A program made the position numbers and the translations under genes. From positions 43,123 through 107,122 of the forward strand of contig JAGQVE010000003.1 of NCBI GenBank assembly GCA_020438105.1: 64,000 nucleotides of DNA, given 5' to 3'. The notes under the pieces are model-generated. The model had not been told where the DNA came from. It worked only from the letters and a program-made list of their open reading frames with translations, and did not search any database. Every line of letters starts with the position of its first letter. Positions within the stretch are counted from its first letter, which is position 1. This document shows, piece by piece, positions 1 to 64,000 of the stretch. This DNA is from Bacteroidales bacterium (lineage in GTDB: Bacteria; Bacteroidota; Bacteroidia; Bacteroidales; JAADJA01).

Positions 1-865
1 TCTTTTGAGAGAGTGTTAATTTTGGTAAAGGTTTCTCTTCAATTTCTCTTTGCTCTGAACTTAGATTAAGTTCAACCCCTACTCCGGCTGCTAACATTAT
101 CTTATTGCCTTCTGACTGTATGTTTTGAAAATAAACATTCTTTGGTCTGACATGTAGATAAAATCCTTCAACGGGTATAATTTTATGGCTATCGTGCCAT
201 ACTTTGCTTAACTCTTCTTTGAGTTTAATATCATTAAGTTGTTTAGTGATTTCTTTATCCAATTCCTTTTTAACTGGTTTTAGTTGATTTCTGATTGGCC
301 CAGTAAGATCTTCTATCGGAATACTAACCTTAAATCCAAGCACCCAAATTTCTATATTCTTCCCTGCAATTATTTCACCGTCTACTTTAGTGTTGGCAGC
401 TATTGCGTAATTTTCATTTACCTTTAAATCAACTTCAATTTTTAATGCAACGTCAGAATTGGCATGACCATCAGTTCTTACTCCATGACAGCAACAGCTA
501 CACAGCCAATCATTTTGCCAAGCGCCATCACACCTTGATACATCCGCTTTGACTTTTAGTTTTGTCTCAAAGATTAACTTGCCATTTGACGTACTTATCT
601 TCATAGGATTATCACGAAAAACCTCAACCTCATACTCATCTCGCTCACACCCTTCTTTATCTCTATAAATTCTTCCTTTTGGTACAGCATCATCTACTTT
701 TTTTTCAATTGATTTAAGGTCAAGGGTAAATGGAATATATACCACTGATTCTTTTGTATTAGGAACTTTAGAATCAATCCCAGGAGAAGGTTTTTGGGAC
801 AGTCTGACTGTTGTACATCCGTAGGTTACAAAAAGTAATAGTAACGGAAAAATTAGTTTGTTCAT
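1..865 (-). CDS. Lipoprotein, N-terminal part only (gene runs off the left edge); possibly DUF4403-like
   Basis: My own translation gives an open frame from the ATG at 865 (minus) down to position 2 with no stop. It is absent from the ORF track because it is open-ended. The N-terminus MNKLIFPLLLLFVTYGC is a lipoprotein signal with Cys. There is an unusual CSCCCHG motif. The family name is from memory only. Confidence 0.55.
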   Translation of the reverse strand, partial: MNKLIFPLLLLFVTYGCTTVRLSQKPSPGIDSKVPNTKESVVYIPFTLDLKSIEKKVDDAVPKGRIYRDKEGCERDEYEVEVFRDNPMKISTSNGKLIFETKLKVKADVSRCDGAWQNDWLCSCCCHGVRTDGHANSDVALKIEVDLKVNENYAIAANTKVDGEIIAGKNIEIWVLGFKVSIPIEDLTGPIRNQLKPVKKELDKEITKQLNDIKLKEELSKVWHDSHKIIPVEGFYLHVRPKNVYFQNIQSEGNKIMLAAGVGVELNLSSEQREIEEKPLPKLTLSQK

Positions 866-925
866 TTCGTTTGTTTTTATTGGTTATTCTTATTCTCTTT
901 AATTACTGGCAACGGTAAATTGAAT

Positions 926-1022
926 GAGTAATGGCAGATTGCGTAGCACTTTCCTGTCAAACTGCTACGCAGTTTGAGCGGGTTAACAACCTTGATATTT
1001 AGCACTTTGCCTGCCATTACTT
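926..1022. other. Nested inverted-repeat element in the intergenic region
   Basis: The outer stem pairs 926-937 (gagtaatggcag) with 1011-1022 (ctgccattactt). The inner hairpin pairs 938-948 with 963-973 (core gcgtagca / tgctacgc) around a 14-nt loop. Confidence 0.4.
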
Positions 1023-1042
1023 ATACAAAATGTTGTGCAACT

Positions 1043-1243
1043 TTATTCTTTTTCTCCTGTATATTTAACGACCTCTCTTGATTTAACATTGAGGTTGTCA
1101 ATCCATACTTCCAATATTTCTATCGAATGTGGTCCTGGAACTCTATTTCGATGATTTTTAGCGCTTCTAACTGCATCTATTCTTCTCTTATACAAACTGC
1201 TTTCAAAATTATGAATAGAGCAAACTGCTTGATAATAAGTCAT
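1043..1243 (-). CDS. Hypothetical 66-aa basic protein, no signal peptide
   Basis: ORF track entry. Its ATG lies 5 nt downstream of the stop of the 474-aa gene on the same strand, suggesting an operon. No family recognised. Confidence 0.4.
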   Translation of the reverse strand: MTYYQAVCSIHNFESSLYKRRIDAVRSAKNHRNRVPGPHSIEILEVWIDNLNVKSREVVKYTGEKE

Positions 1244-1248
1244 AATGA

Positions 1249-2673
1249 TTATTTTTTAGGTTCATTAAAGTTAATAGGAAAAGAAGCAAGTAATCCAATT
1301 GTATTCCTATTTAAAAGGCTTTTTTCACTTTCCAAATTATTGAAAATATCATTGAGTTTATAAAAAACTTCGATATTAACAATTGAACTTTGGTCTTTCA
1401 CTTTTTTGAAAGGAACGAGTATTCCAAATAGTAGTGATGATACAGGTTTGGATTCTTCTTGAAATAATATTTTAGGATTAATATGAAGAGCAAAATAACT
1501 TCTTTCTTTATTTCCGTAATATCTATAATAATCAAAATATAAAAGTAGCTGGCTAATATCTTCTTTGTAATCTCCTGTAAAAACATTTTGTGTAGTAAAA
1601 GATTCTCTACTTGGTTCTTCTGAAATTGTTTCGAAATCTTTTACAGTAACACTTGTTAATGAATTTAAATTATCACCTAATGCATAATTCAATCCCAAAG
1701 ACCAATATATATCAGATTTTTTATAATTAGTCCATTTGTAATGAGATATAGATGCACTCAATTTTAAAGTCGTGTAACTATCTTTTTTAATTTGATTCTC
1801 AAAATCTACATCCTTGTTAAAATATTTAAACTCATTATTTTTCACGCCCCCACCAAATGATAACCAGTAGATATTTATACCTGAAATTGATTGGCTATAA
1901 ATTTTCTTACGGTTGGCCTCAATATCTTTTTCCTTCTTTTGTAAAAGTTTTTCTTCTTCCTCCTCAAAATATCCTTCAACATTTATTTTATCTAATTTTT
2001 TATTGAGTTTTTCTATCTCAAATTTATTAATCGCTCTTGCATAATTTAGGCTATCAAGCTTAAGTTTGATTTCCCCCTTTTTATTAACGTCTTTTTCGTT
2101 AATATATTTAACTGAATCCTTTTTTATTGAAGTGTCCAATTGTTTTTTCTTATTTAAGTTCTTCTCTAAGGCATATATTACATCTAAAGAATCTTTTCTG
2201 AATATTATATCCAAGGAGTCCTTCTTGTATTCATTTTCTATCTTAATTAATTCATTTCTAATTTTATCCCTCTCAAATGAATTACGTTTTATTGAATTAT
2301 TTGAAAAAGGATTAATTAATAAATGATAAGTTATTTTACCAGCTACATTCTTGTTTAATTCACCGTCTGTCAGGAAACCTGACACGCCCTCCGTAGCACC
2401 ACCAGATGCTTCAATTGTTAGTATACTACCATTTTTTCTTAAAATACTACCTCCCAACTTTAAGGATTCATCTGTAGTAGAAATTGCAGCAAAATTACCA
2501 ATAGATTGAAACGAATTTCCCGTGATAATTTTTGAAAACTGTAGGTTTAGAATTTTTTTGAATTCACTATGACCAATAGAATCAAGACCAGTTTGGTCAG
2601 CTATCGTTTGTGCTGTAATACCTTGACTGACAGTGAGAATAAGCCAAATTAATAAAATAGATTTTGTTTTCAT
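1249..2673 (-). CDS. Secreted protein with a central Lys/Glu-rich coiled coil and a Tyr/Asn-rich beta-type C-terminal region (hypothetical)
   Basis: 474-aa ORF. The signal peptide is MKTKSILLIWLILTVSQGITAQ. Heptad-like KE-rich region at about aa 130-260. No family recognised. Confidence 0.6.
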   Translation of the reverse strand: MKTKSILLIWLILTVSQGITAQTIADQTGLDSIGHSEFKKILNLQFSKIITGNSFQSIGNFAAISTTDESLKLGGSILRKNGSILTIEASGGATEGVSGFLTDGELNKNVAGKITYHLLINPFSNNSIKRNSFERDKIRNELIKIENEYKKDSLDIIFRKDSLDVIYALEKNLNKKKQLDTSIKKDSVKYINEKDVNKKGEIKLKLDSLNYARAINKFEIEKLNKKLDKINVEGYFEEEEEKLLQKKEKDIEANRKKIYSQSISGINIYWLSFGGGVKNNEFKYFNKDVDFENQIKKDSYTTLKLSASISHYKWTNYKKSDIYWSLGLNYALGDNLNSLTSVTVKDFETISEEPSRESFTTQNVFTGDYKEDISQLLLYFDYYRYYGNKERSYFALHINPKILFQEESKPVSSLLFGILVPFKKVKDQSSIVNIEVFYKLNDIFNNLESEKSLLNRNTIGLLASFPINFNEPKK

Positions 2674-2973
2674 GGATTTAGTGTTTTTCAGTTATAGCTA
2701 TCGTATTATTCGTTTATGTTTTATTTAACTTTTCAATTGAAATTCTCATTCTCGTATCCAAATGTTGCCCAACTACCTGCTAACGCCCACCCTTATGGTT
2801 ATTATTTCCACTTTATCCACCACAGTTCTACCTGATTTTGATTTGTTTATAGCGGAATATATTCTCGCAAGTGTCATGATTAGTCATGTGGTATCCATTT
2901 GAAGGCATGATTAAAAACGGGTTGTGTAATTCGGGATCGTAGTATGGTTGCATCGGTTTGTTCGAATAAATAT

Positions 2974-3315
2974 TTAATTTAAAATATTTTTGATTGTTTT
3001 CACCATTGTGAACTTGTATTTTTTATTATCAACAGTAAATTTATTCTTTGCAGGTATCCCTAATTTCCATTGAATTTCTGTTTCGGAAATTTTATATTTT
3101 GTATGCTTTACGTTTTCTCCATCTATTAGAAGATCCAGAGTAGTTTTTAATAATTTAGATGCCTCTTCAGCAGAATGTATGGATACGATAGTTATTTTAT
3201 CCGGAATAAGAAATTTACGATCTGTTGGTTCTTTCAGTGAGATATCCTGAGAATATATAAAGGTGCAAAGGAGAACAAATAAACTAGTAAAAAGGATAGC
3301 AATTTGAATTTTCAT
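2974..3315 (-). CDS. Small secreted hypothetical protein
   Basis: 113-aa ORF with N-terminal signal MKIQIAILFTSLFVLLCTFIYSQ. Confidence 0.5.
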   Translation of the reverse strand: MKIQIAILFTSLFVLLCTFIYSQDISLKEPTDRKFLIPDKITIVSIHSAEEASKLLKTTLDLLIDGENVKHTKYKISETEIQWKLGIPAKNKFTVDNKKYKFTMVKTIKNILN

Positions 3316-3526
3316 AATATTAAATTATTGTATTCCGTGAATGTAGAATTAAAGGTATTAATAGCTTTCAATTAGCGATTTAAAAGAAAATTATTCTTCT
3401 TAATACTAGTCCATTACAAACTGAAATGTTAGAAATGATCATTGGTAATAATCGTTTGCAAGTATAAAAAAACCTGTAGCAATAAACCGTGACATTTTAT
3501 GGTTTTAACAACTCTTTAACAAGTTA

Positions 3527-3952
3527 TTAGATTTCGGGGCCTTTTCTGTTCTCCTTCTTCTCCGCCTGTTTTCGTTTGTTTTCCAGTCGTTTGGCCTTGG
3601 CGGCAGGAGAGGGTTTGGTGGGTTTGCGTTTTTTAGGTGGTGTGAGGGCTTTTTGGATGATGGCGAGGAGTTTTTCGGTGGCTTTTTCTTTGTTGTCGGA
3701 TTGGGAGCGGCTGTCCTGGGAAGTAACTATCAGTTCGCTTTCGTTGGTGAGTTTGGAGGCTAGTTTCGTTACTAACAATTGTTTTTGCTCGTCGGTGAGG
3801 AATGAGGATTGTAAGATATGAAAGCGTACTTCCACTTTGGTGCTCACCTTGTTGGCATGCTGGCCGCCGGGGCCACCGCTGCGGGTGGCGGCAAAGCTGA
3901 GTTCGTAATCCTTGATATTTTCGAGCAGCTTATCTGTTTCTGCGGTGTCCAT
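3527..3952 (-). CDS. arfB: Alternative ribosome-rescue factor ArfB (peptidyl-tRNA hydrolase, class I RF-like GGQ domain)
   Basis: Carries the GGQ motif SGGPGGQHANKVSTKVE and a Lys/Arg-rich C-terminal tail typical of ArfB/YaeJ. I chose the internal ATG (MDTAETDK...) at 3952. The track ORF extends to 4018, inside the helicase gene. Confidence 0.8.
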   Translation of the reverse strand: MDTAETDKLLENIKDYELSFAATRSGGPGGQHANKVSTKVEVRFHILQSSFLTDEQKQLLVTKLASKLTNESELIVTSQDSRSQSDNKEKATEKLLAIIQKALTPPKKRKPTKPSPAAKAKRLENKRKQAEKKENRKGPEI

Positions 3953-5162
3953 GGCTTCCGGGCCTTTTCTTTTTGTGGTGAAACGGTTTTTTACCGTGGT
4001 GATGATGCGCCCGCACATTCCATTCGGGGCCGGCTCCCAACTCTGTTGGCACCTTCAGTTTGTGGATCTCCATTTCGATGAGTTCCTCAATCCGTTTAAA
4101 ACGGGCCATGTCCTTTTCGTTGACGAGTGTGAGTGCTATTCCGGTGGTGTTGGCCCTGGCGGTACGACCAACACGGTGCACATAATCTTCGGCATCGCCA
4201 GGTACGTCGTAATTGATCACGAGGTTGATATCTTTGATGTCGATGCCGCGACTGAGCACGTCGGTGGCTACCAGCACCCGTGTTTTTTTAGCCTTAAAGC
4301 GACTGAGCACCTCGTTGCGTTCGCGCTGGTCGAGGTCGGAGGAGATGCCCTCCACCGGGTAGCCTTTGCCCCGCATCATTTTCACAATCTCGTTCACCTT
4401 GCTTTTGGTGGAGGTGAAAACGAGGATGCTGTTATAATCGGGTTTATTGGCGATGAGGCTGTTGATAAGCGGCGTTTTCTGGATGTCGTAAGTAAGATAA
4501 GCCGCCTGCAAAACGCCTTCGGCAGGTTTCGACATGGCGATGTTGATCTCGAAAGGATCGATGAGGATGTTTTTGGCCAGGCTGCGGATCTTGGGGGGCA
4601 TGGTTGCGCTGAACATGAGGGTTTGCCTTTTCACCGGAAGGGTTTTAACGATCTTTTCGATGTCGGGCATAAAACCCATGTCGAGCATTTTATCGGCCTC
4701 GTCGAGGATGAGATGCTCCACCGAGTCGAGGTTTACATAACCCATGTTGAGGTGGGCGATCATTTTGCCAGGTGTGGCTACGATGATGCCGGTATCGCTG
4801 GTGAGGGCTTTGCGTTCGGCATCCCAGTCGGAGCCGTCGCCACCACCATAAACGGCTTTGGAGGTGATGGGTACAAAATAAGCCAGTCCCTGAATCTGCT
4901 GATCCAATTGAATAGCCAGCTCCCGCGTTGGGACGATAATGAGCGCTTTCACACCTTTAAAATCGAATCCTGCCAGTTTATTGAGGATGGGAAGAACAAA
5001 GGCGGCAGTTTTGCCGGTCCCGGTTTGCGCGCAAGCGATCAGATCACGGTTTTGCATGATCTGAGGGATGGCCTGGGTTTGAATTGGGGTGGCCTCTTCG
5101 AAGCCCATCCAGCCGATGGCCTCCAGTATTTCGGGGCGTATGTTGAATTCGGAGAATTTCAT
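3930..5162 (-). CDS. DEAD-box ATP-dependent RNA helicase (RhlE-like) with a His/Lys/Arg-rich C-terminal tail
   Basis: Helicase motifs are present: AQTGTGKT (I), DEAD (II), SAT (III) and HRVGRTAR (VI). The tail reads AHHHHGKKPFHHKKKRPGSHGHRRNR. Confidence 0.92.
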   Translation of the reverse strand: MKFSEFNIRPEILEAIGWMGFEEATPIQTQAIPQIMQNRDLIACAQTGTGKTAAFVLPILNKLAGFDFKGVKALIIVPTRELAIQLDQQIQGLAYFVPITSKAVYGGGDGSDWDAERKALTSDTGIIVATPGKMIAHLNMGYVNLDSVEHLILDEADKMLDMGFMPDIEKIVKTLPVKRQTLMFSATMPPKIRSLAKNILIDPFEINIAMSKPAEGVLQAAYLTYDIQKTPLINSLIANKPDYNSILVFTSTKSKVNEIVKMMRGKGYPVEGISSDLDQRERNEVLSRFKAKKTRVLVATDVLSRGIDIKDINLVINYDVPGDAEDYVHRVGRTARANTTGIALTLVNEKDMARFKRIEELIEMEIHKLKVPTELGAGPEWNVRAHHHHGKKPFHHKKKRPGSHGHRRNR

Positions 5163-5213
5163 TAACCAAAGTTAGTTTTAGAGATGAATTTGCAAAGGTA
5201 GGGAAAGTTGGTT

Positions 5214-5297
5214 AGTTCTGGGTTCTGAGTTCTGAGTTCAGAGTTTAGTGTTCTGAGTTCAGAGTTTAGTGTTCTGAGTTCTGAGTTCGGAGTTCAG
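5214..5297. repeat. Tandem heptanucleotide repeat, 12 units (GTTCTGA / GTTCAGA / GTTTAGT) with a 21-nt higher-order unit
   Basis: Read directly: gttctgg gttctga gttctga gttcaga gtttagt gttctga gttcaga gtttagt gttctga gttctga gttcgga gttcaga. TCTGA and TCAGA are reverse complements of each other. Confidence 0.9.
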
Positions 5298-5357
5298 AGT
5301 GTTGCGGGTTGCATGCTACGAGTTGTGAGTTGAATTGAAAATTGATAATGAAAATAA

Positions 5358-5425
5358 TTAGAATGCTGTTACCTCATCCACAAAAAACCAGGAGGGTTCG
5401 CCTTCGCGCTTATTGCTGGTAGGTA
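5358..5425 (-). pseudogene. Relic 3'-terminal fragment homologous to the end of the 742-aa gene at 7614-9842
   Basis: The minus-strand reading gives ...PTSNKR EGEPSWFFVDE VTAF*. The intact gene ends ...HWHAS EGEPSWFFVDE IVVF*. There is no start codon or upstream body. Confidence 0.7.
5373..5407. repeat. 35-bp perfect direct repeat, copy 1 (ctcatccacaaaaaaccaggagggttcgccttcgc)
   Basis: Identical to 7629-7663 by direct comparison. Confidence 0.9.
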
Positions 5426-5438
5426 AATATATAATTAA

Positions 5439-7499
5439 CTAAAGTTTTAATACTTTTCGGATTATTGTATTATTTGATGTTTGGATTTTGATGAAATAGA
5501 TTCCTGCATTAAAATCACTTATATCAAATTGAATGGAATTGAGTCTTTGGCCATTAAATTCTCTAATTTTTTGTCCATTTGAATTGTACAAAAAAACTAT
5601 TTGATTTTTATTTTGCTGATCGTGGTGTTTGATTGTTATGTTTCCCGAAGTTGGATTTGGAAATATATCAACAACATTTTCATCAGAATTATAGCTTTGA
5701 GTAAAAGTTAGCCCTCCATTTGTTGTTTTAAGAATTACTCCGTGACCACCAGCAACATATCCAGTAGACTCGTCAGTGAAAAAGACCGAATACAACCAAT
5801 GATCAGGAATCGTTTTTATTATTGACCAGGTATTACCTCCATTATTTGTTTTCAATACAAAACCCTCAAGATAACTATATCCAGCGCAATAGCCAATGTT
5901 TTCATCAGGGAAAAAAATTGATGTGATCCTTTCGGAAGTGCCACTTGACTGGAATTCCCAGTTGAATCCACCATCAATGGTTTTAATTAAAATGCCATAT
6001 TCACCTGCTGCATATCCTATATTCTCATCAGTGAAAAAAATTGATTCGAGCCAAACTACAGTTCCACTAATTAATATCTGCCATGAAACTCCTGCATCCT
6101 GGGTTTTTAAAATTAAACCATCCTGACCTGCAATGAAACCTGTATTTTCGGTAGTAAAAAAGACCGAATTTAAATAATTTGAGGTTCCGGAATTGAGTTG
6201 TGTCCATGTAACTCCTGCATCTGAAGTTTTTAAAATGACTCCATTCTGACCGACAACATAACCTTCATTTGAATTAATAAAATATATAGCGGTTAGTTTT
6301 TCGGTAGTTCCGCTTTGTAATGGGAACCAGCTTAATCCACCATCAACAGTTTTATAAATATCACCTCCACCCGTTGAGAAATATCCTATCAAGTTACTTG
6401 TAAAAAAAATTGATGTTTGAGAAACTGCCATACCTCCACTGAATAGCTCCCATTTATCGCCACCATTTGTGGTTTTTAGTGGTTTGAAATCCTGTCCAGC
6501 AGCATAACCATTATACTCATCAATAAAAAAAATAGATCGTAAAGTTTCCGTTGTTCCACTGGAAATTACAGACCAATTAGCACCATTATCAATAGTTTTT
6601 AAAATGATACCGTTAAATCCACAAGCATATCCAATATTATTTCCAGTAAAATATGATGACATCAACGCATTATTAGTAACATCGGGTAATAATGTCCATG
6701 ATTCACCACCATCGGAAGATTTGATGGTGGTTCCGAAATAGCCGACAATACTCCCGCTATTTTCATCTGTAAAATGTATTGAGTTGAGGTAGGTAGAGGA
6801 TCCACTTTCAATTTCTGACCATGATTCACCGCCATTTAAAGTTTTTAATATTAATCCATTCGCACCAGTTACAAAGCCTTTCTGCTCATCAATAAAACAA
6901 ATTGATAGTAATAGATTAGAAGTTCCTGTAGATAGTTGTGTCCAGGTCAAGCCTGAATCATTTGTTTTAAGAATCATACCACCACTGCCAACCACAAATC
7001 CTGTACTGTCGTTCTGGAAATGAACAGCATAAAACCAATTTCCGGCCATGGAATAAATTTCTATCCATGTGTCACCTCCATCAGTTGTTTTTATAATAAT
7101 TCCATTCTCACCAGTGGCGTATACCGTTGAAGTGTTTAAAGCATAAAGGGCACTCAAATTATTTGTAACGCCACTTATTTGTTGCTCCCAGCTTGATCCT
7201 CCATCAATACTTTTTAAAATTAATCCATTTTCACCAGACACATACCCAATTTCTGTGTTTATGAATTGTACAGCATAAAGGTTTAAATTTGTGTTGCTTA
7301 TCGATTGTTTCCAGAAATTACCTCCATCCAAACATCTTAATATTAAACCATTATCTCCTACTGTAAATCCTGTAGTATCATTTATGAAATTTAGTGATCT
7401 AAGTTTTTCTCTTGTAGGTAATGGGCTTTGAAGGGCCCATTGTGCAAAAGATGATAAAGTAAAATTCAATATAAAAATCCCAACAAAAATTGATCTCAT
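5439..7499 (-). CDS. Secreted BNR/Asp-box (Ycf48- or sortilin-like) beta-propeller repeat protein with a T9SS C-terminal sorting domain
   Basis: About 14 repeats of G..G.ILKT.DGG..W (the SxDxGxxW Asp-box). The C-terminus FPNPTSGNITI...GIYFIKIQT...RKVLKL is a Por/T9SS CTD. The start was taken at MRSIFVGIFILNFTLSSFAQ (signal peptide). The track ORF starts 14 codons earlier, at 7541. Confidence 0.8.
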   Translation of the reverse strand: MRSIFVGIFILNFTLSSFAQWALQSPLPTREKLRSLNFINDTTGFTVGDNGLILRCLDGGNFWKQSISNTNLNLYAVQFINTEIGYVSGENGLILKSIDGGSSWEQQISGVTNNLSALYALNTSTVYATGENGIIIKTTDGGDTWIEIYSMAGNWFYAVHFQNDSTGFVVGSGGMILKTNDSGLTWTQLSTGTSNLLLSICFIDEQKGFVTGANGLILKTLNGGESWSEIESGSSTYLNSIHFTDENSGSIVGYFGTTIKSSDGGESWTLLPDVTNNALMSSYFTGNNIGYACGFNGIILKTIDNGANWSVISSGTTETLRSIFFIDEYNGYAAGQDFKPLKTTNGGDKWELFSGGMAVSQTSIFFTSNLIGYFSTGGGDIYKTVDGGLSWFPLQSGTTEKLTAIYFINSNEGYVVGQNGVILKTSDAGVTWTQLNSGTSNYLNSVFFTTENTGFIAGQDGLILKTQDAGVSWQILISGTVVWLESIFFTDENIGYAAGEYGILIKTIDGGFNWEFQSSGTSERITSIFFPDENIGYCAGYSYLEGFVLKTNNGGNTWSIIKTIPDHWLYSVFFTDESTGYVAGGHGVILKTTNGGLTFTQSYNSDENVVDIFPNPTSGNITIKHHDQQNKNQIVFLYNSNGQKIREFNGQRLNSIQFDISDFNAGIYFIKIQTSNNTIIRKVLKL

Positions 7500-7613
7500 A
7501 CTATTTTGACTTAAATCTTTTCTAAGAATCTTAAAAATCAATCAAAAATAGCATTTATCATGATATTTAAAACTTGAATAATTCAAATCAATATTTTATT
7601 GAATACTATTTTC

Positions 7614-9842
7614 TCAAAACACCACTATCTCATCCACAAAAAACCAGGAGGGTTCGCCTTCGCTGGCATGCCAGTGGGGAAGGGGGCCGGCTCCCCGAAT
7701 TTCAAATCGGATAAATTGAATGGGTTTACCTGAATAATCAAATTCGAATTTTCGTGTGCGGGGTTCGTTTTGCTGATCTTCAGTTATTGTTTGCTGTCCG
7801 ATCTGCTGGTAGTTTTTACCATCAGCAGAAACCAAACATTCGATCCGGGTCGGATGCAGTATCCAGCTTTTCGCGTCCCACAATGTTCCGATGGATATAG
7901 TATGAGGTGTTGCCAGACCTTCAAGATCAACAGTAATGCTGGCATCTTTGCCCCACCAGCCCAGCCAGTGAACGGCATAATCAAAAGCTCCCTGAACGCC
8001 GTTGGTCAGCACCATCGGGTCCCCTTTACTATATTTTTCGGCTGGCATGGGATCACAAGTCACCGGTTTGCGAAAAGCGAGATTACCCTCTACTTTCATA
8101 TCAATGAATCGTTTGGTGCTTTTATAATAAATTTCAGGATAAAGGCTTCGCTCATTCAAAGTTACCAGCTCATTGGCCTTGCAAACGGAATAAAAATCTT
8201 CCAGGGTTTGCGCCATGTTTTGGTTTAAAACGAATTTTCCATCCTTTTCCAAATACCAGCCCCGCGGACCAAACATATCATTTTTGCCAATCTCCATCAT
8301 GGCATATTGCAAGGGCAAACGCGCCAGCTTTACACGGTTGAGCATTATGCTATCATCAGCCACGGCAACCTCAGCTTCATCAAACCATTGATTATATTGT
8401 GCCACATTTTCCGCCGAAAGATATCCATCTGCATGGTTATTGGGTGGTTCATAAATGTAAAGTATCTTCCCGGACCCGATCAGTTCTTTTTCCATTCTTT
8501 CGCTGTATTTACGGATCATTGGGGCGGCTTCGCGGTAGTAATGCTGCAGGAAATCGGTTTTAACCGAATCGAGGTTTACATCGGGATCCCAAAGCAAAGC
8601 GGAAAGCATTTTGGCGCGGTATTCAACAAATTCAAGTCCTTGGAGCAGGTTGGACTGAGGGAACTGTTTTCTTACATTATTCTTATGAAAAAATTGCAGA
8701 TTGGGCTGTAACACATGCAAATTGGGAAAAGGCGAAATGGAATGATTAAAATTGATGGTGTAATCCCAGAGATAAATGTTTTTGCAGATCTTTCCCCAAT
8801 CCTCAATATCCTTCACAAAGTCCTGACTCAAACTGTCGGTTTCGATGGGGCGGCTGCGGTTTAGCTCAATGGTGCAAAGCATGATCATCACATTATGGGC
8901 AGGCTTTGTAATTTTTGGTGCCGGACGGGAAAACTGGTAGGCAAGTGTAGAAATGGATTTATCGGGGAAAGCAGCGGCAATGTCGTTTACCAAACGGATC
9001 AGGGGCCCGGCAGGACTGCCTTCCTCTTCGATAATTTTTGAACAAACATCGCAATGGCAATAGGTGAAATTGTCGTTTTGTGAAACCGACCAAACATCAA
9101 ACTCCGGGTATTTCAGCATTTCAGCCTTAAGCTTCCGGCTAATGAGCTTTTTAACATCCGGATTGGAAGGACAAAGCTGGTCAAAGCTGTATTTATTACC
9201 CAGCCAGGCATAATATTCAGGATGTTCTTTTAAATATTTCGCCCTCGGAACCAGTCTTTCGAAAGTGTGCACAAAATATCCCGGAGGGCTCAATTCGGCG
9301 ATGGTACTGATGCGCAACCAATCCGCGTAAACGGCATCCTGAGTCATTTTTCCGTTGATGATACGCAGGGTGTTGGCCGGGTAATCAAAATAATCAAGCT
9401 CACTTAACTGAAGTTTATATACTTGCGGGAAATAACTTTCAGTTGGACTGAAAACCCTGCAACCCCAACTTTCCAGCAGATCAATGATGCCATAAATTGA
9501 GCCTTTCCCTACCCCGGAAGTAATAAACAGTTTATCTTTTTCAGCTTGAATGTGATAAGCATCGGGATGCACGGGAATTTGAATTTCATTATTGCGATTG
9601 GTTAGCCCGATGCAAATTTCGGAAGAAGAAGGTTCGCTTGCATCACTGTGGATGGGCAGGGTAACGCCCGTCATTTTTGCAATCCCATACTGTAGGTATT
9701 TAGCCGCCGTAGAATCATTTTTTGTAGCTGCTTCTGGGATAATTATGACATACGTTGATTGGCTGTTGTTTACCAGTGTGATCTGATCTTGGCAAGAGGT
9801 TAATAACAGTGAGACAATCAGGAGAAGGAGGTAATTTTTCAT
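7614..9842 (-). CDS. Lipoprotein, DUF4838-like putative glycoside hydrolase with a C-terminal discoidin (F5/8 type C)-like domain
   Basis: 742-aa ORF. The lipoprotein signal is MKNYLLLLIVSLLLTSC. It has a CHCDVC motif and an N-terminal GH20b-like region as I recall for DUF4838. The family call is from memory. Confidence 0.6.
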   Translation of the reverse strand: MKNYLLLLIVSLLLTSCQDQITLVNNSQSTYVIIIPEAATKNDSTAAKYLQYGIAKMTGVTLPIHSDASEPSSSEICIGLTNRNNEIQIPVHPDAYHIQAEKDKLFITSGVGKGSIYGIIDLLESWGCRVFSPTESYFPQVYKLQLSELDYFDYPANTLRIINGKMTQDAVYADWLRISTIAELSPPGYFVHTFERLVPRAKYLKEHPEYYAWLGNKYSFDQLCPSNPDVKKLISRKLKAEMLKYPEFDVWSVSQNDNFTYCHCDVCSKIIEEEGSPAGPLIRLVNDIAAAFPDKSISTLAYQFSRPAPKITKPAHNVMIMLCTIELNRSRPIETDSLSQDFVKDIEDWGKICKNIYLWDYTINFNHSISPFPNLHVLQPNLQFFHKNNVRKQFPQSNLLQGLEFVEYRAKMLSALLWDPDVNLDSVKTDFLQHYYREAAPMIRKYSERMEKELIGSGKILYIYEPPNNHADGYLSAENVAQYNQWFDEAEVAVADDSIMLNRVKLARLPLQYAMMEIGKNDMFGPRGWYLEKDGKFVLNQNMAQTLEDFYSVCKANELVTLNERSLYPEIYYKSTKRFIDMKVEGNLAFRKPVTCDPMPAEKYSKGDPMVLTNGVQGAFDYAVHWLGWWGKDASITVDLEGLATPHTISIGTLWDAKSWILHPTRIECLVSADGKNYQQIGQQTITEDQQNEPRTRKFEFDYSGKPIQFIRFEIRGAGPLPHWHASEGEPSWFFVDEIVVF
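7629..7663. repeat. 35-bp perfect direct repeat, copy 2 (inside the 3' end of the 742-aa gene)
   Basis: Identical to 5373-5407. Confidence 0.9.
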
Positions 9843-10041
9843 TTGAATTTTTTTCGTTCGATAAAATTAGTGAATTCGGGTGAAAATTATGGATTAAGCA
9901 AGTGTTGCTTCAAGCGGGACGCTTGGAGCAGGACCGTTTGAAGCGGTTTTGTATCTTTTAATAATTAAATGGATGCTGATTGGAGTTGAAATGTATTTTA
10001 GCAAGTAGCATCTATTTAGCACTTGTCTGTCACAGATTTTT

Positions 10042-10072
10042 AAAAAAACCGGTATCGAATATCGGTACCGGT
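10042..10072 (-). terminator. Rho-independent terminator of the S9 peptidase gene
   Basis: The stem is accggta(tcg)/(cgg)taccggt. On the minus strand it is followed by a 7-U tract, seen as aaaaaaa at 10042-10048 on the plus strand. Confidence 0.7.
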
Positions 10073-10091
10073 CATATCTTAAAGTTTTATT

Positions 10092-12002
10092 TTACGATTC
10101 TGGTGGAGCACTTTCGCCCTTCAAATATTTATTCAGAAATTGCAGGATCTTTCCATAACCATCAATTTCATTCTCTTTTTTTACAAAACCATGGCCTTCA
10201 TCGTCGAACAAAACATATTCAACCGGAACACCATTGCTTCTCACGGCTTCAACGATCTCGTCCGATTCAACCTGCAACACGCGCGGATCATTGGCTCCCT
10301 GCAATACCATCAAAGGCTTGGTAACATTGCTGGCATGGAATAAGGGTGATTTTTTATACAGCGCGATGGAGTCCTCGGTATAGGGGTCGCCCATTTCGTC
10401 GTAAAGCGCTTTTTTGAATGATTCCCAGTAGGGTGGGATGGAGCGGGTGGTTCGGATCCAGTTGGTTACGCCAAATAAATTTACACCGCAGGCAAACTCA
10501 TCGGGAGCAAAAGTGAGGGCTGCCATGGTCATGTAACCGCCATAAGAGCCGCCAATGATTCCAATTTTATCAGCATCCACCACACCGGTTGATTTCAGGA
10601 AATTTTTACCGTAAATGCAATCCTGCAGATCAACATCTCCGTGCTTTTTATCGTCCATTTTGTAAAAGGTTTTTCCATATCCACTGCTGCCCCGGTTGTT
10701 CACGGCAAGTATGGCATAACCGTGGTTCACCAGGTATTGGATCAATGCGAAGTAACTCACCCGCGATTGCCCGCCCGGACCGCCATGTACCCATACCAAT
10801 GCCGGAACCTTATCGTCTTTGCTTGCTGTTTTGGGCTGATAATAAATTGCCGGGATCTCCAGCCCGTCGAATGATTTGTAACGCACTACCTGACCGGCAA
10901 CAAGGTCGTCGGGATTGATCTCCGGATTTAAGGTGTTGGTGAGTTGGGTTAATTCTTTGGTATCGAAATTATAAATGTATTTGTTGCTGGGCGAAGTTGA
11001 TTTGGCAACAGTTAGCAACAGTAGTTTTTCACTTTTTGAAATGTTTACGCTGGAGATGCTGCCATCGTCAAAGGAGGGTAAATCAACTTTGTCGCCCGAT
11101 TTCAGATCAAAAACATACACCACAGTTTTAGCATCTTCATTCACACCGATCACCCGGTATTTCGCATTATAAGAATGATAAATATACCAAACATCCCAAT
11201 TGGTTCCCCAAACTTTTGAAGTCATTCCATTCTCCAGGTTATAGGTCTCCACATAATCAAATTCGCTGTTGTGGTTGGTGGTATAGTAAAGGTTTTTATT
11301 CTGAATATCGAAAAACTGCGGGCTGTAAGAGGCATCTCCTTCGTGTTCTGAAATATGTTTTAACTCCCCGGTTTCGCGATCATACAGATACATTTCATTG
11401 TTTGCAGTGGTGATGGTTTTGGTAAGTGAAAACCACCTTTTATCCTTTGAAATGGCGCTTACATTATAGCCTTCTTCATTTTCGTAAACCAAAACAGGTT
11501 CAAAGGTTGTGATGTCCATTTCATACAAATCGAAAAACTTCGGATCACGTTTATTAGAGCTAAAAAAGAAACTTTTTTCGTCACGTGCCCAAACGAAAAA
11601 ATCGGATTTGGCTTCATCCCAGGGGGTAAGGTCGGTGGTATTTCCTTCCAGGTCGATCATATAAATATGGTCGATTTCATTGCCTCCCTGATCAGCGGAG
11701 TATAGAATTCTGTCATCTTCCGGAAACCAGGAAATGGCAAAATATGATTCTTCGGTAGAATTCGTGATCTGGGTTGTTTCGGTGCCATCCACCGAAATCG
11801 AATAGAGGTTATAAATACCGGTTTCGTTACTGGTGAAAAGCAATTTGCTTTCGTCGTGATTAAAGCTTCCGCCATAAACCGACTTGTTTTTGTAAAACTG
11901 TTCAATGGAATATTTTTGAACGGTTTGCTGTTTTTCCTGCCCGGATTGCGGGGCACAGGAAACTATGGCTAATGCCAGAAAGATGAAAAGCAGGTTTCTC
12001 AT
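10092..12002 (-). CDS. S9 family serine peptidase (prolyl oligopeptidase / acylaminoacyl-peptidase type) with an N-terminal beta-propeller; lipoprotein
   Basis: Nucleophile motif GGSYGGYM, a C-terminal D...GH catalytic region, and a TolB-like propeller repeat region. The start was taken at MRNLLFIFLALAIVSC. The track ORF starts at 12041. Confidence 0.85.
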   Translation of the reverse strand: MRNLLFIFLALAIVSCAPQSGQEKQQTVQKYSIEQFYKNKSVYGGSFNHDESKLLFTSNETGIYNLYSISVDGTETTQITNSTEESYFAISWFPEDDRILYSADQGGNEIDHIYMIDLEGNTTDLTPWDEAKSDFFVWARDEKSFFFSSNKRDPKFFDLYEMDITTFEPVLVYENEEGYNVSAISKDKRWFSLTKTITTANNEMYLYDRETGELKHISEHEGDASYSPQFFDIQNKNLYYTTNHNSEFDYVETYNLENGMTSKVWGTNWDVWYIYHSYNAKYRVIGVNEDAKTVVYVFDLKSGDKVDLPSFDDGSISSVNISKSEKLLLLTVAKSTSPSNKYIYNFDTKELTQLTNTLNPEINPDDLVAGQVVRYKSFDGLEIPAIYYQPKTASKDDKVPALVWVHGGPGGQSRVSYFALIQYLVNHGYAILAVNNRGSSGYGKTFYKMDDKKHGDVDLQDCIYGKNFLKSTGVVDADKIGIIGGSYGGYMTMAALTFAPDEFACGVNLFGVTNWIRTTRSIPPYWESFKKALYDEMGDPYTEDSIALYKKSPLFHASNVTKPLMVLQGANDPRVLQVESDEIVEAVRSNGVPVEYVLFDDEGHGFVKKENEIDGYGKILQFLNKYLKGESAPPES

Positions 12003-12075
12003 GATTGATACGTTTTTAGTTAGCAAAACAAATATACTCAAAATTACTACATTAGCACCTGACTAATGCGTTACT

Positions 12076-13524
12076 ATGGCACTTTACAATGATTTCCGGT
12101 CGTTTCCGCGCACATTCTGGGTTGCCAATACCATGGAATTATTCGAGCGTTGGGCCTATTATGGCATGTTTACGGTTTTATCGGTTTACCTCACCGATCC
12201 GGTTTCGGAAGGAGGATTGGGATTTACTCAACAGCAACGCGGAGCCATGCAGGGCATTGTTACTGCTATTTTGTATTTTTTACCCATTTTGGGTGGCGCT
12301 TTAGCTGATCGGTTTGGATTCAGAAAGGTTTTGCTGGCTGCTTTCGTTACCCTTGCTTCCGGATATTTCGCCATGGGACAGTTTCATGCTTATGCACCGG
12401 TTTTTATCGCCTTTTTAGTGGTGGCTGTTGGCGGTGCCTTGTTTAAGCCGATCATTGTGGGAACGGTATCCAAAACTGCGGCAAAAGGAACAGAAACCCT
12501 TGGCTTCGGGATATTTTACATGATTGTCAATATTGGAGGATTTTTGGGGCCATGGGCAGCTTCCAAAATGCGTGATATCAGCTGGCAATACGTGTTTATC
12601 ATGTGTTCGGTTGTGATATTGATCAACCTCGTTTTATTGATGTTTTATCGCGAGCCGGGTCGCAAAGAGAAAGAGAAGGAGACATTCGTTGAGACCATTG
12701 CAAACATTTTTTCAAACTCCATAACTGTATTGTCAAACTGGCGGTTCGATCTTTTTCTGGTGATCATGGTTGGCTTTTGGATTACCTATATGCAATTGTT
12801 TTTTACAGTCCCGGTTTATATAACCCAATGGATTGATACCACTGTAATTTACAATCACCTCGGATTTTTGAAGCCAGTGTTTGGTGCAGTTGACGAAGGA
12901 GTTGGTATTGTACACCCCGAGATGATCATTAATATTCCAGCCTTTTCCATAATTCTTTTCCAGGTGCTTATGTCGAATGCCCTGAAAAACGTGAAACCGG
13001 TGAAATCGATGGTGGGAGGAACTATTGTTTTGATAATCGGAATGGGGCAATTTTATTTTCATGTGAATGGAATTTATTTTGCCATTAGCCTGGTAATATT
13101 TGCCTTTGGTGAAATGGCGAGCTCACCCCGCATTCAGGAATACATTAGCAGCATTGCACCCAAAGAAAAAGTCGGAGTTTATATGGGTTATAGTTTTCTG
13201 CCCGTAGCATTTGGCAACCTGTTTGGCGGATTTTTATCCGGTTCGCTCTATGGCTCCATGTCCGACAAATTTAATTTTCTGAAGGATTACCTGGTGGAAA
13301 ATAGGATCTCCACAAGGCCTGCCCTGGACGCAATAGAAGACAATGGTGATTTGTTTTTGATGGCCCAGGAGAAACTCGGAATGTCGGCCAGAGAGCTAAC
13401 TCAATTGCTTTATCAAACGTACCATCCGGGAGGCATTTGGTTGGTATTTGCAGGAATTGGATTGGGGACAGCGGTTTTATTGTTTTTATACAACAAATTT
13501 ATTTTGGACGGATCAAAAGGCTAA
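12076..13524 (+). CDS. POT/PTR2 family di-/tripeptide:proton symporter (MFS)
   Basis: Carries the signature ELFERWAYYGM (ExxERFxYYG motif) and multiple TM segments. Confidence 0.85.
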   Translation: MALYNDFRSFPRTFWVANTMELFERWAYYGMFTVLSVYLTDPVSEGGLGFTQQQRGAMQGIVTAILYFLPILGGALADRFGFRKVLLAAFVTLASGYFAMGQFHAYAPVFIAFLVVAVGGALFKPIIVGTVSKTAAKGTETLGFGIFYMIVNIGGFLGPWAASKMRDISWQYVFIMCSVVILINLVLLMFYREPGRKEKEKETFVETIANIFSNSITVLSNWRFDLFLVIMVGFWITYMQLFFTVPVYITQWIDTTVIYNHLGFLKPVFGAVDEGVGIVHPEMIINIPAFSIILFQVLMSNALKNVKPVKSMVGGTIVLIIGMGQFYFHVNGIYFAISLVIFAFGEMASSPRIQEYISSIAPKEKVGVYMGYSFLPVAFGNLFGGFLSGSLYGSMSDKFNFLKDYLVENRISTRPALDAIEDNGDLFLMAQEKLGMSARELTQLLYQTYHPGGIWLVFAGIGLGTAVLLFLYNKFILDGSKG

Positions 13525-13525
13525 A

Positions 13526-15094
13526 TCACTCCTTAAAGATATCCGCTTTTTTTCTTGGCCGGTCGGCATCAAGCCACCTGAAATTTTTTAACCTTTTCAA
13601 TTCCTCAGGCAGTGTTCCGGGAGCATAGGTTTTGGCATCGGGCTGTTTAATATAAACAATACCCACCACTTCATTGTTTTCGAGGGTTATTTTCATATCC
13701 GAAGAGTATGCAACATTAATTCCTAATAAACCCCCATTGTCTTCGCGAATGTAATACACGGTTTCGGCATTTCCATTCACCGTAATTTTGGAAAGCTGGT
13801 TGTTCCTGAAATAGCCCACCATGACTTTTCCTTTGATCTGGTTGTAGGTATTGCGGGCAAGGGTGTCGTCCATTGAAATGATAAAGGCATTTCCGAGCAG
13901 GGCCAGCGTATCCACCCTGTTATTAGCCATGGCTATCCGAATTGAATCGGCGGTGAGCTGGTTTTCGGTGGACCAGATCACCGGATCATGATACAGAAAA
14001 ATGGTGCTGTCGGTAAAGCTGTAAATCATCGAATCGCATTTGCCCTGCATGTCGTGCCTGTAAAATTTCGTTTTGTAAAAGCCCTTCATATATTCCACCT
14101 GATCATCCTGGTCAAAATGAATAAACAAGGTATCCGAATGAAGAAAAAGGGAATCCTGTTTGTCGACCAGCACAGCCATCGCACTATCGGTGATGAATGC
14201 ATGACCGGCGCCCCGCTCAAACTCTCCGTATTCGCCATAAACCACCATATTCTGGACGGTATCCTGCAACATCACATTTTTGTATGCTTTTCCAAAATTG
14301 AGGGCGCGGTCGTAATACAAGCTATCCCCAACGAGCTTTTGCTCTTTGGTGATCATGTAAGCATTCCGGCTGAACCGGGATTTGTTGTTTTGGGTGTCGT
14401 ACCAGCCATTTTCGCAATAAATCAGGTTTTCATCGCTGGTGATGGTGGTGGGGCCAAAAAAGTAAGAAACTTCCGTTTCGGTATGGTACAGCATGGTGTC
14501 GGTTAGCATGATGTAATCCGGATTCTCAAGCTCAACATTATTCTTGAAATAGGCTTCGTTCAATTCGGTATAATAATATCCTTTTTGACTGGTGAGCACA
14601 TTGGAACTATCCACAATTTTACCACCGGTAAGGTAATAGGCGATTTTTGTATTTCGGTTGTACCAAAGATGATCCGTATAAAGTGTGGCCCTGTTGTCGA
14701 TCAGTTTCACATTGTTTTTTAACTCGGCCATTTTTGTATTGCCGTCGTAATCGAGATGATCACTGTATATGTTCAGGGTATCGCTGGCTTTGATCTGAAC
14801 ATTTCCAAAACCTTCAAAACTATTTGTAGCTTCATACAGGTAAGCGCTGTCGCAATAGAGGTAAGTACTGTCGTGCTTCAGTATTACATTACCGATCAAT
14901 CGCTGAATATCCTTACCGAGCGAGGCATCATAACGCGCCTTATTTGCCTTGATTAGCTTTACCCTGGTGGGATTTTGCCCAATGGATAAAAGGGGAATGA
15001 TCAAAATAAATAAGAAAAATAATATGTGGAGTATTTTATGCTTCAAGTATTGATATTTAAGGTTTTCAAAAATAAACAATAGTTTTATGGGCAC
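13526..15094 (-). CDS. OstA/LptD-N-terminal-like repeat protein
   Basis: 522 aa with an N-terminal TM/signal. It has repeated OstA-like beta-jellyroll segments (LIGNVILKHDSTYLYCDSAYLY..., GNVQIK...). The family call is from memory. Confidence 0.6.
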   Translation of the reverse strand: MPIKLLFIFENLKYQYLKHKILHILFFLFILIIPLLSIGQNPTRVKLIKANKARYDASLGKDIQRLIGNVILKHDSTYLYCDSAYLYEATNSFEGFGNVQIKASDTLNIYSDHLDYDGNTKMAELKNNVKLIDNRATLYTDHLWYNRNTKIAYYLTGGKIVDSSNVLTSQKGYYYTELNEAYFKNNVELENPDYIMLTDTMLYHTETEVSYFFGPTTITSDENLIYCENGWYDTQNNKSRFSRNAYMITKEQKLVGDSLYYDRALNFGKAYKNVMLQDTVQNMVVYGEYGEFERGAGHAFITDSAMAVLVDKQDSLFLHSDTLFIHFDQDDQVEYMKGFYKTKFYRHDMQGKCDSMIYSFTDSTIFLYHDPVIWSTENQLTADSIRIAMANNRVDTLALLGNAFIISMDDTLARNTYNQIKGKVMVGYFRNNQLSKITVNGNAETVYYIREDNGGLLGINVAYSSDMKITLENNEVVGIVYIKQPDAKTYAPGTLPEELKRLKNFRWLDADRPRKKADIFKE

Positions 15095-15166
15095 TTGAAT
15101 TAATTTAGCAAGACTGGAAAATTAACGTCGGTTAGGGCAATCTATTTTTGCCGGTAAATCATAATT

Positions 15167-16036
15167 ATGCCACGCGAAGAAACAGCAAAACATTACAGAG
15201 AACGGATCAACACTGTGTTGCATTACATTCAAACTCACCTGGATGAGGAGCTTGATTTAAATAAACTTGCCGAGCTGTCGGCCATCAGTCCTTTTCATTT
15301 TCACAGGATCATGCGCGCTTATCTAAATGAATCGCTGATGAGTTATATAATCCGTGTGCGGTTGGAAACCTCAGTAACACTGCTGGTTCATTCACAGCTG
15401 TCCATTCGCGAGATTGCTTACAAAACCGGTTACGATGTGCCATCATCCTTCAATAAGGCCTTTAAGAAGCGATTTGGAATATCACCGGGAGCATTCAGGA
15501 ATAATTCTGATCAAAGTGTAATAATTGATTATTTAAAAACCGACAAAAAAATGAAAACAGCAAAAGCATTAAAGTCAGAAATTAAAACAATCGAAGCCCG
15601 GAAAGTAATTTATATTAGTTCAATTGGCCCATACGACGGCAAAGGAACCGAAGACGCCTGGAAAAAGGTGTGTGGTTTTGCAGGACAAAAAGGTTTGTTT
15701 GGTAAAAACACCGAGTTTATAGGTATCAGCCATGATGACCCCAATATTACAGATCCGGATAAGCTGAGGTATGACGCATGTTTGACCGTAAACAGGGATG
15801 TTAAGCCCGAGGGCGAAGTTGGCGTAAAAGAAGTTTCGGGAGGGCGATATGCAGTATTTATGCATGAAGGGGCTTACACAAAGTTTCAGGAATCATACAA
15901 TTACATTTTCAGTGTATGGCTGCCTGAAAGCGGTGAAGAGCTGAGAGAAGATGATTGTTTTGAAATATATTTAAACAGTCCGGATGATACCAACCCGGAG
16001 GATTTAAGAACGGAGATTTATATTCCAGTTAAATAA
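15167..16036 (+). CDS. AraC family transcriptional regulator with a GyrI-like effector-binding domain
   Basis: The N-terminal AraC double HTH reads ISPFHFHRIMRAYL...IAYKTGYDVPSSFNKAFKKRFGISPGAFR. The C-terminal half is GyrI/Rob-like. Confidence 0.8.
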   Translation: MPREETAKHYRERINTVLHYIQTHLDEELDLNKLAELSAISPFHFHRIMRAYLNESLMSYIIRVRLETSVTLLVHSQLSIREIAYKTGYDVPSSFNKAFKKRFGISPGAFRNNSDQSVIIDYLKTDKKMKTAKALKSEIKTIEARKVIYISSIGPYDGKGTEDAWKKVCGFAGQKGLFGKNTEFIGISHDDPNITDPDKLRYDACLTVNRDVKPEGEVGVKEVSGGRYAVFMHEGAYTKFQESYNYIFSVWLPESGEELREDDCFEIYLNSPDDTNPEDLRTEIYIPVK

Positions 16037-16067
16037 AAAAAGGCGCATCATTGATGCGCCTTTTTTT
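16035..16067. terminator. Bidirectional rho-independent terminator
   Basis: The sequence aaaaaaa GGCGCATC att GATGCGCC ttttttt sits between convergent genes. Confidence 0.85.
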
Positions 16068-16082
16068 ATTGTATGAATTTTC

Positions 16083-16397
16083 TTATGCCTCTGCTGTTGG
16101 TCCGCCAAAATTCATTGGCAAACCTTCATTCTCCGGAACTTCTATCTCTCCATGCAGCCTCTCAAACTTATTGATATTGTCCTGCAATGCTTTGTATAAG
16201 CGTTTTGCATGCTGCGGAGTTAAGATGATCCTGGATTTTACTTTTGCTTTTTGCAAACCGGGCAGGATCTTAATAAAGTCAACAACAAATTCAGAATGTG
16301 AGTGGGTGATAATGGCCAGGTTGGAATAAATTCCTTCGGCCATTTCCGGGCTCAATTCAATATTAAGTTGTTTTTTATTTTGATTTTGATCTGACAT
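16083..16397 (-). CDS. DUF3467 domain protein (conserved downstream of rpoC in Bacteroidota)
   Basis: 104 aa, containing LSPEMAEGIYSNLAIITHSHSEFVVDF. Family and context are from memory. Confidence 0.65.
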   Translation of the reverse strand: MSDQNQNKKQLNIELSPEMAEGIYSNLAIITHSHSEFVVDFIKILPGLQKAKVKSRIILTPQHAKRLYKALQDNINKFERLHGEIEVPENEGLPMNFGGPTAEA

Positions 16398-16420
16398 AAT
16401 AAATCAATTTTTCTGAATTA

Positions 16421-19400
16421 CTAATCCTCTTTGCTGGCCATCAATGCATCATACTCTTCACGAGATCCAACGATCAGGTGTTCATATTCACGCAATCCGG
16501 AACCGGCAGGGATGAGGTGACCAACGATCACATTTTCCTTCAAGCCGGCCAGATCATCTGATTTGGCATTGATAGAAGCCTGGGTAAGTACTTTGGTTGT
16601 TTCCTGGAAGGAAGCTGCCGAAATCCAGCTGTTCGTCTGCAATGAAGCCCTTGTAATACCTTGCAGCACCTGTCGGGCTGTTGCCGGTTTGGCTTCGCGT
16701 GCATCAATCAGCTTTTTGTCTTTCCGCTTCAGCAATGAGTTTTCTTCACGCAGTTTCCTTGCGCTCACGATCATACCTGCACGATAGGCAAGCGAATCAC
16801 CAGCATCAATGATCACTTTCTTTGAGAAGATCTCATCATTCTCATCCTGGAAATCGGTTTTGTTTACCAATTCGCCTTCGAGGAATTTTGTATCACCCGG
16901 ATCGTCCACTTCAACTTTACGCATCATCTGCCTTACAATGGCTTCGAAATGCTTATCGTTGATTTTCACACCCTGCAAACGGTAAACCTCCTGAATCTCG
17001 TTCACGATATATTCCTGAACTTTCATGGGGCCTTTAATTGCAAGGATATCAGCTGGAGTCATTGCCCCTTCTGACAGTGGTGTTCCGGCTTTAACATAGT
17101 CATTTTCCTGTGCCAGGATCTGTTTCGAAGTTGGGATCAGGTAGCGTTTTTCTTCACCGGTTTTAGAAGTGATGATCACCTCACGGTTACCACGTTTCAG
17201 TTTTTTACCGAAAGAAACGATACCATCAATCTCAGCTACTTTAGCAGGATCCGACGGATTTCTTGCCTCGAACAACTCAGTTACCCGTGGCAAACCACCG
17301 GTGATGTCACCGGATTTCCCAATAGCACGTGGAATTTTTACAAGGGTATCACCACCTTTAATGGCTTTGCCTTCTTCAACCATGATGTGTGCACCTACCG
17401 GGATATCGTAAGCCCTGAGTTCGGTACCTTTATTATCGGTAACGATGATCCGCGGGTTGGCGGTTTTCCTTCTGGCTTCGATGATCACTTTTTCGTGGTA
17501 GCCGGTTTGTTCGTCCGATTCTACTTTATAAGTGTCATTTTCAACGATATCATCAAATTTGATTTTACCACCAAATTCAGAAACGATCAGCGCATTATAC
17601 GGATCCCATTCAGCGATCAATTCACCTTTTTCGATGTCAGCACCTCCCTGGAAATAAAGTTTAGCTCCATAGGGAATGTTACCCGACATAAGCACAATAC
17701 CAGTTTTATTATCCACGATACGCATTTCAGCCGAACGGCCAATTACAGTAAAGTAGGGCTTTCCGCCGGCATTTTCAATTTCAACAAAACGCAGCTCATC
17801 AATTTCGAGTCTTCCAGAGTATTTTGCTTCTATTTTCGACATGATCGCAATATTAGAAGCGGTACCACCCACGTGGAAGGTACGGAGTGTAAGCTGTGTA
17901 CCAGGCTCACCGATTGACTGTGCGGCAACTACACCAACAGCCTCGCCTTTCTGAACCATCCTGCCTGTAGCCAGGTTTCTGCCGTAACAAAATGAGCAAA
18001 CACCTTTTTTAGATTCGCAGGTTAATACTGAACGAATTTCAACTTCTTCAATGGGTGAATCTTCAATCTTCTGACTGATGGATTCTGTTAGCTCAACGCC
18101 TGCTTTAGCGATCAAATCACCAGTTTGAGGATGGTAAATATCATGCAGTGATACACGTCCAAGGATACGATCGTACAATGTTTCAACAACTTCCTCATTC
18201 TTCTTCAGCGCTGTTGTACGCAATCCGCGGAGTGTTCCGCAATCTCTTTCAGTGATCACCACATCCTGGGCAACGTCAACCAAACGACGGGTAAGGTAAC
18301 CGGCATCAGCAGTTTTCAAAGCTGTATCGGCCAAACCTTTACGAGCACCGTGGGTTGAGATGAAGTACTCAAGTACCGATAGCCCTTCTTTAAAGTTAGA
18401 AAGGATGGGGTTTTCAATGATCTCACCACCTGTGGCACCTGATTTCTGAGGTTTCGCCATCAATCCACGCATACCTGAAAGCTGGCGGATCTGCTCTTTG
18501 GAGCCCCTCGCACCAGAGTCGAGCATCATGTAAATGGCGTTGAAGCCTTGTTTGTCAGTTGACAATTGCTTCATCAACGTAGTGGTCAGTTTTGAGTTAG
18601 TATGTGTCCAGATGTCGATGATCTGGTTATAACGTTCGTTGTTGGTAATGAATCCCATGTTATAGTTATTCATTACTTCATCAACTTCTTCGTTTGCTTG
18701 TGAAATAAGTTCTTCCTTCACTTCAGGGATAACAACGTCACCAAGGTTGAATGACAATCCACCCTCGTAAGCCATGTTAAATCCAAGTTTCTTGATATTA
18801 TCAAGGAAGTCGGAAGTTGCTGCGGTTCCTGTTAGTTTCAACACATCCCCAATGATCTCACGCAATGCTTTTTTGGTAAGCAATTGGTTGATATAACCAA
18901 ATTCTACAGGAACTACTTCATTAAAAAGTACGCGACCTACAGTGGTTTCAATTGTTTTAACAACAATCTCGTCATTTTCCCTTACTCTTAATTTACAGTT
19001 GATAATGGCGTGCAGATCAACTTTTTTCTCATTGTAAGCGATAATAACTTCCTGTGGTCCGTAGAAGGTCATTCCTTCACCTTTGATCACTTTTTCAGGT
19101 GTATTCTGACGGGCTTTGGTCATGTAATAAAGCCCAAGCACCATGTCCTGTGAAGGAACTGTAATTGGTGCTCCATTCGCAGGGTTAAGAATATTGTGTG
19201 ATGCAAGCATCAGCATTTGAGCTTCCAACACAGCTGCATTACCCAGCGGAACGTGAACGGCCATCTGGTCACCATCGAAGTCGGCATTGAATGCAGTACA
19301 AACGAGCGGGTGTAACTGAATGGCTTTACCCTCGATAAGTTTCGGCTGGAAAGCCTGAATACCTAATCGGTGAAGGGTAGGAGCACGGTTTAACAATACC

Positions 19401-20701
19401 GGGTGACCTTTCAGAATATTTTCAAGGATATCCCAAACAACTGGGTCTTTGCGATCAACAATTTTCTTGGCAGATTTAACCGTCTTTACAATTCCCCTCT
19501 CAAGCATCTTACGAATGATAAAAGGTTTGAAAAGCTCAGAAGCCATCTCTTTGGGTAATCCGCACTCATTTAATTTGAGTTCGGGACCCACCACGATCAC
19601 AGACCTTCCGGAGTAATCAACACGTTTACCAAGCAGGTTTTGACGGAATCGGCCTTGTTTACCTTTTAAGCTGTCGCTGAGTGATTTAAGCGCACGGTTC
19701 GATTCGGTTTTAACAGCATTTGATTTCCGGGAGTTATCAAACAATGAGTCAACCGCTTCCTGGAGCATACGTTTTTCGTTACGCATGATCACATCCGGAG
19801 CTTTAATTTCGATCAAACGCTTAAGCCTGTTGTTACGGATGATCACACGACGGTAAAGGTCGTTAAGATCAGAAGTCGCAAAACGTCCGCCATCCAGCGG
19901 CACCAAAGGCCTTAATTCAGGTGGAATTACAGGAACTACCTTCACGATCATCCACTCAGGACGGTTTTCAATGCGGTTCATTCCATCACGGAAGGCTTCA
20001 AAAACCTGGAGGCGTTTTAATGCTTCTTGTTTTCGTTGCTGGCTGGTTTCCGTATTTGCTTTATGTCTTAATTCATATGAAATTTTGTCGAGATCAAGAC
20101 GGGCAAGCAGATCATGAATAGCTTCAGCGCCCATTTTTGCGATGAATTTATTCGGATCGCTATCGTCGAGATACTGGTTGTCTGGTGGCAGCGTGTCGAG
20201 CACATCAAAATACTCTTCTTCTGTAAGGAAGTCGAGATATTGAATGCCATCAGCTTCTTTCACTCCAGGATTGATTACGACATAACGTTCATAATAAATA
20301 ATTGAGTCAAGTTTTTTGGTTGGCAATCCCAGCAGCGCACCAATTTTGTTGGGCAATGACCTGAAGAACCAGATATGCACCACAGGAACCACAAGATGGA
20401 TGTGTCCCATTCTTTCGCGGCGTACCTTTTTCTCAGTTACCTCAACACCACAGCGGTCGCAAACGATACCTTTATAGCGGATACGTTTATATTTACCGCA
20501 ATGGCATTCCCAGTCTTTTACCGGCCCGAAAATCCTTTCGCAAAACAATCCGTCGCGTTCGGGTTTATAGGTTCGGTAATTGATGGTTTCAGGTTTGGTA
20601 ACCTCACCATATGATCGTTCCAGGATCATTTCAGGAGAGGCAAGACTGATGGTGATTTTTGAAAATTCACCAGGGATTTTTTCTTCTTTTCTGAATGCCA
20701 T
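16421..20701 (-). CDS. rpoC: DNA-directed RNA polymerase subunit beta'
   Basis: 1426 aa with the catalytic [12 protein letters not shown] motif and Zn-binding CHCGKY...CDRCG. Confidence 0.99.
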
Positions 20702-20756
20702 ATTATAAATTCTATATTATCAGTTGAACAGAAATATGTTATTAAAATCCTCCCGA

Positions 20757-23700
20757 TTATTTATCGAAAGTAATGTTGAGTCCAAGTCCTCTGAGCTCAT
20801 GAACAAGAACGTTAAATGATTCAGGAACATTTGGCCTCGGCATATTTTCACCTTTAACAATGGCTTTATATGCTTCAGCACGGCCAACCACATCGTCGGA
20901 CTTAACAGTAAGGATTTCCTGAAGGATATTGGCAGCGCCAAAGGCTTCAAGTGCCCAAACCTCCATCTCACCAAAACGCTGACCCCCAAATTGTGCTTTA
21001 CCACCAAGCGGTTGTTGCGTAATCAATGAATATGGTCCAATTGAACGGGCGTGCATTTTGTCATCCACCATATGGTGAAGTTTCAGCATATAAATATAAC
21101 CAACAGTTGCAGGTTGGTGGAAACGCTCACCAGAAGCACCATCATACAGGTACACCATTCCATTTTCAGGCAAACCGGCTTTGGTCAGATATCCGTTGAT
21201 CTGATCGAGTGTGGCACCATCAAAAATTGGCGTGGCGAATTTCATACCCAGCTTGCTTCCGGCCCATCCGAGAATGGTTTCGTAAATCTGGCCAAGGTTC
21301 ATCCTGGAAGGTACACCCAATGGATTCAATACGATATCCACAGGGGTTCCGTCTTCGAGGAAAGGCATGTCCTCTTCACGAACAATTTTGGCTACAATAC
21401 CTTTGTTTCCGTGACGACCAGCCATTTTATCCCCAACCGTAAGTTTCCGTTTTTTCGCAACGAAAACCTTTGCCATTTGAACGATACCGTTTGGAAGATC
21501 ATCTCCAACGCTTGCTACAAATTTCTTCCGGTTGTAAATACCAAGTATCTCTTTGTATTTGATAGAATAATTGTTGATCAGTGTTTTGATCAGGTCATTC
21601 TTATCTTTGTCGGTAGTCCATTTGGATGGGTTTACATTGAAATAGTCAATTCCCTGAAGTGTTTTCAGTGTGAACTTGGTTTTTTTAGAGACTATCTCTT
21701 CTTTAAATTTGTTGTATACACCCTGTGATGTTTTTCCTGCAACAAGCACATTCAATTTGTCAACCAACTTCTCTTTCAGATCAGCAGCATCTTTCAGGTA
21801 TTCATCATCCAGTTGTTTGATGATCTCTTTTTCCTTTGTTTTTGCTTTTCTGTCTTTAATTGCTCTGGAGAACAACATCTTGTCGATAACAACACCTTTC
21901 ATTGATGGGGGTGCTTTTAAAGAAGCATCTTTCACATCACCGGCTTTATCGCCAAAGATAGCCCGGAGTAGTTTTTCTTCCGGAGTTGGATCTGATTCAC
22001 CTTTGGGAGTAATCTTGCCAATCAGGATATCACCTTCACGAACCTCAGCACCAATCCTGATAATACCGTTTTCATCAAGGTCTTTGGTAGCTTCTGAACT
22101 GATATTTGGAATATCAGCGGTAAGCTCCTCAATACCACGTTTTGTATCGCGAACCTCCAGTGTAAACTCTTCGATGTGAACTGAAGTAAAGATATCTTCT
22201 TTTACAACTTTTTCACTGATTACAATGGCATCTTCGAAATTGTAACCTTTCCAGGGCATGAAAGCAACCATGAGGTTACGTCCGATTGCCAGTTCACCTT
22301 TTTGGGTAGCATATCCTTCACAAAGTACCTGTCCTTTATTCACCTTATCACCTTTGCGGACAATTGGCCTCAGATTGATACAGGTATTTTGATTGGTACG
22401 TTTGAATTTGGTAAGCTGATATGATTTCAGATCATCGTCAAAACTAACAAGCTTTTCATCTTCACCGCGGTTGTAACGAATGCGAATTTCATTCGCATCA
22501 ACGTATTCAACCACACCGTCGCCTTCAGCATTGATCAAAACACGGCTGTCGCGTGCAACATTTGCTTCAATTCCGGTTCCAACAAGAGGACTTTCCGGAT
22601 TCAGCAATGGAACAGCCTGACGCATCATGTTTGATCCCATCAAAGCACGGTTAGCATCATCATGCTCAAGAAATGGAATTAATGAAGCTGCGATGGATGC
22701 AATCTGGTTTGGAGCAATGTCGATCAAGTCAACATTTTCCTTTTCTTCGATCGGGTAATCAGCCAGGTAACGAACTTTGATCTTATCATTTACAAAGTTA
22801 CCGTCATCTTTGATCAGGGTACTTGCCTGTGCAATGATTTTATCTTCTTCTTCTTCTGCGCTCAGGTAAATTGGTTCTCTGTCGAGGGCAACTTTACCGT
22901 TTTCAACTTTTTTATAAGGTGTTTCAATAAAACCAAGTTTATTGATTTTAGCATAAACACAAAGAGAAGAAATCAAACCGATATTAGGACCTTCAGGTGT
23001 TTCTATGGTACACAGTCGACCATAATGGGTATAGTGAACGTCACGAACCTCAAACCCTGCTCTTTCTCTTGAAAGACCACCCGGTCCGAGTGCCGAAATC
23101 CTTCTTTTATGTGTTACTTCCGACAGTGGATTGGTTTGATCCATGAACTGTGAAAGCTGATTTGTTCCAAAAAATGAATTGATAACTGATGATAATGTTT
23201 TGGCGTTAATCAGGTCAGTTGGAGTAAAAACCTCGTTATCCCTTACATTCATTCTTTCGCGAATGGTTCTTGCCATACGGGCCAAACCAACTCCAAACTG
23301 AGCATAAAGTTGTTCACCTACAGTACGTACACGACGGTTACTTAAGTGGTCAATATCATCAACATCAGTTTTTGAGTTTACCAGTTCGATCAGGTACTTG
23401 ATAATATCGATGATATCGTCTTTGGTAAGTACCTTGATGTCTTCATCAACATTAAGACCTAATTTCTTATTGATCCTGTACCGGCCAACATCTCCCAGAT
23501 CATAACGTTTGTCAGAGAAAAATAATTTATCAATAATACCCCTGGCGGTTTCTTCGTCAGGTGGTTCAGCATTTCTGAGCTGGCGATAAATGAATTCAAC
23601 AGCTTCTTTTTCAGAGTTGGCTGTATCTTTCTGAAGTGTGTTAAAAATAATGGAGTAGTCAACAGCAGTTGATTCATCGCGGTGAAGCAATATGGCTTTA

Positions 23701-24569
23701 ACACCTGATTCGATGATATCATCAATATGATCATTATCAAGAACAGTTTCACGATCGATGATCACTTCCGTACGCTCGATTGATACAACTTCTCCAGTAT
23801 CTTCATCCACAAAATCTTCGAGCCAGCTGCGAACTACACGGGCTGCTAAACGGCGGCCCAAAACTTTCTTTAAGCCACTTTTACTTACCTTAACTTCTTC
23901 GGCAAGGTTAAAGATTTCAAGTATGTCCCTGTCGCTCTCATAGCCGATGGCTCTCAGGAGCGTGGTAACAGGTAATTTCTTTTTACGGTCGATGTAGGCA
24001 TACATCACATTGTTGATATCCGTGGTAAATTCCATCCACGAACCTTTGAAAGGGATTATCCTTGCTGAGTAAAGGGTTGTACCATTGGCATGCATGTGTT
24101 GTCCGAAAAATACCCCTGGTGACCGGTGTAACTGAGAAACAACAACACGTTCAGCACCATTAACGATGAATGTTCCTTTTGGAGTCATGTAAGGTATCAT
24201 ACCAAGATACACATCCTGAATGATGGTTTCGAAATCTTCATGCTCCGGGTCGGTACAATACAGTTTCAGTTTTGCTTTCAGCGGCACGCTGTAAGTCAAT
24301 CCCCTTTCGATAGATTCTTCGATTGAATACCTGGGAGGATCAATGAAGTAATCGAGGAATTCCAAAACGAAATTGTTTCGGGCATCCGTAATGGGGAAAT
24401 TTTCACTGAAAACCTTGTACAGTCCTTCCTCTGCTCTGTTTTCGGGATTCGTTTCCAATTGGAAAAACTCCTGAAAAGATTGCAGTTGGATGTCAAGAAA
24501 ATCAGGATAATCAATATTGATTTGGGTTGTCCCAAAATTGATTCTTTTGTTATTATTGGAAGTAGCCAA
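20757..24569 (-). CDS. rpoB: DNA-directed RNA polymerase subunit beta
   Basis: 1270 aa with [12 protein letters not shown] and other conserved beta-subunit blocks. Confidence 0.99.
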
Positions 24570-24690
24570 AGTTTTATGATTTAAAGGGTTAGAATACTTG
24601 TTGGAACCAGCATATATAAATACGGAAATAGACCGCCCAGCACTCCAGGGTGCTGAGGCAGCCTAATTCCTTGTAAAAGGTCTAATATCC

Positions 24691-25071
24691 TTATTTGATT
24701 TCAACCTCTGCTCCAGCTTCTTCGAGTTGTGATTTTAAAGCTTCAGCTTCATCTTTCGCAACACCTTCTTTAATTGCTTTAGGAGCAGAATCAACCAGTT
24801 CCTTAGCCTCTTTCAGACCTAAACTAGTCAGTTCCTTAACCAATTTAACGACTGCGAGTTTAGATTGACCGGCAGCTTTAAGGATAACGTCAAATGCTGT
24901 TTGTTCTTCAGCAGCTCCGCCTTCTCCGCCACCTGCAGCAGGTCCTGCAATAGCTACTGCAGCAGCAGCTGGTTCAATACCATACTCTTCTTTTAAAATG
25001 TCAGCCAGTTCGTTTACTTCTTTAACAGTTAAGTTTACTAATTGTTCTGCAAATTGCTTTAAGTCAGCCAT
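24691..25071 (-). CDS. rplL: 50S ribosomal protein L7/L12
   Basis: 126 aa with an Ala/Gly hinge and the [10 protein letters not shown]-terminal domain. Confidence 0.97.
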
Positions 25072-25116
25072 TTTTAATATGATTTATTCGTGTTTACTTT
25101 GTTAAAAAAATATATA

Positions 25117-25638
25117 CTAATTATCTTTTTCAGATAATGTTTTAAGAATTCCTGATAGTTTTTGACCACCGGATTGTAATGCTGAGATAACATTTTTAGC
25201 AGGAGATTGCAGCAATGCAATAAGATCGCCGATCAATTCATCTCTTGATTTAATGTTAACCAGGAATTCCAGTTGGTCTTCACCCAGGTAGGTCATTTCT
25301 TCTACATATGCACCCTTCAGAACAGGTTTGTCGCTGGTTTTTCTGAATTCTTTAATGAGTTTTGCCGGGGCATTACCCACTTCCGAAAACATCAGTGACG
25401 AAGGTCCTTTAAGCACACTGTAAAGCTCATCGAGGTTCTTCTCTGATTTTTCCATTGCTCTTTTGAGCAAGGTATTTTTAACCACAGTCAGTTTGATTTC
25501 CTGTTTGAAACACATACGCCTCAAATTACTTGTAGCTTCAGCATTCAATTCTGATGTATCAGCTACGTAAATAATTGGTGTATTATTTAGTTGTTCAACC
25601 AGTTCGTCAATGAGTTGGTCTTTTTCCTCTTTTCTCAT
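25117..25638 (-). CDS. rplJ: 50S ribosomal protein L10
   Basis: 173 aa, positioned between rplA and rplL. Confidence 0.93.
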   Translation of the reverse strand: MRKEEKDQLIDELVEQLNNTPIIYVADTSELNAEATSNLRRMCFKQEIKLTVVKNTLLKRAMEKSEKNLDELYSVLKGPSSLMFSEVGNAPAKLIKEFRKTSDKPVLKGAYVEEMTYLGEDQLEFLVNIKSRDELIGDLIALLQSPAKNVISALQSGGQKLSGILKTLSEKDN

Positions 25639-25673
25639 CGTGTTACTAAATTTATACCTTAAAACCTGTTTAA

Positions 25674-26372
25674 TTAAAGGGTCGAAACTGATTTAGGTTC
25701 AATTTGAACACCTGGACTCATCGTAGATGACATGTAGATACTTTTGATATAGGTTCCTTTTGCGGCAGGTGGTTTCAATTTGATAATTGTTTGGATAAGC
25801 TCTTTGGCATTATCTAAAATCATCTGCGGTTCGAAAGATACCTTGGCAACAGCTGCATGAACGATTCCTGTTTTATCAACTTTAAAATCGATTTTACCAG
25901 CTTTTACCTCCTGAACAGCTTTCCCTATTTCCATTGTAACGGTACCACTTTTTGGATTCGGCATTAAACCACGAGGGCCTAATATCCTTCCAAGTGCACC
26001 TACTTTAGGCATTACACTTGGCATGGTAATTACAACGTCAACATCGGTCCAGCCGCCTTTTATTTTATCTACGTATTCATCAAGTCCAACATAATCAGCT
26101 CCGGCAGCTTTAGCTTCTTCTTCTTTGTCGGGAGTACAAAGTACAAGCACCCTGATTTCTTTTCCGGTTCCGTGAGGCAAAGCCACAGTTCCCCGAACCA
26201 TTTGATTGGCTTTCCTTGGGTCAACACCCAGGCGGATATCCAAATCAACGGATGCATCAAACTTTGCGTAATTGATATCTTTTACGATTTCAACAGCTTC
26301 CGAAATAGAGTAAGATTTATTCTTATCGAATTTTTCTAAAGCTTCCTTCTGTTTACGTGTTAGTTTGGCCAT
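25674..26372 (-). CDS. rplA: 50S ribosomal protein L1
   Basis: 232 aa with the typical L1 sequence ([20 protein letters not shown]). Confidence 0.97.
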
Positions 26373-26411
26373 TTTACCCTAAATTATTTATAACTCCAAT
26401 TAACTATGAAT

Positions 26412-26858
26412 TTAGTTTACTTCAAAAGGGGCTTTGCCTTTGATTTTTAAGCCCATACTTCTGGCGGTGCCAGCTACCATTCGCATGGCAGATTCAACAG
26501 TAAAGGCATTCAAATCGGGCATTTTGTTTTCGGCAATCGTTTGAACCTGTTCCCAGGAAATCGTTGCCACCTTTGTCCTGTTGGACTCGGGTGATCCCTT
26601 TTGAATTTTAGCAGCCTGCATAAGCTGAACGGCTACCGGCGGAGTTTTTATAATAAAATCAAAGGATTTATCCTTGTATACAGTAATGATTACCGGCAAA
26701 ACCTGTCCGGGTTTATCCTGTGTACGAGCATTGAATTGCTTGCAAAACTCCATGATATTTACACCTTTGGCACCCAATGCAGGTCCTACTGGTGGTGATG
26801 GATTTGCAGCTCCTCCTTTGATTTGCAACTTAATTAATCCACTAACTTCTTTAGCCAT
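26412..26858 (-). CDS. rplK: 50S ribosomal protein L11
   Basis: 148 aa, containing [10 protein letters not shown]. Confidence 0.97.
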
Positions 26859-26916
26859 TTTTTAAATTTCAATGTTAGATAATTGCATCAATGCTATGCG
26901 TAACAGCTCAACACAG

Positions 26917-27459
26917 TTATTCTTTTTCTACTTGCATGAATCCCAGTTCAAGAGGAGTTTTACGGCCAAATATTTTAACCATAACTTTGAGCTTTTTCTT
27001 TTCCTCGTTGATTTCTTCAATTACGCCACTGAAGCTGTTAAACGGACCATCAATCACCGTCACGGTTTCTCCTACAATAAATGGTACATTTACTTCTTCA
27101 CCTCGTTCAGCAAGTTCGTCAACTTTACCAAGAATGCGATTCACTTCCGAAACTCTCATCGGGCTGGGTTCACCTTGTGTTCCCAAAAATCCGATCACGC
27201 CGGGAATGTTTTTAATAATGTGTGGAATTTCAGCAACCAGGTTAGCTTCAATAAGGATGTATCCGGGATAAAGGTTTCTCTCTTTGGAGATCTTTTTGCC
27301 ATTTCTTACCTGGAATACTTTTTCAATGGGTATTAATACCCTTGAAATATAATCTTCCAGGTGAAGCCGGCTGATTTCGCTTTCGAGATATTGTTTAACC
27401 TTTTTCTCGCTCCCACTGATCGACCTGACTACGTACCACTTTTTAGTTTTATCACTCAT
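26917..27459 (-). CDS. nusG: Transcription termination/antitermination factor NusG
   Basis: 180 aa with NGN ([14 protein letters not shown]) and KOW domains, lying between secE and rplK. Confidence 0.95.
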
Positions 27460-27508
27460 TCTCTACAATGTAAAATTGAATAGCAATTGGTCCTTTAAAG
27501 ATTTTCTT

Positions 27509-27706
27509 TTAAAAGTTTTTGTAAAATAATTGCATCAAACTCTGAAAAGAAAAATCCATCAGGTACACTACAAGCGCGATGATGAGGGAAGCAATTGACA
27601 CAACGATCGCACTGTTTTGAAGTTCGCTCCATGTTGGCCAGGAAACTTTATGAACAAGTTCGTCATAACTTTCCCGAGCGTAAGATTGTACTTTAAATTT
27701 TGCCAT
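27509..27706 (-). CDS. secE: Preprotein translocase subunit SecE
   Basis: 65 aa from MAKFKVQSY..., with a single C-terminal TM. The longer track ORF (to 27781) runs into tRNA-Trp. Confidence 0.85.
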   Translation of the reverse strand: MAKFKVQSYARESYDELVHKVSWPTWSELQNSAIVVSIASLIIALVVYLMDFSFQSLMQLFYKNF

Positions 27707-27723
27707 TGAACATCTGTATTTTG

Positions 27724-27796
27724 CACGGGTGGTAGGACTCGAACCCACGACTCCTGGTTTTGGAGACCAGAGCTCTACCAACTGAGCTACACCCGT
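27724..27796 (-). tRNA. tRNA-Trp (anticodon CCA)
   Basis: Cloverleaf folded by hand. Acceptor stem ACGGGTG/CACCCGT, anticodon loop CTCCAAA, T-loop GGTTCGAGTCC. Confidence 0.93.
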
Positions 27797-27890
27797 TTAC
27801 GATCTTAATAAAGACTCTTATTTTTTCAGCAGCGAAAGGTATCCCGAAAATCAGGATACCTTACTGCTTTAATACTTATAATATGGTGTA

Positions 27891-29078
27891 TTACTCCAAA
27901 ATTTCAGTTACCTGACCGGCTCCAACTGTACGTCCGCCTTCACGGATTGCAAAACGCAAGTTTTTATTCATTGCGATTTCGGAGATCAGTTTAACTTCAA
28001 TTGTGAGGTTGTCACCTGGCATAACCATTTCTACTCCTTCTGGAAGAATGATCTCTCCAGTTACGTCAGTAGTTCTGAAGTAGAATTGTGGCCTGTAGTT
28101 ATTATGGAATGGAGTGTGACGTCCACCTTCTTCTTTTTTCAGGATATAAACTTCTGCTTTAAAGCGAGTGTGAGGAGTAATAGAACCTGGAGCGGCAATA
28201 ACCATTCCCCTGGTAATTTCGTTTTTATCCACACCCCTTAACAGCAAACCAGCATTGTCACCAGCTTCACCTCTGTCGAGGATTTTGCGGAACATTTCCA
28301 CACCTGTACAAACTGATTTAAGTTTTTCAGCTCCAAGACCGATGATATCAACTGCTTCACCAACTTTAATAACACCTGATTCAATCCTTCCGGTAGCAAC
28401 TGTTCCACGACCTGTAATTGAGAATACGTCCTCAACCGGCATCAGGAATGGTTTGTCAACATCACGTTCTGGTAATGGAATCCAGGTATCACATGCCTCC
28501 ATCAGATCAAAAATCTTGGGTACCCATTTTTCTTCTTTGTTAAGTGCACCAAGAGCTGAACCTTGAATTACAGGAGTATTGTCACCATCAAATTCATAGA
28601 AGCTTAACAGTTCACGAATTTCCATCTCAACGAGCTCGAGGAGTTCTTCATCGTCTACCATATCCACTTTGTTCATGAAAACAACGAGTTTTGGTACACC
28701 AACCTGACGAGCGAGCAGGATGTGCTCACGTGTTTGTGGCATCGGACCGTCAGTAGCCGCAACAACAAGAATAGCTCCGTCCATCTGGGCTGCACCAGTT
28801 ACCATGTTTTTAACGTAGTCAGCGTGACCAGGACAGTCAACGTGAGCATAGTGCCTGTTTTCTGTTTGGTATTCAACGTGTGCAGTATTAATAGTAATAC
28901 CTCTTTCCTTTTCCTCAGGAGCATTATCAATTTCGTCGAAAGATTTGAACGTAGCCAAACCTTTTTCCTGAAGATTGATGGTGATAGCAGCGGTTAATGT
29001 GGTTTTACCGTGGTCAACGTGACCAATGGTGCCAATATTAACGTGCGGTTTCGAACGATCAAAAGTTTCTTTTGCCAT
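27891..29078 (-). CDS. tuf: Elongation factor Tu
   Basis: 395 aa with [15 protein letters not shown] and NKVD motifs. Confidence 0.99.
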
Positions 29079-29135
29079 GTTAATTATTATTTATTAGAAT
29101 TTACAAAATTTAATTCAGTGGTTAACTATTCTTTG

Positions 29136-29207
<72 letters not shown>

Positions 29208-29216
29208 TGAAATTAG

Positions 29217-29289
29217 AGCGGGAGACCGGGCTCGAACCGGCCACCTATAGCTTGGAAGGCTATCGCTCTACCAAATGAGCTACTCCCGC
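29217..29289 (-). tRNA. tRNA-Gly (anticodon TCC)
   Basis: Acceptor stem GCGGGAG/CTCCCGC, anticodon loop CTTCCAA. Confidence 0.9.
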
Positions 29290-29362
29290 AAAAATCTGAG
29301 TAAAACAACAGATCAGAGAACTTGATTTTATACCATATTATAATATAGTATAAAAAAACCTG

Positions 29363-29444
29363 TGGGGAGAGGAGGATTCGAACCTCCGAAGGCTTAGCCA
29401 ACAGATTTACAGTCTGCCCCATTTGACCGCTCTGGTATCTCCCC
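29363..29444 (-). tRNA. tRNA-Tyr (anticodon GTA), class II with a long variable arm
   Basis: Acceptor stem GGGGAGA/TCTCCCC, anticodon loop CTGTAAA, 82 nt. Confidence 0.9.
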
Positions 29445-29483
29445 AGGTGTTTTCTAATATATTTTCAGGATTTAAAAGAACCG

Positions 29484-29557
29484 AGCCAATGGAGGGATTC
29501 GAACCCCCGACCGGCTGATTACAAATCAGCTGCTCTGGCCAGCTGAGCTACATTGGC
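29484..29557 (-). tRNA. tRNA-Thr (anticodon TGT)
   Basis: Acceptor stem GCCAATG/CATTGGC, anticodon loop TTTGTAA. Confidence 0.9.
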
Positions 29558-29578
29558 ATTTCACTCATTTCAGTACAT

Positions 29579-29605
29579 AAAAAACAGTCCTTGAAAAAAG
29601 GACTG
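29579..29605 (-). terminator. Rho-independent terminator downstream of hpf
   Basis: On the minus-strand RNA the stem is cagtcctt/aaggactg with a 5-nt loop, followed by a U tract. Confidence 0.7.
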
Positions 29606-29656
29606 CAAAAGTATAAAACATATTTTTAATAATCAAAGAAAATATATAAATAAATT

Positions 29657-29956
29657 TTACCTCGCCTTAATTTTGTTCTTGTACTTCGAAATTTGTCTTT
29701 TAAGGGCGTCAATGGCAGTGTCTGTAGCTTCTTCAAAAGTTTTACATTGTTTTTTGGCATACAGATCATTACCTCTTATAAATAGTCTGATTTCAGCAAT
29801 TTTGTTTTCTGGTGATTCTGAGTTTTCTAATTTAAGTGTTACATCACTTCCTAAAACTCCTTCGTAAATTGACGATAGTTTTTCAACTTTTTCATTGATG
29901 AAAGCTGTCAATTTTCTGTCTGCTTTAAAATGCACTGAATTAATGTTAATTTGCAT
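29657..29956 (-). CDS. hpf: Ribosome hibernation promoting factor / RaiA family
   Basis: 99 aa: MQININSVHFKADRKL...FEEATDTAIDALKRQI, typical of short HPF. Confidence 0.88.
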   Translation of the reverse strand: MQININSVHFKADRKLTAFINEKVEKLSSIYEGVLGSDVTLKLENSESPENKIAEIRLFIRGNDLYAKKQCKTFEEATDTAIDALKRQISKYKNKIKAR

Positions 29957-29972
29957 AACGTTCTCCTTTCGT

Positions 29973-30887
29973 TTAAGCCCTTGGATGGGCCTGTTTATAA
30001 ACCTTTTTAAGATTCTCTATCGTATTGTGTGTGTAAACTTGTGTGGCAGCCAGATTGGCATGCCCAAGGATTTCTTTGATTGCGTTGAGGTCAGCCCCGT
30101 TATTGAGCATATGTGTGGCAAATGTATGTCGTAACACGTGAGGACTCTTTTTCTTTAGGGTTGAAACTTTACTAAGGTACGAATTTACGATGCGATATAC
30201 AAGTTTTGGGTAAAATTTTTTCCCTTTCGCAGTTAATAACAAGTATTTGTTATCATATTCCTCTTCAATTGCCGAACTCCTCTTTTTCATATACTCTCCA
30301 AGGTGGATTGCTAATGAATTATTGAACGGTATAATACGTTCTTTATTTCTTTTTCCAAGGACTTTTAGTTCGCATTTTGTGAGGTCAATATCAACTGTTT
30401 TTAAGTTGGTCAGTTCTGAAAGGCGCATCCCTGTATTGTATAATAATTCTATTACCAGTCTGTTTCTTATTCCTGTAAAATCATCACTAAAGATTTCTTC
30501 ATTAAGAAAAAGATCCATCTTTTCTTCATTAACAAACTCCGGCAATCTTTTGTTTGTTTTAGGAGGAACAATCTGTTCTAATGGTGATAATGTTACATGC
30601 CCATTTTTACGCAGGAACCGGTAGAATGTTTTTAGTGTTGATAATTTACGATTGATGGATCTGGGAGAAATTTTTAATTCCATAAGATCAGTGATCCATG
30701 TGCGAATTATACTTGGAGAAACTTTAGCTGGGTTGCTGATTTCATAATTGTTCTCTAGAAATTCATAAAACTGTTTCACATCGGTTTGATAGGCTATAAC
30801 AGTATGAACAGAATATCGTTTTTCGGATGATAAGTATTCGTAGAAGGCGTTTTCGTACATAAAAAAAGGAAAAAATAATTGATTCAA
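29973..30887 (-). CDS. Tyrosine site-specific recombinase (XerC/XerD-like)
   Basis: Catalytic region HVLRHTFATHML...LGHANLAATQVYTH. The conserved rpsU-recombinase-hpf context argues for a chromosomal Xer-type enzyme. An alternative start lies at 30860. Confidence 0.85.
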   Translation of the reverse strand: MNQLFFPFFMYENAFYEYLSSEKRYSVHTVIAYQTDVKQFYEFLENNYEISNPAKVSPSIIRTWITDLMELKISPRSINRKLSTLKTFYRFLRKNGHVTLSPLEQIVPPKTNKRLPEFVNEEKMDLFLNEEIFSDDFTGIRNRLVIELLYNTGMRLSELTNLKTVDIDLTKCELKVLGKRNKERIIPFNNSLAIHLGEYMKKRSSAIEEEYDNKYLLLTAKGKKFYPKLVYRIVNSYLSKVSTLKKKSPHVLRHTFATHMLNNGADLNAIKEILGHANLAATQVYTHNTIENLKKVYKQAHPRA

Positions 30888-30953
30888 AAGTAGGCAAAAA
30901 CCTAAATCAAATCAAGTATTTCTTCCCTCTGCTATTTGGAAGATTAAATAAAA

Positions 30954-31148
30954 TTAACCTTCTTCCTGTTGCCTGAGTTGTTGAACGTAAATAGCTTTTA
31001 GCTTTTCCTGACGTTTAGTAATAGATGGTTTCGTATATTTCTGACGTTCCCTTAATTCTTTAACCACGCCGGTTTTCTCAAACTTACGTTTGTATTTCTT
31101 TAAAGCTCTGTCGATGCTTTCACCTTCTTTTACAGGTACAATAATCAT
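30954..31148 (-). CDS. rpsU: 30S ribosomal protein S21
   Basis: 64 aa: MIIVPVKEGESIDRALKKYKRKFEKTGV. Confidence 0.95.
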   Translation of the reverse strand: MIIVPVKEGESIDRALKKYKRKFEKTGVVKELRERQKYTKPSITKRQEKLKAIYVQQLRQQEEG

Positions 31149-31192
31149 TTTAAACTCCTTTTTTAGTCTTTTAATCCGTTGAAAACGGGGTG

Positions 31193-31200
31193 CAAAGATA
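31193..31200 (-). promoter_or_regulatory. Candidate Bacteroidota -7 promoter box (TATCTTTG) for rpsU
   Basis: Matches the TAnnTTTG consensus on the minus strand, 45-52 nt upstream of the rpsU ATG. A small hairpin, ccgtt-ttc-aacgg, lies in the leader. Confidence 0.4.
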
Positions 31201-31226
31201 AAAAATAATTCAAACTAACAAGAAAT

Positions 31227-33443
31227 TTAATTCTTTTCATTTTTTACCAGGTGTTCCAGTATAAAATCAGTCATCCTATTATATAAATGGTATCGTGTAT
31301 TGGACCCCGTATAAATTCCATGATTGCTGTTTGGATAAAATTGTATTTCGAACTGTTTATTTGCGTTTACCAGGGCCGTTACAAAATCCATTGAATTTTG
31401 AATATGTACATTATCATCTGCTGTTCCATGAATAAGTAAAAGGTTGCCTTGAAGTTTGTCTGCATGGTTGATTGGTGAGTTATTGTCATATCCATCAGGG
31501 TTTTCCTGTGGTGTTCGCATGAAGCGTTCGGTATAAATATTATCGTAATAACGCCAGTTAGTTACCGGGGCAACAGAGATCCCCATTGAAAAGTAATCGG
31601 CACCAAGAGTTAAACATGATGCAGCCATAAAGCCACCATAGCTCCAGCCCCAAATCCCAATTCTTTGATCATCTACATAGCTGAGACCACCAAGATATTT
31701 TGCACCTTCTATTTGATCAATTGTTTCATATTTACCTAATTCGAGATAAGTCATTTTTTTAAATTCTTCGCCTCGTGCTCCTGTTCCACGGTTGTCAATC
31801 GATACTATTATTATATTGTGCTGCGCTAAATATTGGTCCCATGTATTTCCGCCTCCCCAACTATTTCTAACGGTTTGCGACCCCGGGCCTCCATAAACAT
31901 ACATTAGTACCGGGTATTTTTTTAATGAGTCAAAATCAGGTGGTTTTATCATCCAGCCATTTAATATCACACTGTCTGAAGTTGTGAAACTGAAAAAATT
32001 CCGTTTACTAAAGTTGTATTCTTTTATTTCATTGTTTAGTTTCTCATTGGCTTCAAGTGTTCTTAAAAGGTTGCCCTTGGAATCATGAAGCGTAATTTGA
32101 GGTGGTGTGTTTGCATCTGAAAATGTATTGATGTAGTAATTATACTTTTTACTGAAGTTAGCACTATTATTACCCAACTGTTTAGATAATTTCTTTTTGT
32201 TAGAGCCATCTACTGATGAAACATAAAGTTCTCGGTTTAGGGGAGAAGATTCTGAGGAGGTATAGTACACCAGGCTGTTTTTTTCATCAATTCCTATAAA
32301 TTGATCAACGTCCCATTCTCCTGATGTAATTTGCTTTTCAAGATTTCCCAGCAGATCAAAAAGGTACAAATGGTTATATCCATCCTGTTCACTTGAAATG
32401 ATAAATTGATCGCTGTTTTCCAGGAAAGTAAGGTCATCTGTAATATCAATATAACACTTATTTTGCTCAGTATAAATTACCTCAGAAGAACCGGAATTGG
32501 CATCAGCTAATAAAATTTCGAGTGAGTTTTGAAGCCTGTTCAGGCGTTGTATTGCAAGGATATTTGGTTTTGCAGTCCATTTGATTCTTGGGATATATTT
32601 ATCCTGCTCATCACCAATGTTAATATTAATTACAGATCCGGATTCTATATCATACATCTTTATTTCAACTAAAGAATTTGCCTCCCCTGCTTTGGGATAT
32701 TTGTATTGTTCAGTAATTGGGTAGAGGTCGCCCCATATCATCATTGAAAATTCTTTGACTTCTGTTTCATCAAACCTGTAATAAGCAATTTTTTTACTAT
32801 CCGGCGACCAGAAGAAAGCTTTTGAAAGGCTGAATTCTTCCTCATAAACCCAATCTGTTGCCCCGTTAATAATTTTATTTTGCTCGCCATCAATGGTTAT
32901 TTGCAATTCCCTATCTTTAACCAGATCTTTAATAAATAGGTTGTTATCTCTAACAAAAGCAACCAAAAGACCATTAGGTGAAAAAGTGGCATGTTGTTGT
33001 TTTCCGTTTTCAGAAAGTAGAGATGTTTCATGCGTGTTCAGATCACATAAATAATAATTTGATTTGGAAGATCGCCGGTAAATTTGTTCAGTTTGCGTGG
33101 GTATTAACAGCTTTGTTTCATCATTACTTAAAGTAAATCGGCCAAGCCGTATGGCATTGGTATCATTGGTTGGAATAAGTTGATCAGGTTGTAGAAAAAC
33201 ACCTTGCTTTTTCCCTGTTTTATAGTCGTAAATATTTAGCCCATTATTATCTTTTACGAGATAGTGTTCACCATCATTCATGGGAGTATATCCTGGAATT
33301 GATGATGACTTGAAGGTGCTATTTTTAAAAATATCGTCAAGAGATAGTTTTTTTTGTGCATCCAGCTTTTGAAATGAGATTAATAATAACCCAATAACCG
33401 AGATAAATTGAAATTTAAAATTATTCATATGCTTTGTCTTCAT
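31227..33443 (-). CDS. Dipeptidyl-peptidase IV (S9B family), secreted
   Basis: 738 aa with a signal peptide, a DPPIV N-terminal propeller region, nucleophile GWSYGG, and a C-terminal D...H. Confidence 0.88.
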   Translation of the reverse strand: MKTKHMNNFKFQFISVIGLLLISFQKLDAQKKLSLDDIFKNSTFKSSSIPGYTPMNDGEHYLVKDNNGLNIYDYKTGKKQGVFLQPDQLIPTNDTNAIRLGRFTLSNDETKLLIPTQTEQIYRRSSKSNYYLCDLNTHETSLLSENGKQQHATFSPNGLLVAFVRDNNLFIKDLVKDRELQITIDGEQNKIINGATDWVYEEEFSLSKAFFWSPDSKKIAYYRFDETEVKEFSMMIWGDLYPITEQYKYPKAGEANSLVEIKMYDIESGSVININIGDEQDKYIPRIKWTAKPNILAIQRLNRLQNSLEILLADANSGSSEVIYTEQNKCYIDITDDLTFLENSDQFIISSEQDGYNHLYLFDLLGNLEKQITSGEWDVDQFIGIDEKNSLVYYTSSESSPLNRELYVSSVDGSNKKKLSKQLGNNSANFSKKYNYYINTFSDANTPPQITLHDSKGNLLRTLEANEKLNNEIKEYNFSKRNFFSFTTSDSVILNGWMIKPPDFDSLKKYPVLMYVYGGPGSQTVRNSWGGGNTWDQYLAQHNIIIVSIDNRGTGARGEEFKKMTYLELGKYETIDQIEGAKYLGGLSYVDDQRIGIWGWSYGGFMAASCLTLGADYFSMGISVAPVTNWRYYDNIYTERFMRTPQENPDGYDNNSPINHADKLQGNLLLIHGTADDNVHIQNSMDFVTALVNANKQFEIQFYPNSNHGIYTGSNTRYHLYNRMTDFILEHLVKNEKN

Positions 33444-33493
33444 TTATTGTTCAAAAATATAAAACAATGATCATTAAAATTGATCGAATTTTA

Positions 33494-33501
33494 TAATTTT
33501 G
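33494..33501 (+). promoter_or_regulatory. Candidate -7 promoter box (TAATTTTG) for tRNA-Val
   Basis: Matches TAnnTTTG and ends 12 nt before the mature tRNA 5' end. Confidence 0.4.
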
Positions 33502-33512
33502 CAACCTGTAAT

Positions 33513-33587
33513 GGGACGTTAGCTCAGTTGGTTTAGAGCGCTTGCTTGACAGGCAAGAGGTCACTGGTTCAAATCCAGTACGTCCCA
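33513..33587 (+). tRNA. tRNA-Val (anticodon GAC)
   Basis: Acceptor stem GGGACGT/ACGTCCC, anticodon stem CTTGC/GCAAG, anticodon loop TTGACAG. Confidence 0.92.
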
Positions 33588-33605
33588 CTTTAACAATAAA
33601 GGGAT

Positions 33606-34412
33606 TTATTGTGCTAAATTTTTTTGTTTGGCAATTATTTTTGGAATAGAAAATGTAAATTCAGTTCCCTTGCCGGGAACAGATGCCACATTTAATTTGC
33701 CTCCCAATAAATGAATTAATCTTTCAGCGATGCTAAGACCAATTCCTAATCCCATCTCATAAGTTTCGTCTGTATTTTTTATTTTATAAAACTTTTCAAA
33801 GATCAACTTGAGGTGTTTATCTTCAATTCCAATACCCGTATCTCTCACAAAAAACTGTACGTCATTATCATTCAAAATGAAGCCAAAGCTAATGGTTCCT
33901 TGCCTTGTAAACCGGATAGCATTTTCAACCAAACTCTTTATTGATTCCTTGAGTCTGTCCTTATCGGTTATCAGAATCACATTGCTAGTACTTAAAATAT
34001 CATTGATTGTCCTGAGTTCGATTTTCTTGTATCCCAATTCGTCCAGATAATCCTTAAAGTATGCATGTAAATCTTCAATCAGTGCAGATAAATTACATTC
34101 AGATAGAATTATTTCAAGGTCGTTGTTTTGGATTTTGGCAATGAGCAGGATTTGATCAATCAGGCGTAATAATTCGCGGCTATTTTTATTTATTTCGGCA
34201 ATGAATAATTTTTTTTGTTCATCATCAAAGTTGGGATCGGTCAAGAGGTTCGAAAAACCAACAATCACATTCATTGGTGTTCTGATTTCATGAGATACGT
34301 TGGCAAGAAAAGACCTCTTTAGTTGTGAAACTTCATTTTCCTTATCATGGAGTTCCTGGGTCAATTTTTCAACCAGATTTTTTAATTCAGTATTGCTTGG
34401 CTCAGTATTCAT
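33606..34412 (-). CDS. Soluble histidine kinase (HisKA + HATPase_c only, no sensor or TM domain)
   Basis: H-box SHEIRTPMN and G-boxes DTGIGI / GLGIGLSIAERL...GKGTEF. Only about 40 aa of coiled coil precede the H-box. ATG at 34412; the track uses a GTG at 34421. Confidence 0.85.
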   Translation of the reverse strand: MNTEPSNTELKNLVEKLTQELHDKENEVSQLKRSFLANVSHEIRTPMNVIVGFSNLLTDPNFDDEQKKLFIAEINKNSRELLRLIDQILLIAKIQNNDLEIILSECNLSALIEDLHAYFKDYLDELGYKKIELRTINDILSTSNVILITDKDRLKESIKSLVENAIRFTRQGTISFGFILNDNDVQFFVRDTGIGIEDKHLKLIFEKFYKIKNTDETYEMGLGIGLSIAERLIHLLGGKLNVASVPGKGTEFTFSIPKIIAKQKNLAQ

Positions 34413-34623
34413 TGCCTTCACCGTTGTTAATTCATGTTATTCAAATGGTTTGGTTTTGTAAGTTAATACTTTATAAGGACAAAAGGTTACCCTGCAATTT
34501 AGGGGCTACTGATATATTTCTGATCCTGATCAACTGACTATTTAGAATTGTTATAAATTTCATGTTTTATTGAAAGAATGCTGAATTAATTTGGAAATTG
34601 ATTCCCAATTTGAATTTTTTTTT

Positions 34624-34631
34624 TATTTTTG
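34624..34631 (+). promoter_or_regulatory. Candidate -7 promoter box (TATTTTTG) for the small peptide gene
   Basis: Matches TAnnTTTG, 39 nt upstream of the ATG at 34670. The -33 element is unclear. Confidence 0.3.
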
Positions 34632-34669
34632 GCAAGTAATTTTACTTTTTGTAAATTAAATAGAGAGTT

Positions 34670-34855
34670 ATGAAGAAGAGAAGTCTTATTACCATTTTGG
34701 TGATTACCTTCGGTTTATTTGTTTCTTCAGCTGTTATTTCTCAGTCATCCTCTTCTTCTGAGCAAGCAAGTGCTGCTTGCACAGGCAACGGCGGTGGCGG
34801 TGGTTTAGTAGGTAATAGCTGCGGTGATGTAAACGGAGTATACGTCCCAGATTAA
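34670..34855 (+). CDS. Secreted 61-aa Ser/Gly/Cys-rich mini-protein (hypothetical)
   Basis: The Sec-type signal is MKKRSLITILVITFGLFVSSAVISQ. The mature part is about 36 aa with two Cys (ACTGNGGGGGLVGNSCGDVNGVYVPD). It has its own strong terminator. Confidence 0.55.
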   Translation: MKKRSLITILVITFGLFVSSAVISQSSSSSEQASAACTGNGGGGGLVGNSCGDVNGVYVPD

Positions 34856-34930
34856 TTCTGCTTTGTCTCTGTTTGTTTGCCATAAGGTAAACAAGTAAAT
34901 TGATGTAATCAATTAATGGACTTTAGGTTT

Positions 34931-34971
34931 AAGGAAAGATTCTGATTTTATCGGAAACTTTCCTTTTTTTT
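34931..34971 (+). terminator. Rho-independent terminator after the peptide gene
   Basis: The stem aaggaaag(attc)/(gaaa)ctttcctt has one mismatch and is followed by a T tract of about 8. Confidence 0.7.
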
Positions 34972-35026
34972 ATACCTATTTAATAAAACATTTTTAACAT
35001 TTCGGTGTATAAATCCTCGGATTTAT

Positions 35027-38000
35027 ATGCAGTTAAAAAGTTTAAGGATCAAATCACTTTCTATCAGCGTAATAGTTTTAATAATTACCCTGATAAATGT
35101 ACTATCTATTTCAGCACAAACTGGGAAGAAAGATGGTGGTAATCCTGCTTTTATAAGACATTTAATTAGCTTATCCCTTGCAGATTCGGCAATAAATCTT
35201 TTACAAAACGATTATAAACCGGAGCTCCCCGATAAAAATATTCTACTGGCAATTGCTTACCAATCCTTAGGACAAACTGATTCTGTATCATTTTATGTTC
35301 GTAGAAGCTTTGCGCAATTCAAAATGGAACCCAACCCTGATAAAAAGAAATTGGCAGAAATTTACTACATCCTTGGGTGGGCTAAATACAAATTATCAGA
35401 TATTGATAGTGCAGGGTATTTCAATTTGAAAGCTTTGGATTTGTGCAACTCATTAGATTTGGATAGTCTTAAAGTTTTTATTTTGAAAAATCTTGGGAAC
35501 AACAGTTTGGCAGGGGGTGATATTGAGGGTGCTGAAGCATATTATAACGAGGCTTTAAAAATAGAACGAGCTAAAAATACTCCATCAGTTGCTCTTTTGG
35601 CTGGTCTTATTCAAAATATGGGAATCATCTTTGCATCAACCGGCCAGTTGGATAGTGCAAAATTGTATTTTGCAAGATCACTTGAATTGAAAGAAACCAT
35701 ATCTCAATCCGACATTGGTTCACTTGCGAACGGATATGCCAACTTTAGTAATTTTCTGCGAAGTTTGGGAGAACCTATTGAAGCTCTAAAATATATCAAT
35801 AAGGCGGAGAAATTGTTGATTGAAAATAATAGTGAAGACTATCGTAAGTTGGCTCCTGTTTATCTTATTAAAGGGGGTGTTTTGATTATACTTAACAATT
35901 TTGAAGAAGCACTTACCTATCATGAGTTAGCATATACTGCATATCGGCAATTTTTGAAACCGGATGATAAAACCTTTGTTTCGCTAAATTATAACATTGG
36001 TAATATACATGAGTCACTGGGTAACTACTCGATGGCAATAAAATATCATCTGGATGTAATCGATAAGGACCTTGATCCTTTACAATTGGTTAAAACACTC
36101 AGGTCTTTAGGGTCATGTTATGCTAATATTGATCAGGACAGTTTGGCTGAAGTCTATTTCATTCGGTCGGTTGGAAGTGCAGAAAGTAACCTGGGAAAGC
36201 ACAATGATCAGACTGCCTTGAGCTATCTTAAAATTGGTTACTTCTACACTAATCTTGGTTATTATGATAAAGCGATTGATTATTACCATCGATCTCTTGC
36301 CGTTTATGAGAGTATTTATGGTGAAAAAAATCGTGATGTGTCCAACGTACTTTCTCTTATTGGATTTTATTATTTTAACACCAAAGATTATATTAGGTCA
36401 TTACAATTTTATCAAAAGTCATTAAACTCATTTTTCGAATTTTATAATGATACAAATTATTGCCATAATCCAACCATGGATTTGGATGATTTGGATTTTA
36501 ATGTTTTTATTATCCTTTATGGAAAAGCTTTTTCATTTTATGGCCTTTATGAAAGAAATACCAGGGATATAAGGGACCTGGAATATTGTGTCCAGACTAT
36601 TAATAAGGCCATTGAATATTATGAAAATTTTAAAAATACGCTTGATGCTGAAAACACCAAGCTTATTTTGGCAACAAGAGTTAACAATATTTATAATCTT
36701 GCTGTAAAAACAGCTTCTGAACTTTATTACAGAACGGGAGAGGCTAAATACATTGACCTTGCTTTCAGATATTCAGAAAAAAGTAAATCACAAGTTCTTC
36801 TATCTTCCATCCGCGAATCGGATGCAATTAAAGAAGGACTGATTCCTCATGATTTAAAGCAAAATGAAGAGCAAATTAAGAGCAATATTGTAACCCTTGA
36901 TAATTTAATTTATGAAGAAAAGCAAAAATCAAGTCAGGATTCAGTAAAAATTGCGGAATTACAAAAGGATTTGTACAGGCAAAAAATTATTTATGATAGT
37001 TTGATCCATTCTCTTGAAATAAATTATCCGGTTTATTTTAACCTTAAATTTAATCATGATGTAATTGACTTAAAAGATGTAATAAAAAATTTGGGCCCAA
37101 ATCAACTAATTGTAGAATATAAATTGGCTGATAGCTTGCTTTACACTTTTATATTGGGCGCGGATACAATCGCATTACACAGGAATACTATTGATACATC
37201 CTTTATTGGAAAAGTTGAAGAGTTCATCAATATGATGAAAATCCTACCGGTTTCTTCGGGAGCAGAAAAGAGCAGTTATGAATATGCTCAATATGGAAAT
37301 GAAATCTATAATGTACTTTTTCCGGGAGATTACTATGAATCTAAAGAGCTAATAATCATTCCGGATGATATTTTAGGTTACCTGAGTTTTGATGCATTGG
37401 TGACTAAATTGCCTGACAAAGCCACTTCCAGTTTTAGAACGCTGGATTATTTAATTTATAAACATCCTTTATTCTACGGTTATTCTGCAACATTACTATT
37501 TAATAAATCGAAGAAGGGGAGGCCTTCAAGGATGCTTCTGGCTATGGCGCCTACTTATAAAAGCTCCAGAGAGGTGAATCTTGCACATTCCAATGTTAGG
37601 GATATTGATCAAAATTTACGCCCTTTATTTCATACTGATAAGGAGGTATCTCAAATAAATGAAACTTTTAGTGGTAAGTTGCTGATAGGAGATGAAGCAA
37701 CTGAACAAAACTTCAAAGATATTGCCTCAAAGTATAAGATTCTTCATTTTGCGATGCATACACTTGTAAACGATGAAAATCCATTTGCTTCTCAATTGGT
37801 TTTTTCTGTGGGTCACGATACCATTGATGATGGATTATTGAATGTTTATGAAATTTATAATCTGGATTTAAATGCTGAGTTGGCTGTACTCAGTGCATGC
37901 AAAACAGGAGTTGGACGCCTAAACAGGGGAGAAGGTGTTATGAGCCTTGCCCGGGGATTCTTTTATGCTGGGGTTCCGGGTATTGTTATGACTTTATGGG

Positions 38001-38278
38001 CCATAGAGGATGGTGCCAGCATGGAGATCATTACAGGGTTTTATCAGAATCTGAATTCCGGAATGAAAAAAGATATTGCCCTCAGGGAAGCTAAATTAAA
38101 TTATTTAAACAATGCCGACCAGATGGGTTCACATCCATACTTTTGGGCTGCCTATGTCCAAATTGGCGATAATTCTGAGCTTTCAACAGAGACAAATCAA
38201 TATATGATTATTGAGGTCGTTGGTGGGGTGGTACTTTTGGTTTTAATTATTCTGTTAATTGTCAGAATTCGAAAGTGA
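35027..38278 (+). CDS. Membrane-anchored TPR-repeat / CHAT-domain (caspase-like) protease
   Basis: 1083 aa. The N-terminal signal/anchor is SLSISVIVLIITLINVLSISAQ, followed by about 600 aa of TPR-like repeats and a coiled coil. The C-terminal CHAT domain has His (ILHFAMHT) and Cys (LAVLSACKTG). The terminal TM is VVGGVVLLVLIILLIV followed by RIRK. Confidence 0.85.
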   Translation: MQLKSLRIKSLSISVIVLIITLINVLSISAQTGKKDGGNPAFIRHLISLSLADSAINLLQNDYKPELPDKNILLAIAYQSLGQTDSVSFYVRRSFAQFKMEPNPDKKKLAEIYYILGWAKYKLSDIDSAGYFNLKALDLCNSLDLDSLKVFILKNLGNNSLAGGDIEGAEAYYNEALKIERAKNTPSVALLAGLIQNMGIIFASTGQLDSAKLYFARSLELKETISQSDIGSLANGYANFSNFLRSLGEPIEALKYINKAEKLLIENNSEDYRKLAPVYLIKGGVLIILNNFEEALTYHELAYTAYRQFLKPDDKTFVSLNYNIGNIHESLGNYSMAIKYHLDVIDKDLDPLQLVKTLRSLGSCYANIDQDSLAEVYFIRSVGSAESNLGKHNDQTALSYLKIGYFYTNLGYYDKAIDYYHRSLAVYESIYGEKNRDVSNVLSLIGFYYFNTKDYIRSLQFYQKSLNSFFEFYNDTNYCHNPTMDLDDLDFNVFIILYGKAFSFYGLYERNTRDIRDLEYCVQTINKAIEYYENFKNTLDAENTKLILATRVNNIYNLAVKTASELYYRTGEAKYIDLAFRYSEKSKSQVLLSSIRESDAIKEGLIPHDLKQNEEQIKSNIVTLDNLIYEEKQKSSQDSVKIAELQKDLYRQKIIYDSLIHSLEINYPVYFNLKFNHDVIDLKDVIKNLGPNQLIVEYKLADSLLYTFILGADTIALHRNTIDTSFIGKVEEFINMMKILPVSSGAEKSSYEYAQYGNEIYNVLFPGDYYESKELIIIPDDILGYLSFDALVTKLPDKATSSFRTLDYLIYKHPLFYGYSATLLFNKSKKGRPSRMLLAMAPTYKSSREVNLAHSNVRDIDQNLRPLFHTDKEVSQINETFSGKLLIGDEATEQNFKDIASKYKILHFAMHTLVNDENPFASQLVFSVGHDTIDDGLLNVYEIYNLDLNAELAVLSACKTGVGRLNRGEGVMSLARGFFYAGVPGIVMTLWAIEDGASMEIITGFYQNLNSGMKKDIALREAKLNYLNNADQMGSHPYFWAAYVQIGDNSELSTETNQYMIIEVVGGVVLLVLIILLIVRIRK

Positions 38279-38379
38279 TTTATTGGTCTCTCCAATCGCC
38301 AAGTTTATTAATCCTGGAAGTTAATTTTAATGTCAATAGTTATTTCATTAAATCACAGCAGGGGTCGCTCTGTCATGAT

Positions 38380-38415
38380 AAAAAAAAGGCTACCTAAATA
38401 AATCAGGTAGCCTTT
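38380..38415. terminator. Bidirectional terminator between the CHAT gene and the anti-sigma gene
   Basis: An A tract, then GGCTACCT - 9-nt loop - AGGTAGCC, then ttt, located between convergent stops. Confidence 0.7.
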
Positions 38416-38437
38416 CGCATTAATTTTTATTTGTAAT

Positions 38438-39172
38438 TTAGTTAAGATACTTCAGGATCTCTTTCGCCTGAGCAGCATAATAAGAACTGCTTTCAGCAAT
38501 TTTCCCGAATTGTACTAATGCCTGTGATTTTTGATTGTTCATCAAATAGATTAATCCCAGGTACCATTCGGCTTGCTCAACAAATAAATTGTCTTTGTCA
38601 TTGATAACAAATTCAAATGATTCAAGTGCATCATCAAATTGTTCCAGTTCGATATAGCATATGCCCGAATAAAACTTGGCTGTAATTTGATTATCTAGCG
38701 AATTGAAATATTTTAAAGCATTAACATAATCATTTTGCTGATAAAAGTTAAAAGCTTCTTTAAGTGCATCGTCTGAATTCAGTTCCAATGACCTGTACTG
38801 TAGTATTGATTTTGCTGGTTTGTAATATTTAGTTACAAGCCGTTCTGTTGAATAAGGTTTATTAGATAATATGTACCATAAACCACCCACAACAACGATT
38901 AATGCAAAGGAAGCAGCAGCCAGGTGCCAGGTTTTAAGAATATCCTTTTGAAAATTAATGGATGTCGGAGAGGATTGTTGCTTAAATTGGGTCCGGAGAA
39001 GATCTTTAAATTCAGTAAAATTCTTGTCACGAATGGCATTATTAACTTCCATTCGCATTTTGAACTCCGAAAATAAAATCGGATTAGTTTCGAGTTCATT
39101 TTTAAATTTTAAAGTTTCTTCTTCACTCAGATTTCCATCTATGAATTCTTCGATTCTGAAATAATTATCCAT
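38438..39172 (-). CDS. Anti-sigma-factor-like membrane protein with a periplasmic TPR domain
   Basis: 244 aa. The N-terminus IEEFIDGNLSEEETLKFKNELETNPIL is a typical Bacteroidota anti-sigma N-domain. It has a single TM (LAAASFALIVVVGGLWYIL) and C-terminal TPR repeats. The start overlaps the sigma stop by 8 nt (ATGGATAA). Confidence 0.7.
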   Translation of the reverse strand: MDNYFRIEEFIDGNLSEEETLKFKNELETNPILFSEFKMRMEVNNAIRDKNFTEFKDLLRTQFKQQSSPTSINFQKDILKTWHLAAASFALIVVVGGLWYILSNKPYSTERLVTKYYKPAKSILQYRSLELNSDDALKEAFNFYQQNDYVNALKYFNSLDNQITAKFYSGICYIELEQFDDALESFEFVINDKDNLFVEQAEWYLGLIYLMNNQKSQALVQFGKIAESSSYYAAQAKEILKYLN

Positions 39173-39764
39173 TGTATTGTTTGTTAGTTTGAGTATGCCT
39201 GCTTAATTCATGAAACTCAGGATCATTTTTAATACTAATGACAAGTTTCTCTTTACACTGATGTTTCCGTTTTTTTGCATATTGCTCACTCTTAAATCCT
39301 AAAATTCTTGCTATCTCCTTTAATGGGATTCTGGCAAGAAAAAGTTCCAGTACCTTCTGACAGCTAAAGCTTAATCTTTTAAAATGCGTTTGATAAAGCT
39401 TGTACCTTTCATTCAGATCATATAAAACGAGGATGCTTTCATCAAGTGTTACAAAGTTTTCAGCATCTTCCGTATATTGTTTCCAGAGTTTCCTTTTTTC
39501 GAGCTGTTTGAGCCAAAGCAATCTGCTGACGGAATACAAATAAGTATTAAAAGAACATGTTAGTTTCAGATTATCATGTTGAAGTTTTTGGAAAATAACT
39601 AACATTGCGTCCTGATAGATGTCTTTCGCATCTTCTCTGGAACCCTGGTTTTGAGTGATAAAAACCTTTATCTGATGATAATAGTTTTTATAAATAAAAT
39701 CCAGAACATTAGTGTCTTTGTCTCTAATACCACTCAGTATTTCTTCAACCGTATATTCTTGCAC
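39165..39764 (-). CDS. ECF-type (sigma-70 family) RNA polymerase sigma factor
   Basis: 199 aa with region 2 (DAKDIYQDAMLVIFQKL) and a region 4 HTH (LKEIARILGFKSEQYAKKRKHQCKEKL). GTG start. Confidence 0.8.
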   Translation of the reverse strand: MQEYTVEEILSGIRDKDTNVLDFIYKNYYHQIKVFITQNQGSREDAKDIYQDAMLVIFQKLQHDNLKLTCSFNTYLYSVSRLLWLKQLEKRKLWKQYTEDAENFVTLDESILVLYDLNERYKLYQTHFKRLSFSCQKVLELFLARIPLKEIARILGFKSEQYAKKRKHQCKEKLVISIKNDPEFHELSRHTQTNKQYNG

Positions 39765-40060
39765 TATTCCTCTATTTATTCTAATTTTGAATTAAAGGTT
39801 ACCCTCTTGATTAAACAATTTTTACAAATTTCTTATTTCAATAAAGCTCATTAATTTATCAGTAAAAGGGTTGTGATTGATCCACTGGGATTATCCACTC
39901 CAATAGTTAAGGATAATTTCAGATTTCAATATTCCCAAGCTTATGTGATTAATTAAATGGGTAGTACGTTACAAAAAGGAAATAGTTTGAAATGGATTGT
40001 AGAAATTAATTAAATTTTTTTTATTGGTTTTATGGAATCTTTTGACAAAAAAAGATTGAC

Positions 40061-42211
40061 TTAATCCACAGACAATCGGGATGATTTGATGAGTATCCAC
40101 AACCCTGTTAAAAAGTTAATACTTCCCAAAATAAGGCAAACCTTAATAATACCAAAAATTGGAACCAGAATCACCGCTGCTATGAGCGCACCCAGCGCAC
40201 TTCCAAGTAAATCTGAACTATATGCTGAAGATGCAGTATTTGATATTGTATCTATTCGGAGTTTGGTGCCAATTGCAAACTGAGTTCCTGTAAGCATTCC
40301 CGTTAATAAAATAAAAATCACAAAAACAGATTGTGTTATCAGATTTCCGGGATGGCTGACCTTTATTGTTGTGAGAACCAATGGCATTAATATCGCAAAA
40401 ATTCCTATTGCATACTGAAGCAGGCTGTAGGTCCTTAAGTTGTCATTAAATTTCTTATGTAAATACAAAGAACCAATGGCAAGGCCTATCATAAAAACCG
40501 TAATTAAAATGCCGATTACGAAGTAAATATAACCATAAATAACCTGGAAGGCAATTAACAATATCAACTCAAGACTCGTAGCTGTAAATCCTGTTGTAAA
40601 TAATCCTAAATTGACAATATGAAGCCGAGGAATAATAAGTATTATAATAACCAGTAAAATTAATGCCACAAGTATCGTGTTAAATCGCGATTTGTTAAAC
40701 CATTCATTTTTATGCAGTATAAATGATACTGGCATAAAATCATAGTTGATGGTTATATCATCTGTAATTGTTTCCTCTATTTGTAATCGCTTTTCATTAA
40801 TAAAGTTGTCATCCAGGTAATTTGGGTTGATGTACTTATTAATCACTCCTTTCATTCGTGATAACCCACCAATTTCTGCCGATACAAGCCCATCAGATGC
40901 AAGAAAGTGGTTTCGCATTCCGGGAATTATAATAACATTATCAAAAATCAGATTCAATGTTGAATATAATGTATTATGTAATTGTTTTCCTTCATCGCTC
41001 AATAATCCTGCTGATGATGATAAACTCAAAGAAACTATACCTGAAGGTGATAGCTTGTGTTTTAACTCTTCAAAAAACTCAAGGGTGTAATACCTGTTTA
41101 TGTTAGTATTTATTGGATCTGGAAGGTTGATTATTACGACGTCGTAAACCTTGTTATAATCATTTAAAAACCTCCTTGGGTCTTGCTTAATAATCTGGAT
41201 TTTTTTATTGTCAAGATTTTGAGAACTTCCATATTTACTCGTTAAGCTAAACAAGGTAGTGTTAATCTCAAAATAGTCAAGACTTTTAATATTATATTTT
41301 AAGATCTCTCGTGATGTACCTTCAATTCCTCCTGAAATAAGCAAAATGTTTTCAGGGTTTGGATGTTGAAGCATTGCGAAATGAATATCCTCTTCAAATT
41401 CAACGGTATTATCATTGGAATATAAAAGGGTTCCGTTTTCAAAAAAGCTATACTGACCTGCAATTTCAGTTACTACAATCTCCCCATAAGCACTATCTTT
41501 TTGATCTATAATTTTCTGATTATTATAAATGAGGTTTAGGGTGATACTGTTTATGTCAATCATCATCACTGCTCCGGCAAGCAAAATCGTTGTAATACCT
41601 GCAATTCGGGTAGTGGAGTTGCCCTGAATTTTATACGAAAGATATAGTGCTGTGCCAAAATTTATGATCATTAATAATTTTAAACTGAAGATGGAATTGA
41701 AAAGGAAGATCAATAGAAAATTAAAAATAATTCCTCCTGTTATGCTTCCGATAGCCTCAAATGAATAAATGTTGTTGATTTGATTGGTATAACCCATTAC
41801 TGAAATTTGGGTACTGAAGTAAGTAAACAAAATCCCGGAAAGTAGACAAAAGGGAAGCATCAAAAGAAGTGTGCCAAATAATATCTGTCCTAAATTGAAT
41901 ATTACGCCTGTGGGGAATAATGCATAACGTAGATAGAAAACAAAAAAAACAGTTAGTAACGGTAATATTCCCATAAGAAGATGGGCAATAAAAACAAATA
42001 GCGGCTTGTTTTCAATATTTTTTGTCCTTCGGCCCAGATAGGCACCCAGCGCGGTTAATATCATCCAGTTTGAGAGAACAATTCCAATAATGAGCTCATT
42101 TCCATTGAAAATTGATAAAAACAACCTCAACAGTATTATTTGAGTTATCATCGTTGTAAAACCAATAATGAAAACAGAAAATTTTATGTTGTTTTCACTA
42201 CTTAATCGCAT
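40061..42211 (-). CDS. Polytopic membrane protein with an embedded spermidine synthase-like (aminopropyltransferase fold) domain
   Basis: 716 aa with about 7-8 N-terminal TMs. The central domain reads ILLISGGIEGTSREIL...VYDVVIINLPDPINTNINRYYTLEFFEELKHKLSPSGIV. About 6 TMs follow at the C-terminus. Confidence 0.7.
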   Translation of the reverse strand: MRLSSENNIKFSVFIIGFTTMITQIILLRLFLSIFNGNELIIGIVLSNWMILTALGAYLGRRTKNIENKPLFVFIAHLLMGILPLLTVFFVFYLRYALFPTGVIFNLGQILFGTLLLMLPFCLLSGILFTYFSTQISVMGYTNQINNIYSFEAIGSITGGIIFNFLLIFLFNSIFSLKLLMIINFGTALYLSYKIQGNSTTRIAGITTILLAGAVMMIDINSITLNLIYNNQKIIDQKDSAYGEIVVTEIAGQYSFFENGTLLYSNDNTVEFEEDIHFAMLQHPNPENILLISGGIEGTSREILKYNIKSLDYFEINTTLFSLTSKYGSSQNLDNKKIQIIKQDPRRFLNDYNKVYDVVIINLPDPINTNINRYYTLEFFEELKHKLSPSGIVSLSLSSSAGLLSDEGKQLHNTLYSTLNLIFDNVIIIPGMRNHFLASDGLVSAEIGGLSRMKGVINKYINPNYLDDNFINEKRLQIEETITDDITINYDFMPVSFILHKNEWFNKSRFNTILVALILLVIIILIIPRLHIVNLGLFTTGFTATSLELILLIAFQVIYGYIYFVIGILITVFMIGLAIGSLYLHKKFNDNLRTYSLLQYAIGIFAILMPLVLTTIKVSHPGNLITQSVFVIFILLTGMLTGTQFAIGTKLRIDTISNTASSAYSSDLLGSALGALIAAVILVPIFGIIKVCLILGSINFLTGLWILIKSSRLSVD

Positions 42212-42332
42212 CTGAAATGTTTTGTCGCAATTTTAAACGTTTTAATTGCTCTCTAAGGTACGATATATCTGTTTAATTTTGGAAATTTCCCCTTAATTTC
42301 ATTTTGGTGCATTTCAATGACGCATGGGTTGG

Positions 42333-42719
42333 TTAAAGTTTATCCAAAACTCTTTCAAGTCGATCTCCGGCTTCATGTGCCAGAACTTCGAGTCCGGCAC
42401 TCCCTATTTGCGACATCAATGCTTTAGCATTCATAATTGCAATTTCGATTTTACCTTCCCCCTGGTCTATTACAATAACATTGCAGGGTAACAATGTGCC
42501 AATTTTATCTTCTGATTGAAAAGCCCGAAGTGCAAGATGCGGATTACAGGCACCAAGAATTACATAGTCTTTGTAATCAATATCAAGCTTCTTTTTCAAG
42601 GTGTCTTTAACATTGATCTCAGTCAGTACTCCAAATCCTTCTTCCTTGAGAAGTTCAGTAGCTTTATTGATGACATTTTTGAAATCACCATTCACAATTT
42701 TACTGATGTAATATTCCAT
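42333..42719 (-). CDS. DUF302 domain protein
   Basis: 128 aa: GFGVLTEINVKDTLKKKL...YVILGACNPHLA...LPCNVIV. The family call is from memory. Confidence 0.7.
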   Translation of the reverse strand: MEYYISKIVNGDFKNVINKATELLKEEGFGVLTEINVKDTLKKKLDIDYKDYVILGACNPHLALRAFQSEDKIGTLLPCNVIVIDQGEGKIEIAIMNAKALMSQIGSAGLEVLAHEAGDRLERVLDKL

Positions 42720-42916
42720 GAATTTTAGTTTTTGTTTTCGTTTATTCTGATGGTTAGCAATCTTTCTTTTTCTTTTAGGATTTTTAACTCCTTTTGAAAT
42801 TTGTCCTAACTTTTTTGCCTGTTAAGAACCGATTCCAGTTCAATGATCCGCATGGATATTTGATATCTCTGTTTTTTAAGCTTATCCACCATTTTCATAC
42901 TGCAAAATTAACCAAT

Positions 42917-43642
42917 TTAACCGCTTTTGAATAATTCAAATGGTACTCTTTTATGTATTTGAATATATGGCGGATTAGTTATTGTTTGGTAAGCAATTAC
43001 TTCCACTCCATTATCAATTGCTCTTTCGAGTGCTGCGGCGTATTCAGGGTCAACTGATCTTGCGACACTTAATATTTCTATATCCGTTCGTTGTATGAGG
43101 TAAAAAATGATGGCCCGAAATCCCTGTTTTTTCGCCCTTATCAGTGAATATAGATGCTTTGTCCCTCTGCTTGATACTGAGTCAGGAAACAGTGCATATT
43201 TCCCAACTTTATAAGTTACATTTTTTATCTCGATGAAGCATTTTTCAGTATAATTTTCAGCATATATATCAAACCTGCTATCTTCAAATGTAACTTCACG
43301 GAAAAAATTTATATATCCCTTGATTTCCGGTATGTAATTTTGTTCTAAGGCTTCGTATACTAATTGATTTGGCAACAATGTATTAATGCCAACCCAACCG
43401 GAATCAATATTTATTAATTCCCAGGTGTATTTCGTTTTTCGGTTAGGATTATTGCTGGTTGACAGGTAAACATCAGCACCGGGTTCAATGCAGGATTTCA
43501 TACTTCCCGAGTTGGTGCAATGTGCCACAACGATGTCGCCATTAGATAATTCTACATCAGCCAGAAATCGTTTATATCGTTTAATTAGTTTTCCCTTTAT
43601 CAATGGTTCGGGAAAAGTGTATTTAAATACTTTTTTTGGCAA
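42917..43642 (-). CDS. sfsA: Sugar fermentation stimulation protein A homolog (DNA/RNA nuclease SfsA)
   Basis: 241 aa: GKLIKRYKRFLADVELSNGDIVVAHCTNSGSM. Confidence 0.88.
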   Translation of the reverse strand: MPKKVFKYTFPEPLIKGKLIKRYKRFLADVELSNGDIVVAHCTNSGSMKSCIEPGADVYLSTSNNPNRKTKYTWELINIDSGWVGINTLLPNQLVYEALEQNYIPEIKGYINFFREVTFEDSRFDIYAENYTEKCFIEIKNVTYKVGKYALFPDSVSSRGTKHLYSLIRAKKQGFRAIIFYLIQRTDIEILSVARSVDPEYAAALERAIDNGVEVIAYQTITNPPYIQIHKRVPFELFKSG

Positions 43643-44105
43643 TTTGTTCTGACAATTCTGAAACTTTCATTAATGCGGCTGAACCGTACCAGGGGTGCAA
43701 TTCCATTACTAATCTTCCGGATTGAATTGCGGGATCTGTTTCAGTTAAAGCTTTTGCCTCTTCTACAGTTTCTACATCGAAAATGTAAATTCCCCTGATC
43801 TCCCCGGAATCCAAAAAAGGCCCGGCCAAAACAAGTGTACCTTCTTCAGCCATCCTCATAATATTGTCAAGGTGTGCGCGTTGCAGTTGTGCTGCCGCTG
43901 CTGAGTCCTGATCACGATTTGGTCCTCTCTTTAAAAAGGCCATCACATATTTTTTCATACCATAATCATCGGCTCCCAATTTCATTGCCATGATGGAGTC
44001 GTACCCAGGCTTTTCTGATTCTGCTTGAATCTCTTTTTGGGGCTCAACTTGTCCGCAGGCTGAAAACAAAATTATTATTCCGAGATACATTAAATAGTTT
44101 TTCAT
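43623..44105 (-). CDS. YciI-like family lipoprotein
   Basis: 160 aa with lipobox LFSAC and a YCII-related domain (LAGPFLD...GIYIFDVETVEEAKALTETDPAIQSG). Confidence 0.6.
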   Translation of the reverse strand: MKNYLMYLGIIILFSACGQVEPQKEIQAESEKPGYDSIMAMKLGADDYGMKKYVMAFLKRGPNRDQDSAAAAQLQRAHLDNIMRMAEEGTLVLAGPFLDSGEIRGIYIFDVETVEEAKALTETDPAIQSGRLVMELHPWYGSAALMKVSELSEQIAKKSI

Positions 44106-44228
44106 GTTCTATTAATTTGATTTAACAAAAATAATGTTAATAAACAGATATATATCTATTTATATCTTAAAGAATGTTTTTAACTATCTTTGCGCAGCTT
44201 ATTCGTATCGGGTAAATTTACAAAAACA

Positions 44229-44450
44229 ATGACGCTGATTTATTCACTGATATGCTTTTATACCGGGCAGATTTTGTTCAAAAATATTGCTACTGAAATT
44301 AAAAGGCGCAATCTAAAAGTTGGTGATTCCTGCAAAGTATACATCGGTGAAAGAAAAATTGAAGGTTTGGTGTTAAAGATTAGCCAAGAAATTGAAATAT
44401 GGGTCAGCAATAAGGTAATTCTAGCCCAGAGAAATCAGATATACATTTGA
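44229..44450 (+). CDS. Hypothetical small protein
   Basis: The track ORF starts at a TTG (44190). An ATG at 44229 gives 73 aa with a hydrophobic N-terminus. No family recognised. Confidence 0.3.
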   Translation: MTLIYSLICFYTGQILFKNIATEIKRRNLKVGDSCKVYIGERKIEGLVLKISQEIEIWVSNKVILAQRNQIYI

Positions 44451-44468
44451 TAAAACCATTCTGGTTTT

Positions 44469-45059
44469 TTAGTTCAAATTTGGATCAGAAGGGAAGTTGA
44501 TCCAGTAGGAATAATCACCACCTAATTTTGATAAAGATTTATCCCAAAGTTTTTGAGTATTCGAGGCCATGACCTGCGACGGACGGATATTGGCCACCAG
44601 CCACGAATTCCGTTCGAGTTCGCCCTCCAGTTGGTTGGTAACCCACCCCGCATATCCTACATAAAATTTGATTTGATTGGGTTGTAATTTCCCTATCATG
44701 ATCAATTCTTTAACATGTTCAATTTCACCTCCCCAATACAACCCATCCAGGATTTCCATACTGTTTTCGATTAAATTTCCCTGGGTATGGATAAAATATA
44801 AATTGTCTGTTTTAACAGGTCCGCCAAGATAAACCCTGGCATTAAACTCAGGAAAACCCTTGATCATCTCATGAAGAAACATATCTACAGGTTTGTTTAA
44901 AATTAACCCGAAACTACCTTCTTCATTGTGTTCAGCAAGTAATACTACCGACCTTTTGAAATAATAGTCATTTAAGAAGGGTTCTGAAATCAGAATTTTA
45001 CCTTTGGATGGTTGAATATTGTTGGTTCGTATTTTTAATATATTATTGAGGTCAGCCAT
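44469..45059 (-). CDS. YqgE/AlgH family (UPF0301) putative transcriptional regulator
   Basis: 196 aa: GKILISEPFLNDYYFKRSVVLLAEHNEEGSFGLILNKP. Confidence 0.85.
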   Translation of the reverse strand: MADLNNILKIRTNNIQPSKGKILISEPFLNDYYFKRSVVLLAEHNEEGSFGLILNKPVDMFLHEMIKGFPEFNARVYLGGPVKTDNLYFIHTQGNLIENSMEILDGLYWGGEIEHVKELIMIGKLQPNQIKFYVGYAGWVTNQLEGELERNSWLVANIRPSQVMASNTQKLWDKSLSKLGGDYSYWINFPSDPNLN

Positions 45060-45130
45060 TTTCAGCGTATTTTTGTCGTTTAGTTCGATTTAAGTTGGTT
45101 GATCAGAATCAAAAAGTATACCAGTAAATT

Positions 45131-46495
45131 GTGAATAAAAATAATCAAAATAAGTATACCGGCTTTCGTAAAAACTACTCGAAATTTATTTATGAGGATT
45201 TTTCAATTGTTGATAACCCGCAGGAAATAGCTGTTAAATACTTCTTTTCAGTGGATGACCGGCATAAATTCACCCCTTCATTTTCAATATCAAAAAGGGG
45301 CAATTCCTGGTCAACTTATGATAAGGATTTTTTGGAGAATTTAGTTTTCCAAATTGGTTTGGTTGAACTGATAAGTTATTGGAAAGCTATTTGCCCGAAG
45401 GAGGTTATTATTAAAGCAGGAAAACTTGATGAGTCACAAATTGAATTCTGGAAAAAGTTATATTTTAACGGCCTTGGTGAGTTTTTCTACTTAAATGGTA
45501 TTGAGGCCGATTTTGACAATTTTATGGTATTGTACTCAGAGTCGGAAAGGGAATTTAAAAAATCTTTCACCGAAACAACTAACCAACAGGTAATAGTTCC
45601 AATTGGAGGTGGAAAGGATTCGGCTGTGACCCTGGAATTATTGAAAGAAAAAATGTCAGTCATTCCATTTATTGTGAATCCCCGAAAAGCAAGTTTGGAT
45701 ACCGTCAAAATTGCCGGATTTGACAGCAACAAGACTTTTGAAATTCAACGAACGATTGATCCGCACTTGATTAAACTGAATAACGAAGGGTTTTTAAATG
45801 GACATACACCCTTTTCAGCATTGCTTGCTTTCATGACAGTTCTGGCGGCTGTCATCACCAATTCAAAATTCATCGCATTGTCCAATGAATCAAGTGCAAA
45901 TGAACCTACCGTTAGCACCGGAGCCAACCATCAGTATTCGAAATCATTTGAATTTGAATTGGATTTCAGAAATTATTGCAAAAGTTACTTATCTGAAAAT
46001 ATTGAATATTTCAGTTTCCTGAGGCCATTAAATGAGTTTGGAATTGCACGCTTGTTTTCCGGAATGAAAAAATACCACGGGGCTTTCAGAAGCTGCAATG
46101 TTGGAAGTAAAACGGATTCATGGTGCGGAAAATGTCCGAAATGTTTGTTTACATTTATAATGCTTTCTCCTTTTATCGAAAATGAAAAGGTAAATCGGAT
46201 TTTTGGTAAAAACTTATTTGCGGACGAATCATTGATTCCTTTCCTGGATGAATTGACCGGTGTGGCTGATGAAAAGCCTTTTGAGTGTGTTGGGACAATT
46301 GATGAAGTAAATTTTGCACTTCATAAAACCCTGGAACGATATATTGGCCCCCTGCCTGCATTATTAAAATACTATCAAGAAAATCTGGATGGTGTTATAT
46401 TGAAGTTGGATAGGGTGGAGCACGAATTTGATCAAGACCATCATCTGGTCAGTCCTTTTAAAGAAATTTTAATCTCTGCTTTAAATGATCAATGA
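45131..46495 (+). CDS. PP-loop-type ATPase-like protein with a C-terminal Cys cluster; candidate UDP-MurNAc-L-Ala-L-Glu epimerase (MurL-like)
   Basis: 454 aa with a GTG start. It has a PP-loop-like motif VPIGGGKDSAV and a QueC-like Cys cluster CNVGSKTDSWCGKCPKC. It overlaps the downstream Mur ligase by 11 nt. The MurL assignment is an inference from context and memory. Confidence 0.5.
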   Translation: MNKNNQNKYTGFRKNYSKFIYEDFSIVDNPQEIAVKYFFSVDDRHKFTPSFSISKRGNSWSTYDKDFLENLVFQIGLVELISYWKAICPKEVIIKAGKLDESQIEFWKKLYFNGLGEFFYLNGIEADFDNFMVLYSESEREFKKSFTETTNQQVIVPIGGGKDSAVTLELLKEKMSVIPFIVNPRKASLDTVKIAGFDSNKTFEIQRTIDPHLIKLNNEGFLNGHTPFSALLAFMTVLAAVITNSKFIALSNESSANEPTVSTGANHQYSKSFEFELDFRNYCKSYLSENIEYFSFLRPLNEFGIARLFSGMKKYHGAFRSCNVGSKTDSWCGKCPKCLFTFIMLSPFIENEKVNRIFGKNLFADESLIPFLDELTGVADEKPFECVGTIDEVNFALHKTLERYIGPLPALLKYYQENLDGVILKLDRVEHEFDQDHHLVSPFKEILISALNDQ

Positions 46496-47864
46496 TCTGA
46501 AAAAATTTCTGAACGGAAAGCGAATCCTGATCCTGGGTTTTGGAATTGAAGGTAGGTCGACCTATGCGGTTTTAAATAAAATTGTAAGGCCTGAAATGCT
46601 TGGATTGGCTGATAGAAATGCTGATGTATTTGATGATTCGCAAAAGGAAAAACATCAGGTTTTTTTTGGTGAAAACTATCTGATTGCTTGTTTGAAGTAT
46701 GATCTGATCATAAAATCACCTGGAATCCCGGAGTCTGTTTTGCCGGCACTAAATGATAATTCATTGATCACTTCTCAAACCAATTTATTTTTAACCGCAT
46801 TCTCAAAACAAACCATTGGGATTACGGGGACGAAAGGCAAGAGCACAACTTCATCTTTGATTTATCATATCCTAAAAAAATATACCAATGATTGTGTATT
46901 GGTGGGTAACATCGGCAAACCGCCTTTTGACTACATTGAAAGTTTGACCGGCGAAACAGTCATCGTTTATGAAATGTCAGCTCATCAGCTTGTGGATGTT
47001 AAAGTTTCACCACATATTGCCATTATTCTCAATGTTTTTGAAGAACATCTGGATCATTACAATTCATTTCAGCACTATATACAAGCTAAACTTAACATTG
47101 GCGCCCATCAGACTAAAAATGATTTTTTAATCCTTAACGGTGACGATCCGATATTAAAAGGTGAGACTTTGAAGGAACATGCATCTGCCTTGATATCATT
47201 TTCACAAAAAGCCAAAAATGGAGACGGAGCCTTTGTAAAATCTGACAATGAGGTAATTTTAAATTTTGAAAATCAGGTTTTTGAATACGATTTCTCAAAC
47301 CGATCGGGTTTGCCTGGTTCACATAATTTGAACAACATTATGGCTGCGGTTTGTGCATGTCATATTATACACGTTCCGGAAGCAATTATTAATGAGGCGG
47401 TAAATGAATTTAAAGGTCTTGAACACCGTTTGGAGTATGTTGGTGAATTTGGTGCTGTTCATTTTTACAACGATTCCATTTCAACCATACCGGAGGCGAC
47501 AATTGCAGCTTTAAAAACCCTGGGAAAGGTTAATACCCTTATTTTGGGAGGTAAAGACCGCGGGATTAATTATCAGATACTCATCGACTATATTAAAGAT
47601 AATCCAGTCGAAAACCTCCTTTTTACCGGGCCTGCTGGAAAGCGTATGATGGAACTGTTTGAAAACGATCCAGGCTTTGAAGGCAAAACTTATTTTGTTG
47701 AACATTTTGCTCAAATGGAACCAATTCTAAGAGAAATTAGCAAACCAGGAGGGATTTGCCTTTTATCGCCTGCAGCTTCCAGTTATGATCAGTTTAAAAA
47801 TTTTGAGGAAAGGGGCAGGATATTTAAAAAAATAGCAGGAAACTTTGCGTTTCCTGCTTCCTAA
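46485..47864 (+). CDS. murD: MurD-family ligase (UDP-N-acetylmuramoyl-L-alanine--glutamate ligase), located outside the dcw cluster; candidate MurD2
   Basis: 459 aa with an N-terminal Rossmann-like ILILGFGIEGRS, the Mur ligase P-loop GITGTKGKSTT, and a C-terminal domain. None of mraY, ftsW or murG is adjacent. Confidence 0.8.
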   Translation: MINDLKKFLNGKRILILGFGIEGRSTYAVLNKIVRPEMLGLADRNADVFDDSQKEKHQVFFGENYLIACLKYDLIIKSPGIPESVLPALNDNSLITSQTNLFLTAFSKQTIGITGTKGKSTTSSLIYHILKKYTNDCVLVGNIGKPPFDYIESLTGETVIVYEMSAHQLVDVKVSPHIAIILNVFEEHLDHYNSFQHYIQAKLNIGAHQTKNDFLILNGDDPILKGETLKEHASALISFSQKAKNGDGAFVKSDNEVILNFENQVFEYDFSNRSGLPGSHNLNNIMAAVCACHIIHVPEAIINEAVNEFKGLEHRLEYVGEFGAVHFYNDSISTIPEATIAALKTLGKVNTLILGGKDRGINYQILIDYIKDNPVENLLFTGPAGKRMMELFENDPGFEGKTYFVEHFAQMEPILREISKPGGICLLSPAASSYDQFKNFEERGRIFKKIAGNFAFPAS

Positions 47865-47898
47865 ATTTAGCCATCAAAAACTAAACAACCTGAGAATT

Positions 47899-48213
47899 TT
47901 ATTTTTCTTCTTTGCTATCAGTATCTGATTTTTCTTCTTTTTTAGCTTTTGCCGAACTTTTTACTTTTGCTTCTGTCGTGTCTTCCTTGTTCGGTGTTGC
48001 TTTTTTTGCCTTAGAATCTTCAGCTTTTGTTTCTAATTCTTTTGGGGATACTTTTTCAATATCCTCTTTTTTCGCTGCCGGCTTCTTTTTGGGAGCTTCT
48101 TTTTTCCTGTCGGATGGTTTGAAATCCGTTATGCTGTTCTTGCGGGGGCGGAGCCTTCCGTAACTACCTTTGATAATTTTACCACGTTTTGTTTTTCTAT
48201 CGCCTTTTCCCAT
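47899..48213 (-). CDS. 30S ribosomal protein THX with a long Lys/Glu/Ala-rich C-terminal extension
   Basis: The N-terminus MGKGDRKTKRGKIIKGSYGRLRPRK matches the THX signature as I recall it. The remaining 75 or so aa are low-complexity K/E/A/S. Confidence 0.65.
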   Translation of the reverse strand: MGKGDRKTKRGKIIKGSYGRLRPRKNSITDFKPSDRKKEAPKKKPAAKKEDIEKVSPKELETKAEDSKAKKATPNKEDTTEAKVKSSAKAKKEEKSDTDSKEEK

Positions 48214-48255
48214 AAGCTAATTTTTTATTGATTAATATTCGAATACCGTGTAAAG

Positions 48256-48954
48256 TTATAAAATTTTCATGAATTCTTTTTCAAGAAGTTTAGCACTTTT
48301 TACAGTATTTTTTGTCCACGATAATAAAATATCTGTTTTTTCACGGGAAGTAAGTTGCCAGTTGTAATTTGATATTCGCAGCTTTTCGGTGAGATGATGC
48401 AGAATGATTGCCGCCGAAACAGAAATATTGAAGCTTTCGGTAAATCCATACATTGGAATTTTTACCCATGCATCTGCATTTTCAATGGCCCAGTCACTCA
48501 AACCACGCAACTCCGTTCCAAAAACAAGCGCTGTTTTTTGATCCAGGGGAAGCTCATCAAGCAAAATATCATTTTTATGGGGAGTAGTTGCCACAATTTT
48601 GTATCCCTGGTTTCTGAGGGTTTCATATGCAAGGGGTGTATTGTCATTTGCCGAATTGTATTTAACAAGGTTTATCCATTTTGATGATCCCAAAGCAACA
48701 TCAGGGTTAACCTCATATTTGTTTTGATTTTCGATAATATGTACGTCCTGAACCCCGAAACAATCACAGGTGCGCAGCACAGCACTTGCATTATGTGGCT
48801 GGAAAATATCCTCCAGAACAACTGTTAAATATTTGGTTCGATATGTAATTATTTCCTCAAAAAGTTGCTGTTTATGATCACTCACAAACCCCATCAAGTG
48901 GGTAAGCAGTTTTTCCTTTTGCTCCGGTGATAGCTCTTTCGATATTGAGTTCAT
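48256..48954 (-). CDS. trmH: SpoU/TrmH family RNA 2'-O-methyltransferase
   Basis: 232 aa: VVLEDIFQPHNASAVLRTCDCFGVQDVHII...ALVFGTELRGLS...IPMYGFTESFNISVSAAIILH. Confidence 0.75.
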   Translation of the reverse strand: MNSISKELSPEQKEKLLTHLMGFVSDHKQQLFEEIITYRTKYLTVVLEDIFQPHNASAVLRTCDCFGVQDVHIIENQNKYEVNPDVALGSSKWINLVKYNSANDNTPLAYETLRNQGYKIVATTPHKNDILLDELPLDQKTALVFGTELRGLSDWAIENADAWVKIPMYGFTESFNISVSAAIILHHLTEKLRISNYNWQLTSREKTDILLSWTKNTVKSAKLLEKEFMKIL

Positions 48955-49014
48955 AAGGAATTTAATTTCCGCTAAGGAAACAAATATACATATATCTGAT
49001 GTGGGTAAAAAGAA

Positions 49015-49052
49015 GAACCCGGATCATTTTATTGACCCGGGTTTTACAAAGC
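49015..49052 (-). terminator. Candidate rho-independent terminator of the TonB-dependent receptor gene
   Basis: Stem aacccgg/ccgggtt with a 14-nt loop. A U-rich tract follows on the minus strand. Confidence 0.45.
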
Positions 49053-49065
49053 AAAATCGAAACGA

Positions 49066-51138
49066 TCAAAACATCAGTTTTACACCCAGATTAAAACTTC
49101 GGCCCGGTTCGAAATATAAACTTTGTGAGTCCATATTTTTATATGGCCGGCTGAGATGTTCAGCATAATTTTCATTAAGGATGTTTGTTACGGATATTTT
49201 AATCTCCAAAATTTTTATGGGCTGATAAGAGAATAATACGTCGAAAACGGAAAATCCGGGGGTTGTCGTTTCCGAAAAACTGGCAGCAACACGGTTTTGC
49301 TCAGCTGCTATCCTGCTTTTGATCCCCGTATTTATTTTTTCAGTTTTGTAAAACAGTGAGGCATTAACCATCAATGGTGGAACTTCAGGCAAGGGTTCAT
49401 CCATGGTTACATTTTGAGCATATGTGTAACCTGCATTCAGATCCAGTTCAAGCTTTTTCAATAGTTCAACCATAATTCCCGCCTCAAATCCGGTCATGAA
49501 TGATTCCTCCACATTGGTGAATCTTTTGGCAAACTTTGGCTCCATGCAGGGCATATATTTCCTGGGCAGAGTGGAATCCACGTAGGCCGAAATGTAATTT
49601 TCGATGTAGGCATAAAACACATTCACATAACCTGAAAAATGCTTAAAGTCCTTTCCAACCCGAAGGTCGGTTTGATAGTTCACTTCAGGTTTCAGGTTGG
49701 GATTACCAACATATTCATGCGCATCCATTCCAACTGTAAAGTGATTGATGAAACGCTCTGTTATTTCAGCCGACCTAACGCCTCTTCCTATTGCCCACTG
49801 TAATTCAGGCCCGTTTCCTTTCTTCCAGGTAAGGGCAGTTGTGGCGCCAAGATTTAAATCGGTTTTATCTTCAATTTTACCCCCATAAAGTTCCAGGAAA
49901 TCAGCAGCCGGATTCCGTATTGAAGCGGTTACTATATCCAGTCTTAATCCCGTCATCCACACAAGGTATTCATTGATTCGCAACCTGTTTTCCGCAAACA
50001 CACCCATATCATCCACTTTTGAATCCTGAAAAACGAGGTCGTCAAATTCTTTTGGCGTTTCAAATACTGTGGGTGGCACAGTACAAACATTTTTGTATAC
50101 GATGCGATGCCTGGTCCCATCCTTTGCAGTGCTGTTTGCATCAATCCCAATAAATAAAACATCATTGGTTCCACCCTTCAGCGATAGCTCGGCACGGCCG
50201 CCAATCACGGTCGCATCGGTATTTGAAACCGAATTCACCACGTTCACATTTGGCCTTCGTTTATTGCTCATTTCATGATCCACGAAAGAACCATACAATT
50301 TAGCTTTAAAATTGAGCAAAGAAGGGGAGAGGCTTGTAATCGCATAATCGAGTGAAATCATGCTGCTATTGTCAACATCGGCATCCATAGGAAGGCCTGC
50401 ATGCAGGATGTCGCGCCCAAAACCCTGCCTCCAGGAGAGCTGAAGGCGCTGGTTGTGTTTTGGATTGTACCCCAGTTTTAAGGAATACCCCACACGTTTA
50501 AATGCAGATGCAATTTCCTGTCCGGAGCCACTTTCATAGTTTCCGAAATCTTTCCAGCTGGCATTAAAGCTGGCATCATATTTTTCATGTAACGTTTGAA
50601 GATGAAGATTGGAAAAAAGATTTGAACCATTGGACTCGTAACCGCCTTCCAAAGATCCTTTAAACTTTAATCCGCCTGAATGTTCAGGGCGCCTTGATAT
50701 GATATTCAAAATGCCACCCATGGTAGCACCATATCTTACACTGTAGGGTCCCCGAATTACTTCTACTTTTTCAATTTCATCCGGACTGATTTGCGAAATG
50801 GCCGGATCCATCCTGTTGGGGCAGGCTGCTGCAGATTTGGTCCCTCCATCGAGCATTATATTCAGTTGCTCATACTTAAAGCCGCGAAGGACCGGCTCCT
50901 GCGCATAATTTCCCCGCTTCACAATTCCGAATCCGGCCTGGTCTTTAAATATTTCGCCGGCATCGCGTGGTGTTCCAAGCTGAATGGAACTCGCAGATAT
51001 ATTGGATTGCAGAATGTCATTCGATCGCTCAGCCTGTACCAGAATTTCTTCAATATATACCGTGGTATCCTGTTGACCAAATACGCCAAATGACAACAGC
51101 AGCAGCAAACTTGCAAGTTGTAGTAATTTATATTTCAT
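49066..51138 (-). CDS. TonB-dependent outer-membrane receptor
   Basis: 690 aa with a signal peptide, a plug domain (VEVIRGPYSVRYGATMGGILNI), a beta-barrel, and a terminal aromatic (GVKLMF). Confidence 0.88.
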   Translation of the reverse strand: MKYKLLQLASLLLLLSFGVFGQQDTTVYIEEILVQAERSNDILQSNISASSIQLGTPRDAGEIFKDQAGFGIVKRGNYAQEPVLRGFKYEQLNIMLDGGTKSAAACPNRMDPAISQISPDEIEKVEVIRGPYSVRYGATMGGILNIISRRPEHSGGLKFKGSLEGGYESNGSNLFSNLHLQTLHEKYDASFNASWKDFGNYESGSGQEIASAFKRVGYSLKLGYNPKHNQRLQLSWRQGFGRDILHAGLPMDADVDNSSMISLDYAITSLSPSLLNFKAKLYGSFVDHEMSNKRRPNVNVVNSVSNTDATVIGGRAELSLKGGTNDVLFIGIDANSTAKDGTRHRIVYKNVCTVPPTVFETPKEFDDLVFQDSKVDDMGVFAENRLRINEYLVWMTGLRLDIVTASIRNPAADFLELYGGKIEDKTDLNLGATTALTWKKGNGPELQWAIGRGVRSAEITERFINHFTVGMDAHEYVGNPNLKPEVNYQTDLRVGKDFKHFSGYVNVFYAYIENYISAYVDSTLPRKYMPCMEPKFAKRFTNVEESFMTGFEAGIMVELLKKLELDLNAGYTYAQNVTMDEPLPEVPPLMVNASLFYKTEKINTGIKSRIAAEQNRVAASFSETTTPGFSVFDVLFSYQPIKILEIKISVTNILNENYAEHLSRPYKNMDSQSLYFEPGRSFNLGVKLMF

Positions 51139-51308
51139 TAAAATTTAAGTTAGCATTAATTGAATTCAATCAAATGAACAAAGCTTTTCAATCAAAGCTT
51201 ATCATTGTTGAATTGTTTGAATTAACTTTTATGAATGATTTGATAACCGGAAGAAAATTGAAATGCGCTCCGGTGATTCTTGATCCATTTTAAATCTGAA
51301 TTGATATG

Positions 51309-51701
51309 TCAGGTTATAAAGCGCGGAGGGTGAAAAATAGAAGGGTAAAACAAAAATTGATACTCAAAAATGTATGGGTTAATAGCTGCTGTAATTTGAG
51401 CCGGTTTACAATTACTTCTCTGTATCGGCTCAAATGGGAATATGGTAATTTCTTTTACTTTGGATTCAGGGTAGGGGATATCGCTGCTTTTTTCAGGTTC
51501 AGCTTCTTTCAGTTTTTTCTCCAGTTGGCAGCATCCCTGGCAAGTGTTTTTTTCGCTGTTTCGCTCAACACACAGATTTTTTACAATATATTCACGCTGC
51601 AAAAGGAAGGAATAATAAACGATTGCCTGGTTGAGTATATTTAAAAGTAGACTCAACGACAATATTAAAGTTAGTATGTTCCTCAGTGTTTTTGTAAGCA
51701 T
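51309..51701 (-). CDS. Small membrane protein with a Cys motif (C-x10-C-x-G-C-C), upstream of the TonB-dependent receptor
   Basis: 130 aa with an N-terminal TM. The motif is NLCVERNSEKNTCQGCCQLEKKLKE. It resembles an uncharacterised Bacteroidota family that I recall seeing next to TBDRs. Confidence 0.5.
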   Translation of the reverse strand: MLTKTLRNILTLILSLSLLLNILNQAIVYYSFLLQREYIVKNLCVERNSEKNTCQGCCQLEKKLKEAEPEKSSDIPYPESKVKEITIFPFEPIQRSNCKPAQITAAINPYIFEYQFLFYPSIFHPPRFIT

Positions 51702-51829
51702 GCCGCAATTGCAAAAATAAATAATTAAAACATTTCTTGGCCGGGTAATTTAAACACATAACTTTGTCGCAAGATTTTGCAGTTTTGGCAAAAGAGTTTT
51801 TTGTTTAACAACTTTAAATGGTAATAATT

Positions 51830-53164
51830 ATGAAGAAAAATGTAATTATTATCGGTGCTGCAGGAAGGGATTTTCACAATTTTAATACCTATTATCGTGG
51901 AAATTCTCAATACAATGTAGTGGCTTTTACAGCTGCCCAAATTCCTGATATCGACGGAAGGAAATACCCAGCCGTACTGGCAGGGGAACAATACCCGGAC
52001 GGTATCCCGATCTATGCAGAGGAAGATCTACCAAAGCTTATCAAAGAATTAAAGGTTGATGATTGCGTGTTTTCGTACAGCGATGTTACATACAGCCATG
52101 TTATGAAACTGAGCGCAATTGTGAATGCCAACGGAGCAAATTTTGTTCTGTTGGGGCCAAATGATACCATGGTGAAAAGCACCAAACCGGTAATTGCTGT
52201 GGGAGCAGTCAGGACCGGTGTGGGTAAAAGCCAGACTTCAAGAAAAGTCATTGAATACCTGATGGCCAAAGGTCTTAAAGTTGTCGCTGTCAGGCACCCG
52301 ATGCCATATGGTGATCTGGCTGCTCAAAAAGTTCAGCGGTTTGCAACCGTTGAGGATTTGCATAAACACAAATGTACCATCGAAGAGATGGAAGAGTATG
52401 AGCCACATGTGGTTCGTGGAAATGTGATTTATGCCGGCGTTGATTATGAAGCCATTTTAAGGGCTGCAGAACAGGATCCGGATGGTTGTGATGTGGTATT
52501 ATGGGATGGTGGTAACAACGACTTTCCGTTTTACAAACCGGATTTGAATATTACGCTTGTTGATCCACACCGTCCTGGTGATGAGTTAAATTATTACCCC
52601 GGCGAAGTTACCCTGCGTATGGCTGATGTGGCTGTTATCAATAAAATGGACAGCGCTTCTCCCGAAGGAATACAAACCGTGCGGGAAAACATTGCCAAAG
52701 TTGCACCACAAGCAATTGTAGTTGATGGCGCTTCTCCCATCCGGGTTGATGATCCGTCAGTTATCAAAGGCAAACGTGTATTGGTTGTGGAAGATGGTCC
52801 AACACTTACCCACGGTAAAATGAAGATTGGTGCCGGAACAGTGGCTGCTCAAAAATTTGGCGCTGCCGAACTGGTTGATCCTCGTCCGTATACCGTTGGT
52901 AAACTTTCAGAAACGTTCAAAATATATCCTGAGATTGGCGTATTACTGCCAGCTATGGGATATAGCGATCAGCAACTGAAAGACCTCGAAACTACCATCA
53001 ATAATACCGAATGTGATGCCGTGGTGATCGGAACACCCATTGATCTGAACAGGATCGTAAAAATTAATAAGCCCAATACCAGGGTTTATTACGACCTGCA
53101 GGAGATAGGTTATCCGAACCTCGGGGAGATCATCGACGATTTTGTGAAAAAACATATCCGGTAG
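51830..53164 (+). CDS. Cyclic 2,3-diphosphoglycerate synthetase-like P-loop protein
   Basis: The N-terminus is MKKNVIIIGAAGRDFHNFN and the P-loop is AVRTGVGKSQTS. The family name is from memory. The track ORF starts at 51818. Confidence 0.5.
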   Translation: MKKNVIIIGAAGRDFHNFNTYYRGNSQYNVVAFTAAQIPDIDGRKYPAVLAGEQYPDGIPIYAEEDLPKLIKELKVDDCVFSYSDVTYSHVMKLSAIVNANGANFVLLGPNDTMVKSTKPVIAVGAVRTGVGKSQTSRKVIEYLMAKGLKVVAVRHPMPYGDLAAQKVQRFATVEDLHKHKCTIEEMEEYEPHVVRGNVIYAGVDYEAILRAAEQDPDGCDVVLWDGGNNDFPFYKPDLNITLVDPHRPGDELNYYPGEVTLRMADVAVINKMDSASPEGIQTVRENIAKVAPQAIVVDGASPIRVDDPSVIKGKRVLVVEDGPTLTHGKMKIGAGTVAAQKFGAAELVDPRPYTVGKLSETFKIYPEIGVLLPAMGYSDQQLKDLETTINNTECDAVVIGTPIDLNRIVKINKPNTRVYYDLQEIGYPNLGEIIDDFVKKHIR

Positions 53165-53195
53165 GCTATCGGATTTCACGAAATATATAATTAAG

Positions 53196-53219
53196 AGCGG
53201 CTGAGAGGCCGCTTTTTTT
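53196..53219 (+). terminator. Rho-independent terminator
   Basis: agcggc-tgagag-gccgct followed by ttttttt. Confidence 0.75.
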
Positions 53220-53469
53220 GTGCATCAGGTTTTCTTTCGGCAGGTATGCCACAGATTTCACAGATTACCACAGAATTTTAATTGATTTTTCACAAGATCG
53301 ACAAATTAAAACTAACCTTAACTCTTAACATCGGAGTGAAATTTTTAACTGGTAAGTTATTATTCGTTTTGTCATTTCATTTTATTAACATTTAATCAAC
53401 ATGGCTATTTTAACCTGAATTATACTATAATTTTACAAGCCGGTAATGAACAAATCCCACACTAAAAAT

Positions 53470-54393
53470 ATGAAGAACAAAAGCTTAATTTCCATTCACG
53501 ACATCACGCGCGAACAGTACGATGAGGTGCTTGACCTGGCTGAAAAATTCGAAAAAAATCCCAAGCAGGATGTGTTGAACAAATGGGTTGTTGCTACCCT
53601 CTTTTTCGAACCATCCACACGCACAAGATTGAGTTTTGAAAGCGCTGCCAATCAATTAGGGGCCAGGGTTATCGGATTTGCCGATGCTTCCACCTCCAGC
53701 GTTAAAAAAGGGGAAACGCTGAAAGATACAATTCTTACAGTTAGCAATTATTCCGATATTATTGTAATGCGTCACCCGAAAGAAGGGTCGGCCCGATATG
53801 CCAGCGAAGTATCGCCGGTGCCTGTGATCAATGCCGGCGACGGTGCCAACCAGCATCCCACGCAGTGCCTTCTGGATCTTTATTCGATCCGCAAAACACA
53901 AAAAAAACTGGATGGGATTAACATCGCTTTTGTAGGTGATTTGAAATATGGCCGAACAGTGCATTCACTGGTGCAGGCGCTTACGAATTATAAAACTACC
54001 TTTCATTTGATATCTCCGGAGGAATTAAAGCTTCCCAGTTCGGTTAAACAATACATCAAAGACGCAAATCTTGAGTATCATCAATACACCGAAATGGACG
54101 AGGTGATACCTAAAGTAGATATTTTGTATATGACACGAATTCAGCAGGAGCGTTTTGCTGATCCACTTGAATACGAAAGGGTGAAAGGTGCCTATATCCT
54201 GCGGGATAGCATGCTTGCCGAGGCTAAGAAAAACCTCCGGGTGCTGCATCCGCTGCCACGCGTAAACGAAATCACCGAAGATGTGGATGATAATCCCAAA
54301 GCTTATTATTTTCAGCAGGCTCAAAACGGAGTGTATGTGCGTCAGGCTTTGCTTACACTGATCCTCGGAGAAGAAAAGAAGGTAAAATCCTAA
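53470..54393 (+). CDS. pyrB: Aspartate carbamoyltransferase catalytic subunit
   Basis: [13 protein letters not shown] and HPLPR motifs. The start was taken at MKNKSLISI. The track ORF starts at 53446. Confidence 0.95.
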
Positions 54394-54405
54394 AATTGAA
54401 CGATC

Positions 54406-54876
54406 ATGGCTAAACAAGAAAAAAGAACAGAACTTAAAGTTACCGCCATTGAAAACGGAACGGTAATCGATCATATACCTCCCCAATCGGTTTTCCAGGT
54501 CATCAATATCCTGGGATTGAGCAGAGTGAAAAATCAAATCATGGTAGGCACCAACCTAGATAGCCAGAAGCTGGGTAAAAAAGGGATCATCAAGGTGAGT
54601 AAAAAATACTTTGAAAGCGAAGAGATCAATAAAATTGCCCTGGTTGCACCCTCAGCAACCTTAATTGTTATCAAAGATTTTACGGTGGTTTACAAAGCAA
54701 AAGTGGAGATTCCCCAACATATTACAAAAATTGTTAAGTGTATTAATCCGAACTGCATAACCAATCATGAAGATATCCCTACTAATTTTACGGTTATTGA
54801 AAGAGAGGACGGATTGAGGTTGCATTGTAATTATTGTGAGAAATATACGAAAAAGGAGAATATTCACTTTGTGTAA
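54406..54876 (+). CDS. pyrI: Aspartate carbamoyltransferase regulatory subunit
   Basis: 156 aa with a C-terminal Zn domain (CINPNC...CNYC), immediately after pyrB. Confidence 0.92.
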   Translation: MAKQEKRTELKVTAIENGTVIDHIPPQSVFQVINILGLSRVKNQIMVGTNLDSQKLGKKGIIKVSKKYFESEEINKIALVAPSATLIVIKDFTVVYKAKVEIPQHITKIVKCINPNCITNHEDIPTNFTVIEREDGLRLHCNYCEKYTKKENIHFV

Positions 54877-54886
54877 ACAGGTTTAA

Positions 54887-56203
54887 CTACTGAATATCCT
54901 TTGATTTAAGCTGTTCCTCCAATTTTAATTTGGCCATATACCTGGCATCAATAAATATCATTGAATCAACACCGAGATTATTCTTGATTGCTTTTTGCTT
55001 GACCATATTAAGCCAGTTTTCATCTGATTTTATTACAGTTATATAAGTGCTGGTTAGTGAATCAAGCGCTTGCTTGTAGTCAGGGCGTATTTCTAAATAA
55101 AAATCATCGATAAAACTATACCCGAAATTTTTAAGGCTCGGTGTTGTAGCCATGATGATTAACAAATCGGTTTTCCTTAATTCGCAGGGCACACAGATAT
55201 TTCCTACAGTGGTTCCTTCATTATAGTTTTCAGAAAATATTGAGCTGTAATAGTAGTAATAATCAATTGATCCATATGCATTCCCCAAAACTCCATCAAA
55301 TAGGAGCCAAAAGAAACTGTCGGAAATTACTATAAGATTGGGCCTTTCATTTTTCGGAATGGAGTCATCTCTGGTAAAATTAGGATAGGCTGCCGGATAG
55401 TCGCTTATGTTACCAAAAAGATTCAGTAAATCAGCGAGGTCGTTATCAGAATATTGAAAATCAAAGGAAAAATCGTAGTTATTGATATGTATTTGGTTCA
55501 TTGGTTTATTCAGTATGGCTGAGCTTTTCTTTATCAACGAATCAGCTACCCAGCGTGCTCCATAAACACTCCAGTGTATTCCGGTTTGTGTAAAAAGCGG
55601 TGCTTTTATTGTGTCCTTAATATCAATGAACCATTTGTTAACATCAAAAACCGGAATCTGGGCCTGATTAAGTTGATCTTTGAATTCATAATAATTGGTT
55701 TTATCAGCTGATTTGCGCGATTGGTCGGGCAAGTATTCAGGATAAAAATAGGGTTTGCCGGGTGCCAATACCACCAGCAGTTCGGTATTATACTGTTTCA
55801 GGTATTCACGTATATATTGAAGTTTATTTATTTGTGCTTGAATACTATCCGCTCCCAAATAATCTTCTCCATAATATTCTTTGAGGTAATCAGTACCGAA
55901 TAAATATTCATTTTTACCTATAATAATCCCATCGTTATGAATGGCATCAAATGCACTGTATTGGATCTGGTTATACAACCTGATAAAATCCGGCCTGAAT
56001 CCAAAATTAAAGTCAACATAGTTGTTAATATAACTCTGGAGGTTGCCATTAGCCCAGTTATTCCAGGTAACGGCTGGTTTTTCTTCTTCAAATACAACCC
56101 CTTTTAGTGGTTTAACATTAATCACCGGAAAAATAAACTGTAAAACCTGTATTAAAAATAAGATTGCCAGCAACCAGATCAATATTTTGGGAATACTTTT
56201 CAT
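54887..56203 (-). CDS. AlgX/AlgJ-like SGNH-type protein, partner of the MBOAT O-acyltransferase
   Basis: 438 aa with an N-terminal anchor and a TGIHWS motif (compare the DxHW motif of AlgJ/AlgX). It starts 3 nt after the MBOAT gene stop. The family call is tentative. Confidence 0.5.
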   Translation of the reverse strand: MKSIPKILIWLLAILFLIQVLQFIFPVINVKPLKGVVFEEEKPAVTWNNWANGNLQSYINNYVDFNFGFRPDFIRLYNQIQYSAFDAIHNDGIIIGKNEYLFGTDYLKEYYGEDYLGADSIQAQINKLQYIREYLKQYNTELLVVLAPGKPYFYPEYLPDQSRKSADKTNYYEFKDQLNQAQIPVFDVNKWFIDIKDTIKAPLFTQTGIHWSVYGARWVADSLIKKSSAILNKPMNQIHINNYDFSFDFQYSDNDLADLLNLFGNISDYPAAYPNFTRDDSIPKNERPNLIVISDSFFWLLFDGVLGNAYGSIDYYYYYSSIFSENYNEGTTVGNICVPCELRKTDLLIIMATTPSLKNFGYSFIDDFYLEIRPDYKQALDSLTSTYITVIKSDENWLNMVKQKAIKNNLGVDSMIFIDARYMAKLKLEEQLKSKDIQ

Positions 56204-56205
56204 GC

Positions 56206-57627
56206 TTAAAATCTGAAATAAATGAATGGGCTAAAACCTGAACCGGCAAGTGTAGCAATACATATAATAAAAATGCCCAATGCAAAGCTAAAATATATCA
56301 AGTGTTTTCGATTACTGAGATTTGTTTCGTAAATTATTTTTTCGAGTCTTAATCCCGACTTTGTTAATGTAATGATCGAAATAATAAAAGCGAGAATAAG
56401 AACCAAATAAAGTTCAGTATTATTAATTGTATTAAATCTGACAAAGTCAAAGGCAAATAACTTTTTATAATAAGTCATTGAATTCGTGAGGCCTTCAATT
56501 CTGAAGGGGACCCAGGCCAATACAGCAACCAGGAAAGTATAAAACCAGCCAAAAAATTTGCCTATTCGATCGATTAATTTGAGTAAAAACAGTCTTTCGA
56601 TTATCAGGAAAAAACCATGAATAAGACCCCAAAGTAAAAAGTTCCACGAAGCGCCGTGCCAAAATCCGGAAACGATAAATACAAGCATCAGGTTGAAATA
56701 GAGCCTGAATTTTGTATTTACACGATTACCACCCAGCGGGTAATAAAGATAGAGCCTCATAAAAGTGGTGAAAGTCATGTGCCACCTGCGCCAAAACTCA
56801 GTTATACTTTTAGCCGTGTAAGGATTATTAAAGTTTTCAGGAAACCTGAATCCAACCATACGACCAATACCAATGGCCATATCACTATATCCTGAAAAGT
56901 CGAAATAAATTTGGAAAGTATATGCTAATATACCTATCCAGGCAGTTGTTGAATCGAGTGTTGCAAAATCGAGTTCCATTACCCGATTTACTTCAGCACC
57001 CAAAACATCAGCTATAAGTACTTTTTTAGCCAGTCCTATAATAAACCGGTAAAATCCAGTTAACCTGTCATTATTTGTTTCATTACGTTCCGATAGTTGA
57101 TCAGCAATTGTTTCAAACCGCACAATGGGGCCAGCGATAAGCTGGGGAAACATAATGATATACAACAGATAATCGAGCGGGCTTTTCAGAGGTGTATGAA
57201 TTCTCCGGTAAACATCAATCGTGTAAGTTAATGATTGGAATGTGAAAAAAGAAATACCAATTGGAAGCACAACCCTTGTCCATTGAATATGGTTCCAGCC
57301 AATCAGGCCAAATACCTCATTAATATTCTCAACAAAAAAATTAGAATATTTAAAATAAATGAGAAGCCCAAGATTTATTGTAACTGATAGCCCTGCAAGT
57401 AGCCGCCTTTCCTGCCTTTTTGATCGGTGATAAATAAGTTTGACAATATAAAAATTTACAAGGGTGGAAAATGTTAAAATAAATACAAAAACTGGTGCAC
57501 CCCAGGCATAAAAAAGTAAACTAAACAGTAAAAATGTAAAGTTTTTCAATTTTATGGGAGACAGATTATAAATGAGAAGAAAAACCGGAAGAAAAAAAAG
57601 TGTAAATATGATACTGCTAAAAACCAT
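56206..57627 (-). CDS. MBOAT family O-acyltransferase (AlgI/DltB-like)
   Basis: 473 aa, polytopic, with the conserved FWRRWHMTF His motif. Confidence 0.88.
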   Translation of the reverse strand: MVFSSIIFTLFFLPVFLLIYNLSPIKLKNFTFLLFSLLFYAWGAPVFVFILTFSTLVNFYIVKLIYHRSKRQERRLLAGLSVTINLGLLIYFKYSNFFVENINEVFGLIGWNHIQWTRVVLPIGISFFTFQSLTYTIDVYRRIHTPLKSPLDYLLYIIMFPQLIAGPIVRFETIADQLSERNETNNDRLTGFYRFIIGLAKKVLIADVLGAEVNRVMELDFATLDSTTAWIGILAYTFQIYFDFSGYSDMAIGIGRMVGFRFPENFNNPYTAKSITEFWRRWHMTFTTFMRLYLYYPLGGNRVNTKFRLYFNLMLVFIVSGFWHGASWNFLLWGLIHGFFLIIERLFLLKLIDRIGKFFGWFYTFLVAVLAWVPFRIEGLTNSMTYYKKLFAFDFVRFNTINNTELYLVLILAFIISIITLTKSGLRLEKIIYETNLSNRKHLIYFSFALGIFIICIATLAGSGFSPFIYFRF

Positions 57628-57726
57628 CTGTCAGGATTAAGGTCAGCAAAAGTAAATAAACGGATTGAAAAAGCGATTAAATTACTGTTGCCAACTTAAG
57701 GCAGATGCAGAAATCTTAAGTGTCAT

Positions 57727-59223
57727 TTATCTTGGCATATCAAAATACCTTGTTGAATTTCCTCCCCAACTTGAAGGAACTGTGCTTTCATCAATATTAA
57801 ATCCAGGATCTACGCGATCGTAAAGTACGTATTGCCAACGGTAATTGCTTAACTCTCCTGATACATCGGAGTGCAACAACATAAAATCGTTGGTAACAAG
57901 GTCTTTGGTGTAAAACACAAATCGTTTATTGCGTTGTCCGTTATCAAGCACATAGTAATGCCAAATTTCATAAGGATAAGCTGATGGCTCGTTGTAGCTT
58001 TCGCTAATTGCGTTAGGTGGGCCATATTGCAAATAAATTCTTCCCCTGTCGGTTTCATAACCTTTTTCAATTAAGGTTGAATAAGCCTGGTTCACCTTGT
58101 TTACTTCGTTTAAGTAATTTAACCATGCATGTTCCGGATCAAGAGCATCGCGCTCTTTCCAGAAGCGATAAAAGTATTTTTGAAGGGTTTCCAGATCAGC
58201 ATGGGTCATGTGAACCGCAGCGAAGTTTTTTTCCTGTTCATCAGATATGGGGGCCAGACTTCTTATATATTCCCGCAAAGTATCCTGGTCATTAATTTTT
58301 CCTGCAAAGGTATTTTGAGTTGCAATTGTCAAAAGGTCTTCCAATTTCAATTGAATTTTTGGATTGCTTCGCTGGAAAAAAATCTGACTTTTCGCGAATA
58401 ACCTGTTCTCACGATCCCTGGCTTCAACTGTAACAAAGTAGTTTCCTGATTTTAATTCTGAAATATCAAATTCATTAAACACCACATTTACTTCTGCTGC
58501 AGTTTCTTTTTTGTAGGAAACATATTTATCAATAGGAGCATTTGAATTGGCATCGTTAATATATGAATTGATAAGGTATTTTTCATTTTCGCCGAGTACC
58601 CTGTCAGTATTGTATAATTCTGTGTAAAAGATAATTTTAGTCATACCCTCAGGATAAAAATAGTCGGGATAGGGGATGATTTTATAACCACTTTTATTTA
58701 AAATTGAATTTTCCTGTGTTGATTCGTACGAATCGACTAACTGCACACCTGACATGGAAATTTTATCTTCCGGGAATTCAATAAGAATGGGTCGCAAAAT
58801 GGCAAATGGTTTTGATTCCGTGTTTTTATCCCAAATCTGAATTTCAAAGTTATATTCCCCATTTGGAAGCGAATATCTTTGCTGATCAATAAAGTTGAAT
58901 TTCAGGTCAAGCGTATCATCCAGTTCAGGGCTAAATAACTCATACTTGTCATAATTTACGATTTCGTCGTTTTTATGAAATAGTACCAATACCTGTATCG
59001 ACGCCTGGAATTTATTATTTGCATTCAATGCAAAGTCAAGTGAAGAACCGTCGACAGCAAGGTATGTTTCAACATATGGCCCACTTTCCGGTGAATAAAA
59101 TGTTGTATACCCTATAACGGCATTTGGTTGTTTAGCAAATAAAATAGCCGGAAACAGCATAAGGATGCTGATTGCAATAATGAATGACACGGCTAAAAGT
59201 CGGTTTAATATGGTTCGTTTCAT
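57727..59223 (-). CDS. GWxTD domain-containing secreted protein
   Basis: 498 aa with a signal peptide. The C-terminal signature is GYETDRGRIYLQYGPPN...PYEIWHY. Confidence 0.75.
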   Translation of the reverse strand: MKRTILNRLLAVSFIIAISILMLFPAILFAKQPNAVIGYTTFYSPESGPYVETYLAVDGSSLDFALNANNKFQASIQVLVLFHKNDEIVNYDKYELFSPELDDTLDLKFNFIDQQRYSLPNGEYNFEIQIWDKNTESKPFAILRPILIEFPEDKISMSGVQLVDSYESTQENSILNKSGYKIIPYPDYFYPEGMTKIIFYTELYNTDRVLGENEKYLINSYINDANSNAPIDKYVSYKKETAAEVNVVFNEFDISELKSGNYFVTVEARDRENRLFAKSQIFFQRSNPKIQLKLEDLLTIATQNTFAGKINDQDTLREYIRSLAPISDEQEKNFAAVHMTHADLETLQKYFYRFWKERDALDPEHAWLNYLNEVNKVNQAYSTLIEKGYETDRGRIYLQYGPPNAISESYNEPSAYPYEIWHYYVLDNGQRNKRFVFYTKDLVTNDFMLLHSDVSGELSNYRWQYVLYDRVDPGFNIDESTVPSSWGGNSTRYFDMPR

Positions 59224-59370
59224 GGTATTTTAATATATGTTGATGTACAACAAGCCTTGTTTAGTATCATAAGCAATTGAAAACAAATTTAGTTGAATAT
59301 TTTTAAAGTGTCAAGGTATAATCAGTTAGCGGTTTGAATTATCCAGTTAACGGTAGTTTATCATTTTAAA

Positions 59371-60504
59371 TCAATGGCTTATTTTTTCATGATAAATCAC
59401 GCCTCTTTCCTTAAGGCCGTTGAGCATAAATTTAACACATGCTTCATTTTTACCAATAAACTCAGGTGCGGATACACCTTTCTGGGTATAGAGTCCGTTT
59501 GCGACCATGCGCAGGGCCATGGTGGCTGTATAACCGGTCGTTCTGGCCATGGAATGCACTCCGGTTTGCACGTCGTATCTGTCAAACAAATCGTATTCAA
59601 ACCTTTTAACCGAATTTCCTGATTTTCCTTCAATGATTACTTTCATAACAGTAATGTCCTCTTCGCCTTCATTTAACTTCCATTTAGGAAACAAAAGCTT
59701 AGCGGTAAAATCAAGCGGCCTGATCTGAAGACCATTAATTTCAATTGAATCGGTACTGAAAAAACCTGTTTCACGAAGTACACGCATCAACTCAATATGA
59801 CCAGGATAACGTAAAGTTTTTTCAATCATATAGCTACCCTTGATGGTTTTAGCCAGTGTTCGTAATCCGTCGCTGTTGAACGCCTCCAGCGTTCCAATCC
59901 CGTCAAATTCCATTAATTCCGGTTCCGAAAGTGCAGGCATTACCACTTCTTTTCCATCTTTAATATAGCGGGCAGGGCGGGTATATTCCTCTATCACATC
60001 AACCGGCGAAAAAACAGCCTTATACTCATAAGGCCATTGCCTTATTTTAGGAAGACCCCCAACGTATGTTATTGCTTTATCAACGGTATCAAGTTTACCG
60101 GCAGCATATCCAATCAATACATTGCTCATGCCAGGCGCAACACCAATATCAGATATGGCGATAATCCCTTTATCTTTCGCCAGTTTATCCAACTCAAACA
60201 AGTCCTCGGGAAAAAATGCAATATCGATCACATTTTTGCCGCATTCGATGATTGTTTGCAGTGTTTTAAATCCCATGAATCCTGGAACTGCACTCAAAAC
60301 TATATCAAATGGTTCAATTAATTTCCTGAGCTTTTGCTCATCCCCTAAATCGGCCTGGATGGTATTAAGGTTTGCTATTTTATTAAATTTCTGAAGCACG
60401 TTCGGGTTAACGTCGGCAACCGCTACCTCCTTATCCTTATCCATGGAAAGATCGATCGCCATTGGGCCACCAACAAGACCACCACCTAAAACTATTATTT
60501 TCAT
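59371..60504 (-). CDS. Saccharopine dehydrogenase family NAD(P)-dependent oxidoreductase
   Basis: 377 aa with the Rossmann motif MKIIVLGGGLVGG. The overall layout resembles Sacchrp_dh N- and C-terminal domains. From memory. Confidence 0.6.
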   Translation of the reverse strand: MKIIVLGGGLVGGPMAIDLSMDKDKEVAVADVNPNVLQKFNKIANLNTIQADLGDEQKLRKLIEPFDIVLSAVPGFMGFKTLQTIIECGKNVIDIAFFPEDLFELDKLAKDKGIIAISDIGVAPGMSNVLIGYAAGKLDTVDKAITYVGGLPKIRQWPYEYKAVFSPVDVIEEYTRPARYIKDGKEVVMPALSEPELMEFDGIGTLEAFNSDGLRTLAKTIKGSYMIEKTLRYPGHIELMRVLRETGFFSTDSIEINGLQIRPLDFTAKLLFPKWKLNEGEEDITVMKVIIEGKSGNSVKRFEYDLFDRYDVQTGVHSMARTTGYTATMALRMVANGLYTQKGVSAPEFIGKNEACVKFMLNGLKERGVIYHEKISH

Positions 60505-60517
60505 TGATTAAAATGAT

Positions 60518-61411
60518 TTAAATTAATGATTTTCGCTTTTTTAACTGCGATAAAAATAGACCTGATATAACGATAATGATACCCATAATTTTTTGTGAAC
60601 CTACTTGCTCACCTATCACAAAATAGGAAAATATTCCGGTAAAAACCGGGATCAGGTTTGAAAATACATTGACTCTGGCAACACCGATCGAACGCATTGC
60701 AATTGTAAATAAAACAAATGCAAATGACGAGCATAAAATAGCAAGGCTGAAAAGTGAAAATATCATTTCCCCGTTGGGTTTCACCATCCTAAAATTATCC
60801 AGTTCAAACCAAAGGAACAAGGGTAAAAAATAGATCATCCCGATCAGGTTTTGCACGGCTATTAAAAAAAAGGGCTTATAATGATCACTTAATTTTTTCA
60901 GAGCTATGGAATAAAACACAGCACTCATTACAGCAAAAAGCAAGGCTCCAATCCCTTTCGGGTCAGCATCGAGCTTTAAACTTGAGTTGACCAACATAAT
61001 AATTATCCCCATGAACGAAACTATTAATCCAAGGATATTTAGCCTGCTCAATCTTTCTTTCAGTAAAAACCATGCTGCGATGGGTGCCACCAGAGGAATT
61101 GTGGCAATAATAACCGCACTTATTGTTGGTGAGGTATACATAACCCCGTAGTTTTCGCCGATGAAATAAAAAAAGGGATTAAATAAGGCTGACATAAAAA
61201 ATAATAAAAAGTGTTCTTTCTTTATTCTCTGAAATGCATTGCTAAGCCATAATATCAAAAACATAAAAGCACTCGAAATACCAAGCCTTAAAAAAATGAT
61301 GGTTATCGGGGTGTAATCTTTCAATAAGATGGCAGTCCAAACGAAAGACATTCCCCACAAAAGCATGGACACTACGGCCGCAACATAAGTATATGAGGTA
61401 GTTGTTTTCAA
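60518..61411 (-). CDS. EamA/DMT superfamily transporter
   Basis: 297 aa with about 10 TMs in two EamA-like halves. Confidence 0.8.
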   Translation of the reverse strand: MKTTTSYTYVAAVVSMLLWGMSFVWTAILLKDYTPITIIFLRLGISSAFMFLILWLSNAFQRIKKEHFLLFFMSALFNPFFYFIGENYGVMYTSPTISAVIIATIPLVAPIAAWFLLKERLSRLNILGLIVSFMGIIIMLVNSSLKLDADPKGIGALLFAVMSAVFYSIALKKLSDHYKPFFLIAVQNLIGMIYFLPLFLWFELDNFRMVKPNGEMIFSLFSLAILCSSFAFVLFTIAMRSIGVARVNVFSNLIPVFTGIFSYFVIGEQVGSQKIMGIIIVISGLFLSQLKKRKSLI

Positions 61412-61432
61412 AGAAACACCAATTTTAAATTA

Positions 61433-62206
61433 TCAGGACCTGCCTGATTCGTTCAGTAATTTTGTGCTGTGTTTGAGGGTTCGAAGGATGAGTGTGATTA
61501 TAATTGCAACTCCCAGGGCATAAGTACTAAACCGCAAGGGTTCAAATGTTCCTGTTTTAAAATAATATCGAAGATGATCGATGAAAGTATAACTCAGAAC
61601 AGTTGCCAGAAAACCTGAATATTCTCTTCGTAAAACAGTTATCAGCGAAAACGGTATTTTGCCTTTAATATAATTTTTTGAAGCAGGAATAAATGCCGGT
61701 ACCTTTAATGACCAATCCAGGTAATCATTGCCAAACTTACGCTCAAGGAATCTTTCTTCTGCAAACATGATCCGCTCGTAATAAAGCCAATACGCCAATG
61801 AAACAATCAGGATAAAATAAATATTGAAGGTGAAAACAACAATCCCGATCCACATCAGGTAGTTGCCCAGGTAGAGCGGATGCCGAACCATCGAATAAAT
61901 ACCTGTTTGATTTAAAACCTCGGCCACCTGCTGCTCTGTATTTCTTCCTGAAGTGCCTTTTGGTGTCGTTCCAATGGAAATTGCCCGAACTATAAATCCG
62001 AGAATGCTTATTGCAATGGCCAACCCTGTTAATATTTGGTAAGTATTCCGGTCCATCCAGTTAGTATCAGTAAAATACAAAACAGGAATAACCAAAATGA
62101 ATAAAACAACGGGAATTTGCCCGCGATACCTGAAAAGCGTATTTCCGCTTTTTTCAAATGAGTGTATTAATGCCATTCGATGGAATTCAATTTTTTTGTG
62201 AAACAA
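61433..62206 (-). CDS. Membrane methyltransferase, ICMT/PEMT-like family
   Basis: 257 aa, polytopic, with GIYSMVRHPLYLGNYLMWIGI typical of isoprenylcysteine carboxyl or phospholipid methyltransferases. Confidence 0.6.
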   Translation of the reverse strand: MFHKKIEFHRMALIHSFEKSGNTLFRYRGQIPVVLFILVIPVLYFTDTNWMDRNTYQILTGLAIAISILGFIVRAISIGTTPKGTSGRNTEQQVAEVLNQTGIYSMVRHPLYLGNYLMWIGIVVFTFNIYFILIVSLAYWLYYERIMFAEERFLERKFGNDYLDWSLKVPAFIPASKNYIKGKIPFSLITVLRREYSGFLATVLSYTFIDHLRYYFKTGTFEPLRFSTYALGVAIIITLILRTLKHSTKLLNESGRS

Positions 62207-62308
62207 AAATAGAAATTAAAGATAAAACGGATCAATAATATATGAACCATCCCCAAATTGAATTATAAATTTAGTTATTTTGTTTATCGCTATTAATTGG
62301 TTTAATGA

Positions 62309-63064
62309 ATGGAAAAGGAACGATTAAATATCCTCAATATACAGGTTGATAACATCACAAAAAGGGAGTTGCTCGAAAATTTTACCGAAGGTGTTTTAAT
62401 TACACCCAATGTTGATCATTTAATGAAACTTCAGCACGACAGGGAGTTTTATGAGATATACAACAAAGCCGACTATGTAACTGTGGATAGCCAAATCGTT
62501 AAAAAGGCGATGCAGTTTTTAGGATCGCCGGTCAAGGAGGTCATTACCGGATCGGGATTTCTACCTTCCTTTTATATGTATCATAAAAACAATCCAGAGG
62601 TAAAAATCTACCTTTTTGGAGCAGCCCCTGGCATAGCTGATATTGCCATGCAGAAGATAAATGAAAAAGTTGGGCGTGAAATTGTTGTTGGGGCTTATTC
62701 TCCAAGTTTCGGTTTTGAAAAAAATGAAGATGAATGCGAACGGATTGTTGATATGCTTAACAAATCTGATGCAAATGTTCTGGTTGTGGGTGTTGGTGCA
62801 CCAAAACAGGAAAAATGGATTTACAAATACAAAGACAAATTAAAAAATATTAAAATTTACCTTGCCATTGGGGCGACCATCGATTTTGAAGCCGAAAAAG
62901 TTAAACGTGCCCCGGTTATTATGCAAAAGCTTGCCATCGAATGGCTTTATCGTCTGGTAAAAGAACCAAAACGTTTGTGGAGAAGATACATCATTGAGGA
63001 TATGCCTTTTTTTGCACTGATAATTAAACAAAAACGGGGCAAATACCAGAACCCATTTGCCTGA
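62309..63064 (+). CDS. WecG/TagA/CpsF family glycosyltransferase
   Basis: 251 aa: TPNVDHLM...VDSQIV...LFGAAPG...VGVGAPKQEKWI. Confidence 0.85.
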   Translation: MEKERLNILNIQVDNITKRELLENFTEGVLITPNVDHLMKLQHDREFYEIYNKADYVTVDSQIVKKAMQFLGSPVKEVITGSGFLPSFYMYHKNNPEVKIYLFGAAPGIADIAMQKINEKVGREIVVGAYSPSFGFEKNEDECERIVDMLNKSDANVLVVGVGAPKQEKWIYKYKDKLKNIKIYLAIGATIDFEAEKVKRAPVIMQKLAIEWLYRLVKEPKRLWRRYIIEDMPFFALIIKQKRGKYQNPFA

Positions 63065-63230
63065 TCAGGCGAATATTATTCCCATTAAAACTTTTTGTAA
63101 CCCACAAGAAACAAGGGCGTATAAGCTGCACAATTATGTGTTAATGAGGTGATTTGTGATACCCTCATTCGTCACAAATGACCTAAGACCCAGGAATTAA
63201 TTTTATTTGAAACCTTAAAAACCCACTCTT

Positions 63231-64000
63231 ATGAAATCGAATTATGCATTGCTTAAAGCAGCAAGCCTGCTATTAATTTTCATTATTTATTCTGGAATTA
63301 ACCACGCGCAAACTGTTTCGGTAACTGACGATGAGTCATATTCGCCCGAGACCAGTGCTATGCTGGATGTAAAATCAACCGACAAAGGGATGTTGATTCC
63401 CCGTGTTTCAACCACCGAAAGAGATGCAATTAGCTCGCCAGCAGAAGGTTTGTTTGTTTATGATACCGATGAGAAATGCTTTTATTTCTACAACGGTACA
63501 GCCTGGGTTGATATGCCTACAAAAAATGCCCGGTCAACCGAAGATTCATTTACAATTTCAAAACAATTGGTATTTGAAGATGATGCAGTAGTTTGGGATG
63601 ATATGCGAGTACCTGTCACAGCTACGGCAAATTACGGAGCCAATCCGCCTATTCTTTATCCATTTGCCAATACGGGTGGAACCCAGGGAGTTTATTTGTG
63701 GTATTTTGGTCCGGATGATGATATGGAGTTGTTTTTTACAGTGCAACTACCGCATAAGTGGAAAGAAGGAACTGACCTGGAGCCACATGTTCACTGGACA
63801 CCGTATGTTTCGGGTGGATCAGGAAATATTGTTTGGGGCCTTGAATATACCTGGGCTAATGTTAACCAGGATTTCACAACCACAACAGTTACTACTGGAA
63901 CTGATGCTGTTCCATCAAGCTATACACATAGTATTTGTGATTTAGGTACGCTCGACGGAAGTGGAAGAGAGTTTTCGAGTATGCTGATTTGTCGTGTATT
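63231..64000 (+). CDS. Secreted hypothetical protein, 5' part only (runs off the right edge)
   Basis: By my own translation the frame is open from the ATG at 63231 to the window end. The signal is MKSNYALLKAASLLLIFIIYSGINHAQ. It contains GMLIPRVSTTERDAISSPAEGLFVYDTD, a motif I recall at the N-terminus of many Bacteroidota surface or fibre-like proteins. Confidence 0.6.
   Translation, partial: MKSNYALLKAASLLLIFIIYSGINHAQTVSVTDDESYSPETSAMLDVKSTDKGMLIPRVSTTERDAISSPAEGLFVYDTDEKCFYFYNGTAWVDMPTKNARSTEDSFTISKQLVFEDDAVVWDDMRVPVTATANYGANPPILYPFANTGGTQGVYLWYFGPDDDMELFFTVQLPHKWKEGTDLEPHVHWTPYVSGGSGNIVWGLEYTWANVNQDFTTTTVTTGTDAVPSSYTHSICDLGTLDGSGREFSSMLICRV

Follow-up and report, generated by a model that had tools for sequence, protein, structure and literature searches.

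A predicted exported TPR-CHAT protease linked to an ECF sigma factor and a TPR anti-sigma in a widespread, unstudied gene module of Bacteroidota

Do the genes for a small exported peptide, a TPR-CHAT protease, an ECF sigma factor and a TPR-bearing membrane protein, which lie side by side in a Bacteroidales genome, constitute a circuit that carries a signal across the cell envelope? We examined this in a stretch of 64,000 nt from a Bacteroidales bacterium (the window; contig JAGQVE010000003.1 of assembly GCA_020438105.1, positions 43,123-107,122, forward strand). The original prediction had read the locus as an envelope signalling or proteolysis circuit; its ORFs were all confirmed in position, and every feature described for them was found. 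The locus is a member of a widespread and so far unstudied gene module of the Bacteroidota.

The largest of these genes (35027..38278, plus strand) starts after a gap of 171 nt from the peptide gene and codes for a 1083-aa TPR-CHAT caspase-like protease, as indicated by Pfam searches, family alignments and an AF2 model (pLDDT 82.6). The Pfam CHAT model matches aa 756-1048 (nt 37292-38170; E 8e-54), accompanied by several TPR matches, and the His/Cys dyad is contained in the motifs HFAMHT (H907/H911; His911 codon at nt 37757-37759) and LSACKTG (C958; codon at nt 37898-37900). Examination of the layout reveals a signal sequence (aa 1-30), a TPR superhelix (approximately aa 40-470), a region of long helical hairpins (aa 490-690) and, beyond the CHAT domain, a C-terminal TM segment (approximately aa 1058-1080; nt 38198-38266) followed by a basic tail, RIRK. 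The N-terminus shows a hydrophobic segment (aa 5-33) with K/R ahead of it and a cleavage-like site, 'SISA-QT', and in the family alignment the signal sequences terminate in A/S/G-Q. Given the signal sequence, the C-terminal TM and the basic tail, the TPR and CHAT domains are predicted to lie outside the cytoplasm, as had been claimed. The dyad, whose absence from orthologs would have counted against the proposed circuit, is the same in all 126 family members, and 115 of 125 members have a TM-like segment at the C-terminus. The best Foldseek matches of the protein are separase (3e-14), the Craspase TPR-CHAT protein (8e-14) and DdvA (1e-13). It is a separately encoded cysteine protease of the separase/craspase/DdvA type, which its predicted topology would place, exported and C-terminally anchored, at the outer face of the inner membrane.

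Convergent with this gene are those for the sigma factor and its partner. The former (39165..39764, minus strand) codes for a 199-aa ECF (group 4) sigma factor, which scores 44.3 bits against the sigma70-ECF model TIGR02937 (cut-off 42.9) and also matches Sigma70_r2. The profile of its family aligns over the full length with the structures of AlgU, SigW and RpoE (7e-13 to 4e-10), and the family forms a distinct subfamily with 151 clusters at 50% identity (E <= 1e-30). The latter (38438..39172, minus strand) codes for a 244-aa protein that we identify as a single-pass anti-sigma from its TM, its C-terminal TPR matches and the family alignment. It comprises a helical cytoplasmic N-domain (aa 1-75), one TM (approximately aa 84-104), a juxtamembrane linker and a periplasmic TPR domain (aa 130-244). 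The linker contains a conserved YYxP-x7-R127-S motif, in which the YY is kept in 83 of 95 members and R127 (codon at nt 38792-38794) in 85, with nine more showing it shifted by one column (94/95 in total). The N-domains bear a weak likeness to zf-HC2 (5 of 26, E >= 9e-4), and a structure-directed comparison found no match to this domain among anti-sigma structures. With an overlap of 8 nt between the two genes, the sigma factor is co-transcribed and translationally coupled with a single-pass anti-sigma bearing a small periplasmic TPR domain. A terminator hairpin (38384..38416, minus strand), whose 14-bp stem leads into T8 when read on the minus strand, separates this operon from the CHAT gene; its earlier description as bidirectional is only partly upheld, since the strong terminator score is restricted to the minus strand, that of the sigma operon, and the T-tract on the CHAT side is weak.

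Whether anchored on the protease or on the sigma factor, the CHAT, ECF sigma and TPR anti-sigma genes are mutually linked across the Bacteroidota. With the CHAT gene as anchor, 40 loci had full flanks, and in 26 of them both sigma and anti-sigma accompany the protease; of 25 independent metagenome loci anchored on sigma, 21 contain a CHAT gene. Apart from sigma and anti-sigma, each found in 43 loci, the CHAT family has no widely conserved neighbors. Gene order and orientation are variable, and the linkage is therefore not mere synteny. Neither sigma nor peptide is found near CHAT in 12 of the 40 full-flank loci, which mostly represent the most distant paralogs (25-32% identity). The anticipated co-conservation of four genes is thus borne out for three of them, whereas homologs of the window's peptide do not extend beyond the nearest clade.

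The sigma factor can be connected to its neighbors through a conserved ECF-type promoter motif, GGGTTACCTTTT-N9-10-GAATAA, for which the 64 kb of the window contain two PWM matches scoring 16 bits or more (about 0.4 in shuffles), one preceding the sigma gene and the other the kinase gene. The putative autoregulatory copy, AGGGTAACCTTTAATTCAAAATTAGAATAAA (39775..39805, minus strand; 25.7 bits), lies 41 nt upstream of the sigma start codon; among 38 genome loci, 19 have the motif 34-44 nt upstream of this start, and 63 of 80 sigma-anchored loci have at least one match of at least 16 bits. The other copy, AGGGTAACCTTTTGTCCTTATAAAGTATTAA (34463..34493, minus strand; 26.4 bits), has a -35 part, AAAAGGTTACCC on the plus strand, that is invariant across five aligned relatives. 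It precedes the gene for a cytoplasmic histidine kinase (33606..34421, minus strand; ATG at 34412 is the likely start and GTG at 34421 an alternative), which matches Pfam HisKA (3e-17) and HATPase_c (6e-23) and no other domain. As had been noted, the kinase is sensor-less: neither a TM or hydrophobic segment nor a sensor domain was found in it. The motif pair at kinase and sigma recurs in the related loci L013 and L081-L083, and kinase orthologs adjoin the module in nine genome loci and about seven sigma-anchored loci. The module's sigma is hence predicted to act directly on the kinase gene. Neither the peptide gene nor the CHAT gene of the window was found to have a sigma-type promoter; the motif ties the sigma factor to the kinase in the window and to peptides, kinase and exporter in relatives, contrary to a regulon unrelated to the neighboring genes.

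The gene adjoining that of the protease codes for a small exported peptide of 61 aa (34670..34855, plus strand). Its ORF is kept in L081, L082, L083, L013, L001 and L090, and the last 12 codons show eight synonymous and two non-synonymous changes between the window and L082; by this comparison of sequences the gene is real and under purifying selection. A hydrophobic N-terminal Sec-type signal, with predicted cleavage approximately between VIS and QSS, is followed by a spacer rich in Ser and Gly and, at the C-terminus, the motif GDVNGVYVPD; in a six-frame translation of 1.27 Mb, every occurrence of GDVNGxYVP[D/E] was in a gene immediately upstream of CHAT. Consistent with the stand-alone transcription unit originally proposed, a promoter-like region (34602..34631, plus strand; TTCCCAATTTGAA at 34602-34614 and TATTTTTG at 34624-34631) is kept in the window, L081-L083, L013 and L090, with a similar one in L001. 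The gene ends, as judged from folding and conservation, in an intrinsic terminator of a hairpin and a T-run (34932..34971, plus strand; hairpin at 34932-34964, -16.6 kcal/mol, z -3.4) that is conserved in five relatives. TATTTTTG fits TAnnTTTG, which we take to be the Bacteroidota -7 consensus; no ECF-type motif with a score of at least 5 was found on the plus strand of this promoter region, and a generic sigma-70 scan was uninformative (29 sites seen, 31 expected).

In most other clades the equivalent position is occupied by a double-glycine (GG)-leader peptide. These small genes are found no farther than about 1 kb from the CHAT start, the majority with an ECF motif, which is thereby present in a second copy in the relatives, and some of the peptide operons run on into genes for a C39-peptidase ABC exporter (PCAT) and HlyD. 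Among full-flank loci the presence of a peptide follows that of sigma (18 of 27 loci with sigma, 1 of 13 without it), the remaining 9 of 27 giving no match to our peptide patterns. The peptides usually end in hydrophobic-Pro/Thr-acidic residues.

We propose, at a probability of about 0.45 for the explanation taken as a whole, that peptide, TPR-CHAT protease, ECF sigma and single-pass TPR anti-sigma form a four-part envelope signalling module, in which the most likely course is from sensing of the peptide outside the cell to gene activation once CHAT has cut the anti-sigma. The exported peptide would bind to the TPR arrays of one or both of two proteins, protease and anti-sigma, and this binding would activate the CHAT domain; as a site-1 protease it could then cut the anti-sigma in the juxtamembrane linker (YYxP...R127-S), whereupon an RseP-type site-2 protease would remove the stump and free the sigma factor. 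Free sigma would induce its own operon and the soluble histidine kinase, which might relay the signal. In most relatives it would also induce the peptide genes, giving a quorum-sensing-like positive feedback; since the peptide of the window's clade is Sec-routed and has a housekeeping-type promoter, this arm would be absent or indirect there. The cleavage of the anti-sigma is inferred, without binding or cleavage data, and the substrate of the protease is unknown. None of the four outcomes that would have refuted the circuit (no co-conservation, orthologs without the dyad, a cytoplasmic CHAT domain, an unrelated regulon) occurred when tested. The accompanying remark that no characterized example exists needs amendment: in the characterized DdvA/DdvS system of Myxococcus the anti-sigma has a fused periplasmic TPR-CHAT region, for which self-cleavage before RseP has been proposed, although autoproteolysis is undemonstrated (PMC11506125), and the CRISPR-associated TPR-CHAT protein Csx29 cleaves Csx30, relieving the inhibition of an ECF-like sigma (PMC10028731). 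DdvA/DdvS is the closest of the characterized systems, with TPR-CHAT fused to the anti-sigma in DdvA, whereas the window's locus represents a split form, to which a peptide partner is added.

Other readings differ in what they make of the peptide. CHAT might act not on the anti-sigma but on the peptide or adjacent exported protein, in an extracytoplasmic maturation or degradation resembling that by the second-step proteases of some double-glycine/lantibiotic systems, with the anti-sigma TPR domain sensing the processed product by itself. Of 55 loci whose upstream flank is 1 kb or longer, 28 do have a small exported peptide or motif-bearing secreted protein encoded directly beside the CHAT start; the same holds for 17 of the 22 sigma-anchored loci in which a near-full-length CHAT gene comes with a usable upstream flank. 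This partner varies by clade between a Sec peptide, a GG peptide and a 400-aa T9SS cargo protein, and could therefore perhaps be output or substrate rather than signal. Moreover, GDVNGxFVP, found nowhere but upstream of CHAT, as for a cleavage or recognition site, is common to the 60-aa Sec peptides, which have it at the very C-terminus, and the 400-aa T9SS proteins, which have it internally, and the PCAT and HlyD genes downstream of the peptides in at least seven loci mark the GG peptides as made for export. However, the peptide families are unrelated between clades, whereas CHAT, sigma and anti-sigma are orthologous, and no residue following the GG is conserved across the core peptides. The catalytic domain, furthermore, is kept close to the membrane by its tether, about 10 residues away at most (CHAT ends at aa 1048, the TM starts at aa 1058), which fits a membrane-proximal substrate, and in the periplasmic part of the anti-sigma it is the juxtamembrane linker, with its near-invariant Arg, that is best conserved; on balance we consider processing of the peptide possible but unlikely.

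The same exporter genes would also suit a bacteriocin-/RiPP-like peptide production under ECF control, with the peptides as product, serving antagonism or another extracellular role, the sigma, anti-sigma and CHAT proteins answering another envelope cue and the kinase acting as an accessory regulator. The leaders fit double-glycine models (TIGR01847, above cut-off in two peptides; NF047798, at cut-off; weakly TIGR04149, Bacteriocin_IIc and ComC), and in L020 the operon of the peptide also codes for LytTR-domain proteins and a kinase, an arrangement known from bacteriocin and competence loci of Gram-positive bacteria. Known class II bacteriocins are cationic or amphipathic, a character lacking in the core peptides, which are acidic, rich in Pro and only about 10-25 aa long. 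There are also no recurring immunity-like or modification genes among the conserved neighbors, and the window's clade, with no GG peptide, PCAT or LytTR gene in the 64 kb, yet retains sigma, anti-sigma, CHAT and kinase, so that this proposal appears improbable. Least credible to us is a DdvA/DdvS-like regulator of phage defence, in which the periplasmic TPR-CHAT protein would sense a phage-derived protein and sigma would induce defence genes. While fold and predicted location agree with DdvA (Foldseek; PMC11506125) and CHAT proteases recur in defence systems, PADLOC run on the five proteins returned nothing specific to defence, the matches being to a generic TPR model and, weakly, to HATPase; the predicted cis targets are the sigma operon, kinase, peptides and exporters, without defence genes, and the locus lies among housekeeping genes in a region syntenic across relatives.

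The start of the protease gene carries one further element, a conserved 11-bp hairpin (35005..35030, plus strand; -11.5 kcal/mol, z -4.0) whose 3' arm holds the CHAT start codon and which none of 200 shuffles matched in folding. It may serve in translation control or as a protein-binding palindrome; in L081-L083 its stem is kept and its loop is variable.

Five adjacent open reading frames make up the locus. A histidine kinase with HisKA and HATPase_c domains only is encoded on the minus strand (33606-34421), followed on the plus strand by a 61-aa peptide with a Sec-type signal (34670-34855) and by a 1083-aa protein in which a CHAT domain accompanies many TPR matches (35027-38278). The minus strand then carries the genes for a putative anti-sigma factor of 244 aa, with C-terminal TPRs and one hydrophobic helix (38438-39172), and for an ECF sigma factor of 199 aa (39165-39764), the latter overlapping the former by 8 nt. 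The original prediction had placed and identified these five genes. The ORF positions hold, and domain searches bear out the CHAT/TPR, ECF sigma, TPR anti-sigma and HisKA/HATPase_c assignments; the prediction's interpretation of the locus as an envelope signalling or proteolysis circuit is supported as far as computation goes, and is sharpened here by a promoter motif, by the prediction that the kinase is a target and by a candidate cleavage site. Downstream of the peptide gene lie a stable hairpin and a T-run (-16.6 kcal/mol, z -3.4). A further hairpin (38384-38416), taken in the original prediction for a bidirectional terminator of the convergent units, has clear terminator features for the sigma operon and only weaker ones for the CHAT gene.

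We consider it nearly certain that a functional module exists. A 14-sequence alignment of the CHAT protein (A2) recovered at least 561 relatives from contigs representing one genome per species, and the best 80 of these loci, all of them from Bacteroidota, were used for a CHAT-anchored test; they include representatives of Bacteroidales, Lentimicrobiaceae, Prolixibacteraceae, Ancylomarina, Sunxiuqinia, Draconibacterium, Cytophagales, Saprospiraceae and Aquimarina. Clustering of the ORFs within 6 kb of CHAT revealed that orthologues of the sigma and anti-sigma factors are the sole widely common neighbors, each being found at 43 loci, with the next most frequent cluster reaching 16. Flanks of 3 kb or more on both sides are available for 40 loci; 26 of these have sigma and anti-sigma genes within 6.5 kb and 13 have neither, the latter being mostly the most distant paralogues (e.g. 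the extra Aquimarina copies). Depending on the clade, the pair is either convergent downstream of CHAT, as in the window, or upstream of it, and at some loci sigma lies downstream and an anti-sigma-like gene upstream; given that the arrangement differs between clades, proximity has been kept despite rearrangement. A sigma-anchored test with a 9-sequence alignment (A8) yielded 80 metagenome loci, 25 of which have at least 4 kb on both sides (two of the 25 being from the window's own organism), and in these a TPR-CHAT gene occurs within 5 kb in 21 and the anti-sigma gene in 23.

The CHAT domain of the 1083-aa protein (PF12770, aa 756-1048, E 8e-54) contains a His911 and a Cys958 that are invariant in 126/126 family ORFs. 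The N-terminus is signal-like, with K/R residues, a hydrophobic core and SISA followed by QT, and the C-terminus consists of a hydrophobic helix and then RIRK; by the positive-inside rule, everything between the two is predicted to face the periplasm. Signal sequences across the family end in A/S/G-Q, as is typical of signal-peptidase-I substrates in Bacteroidota, and a C-terminal TM-like segment is present in 115 of 125 members. Only about 10 residues separate the end of the CHAT domain from the membrane anchor, so the active site should stay confined to the surface of the membrane. Four parts can be told apart in an AlphaFold2 model (mean pLDDT 82.6), namely a TPR superhelix, long helical hairpins, an alpha/beta CHAT domain and the terminal helix. 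The best solved-structure match to this model in Foldseek searches is human separase (9hn0, 3e-14), with further matches to the Craspase TPR-CHAT protein Csx29 (8d9f, 8e-14; 8eey, 4e-13) and to the Myxococcus anti-sigma factor DdvA (8rw5 and 8rot, 1e-13); these class matches came from the fold search, a single-sequence search of the PDB with the CHAT protein having retrieved TPR matches only. With its His-Cys dyad and a modeled TPR superhelix fused to CHAT, the protein meets the criteria for the TPR-CHAT class, its proteolytic activity and substrate being inferred only. It is recorded at NCBI as a 'CHAT domain-containing protein' of a Bacteroidales MAG, and full-length relatives exist.

Two side observations concern this gene family. 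An 11-bp hairpin (GUGUAUAAAUC/GAUUUAUAUGC, 35005-35030; -11.5 kcal/mol, z -4.0) masks the start codon of CHAT, and in the relative loci L081-L083 its stem is kept and its loop is variable; it may serve translational control of the protease or be a protein-binding palindrome. Aquimarina muelleri DSM 19832 has at least three paralogous TPR-CHAT genes (L060, L065 and L080), of which only that of L060 adjoins a sigma/anti-sigma pair; the orphan copies may have other substrates or may share one switch.

The sigma factor passes the thresholds of TIGR02937 (44.3 bits, cut-off 42.9) and Sigma70_r2 (24.6 bits, cut-off 24). A single-sequence PDB search with it found no match, and a profile was needed: positions 3-175 of the family profile align end to end with the structures of AlgU, SigW and RpoE. 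By these sequence criteria it qualifies as an ECF (group 4) sigma-70 factor, and it falls in a subfamily of its own, which comprises 151 clusters at 50% identity (E <=1e-30, 1.84 billion representatives searched). A co-transcribed anti-sigma factor is likewise present, as indicated by the 8-nt overlap in the window and by retention of the pair at 43 loci. The partner has a single hydrophobic segment (aa 81-104) and TPR matches at aa 130-230, which satisfies the expectation of one TM between a cytoplasmic N-domain and an extracytoplasmic sensor domain. A multiple sequence alignment of its family (A3) showed a helical N-domain, one TM, a conserved juxtamembrane linker and about three TPRs. The N-domain consensus, IExYLxGEL..E...FE..L, is devoid of zinc ligands and, in our reading of the alignment, resembles anti-sigma helix 1-2 patterns. 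The zf-HC2 model was matched weakly by 5 of 26 N-domains (best E 9e-4), a search of the PDB with the N-domain profile matched no anti-sigma structure, and in the equivalent search with the full-length profile TPR proteins swamped the result. The putative anti-sigma function is consequently assigned mainly on the basis of conserved translational coupling to the ECF sigma and of topology, the similarity of the N-domain being weak. The most conserved periplasmic feature of the family is the linker [YF]Y-x-P-x(6-7)-R-[SG], whose arginine, Arg127, lies some 23 residues from the membrane; 85 of 95 members have it, and in 9 others it is shifted by one column. Because separase, like many other proteases of clan CD, cleaves after Arg, this position is the obvious candidate for an inferred site-1 cut.

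A marginal match of the N-domain profile to Nif11 in the PDB (7e-4) was treated as chance. A second anti-sigma-like TPR paralogue occurs beside the kinase, upstream of CHAT, at some loci (L017 931-1692, L020 8660-9409, L022 8265-9023 and L027 7471-8232); in L017 and L022 sigma lies downstream of CHAT without an adjacent anti-sigma gene, which implies that the pairing has been rearranged. Long anti-sigma forms of about 500 aa, with some 250 aa of extra periplasmic region before the TPRs, account for 35 of 94 orthologues (e.g. L033 3009-4511, L053 11838-13343 and L041 7621-9171) and are seen, for example, in Prolixibacteraceae and Draconibacterium.

The promoter motif GGG(T/A)TACCTTTT-N9-10-(C)G(A/G)AT(A/T)A, or, in the short form of the predicted sigma promoter, GGGTTACCTTTT-N-GAATAA, occurs 34-44 nt before the sigma start codon in the window and in 19 of 38 genome loci. 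A two-block weight matrix for this ECF motif finds, at 16 bits or more, exactly two sites in the 64-kb window, both of about 26 bits and on the minus strand, one upstream of sigma (39805) and the other upstream of the kinase (34493); shuffled windows gave about 0.4. Both copies are also present in the closest relatives, L013 and L081-L083, and an alignment of five sequences shows no variation in the -35 part of the kinase promoter. The conserved -35 and -10 elements fulfill what is expected of an autoregulated sigma promoter, its use being predicted only. Because the motif precedes the kinase gene in the window, L013 and L081-L083, the sensor-less kinase is a predicted output of the sigma factor. 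This protein retains the HisKA (DHp) and HATPase_c catalytic core in Pfam searches, and domain and hydrophobicity scans detected neither a TM nor a sensor domain in it. No receiver-domain protein is found among the scanned ORFs adjoining the module; the outer ORFs of the window lay outside the scan, and a distant partner is not excluded. On the plus strand of the window, no ECF motif scoring 5 or more lies upstream of the peptide or CHAT genes. Across the family CHAT is mostly without a sigma-type promoter of its own, the exceptions being loci with CHAT downstream of a peptide or T9SS gene, as would suit a sensor component better than an output. The sequence GGTTACCC was rejected as a plus-strand ECF promoter of the peptide and CHAT genes, as it is the reverse complement of the -35 element of the kinase promoter. 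A generic sigma-70 scan was uninformative (29 sites against 31 expected).

The exported peptide, one component of the original prediction, turns out to be a general feature of the module. The window's ORF is kept in L081-L083 (CHAT 56-64% identical), L013, L001 and L090, and its last 12 codons differ from those of L082 by 8 synonymous and 2 non-synonymous changes; judged by such comparisons, it is a real gene. All window-type copies end in [D/E]V-x-G-x-[FYW]-VP-[D/E], a motif that occurs 9 times in a 1.27-Mb six-frame translation, always in the ORF directly upstream of, and co-oriented with, CHAT. Six of the nine ORFs, from five Lentimicrobiaceae loci, encode T9SS cargo proteins of about 405 aa with an internal motif, a CarboxypepD_reg-like domain, a dockerin-like segment and a T9SS sorting domain (Por_Secre_tail); their genes lie upstream of CHAT in L002 (2506-3720 and 4247-5467), L003 (8335-9543), L004 (2455-3741), L011 (3106-4338) and L019 (8226-9452). 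At these five loci a second copy of the ECF motif precedes the T9SS gene copy directly upstream of CHAT. In the window's clade the peptide is Sec-exported and its gene has a conserved promoter of housekeeping type, TATTTTTG, with a conserved TTCCCAATTTGAA ahead of it. As side observations, the T9SS proteins carry GDVNGTFVP, the same motif as the 61-aa peptide, and the TTCCCAATTTGAA element (34602-34614), 11 nt upstream of the TATTTTTG box, is present in the window, L081-L083, L013 and L090, with a similar element in L001. A regulator might bind there, perhaps the kinase's unidentified partner.

In most other clades the peptide position is taken by 1-3 small ORFs that encode an LSxxELxxIxGG leader joined to a short core, either acidic or rich in proline. 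As a rule these ORFs diverge from CHAT, lie no more than about 1 kb from the CHAT start and have an ECF motif of 19-32 bits upstream. Their double-glycine (GG) leaders match TIGR01847, NF047798, TIGR04149, Bacteriocin_IIc and ComC, weakly, as expected for 15-residue models. Among the 40 full-flank genome loci, 18 have both sigma and peptide, 9 sigma only, 1 peptide only and 12 neither; at sigma-anchored loci with a near-full-length CHAT and a usable upstream flank, a peptide lies upstream of CHAT in 17 of 22 (14 GG-type and 3 window-type). At seven or more loci the peptide operon also contains, further downstream, the genes of a C39-peptidase ABC transporter and of an HlyD protein, and the GG peptides are hence made for export; several such peptide operons include the kinase, and that of L020 also two stand-alone LytTR proteins. 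The definition of a GG-leader system with a C39-peptidase ABC exporter (PCAT) is met in these relatives and not in the window, whose peptide has a Sec-type signal and no GG leader, and whose 64 kb contain no GG peptide, PCAT or LytTR gene. Many exported peptides end in a hydrophobic-Pro/Thr-acidic pattern (VPD, VPE, ITE, ITD, DLD); the clamping of acidic C-terminal peptides is a known property of TPR domains, which is only a lead as to how the peptide might be read here. Separately, extended operons reading from an ECF promoter were noted in L020 (3434-9673, minus strand), L125 (15440-19902, plus strand) and L018 (4907-9280, minus strand), in which the GG peptide gene or genes are followed, in some, by an anti-sigma-like TPR paralogue and a kinase, and then by the C39-peptidase ABC exporter and HlyD. 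The LytTR proteins of L020 have no receiver domains, and the operon layout recalls ComCDE/ComAB-type loci.

Sequence and comparison thus delineate a module of an ECF sigma, a single-pass TPR anti-sigma, a periplasmic tethered TPR-CHAT protein with an intact dyad and a neighboring exported peptide, with predicted sigma-type promoters ahead of the sigma operon and of the kinase or peptide operon. We propose that the exported peptide would be bound by the TPR arrays, that the CHAT domain would then cut the anti-sigma linker and a site-2 protease complete the removal of the anti-sigma factor, and that the freed sigma would induce its own operon and the kinase and, outside the window's clade, also more peptide and exporter. 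Binding and cleavage are inferred, and we place the probability of this mechanism at roughly 0.45. The broader idea that the module is a peptide-based cell-to-cell or self-monitoring signalling circuit of Bacteroidota acting via an ECF sigma, in which the TPR domains would read the peptide, CHAT would cleave the anti-sigma factor, and peptide and exporter would be induced in most lineages, is possible and distinctly more doubtful. The CHAT enzyme might instead process or degrade the peptide or secreted protein encoded next to it, an alternative that we hold to be unlikely. It could also be that the locus is mainly a bacteriocin-like system for peptide production, with the Bacteriocin_IIc-like leaders and C39 exporters of the relatives in its favor and the lack of both in the window against it; this appears less likely still.

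The remaining possibility, a defence regulator like DdvA, has in its favor the match in fold and in predicted location. DdvA is a periplasmic TPR-CHAT protein fused to an anti-sigma factor and is proposed to self-cleave before RseP acts, and such fused proteins have been reported only from Myxococcota and one Comamonas, whereas the present family is in Bacteroidota (PMC11506125). In both systems an ECF sigma is held by a single-pass anti-sigma factor and a periplasmic TPR-CHAT has the His/Cys dyad, and the proposed logic is shared, with CHAT as a site-1 protease on the juxtamembrane linker, followed by RseP. However, protease and anti-sigma factor are separate, convergent genes in the window (1083 and 244 aa), neither product containing the domain of the other, so that the single polypeptide of the DdvA type is missing; the protease has its own signal sequence and C-terminal anchor, and the anti-sigma factor keeps about 110 aa of TPRs and lacks the zinc-binding CHCC pattern in its N-domain. 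Further, the Bacteroidota module includes an exported peptide gene, and its predicted regulon comprises the kinase and exported peptides instead of a CBASS/CRISPR island. There are no defence genes, PADLOC yielded no defence-specific matches, and the motif targets in the window are the sigma operon and the kinase rather than an anti-phage island. The module thus fails DdvA membership on fusion, zinc motif and regulon while sharing its working principle, and a role as a defence regulator is very improbable.

In the type III-E CRISPR Craspase, the TPR-CHAT protein Csx29 cleaves Csx30 and thereby relieves inhibition of the ECF-like sigma factor CASP-sigma (PMC10028731). The likeness, inferred on the module's side, lies in a TPR-CHAT protein that cleaves the inhibitor of an ECF-type sigma, which autoregulates its own locus; unlike the module, Craspase is cytoplasmic, is RNA-activated through Cas7-11, acts on a soluble inhibitor unrelated to the window's anti-sigma factor, and is without membrane anchor, peptide or kinase. 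The SAVED-CHAT/PCaspase cascade is a second cytoplasmic parallel. Among envelope systems, RseA is cut by DegS and RseP (sigma-E) and RsiW by PrsW and RasP (sigma-W), DegS being activated by C-terminal peptides of unassembled porins. As proposed for the module, a single-pass anti-sigma factor is first cut periplasmically by a dedicated, membrane-anchored, signal-activated protease, and activation by the porin C-terminus parallels the activation proposed for the peptide C-terminus; but the module's site-1 protease would be a caspase-like enzyme of clan CD with a TPR sensor of about 600 aa, not a PDZ serine protease or a PrsW-type metalloprotease, and its activating peptide would have a dedicated gene. 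In Firmicutes, double-glycine peptide signalling and bacteriocin loci are exemplified by ComCDE/ComAB, Blp and Pln. The relatives resemble these in combining a GG peptide, a C39 exporter with an HlyD-like partner, a kinase and, in L020, LytTR proteins in one operon, and in placing peptide genes under their own regulator, which would give positive feedback. In contrast, the module's kinase has no membrane sensor domain, transcription would rely on an ECF sigma instead of a phosphorylated LytTR response regulator, the periplasmic TPR/CHAT/anti-sigma set is the receptor candidate, and the window's peptide is Sec-exported with no exporter encoded in the window. A literature search found no description of the split Bacteroidota module or of the peptide link, and we know of no described peptide-pheromone circuit wired through regulated anti-sigma proteolysis.

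Bacteroidota have the most ECF sigma factors per genome of any phylum, about 22 on average, according to an ECF classification whose main text, considered without its supplementary context tables, does not mention CHAT (PMC7826278). The input signal is known for almost none of the Bacteroidota ECF sigmas, and the module proposes a testable sensor, transducer and output for one ECF subfamily. It would carry the principle of a TPR-CHAT protease controlling an ECF sigma beyond CRISPR-linked and Myxococcus defence, into an envelope system that is split and embedded among housekeeping genes, with relatives in gut-, sediment- and marine-associated lineages. The dedicated exported peptides, along with PCAT, kinase and LytTR in some lineages, suggest peptide signalling in Gram-negative bacteria, and the peptide circuit, if true, would be a dedicated peptide-signalling system in a Gram-negative phylum. 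The promoter motif, for reporters, and the candidate cleavage site R127 offer experimental handles, and cultured carriers of the module include Ancylomarina longa, Sunxiuqinia dokdonensis and Aquimarina muelleri DSM 19832. The module is also present in complete genomes, OY782677.1 and OZ223471.1 among them.

The module is embedded among housekeeping genes. On its left, a domain search identified DPP-IV, and two ORFs of 1270 and 1426 aa further left are probably rpoB and rpoC by size and position, their domains being unscanned; relatives have tuf and S21 genes on the corresponding side. Its right neighbor (40061-42211) encodes a 716-aa fused polytopic membrane/spermidine-synthase-like protein that scores just under the cut-off of NF037959 (MFS_SpdSyn) and partially matches PRK03612. 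This gene, which is without the promoter motif, is syntenic with the module in L013 and L081-L083.
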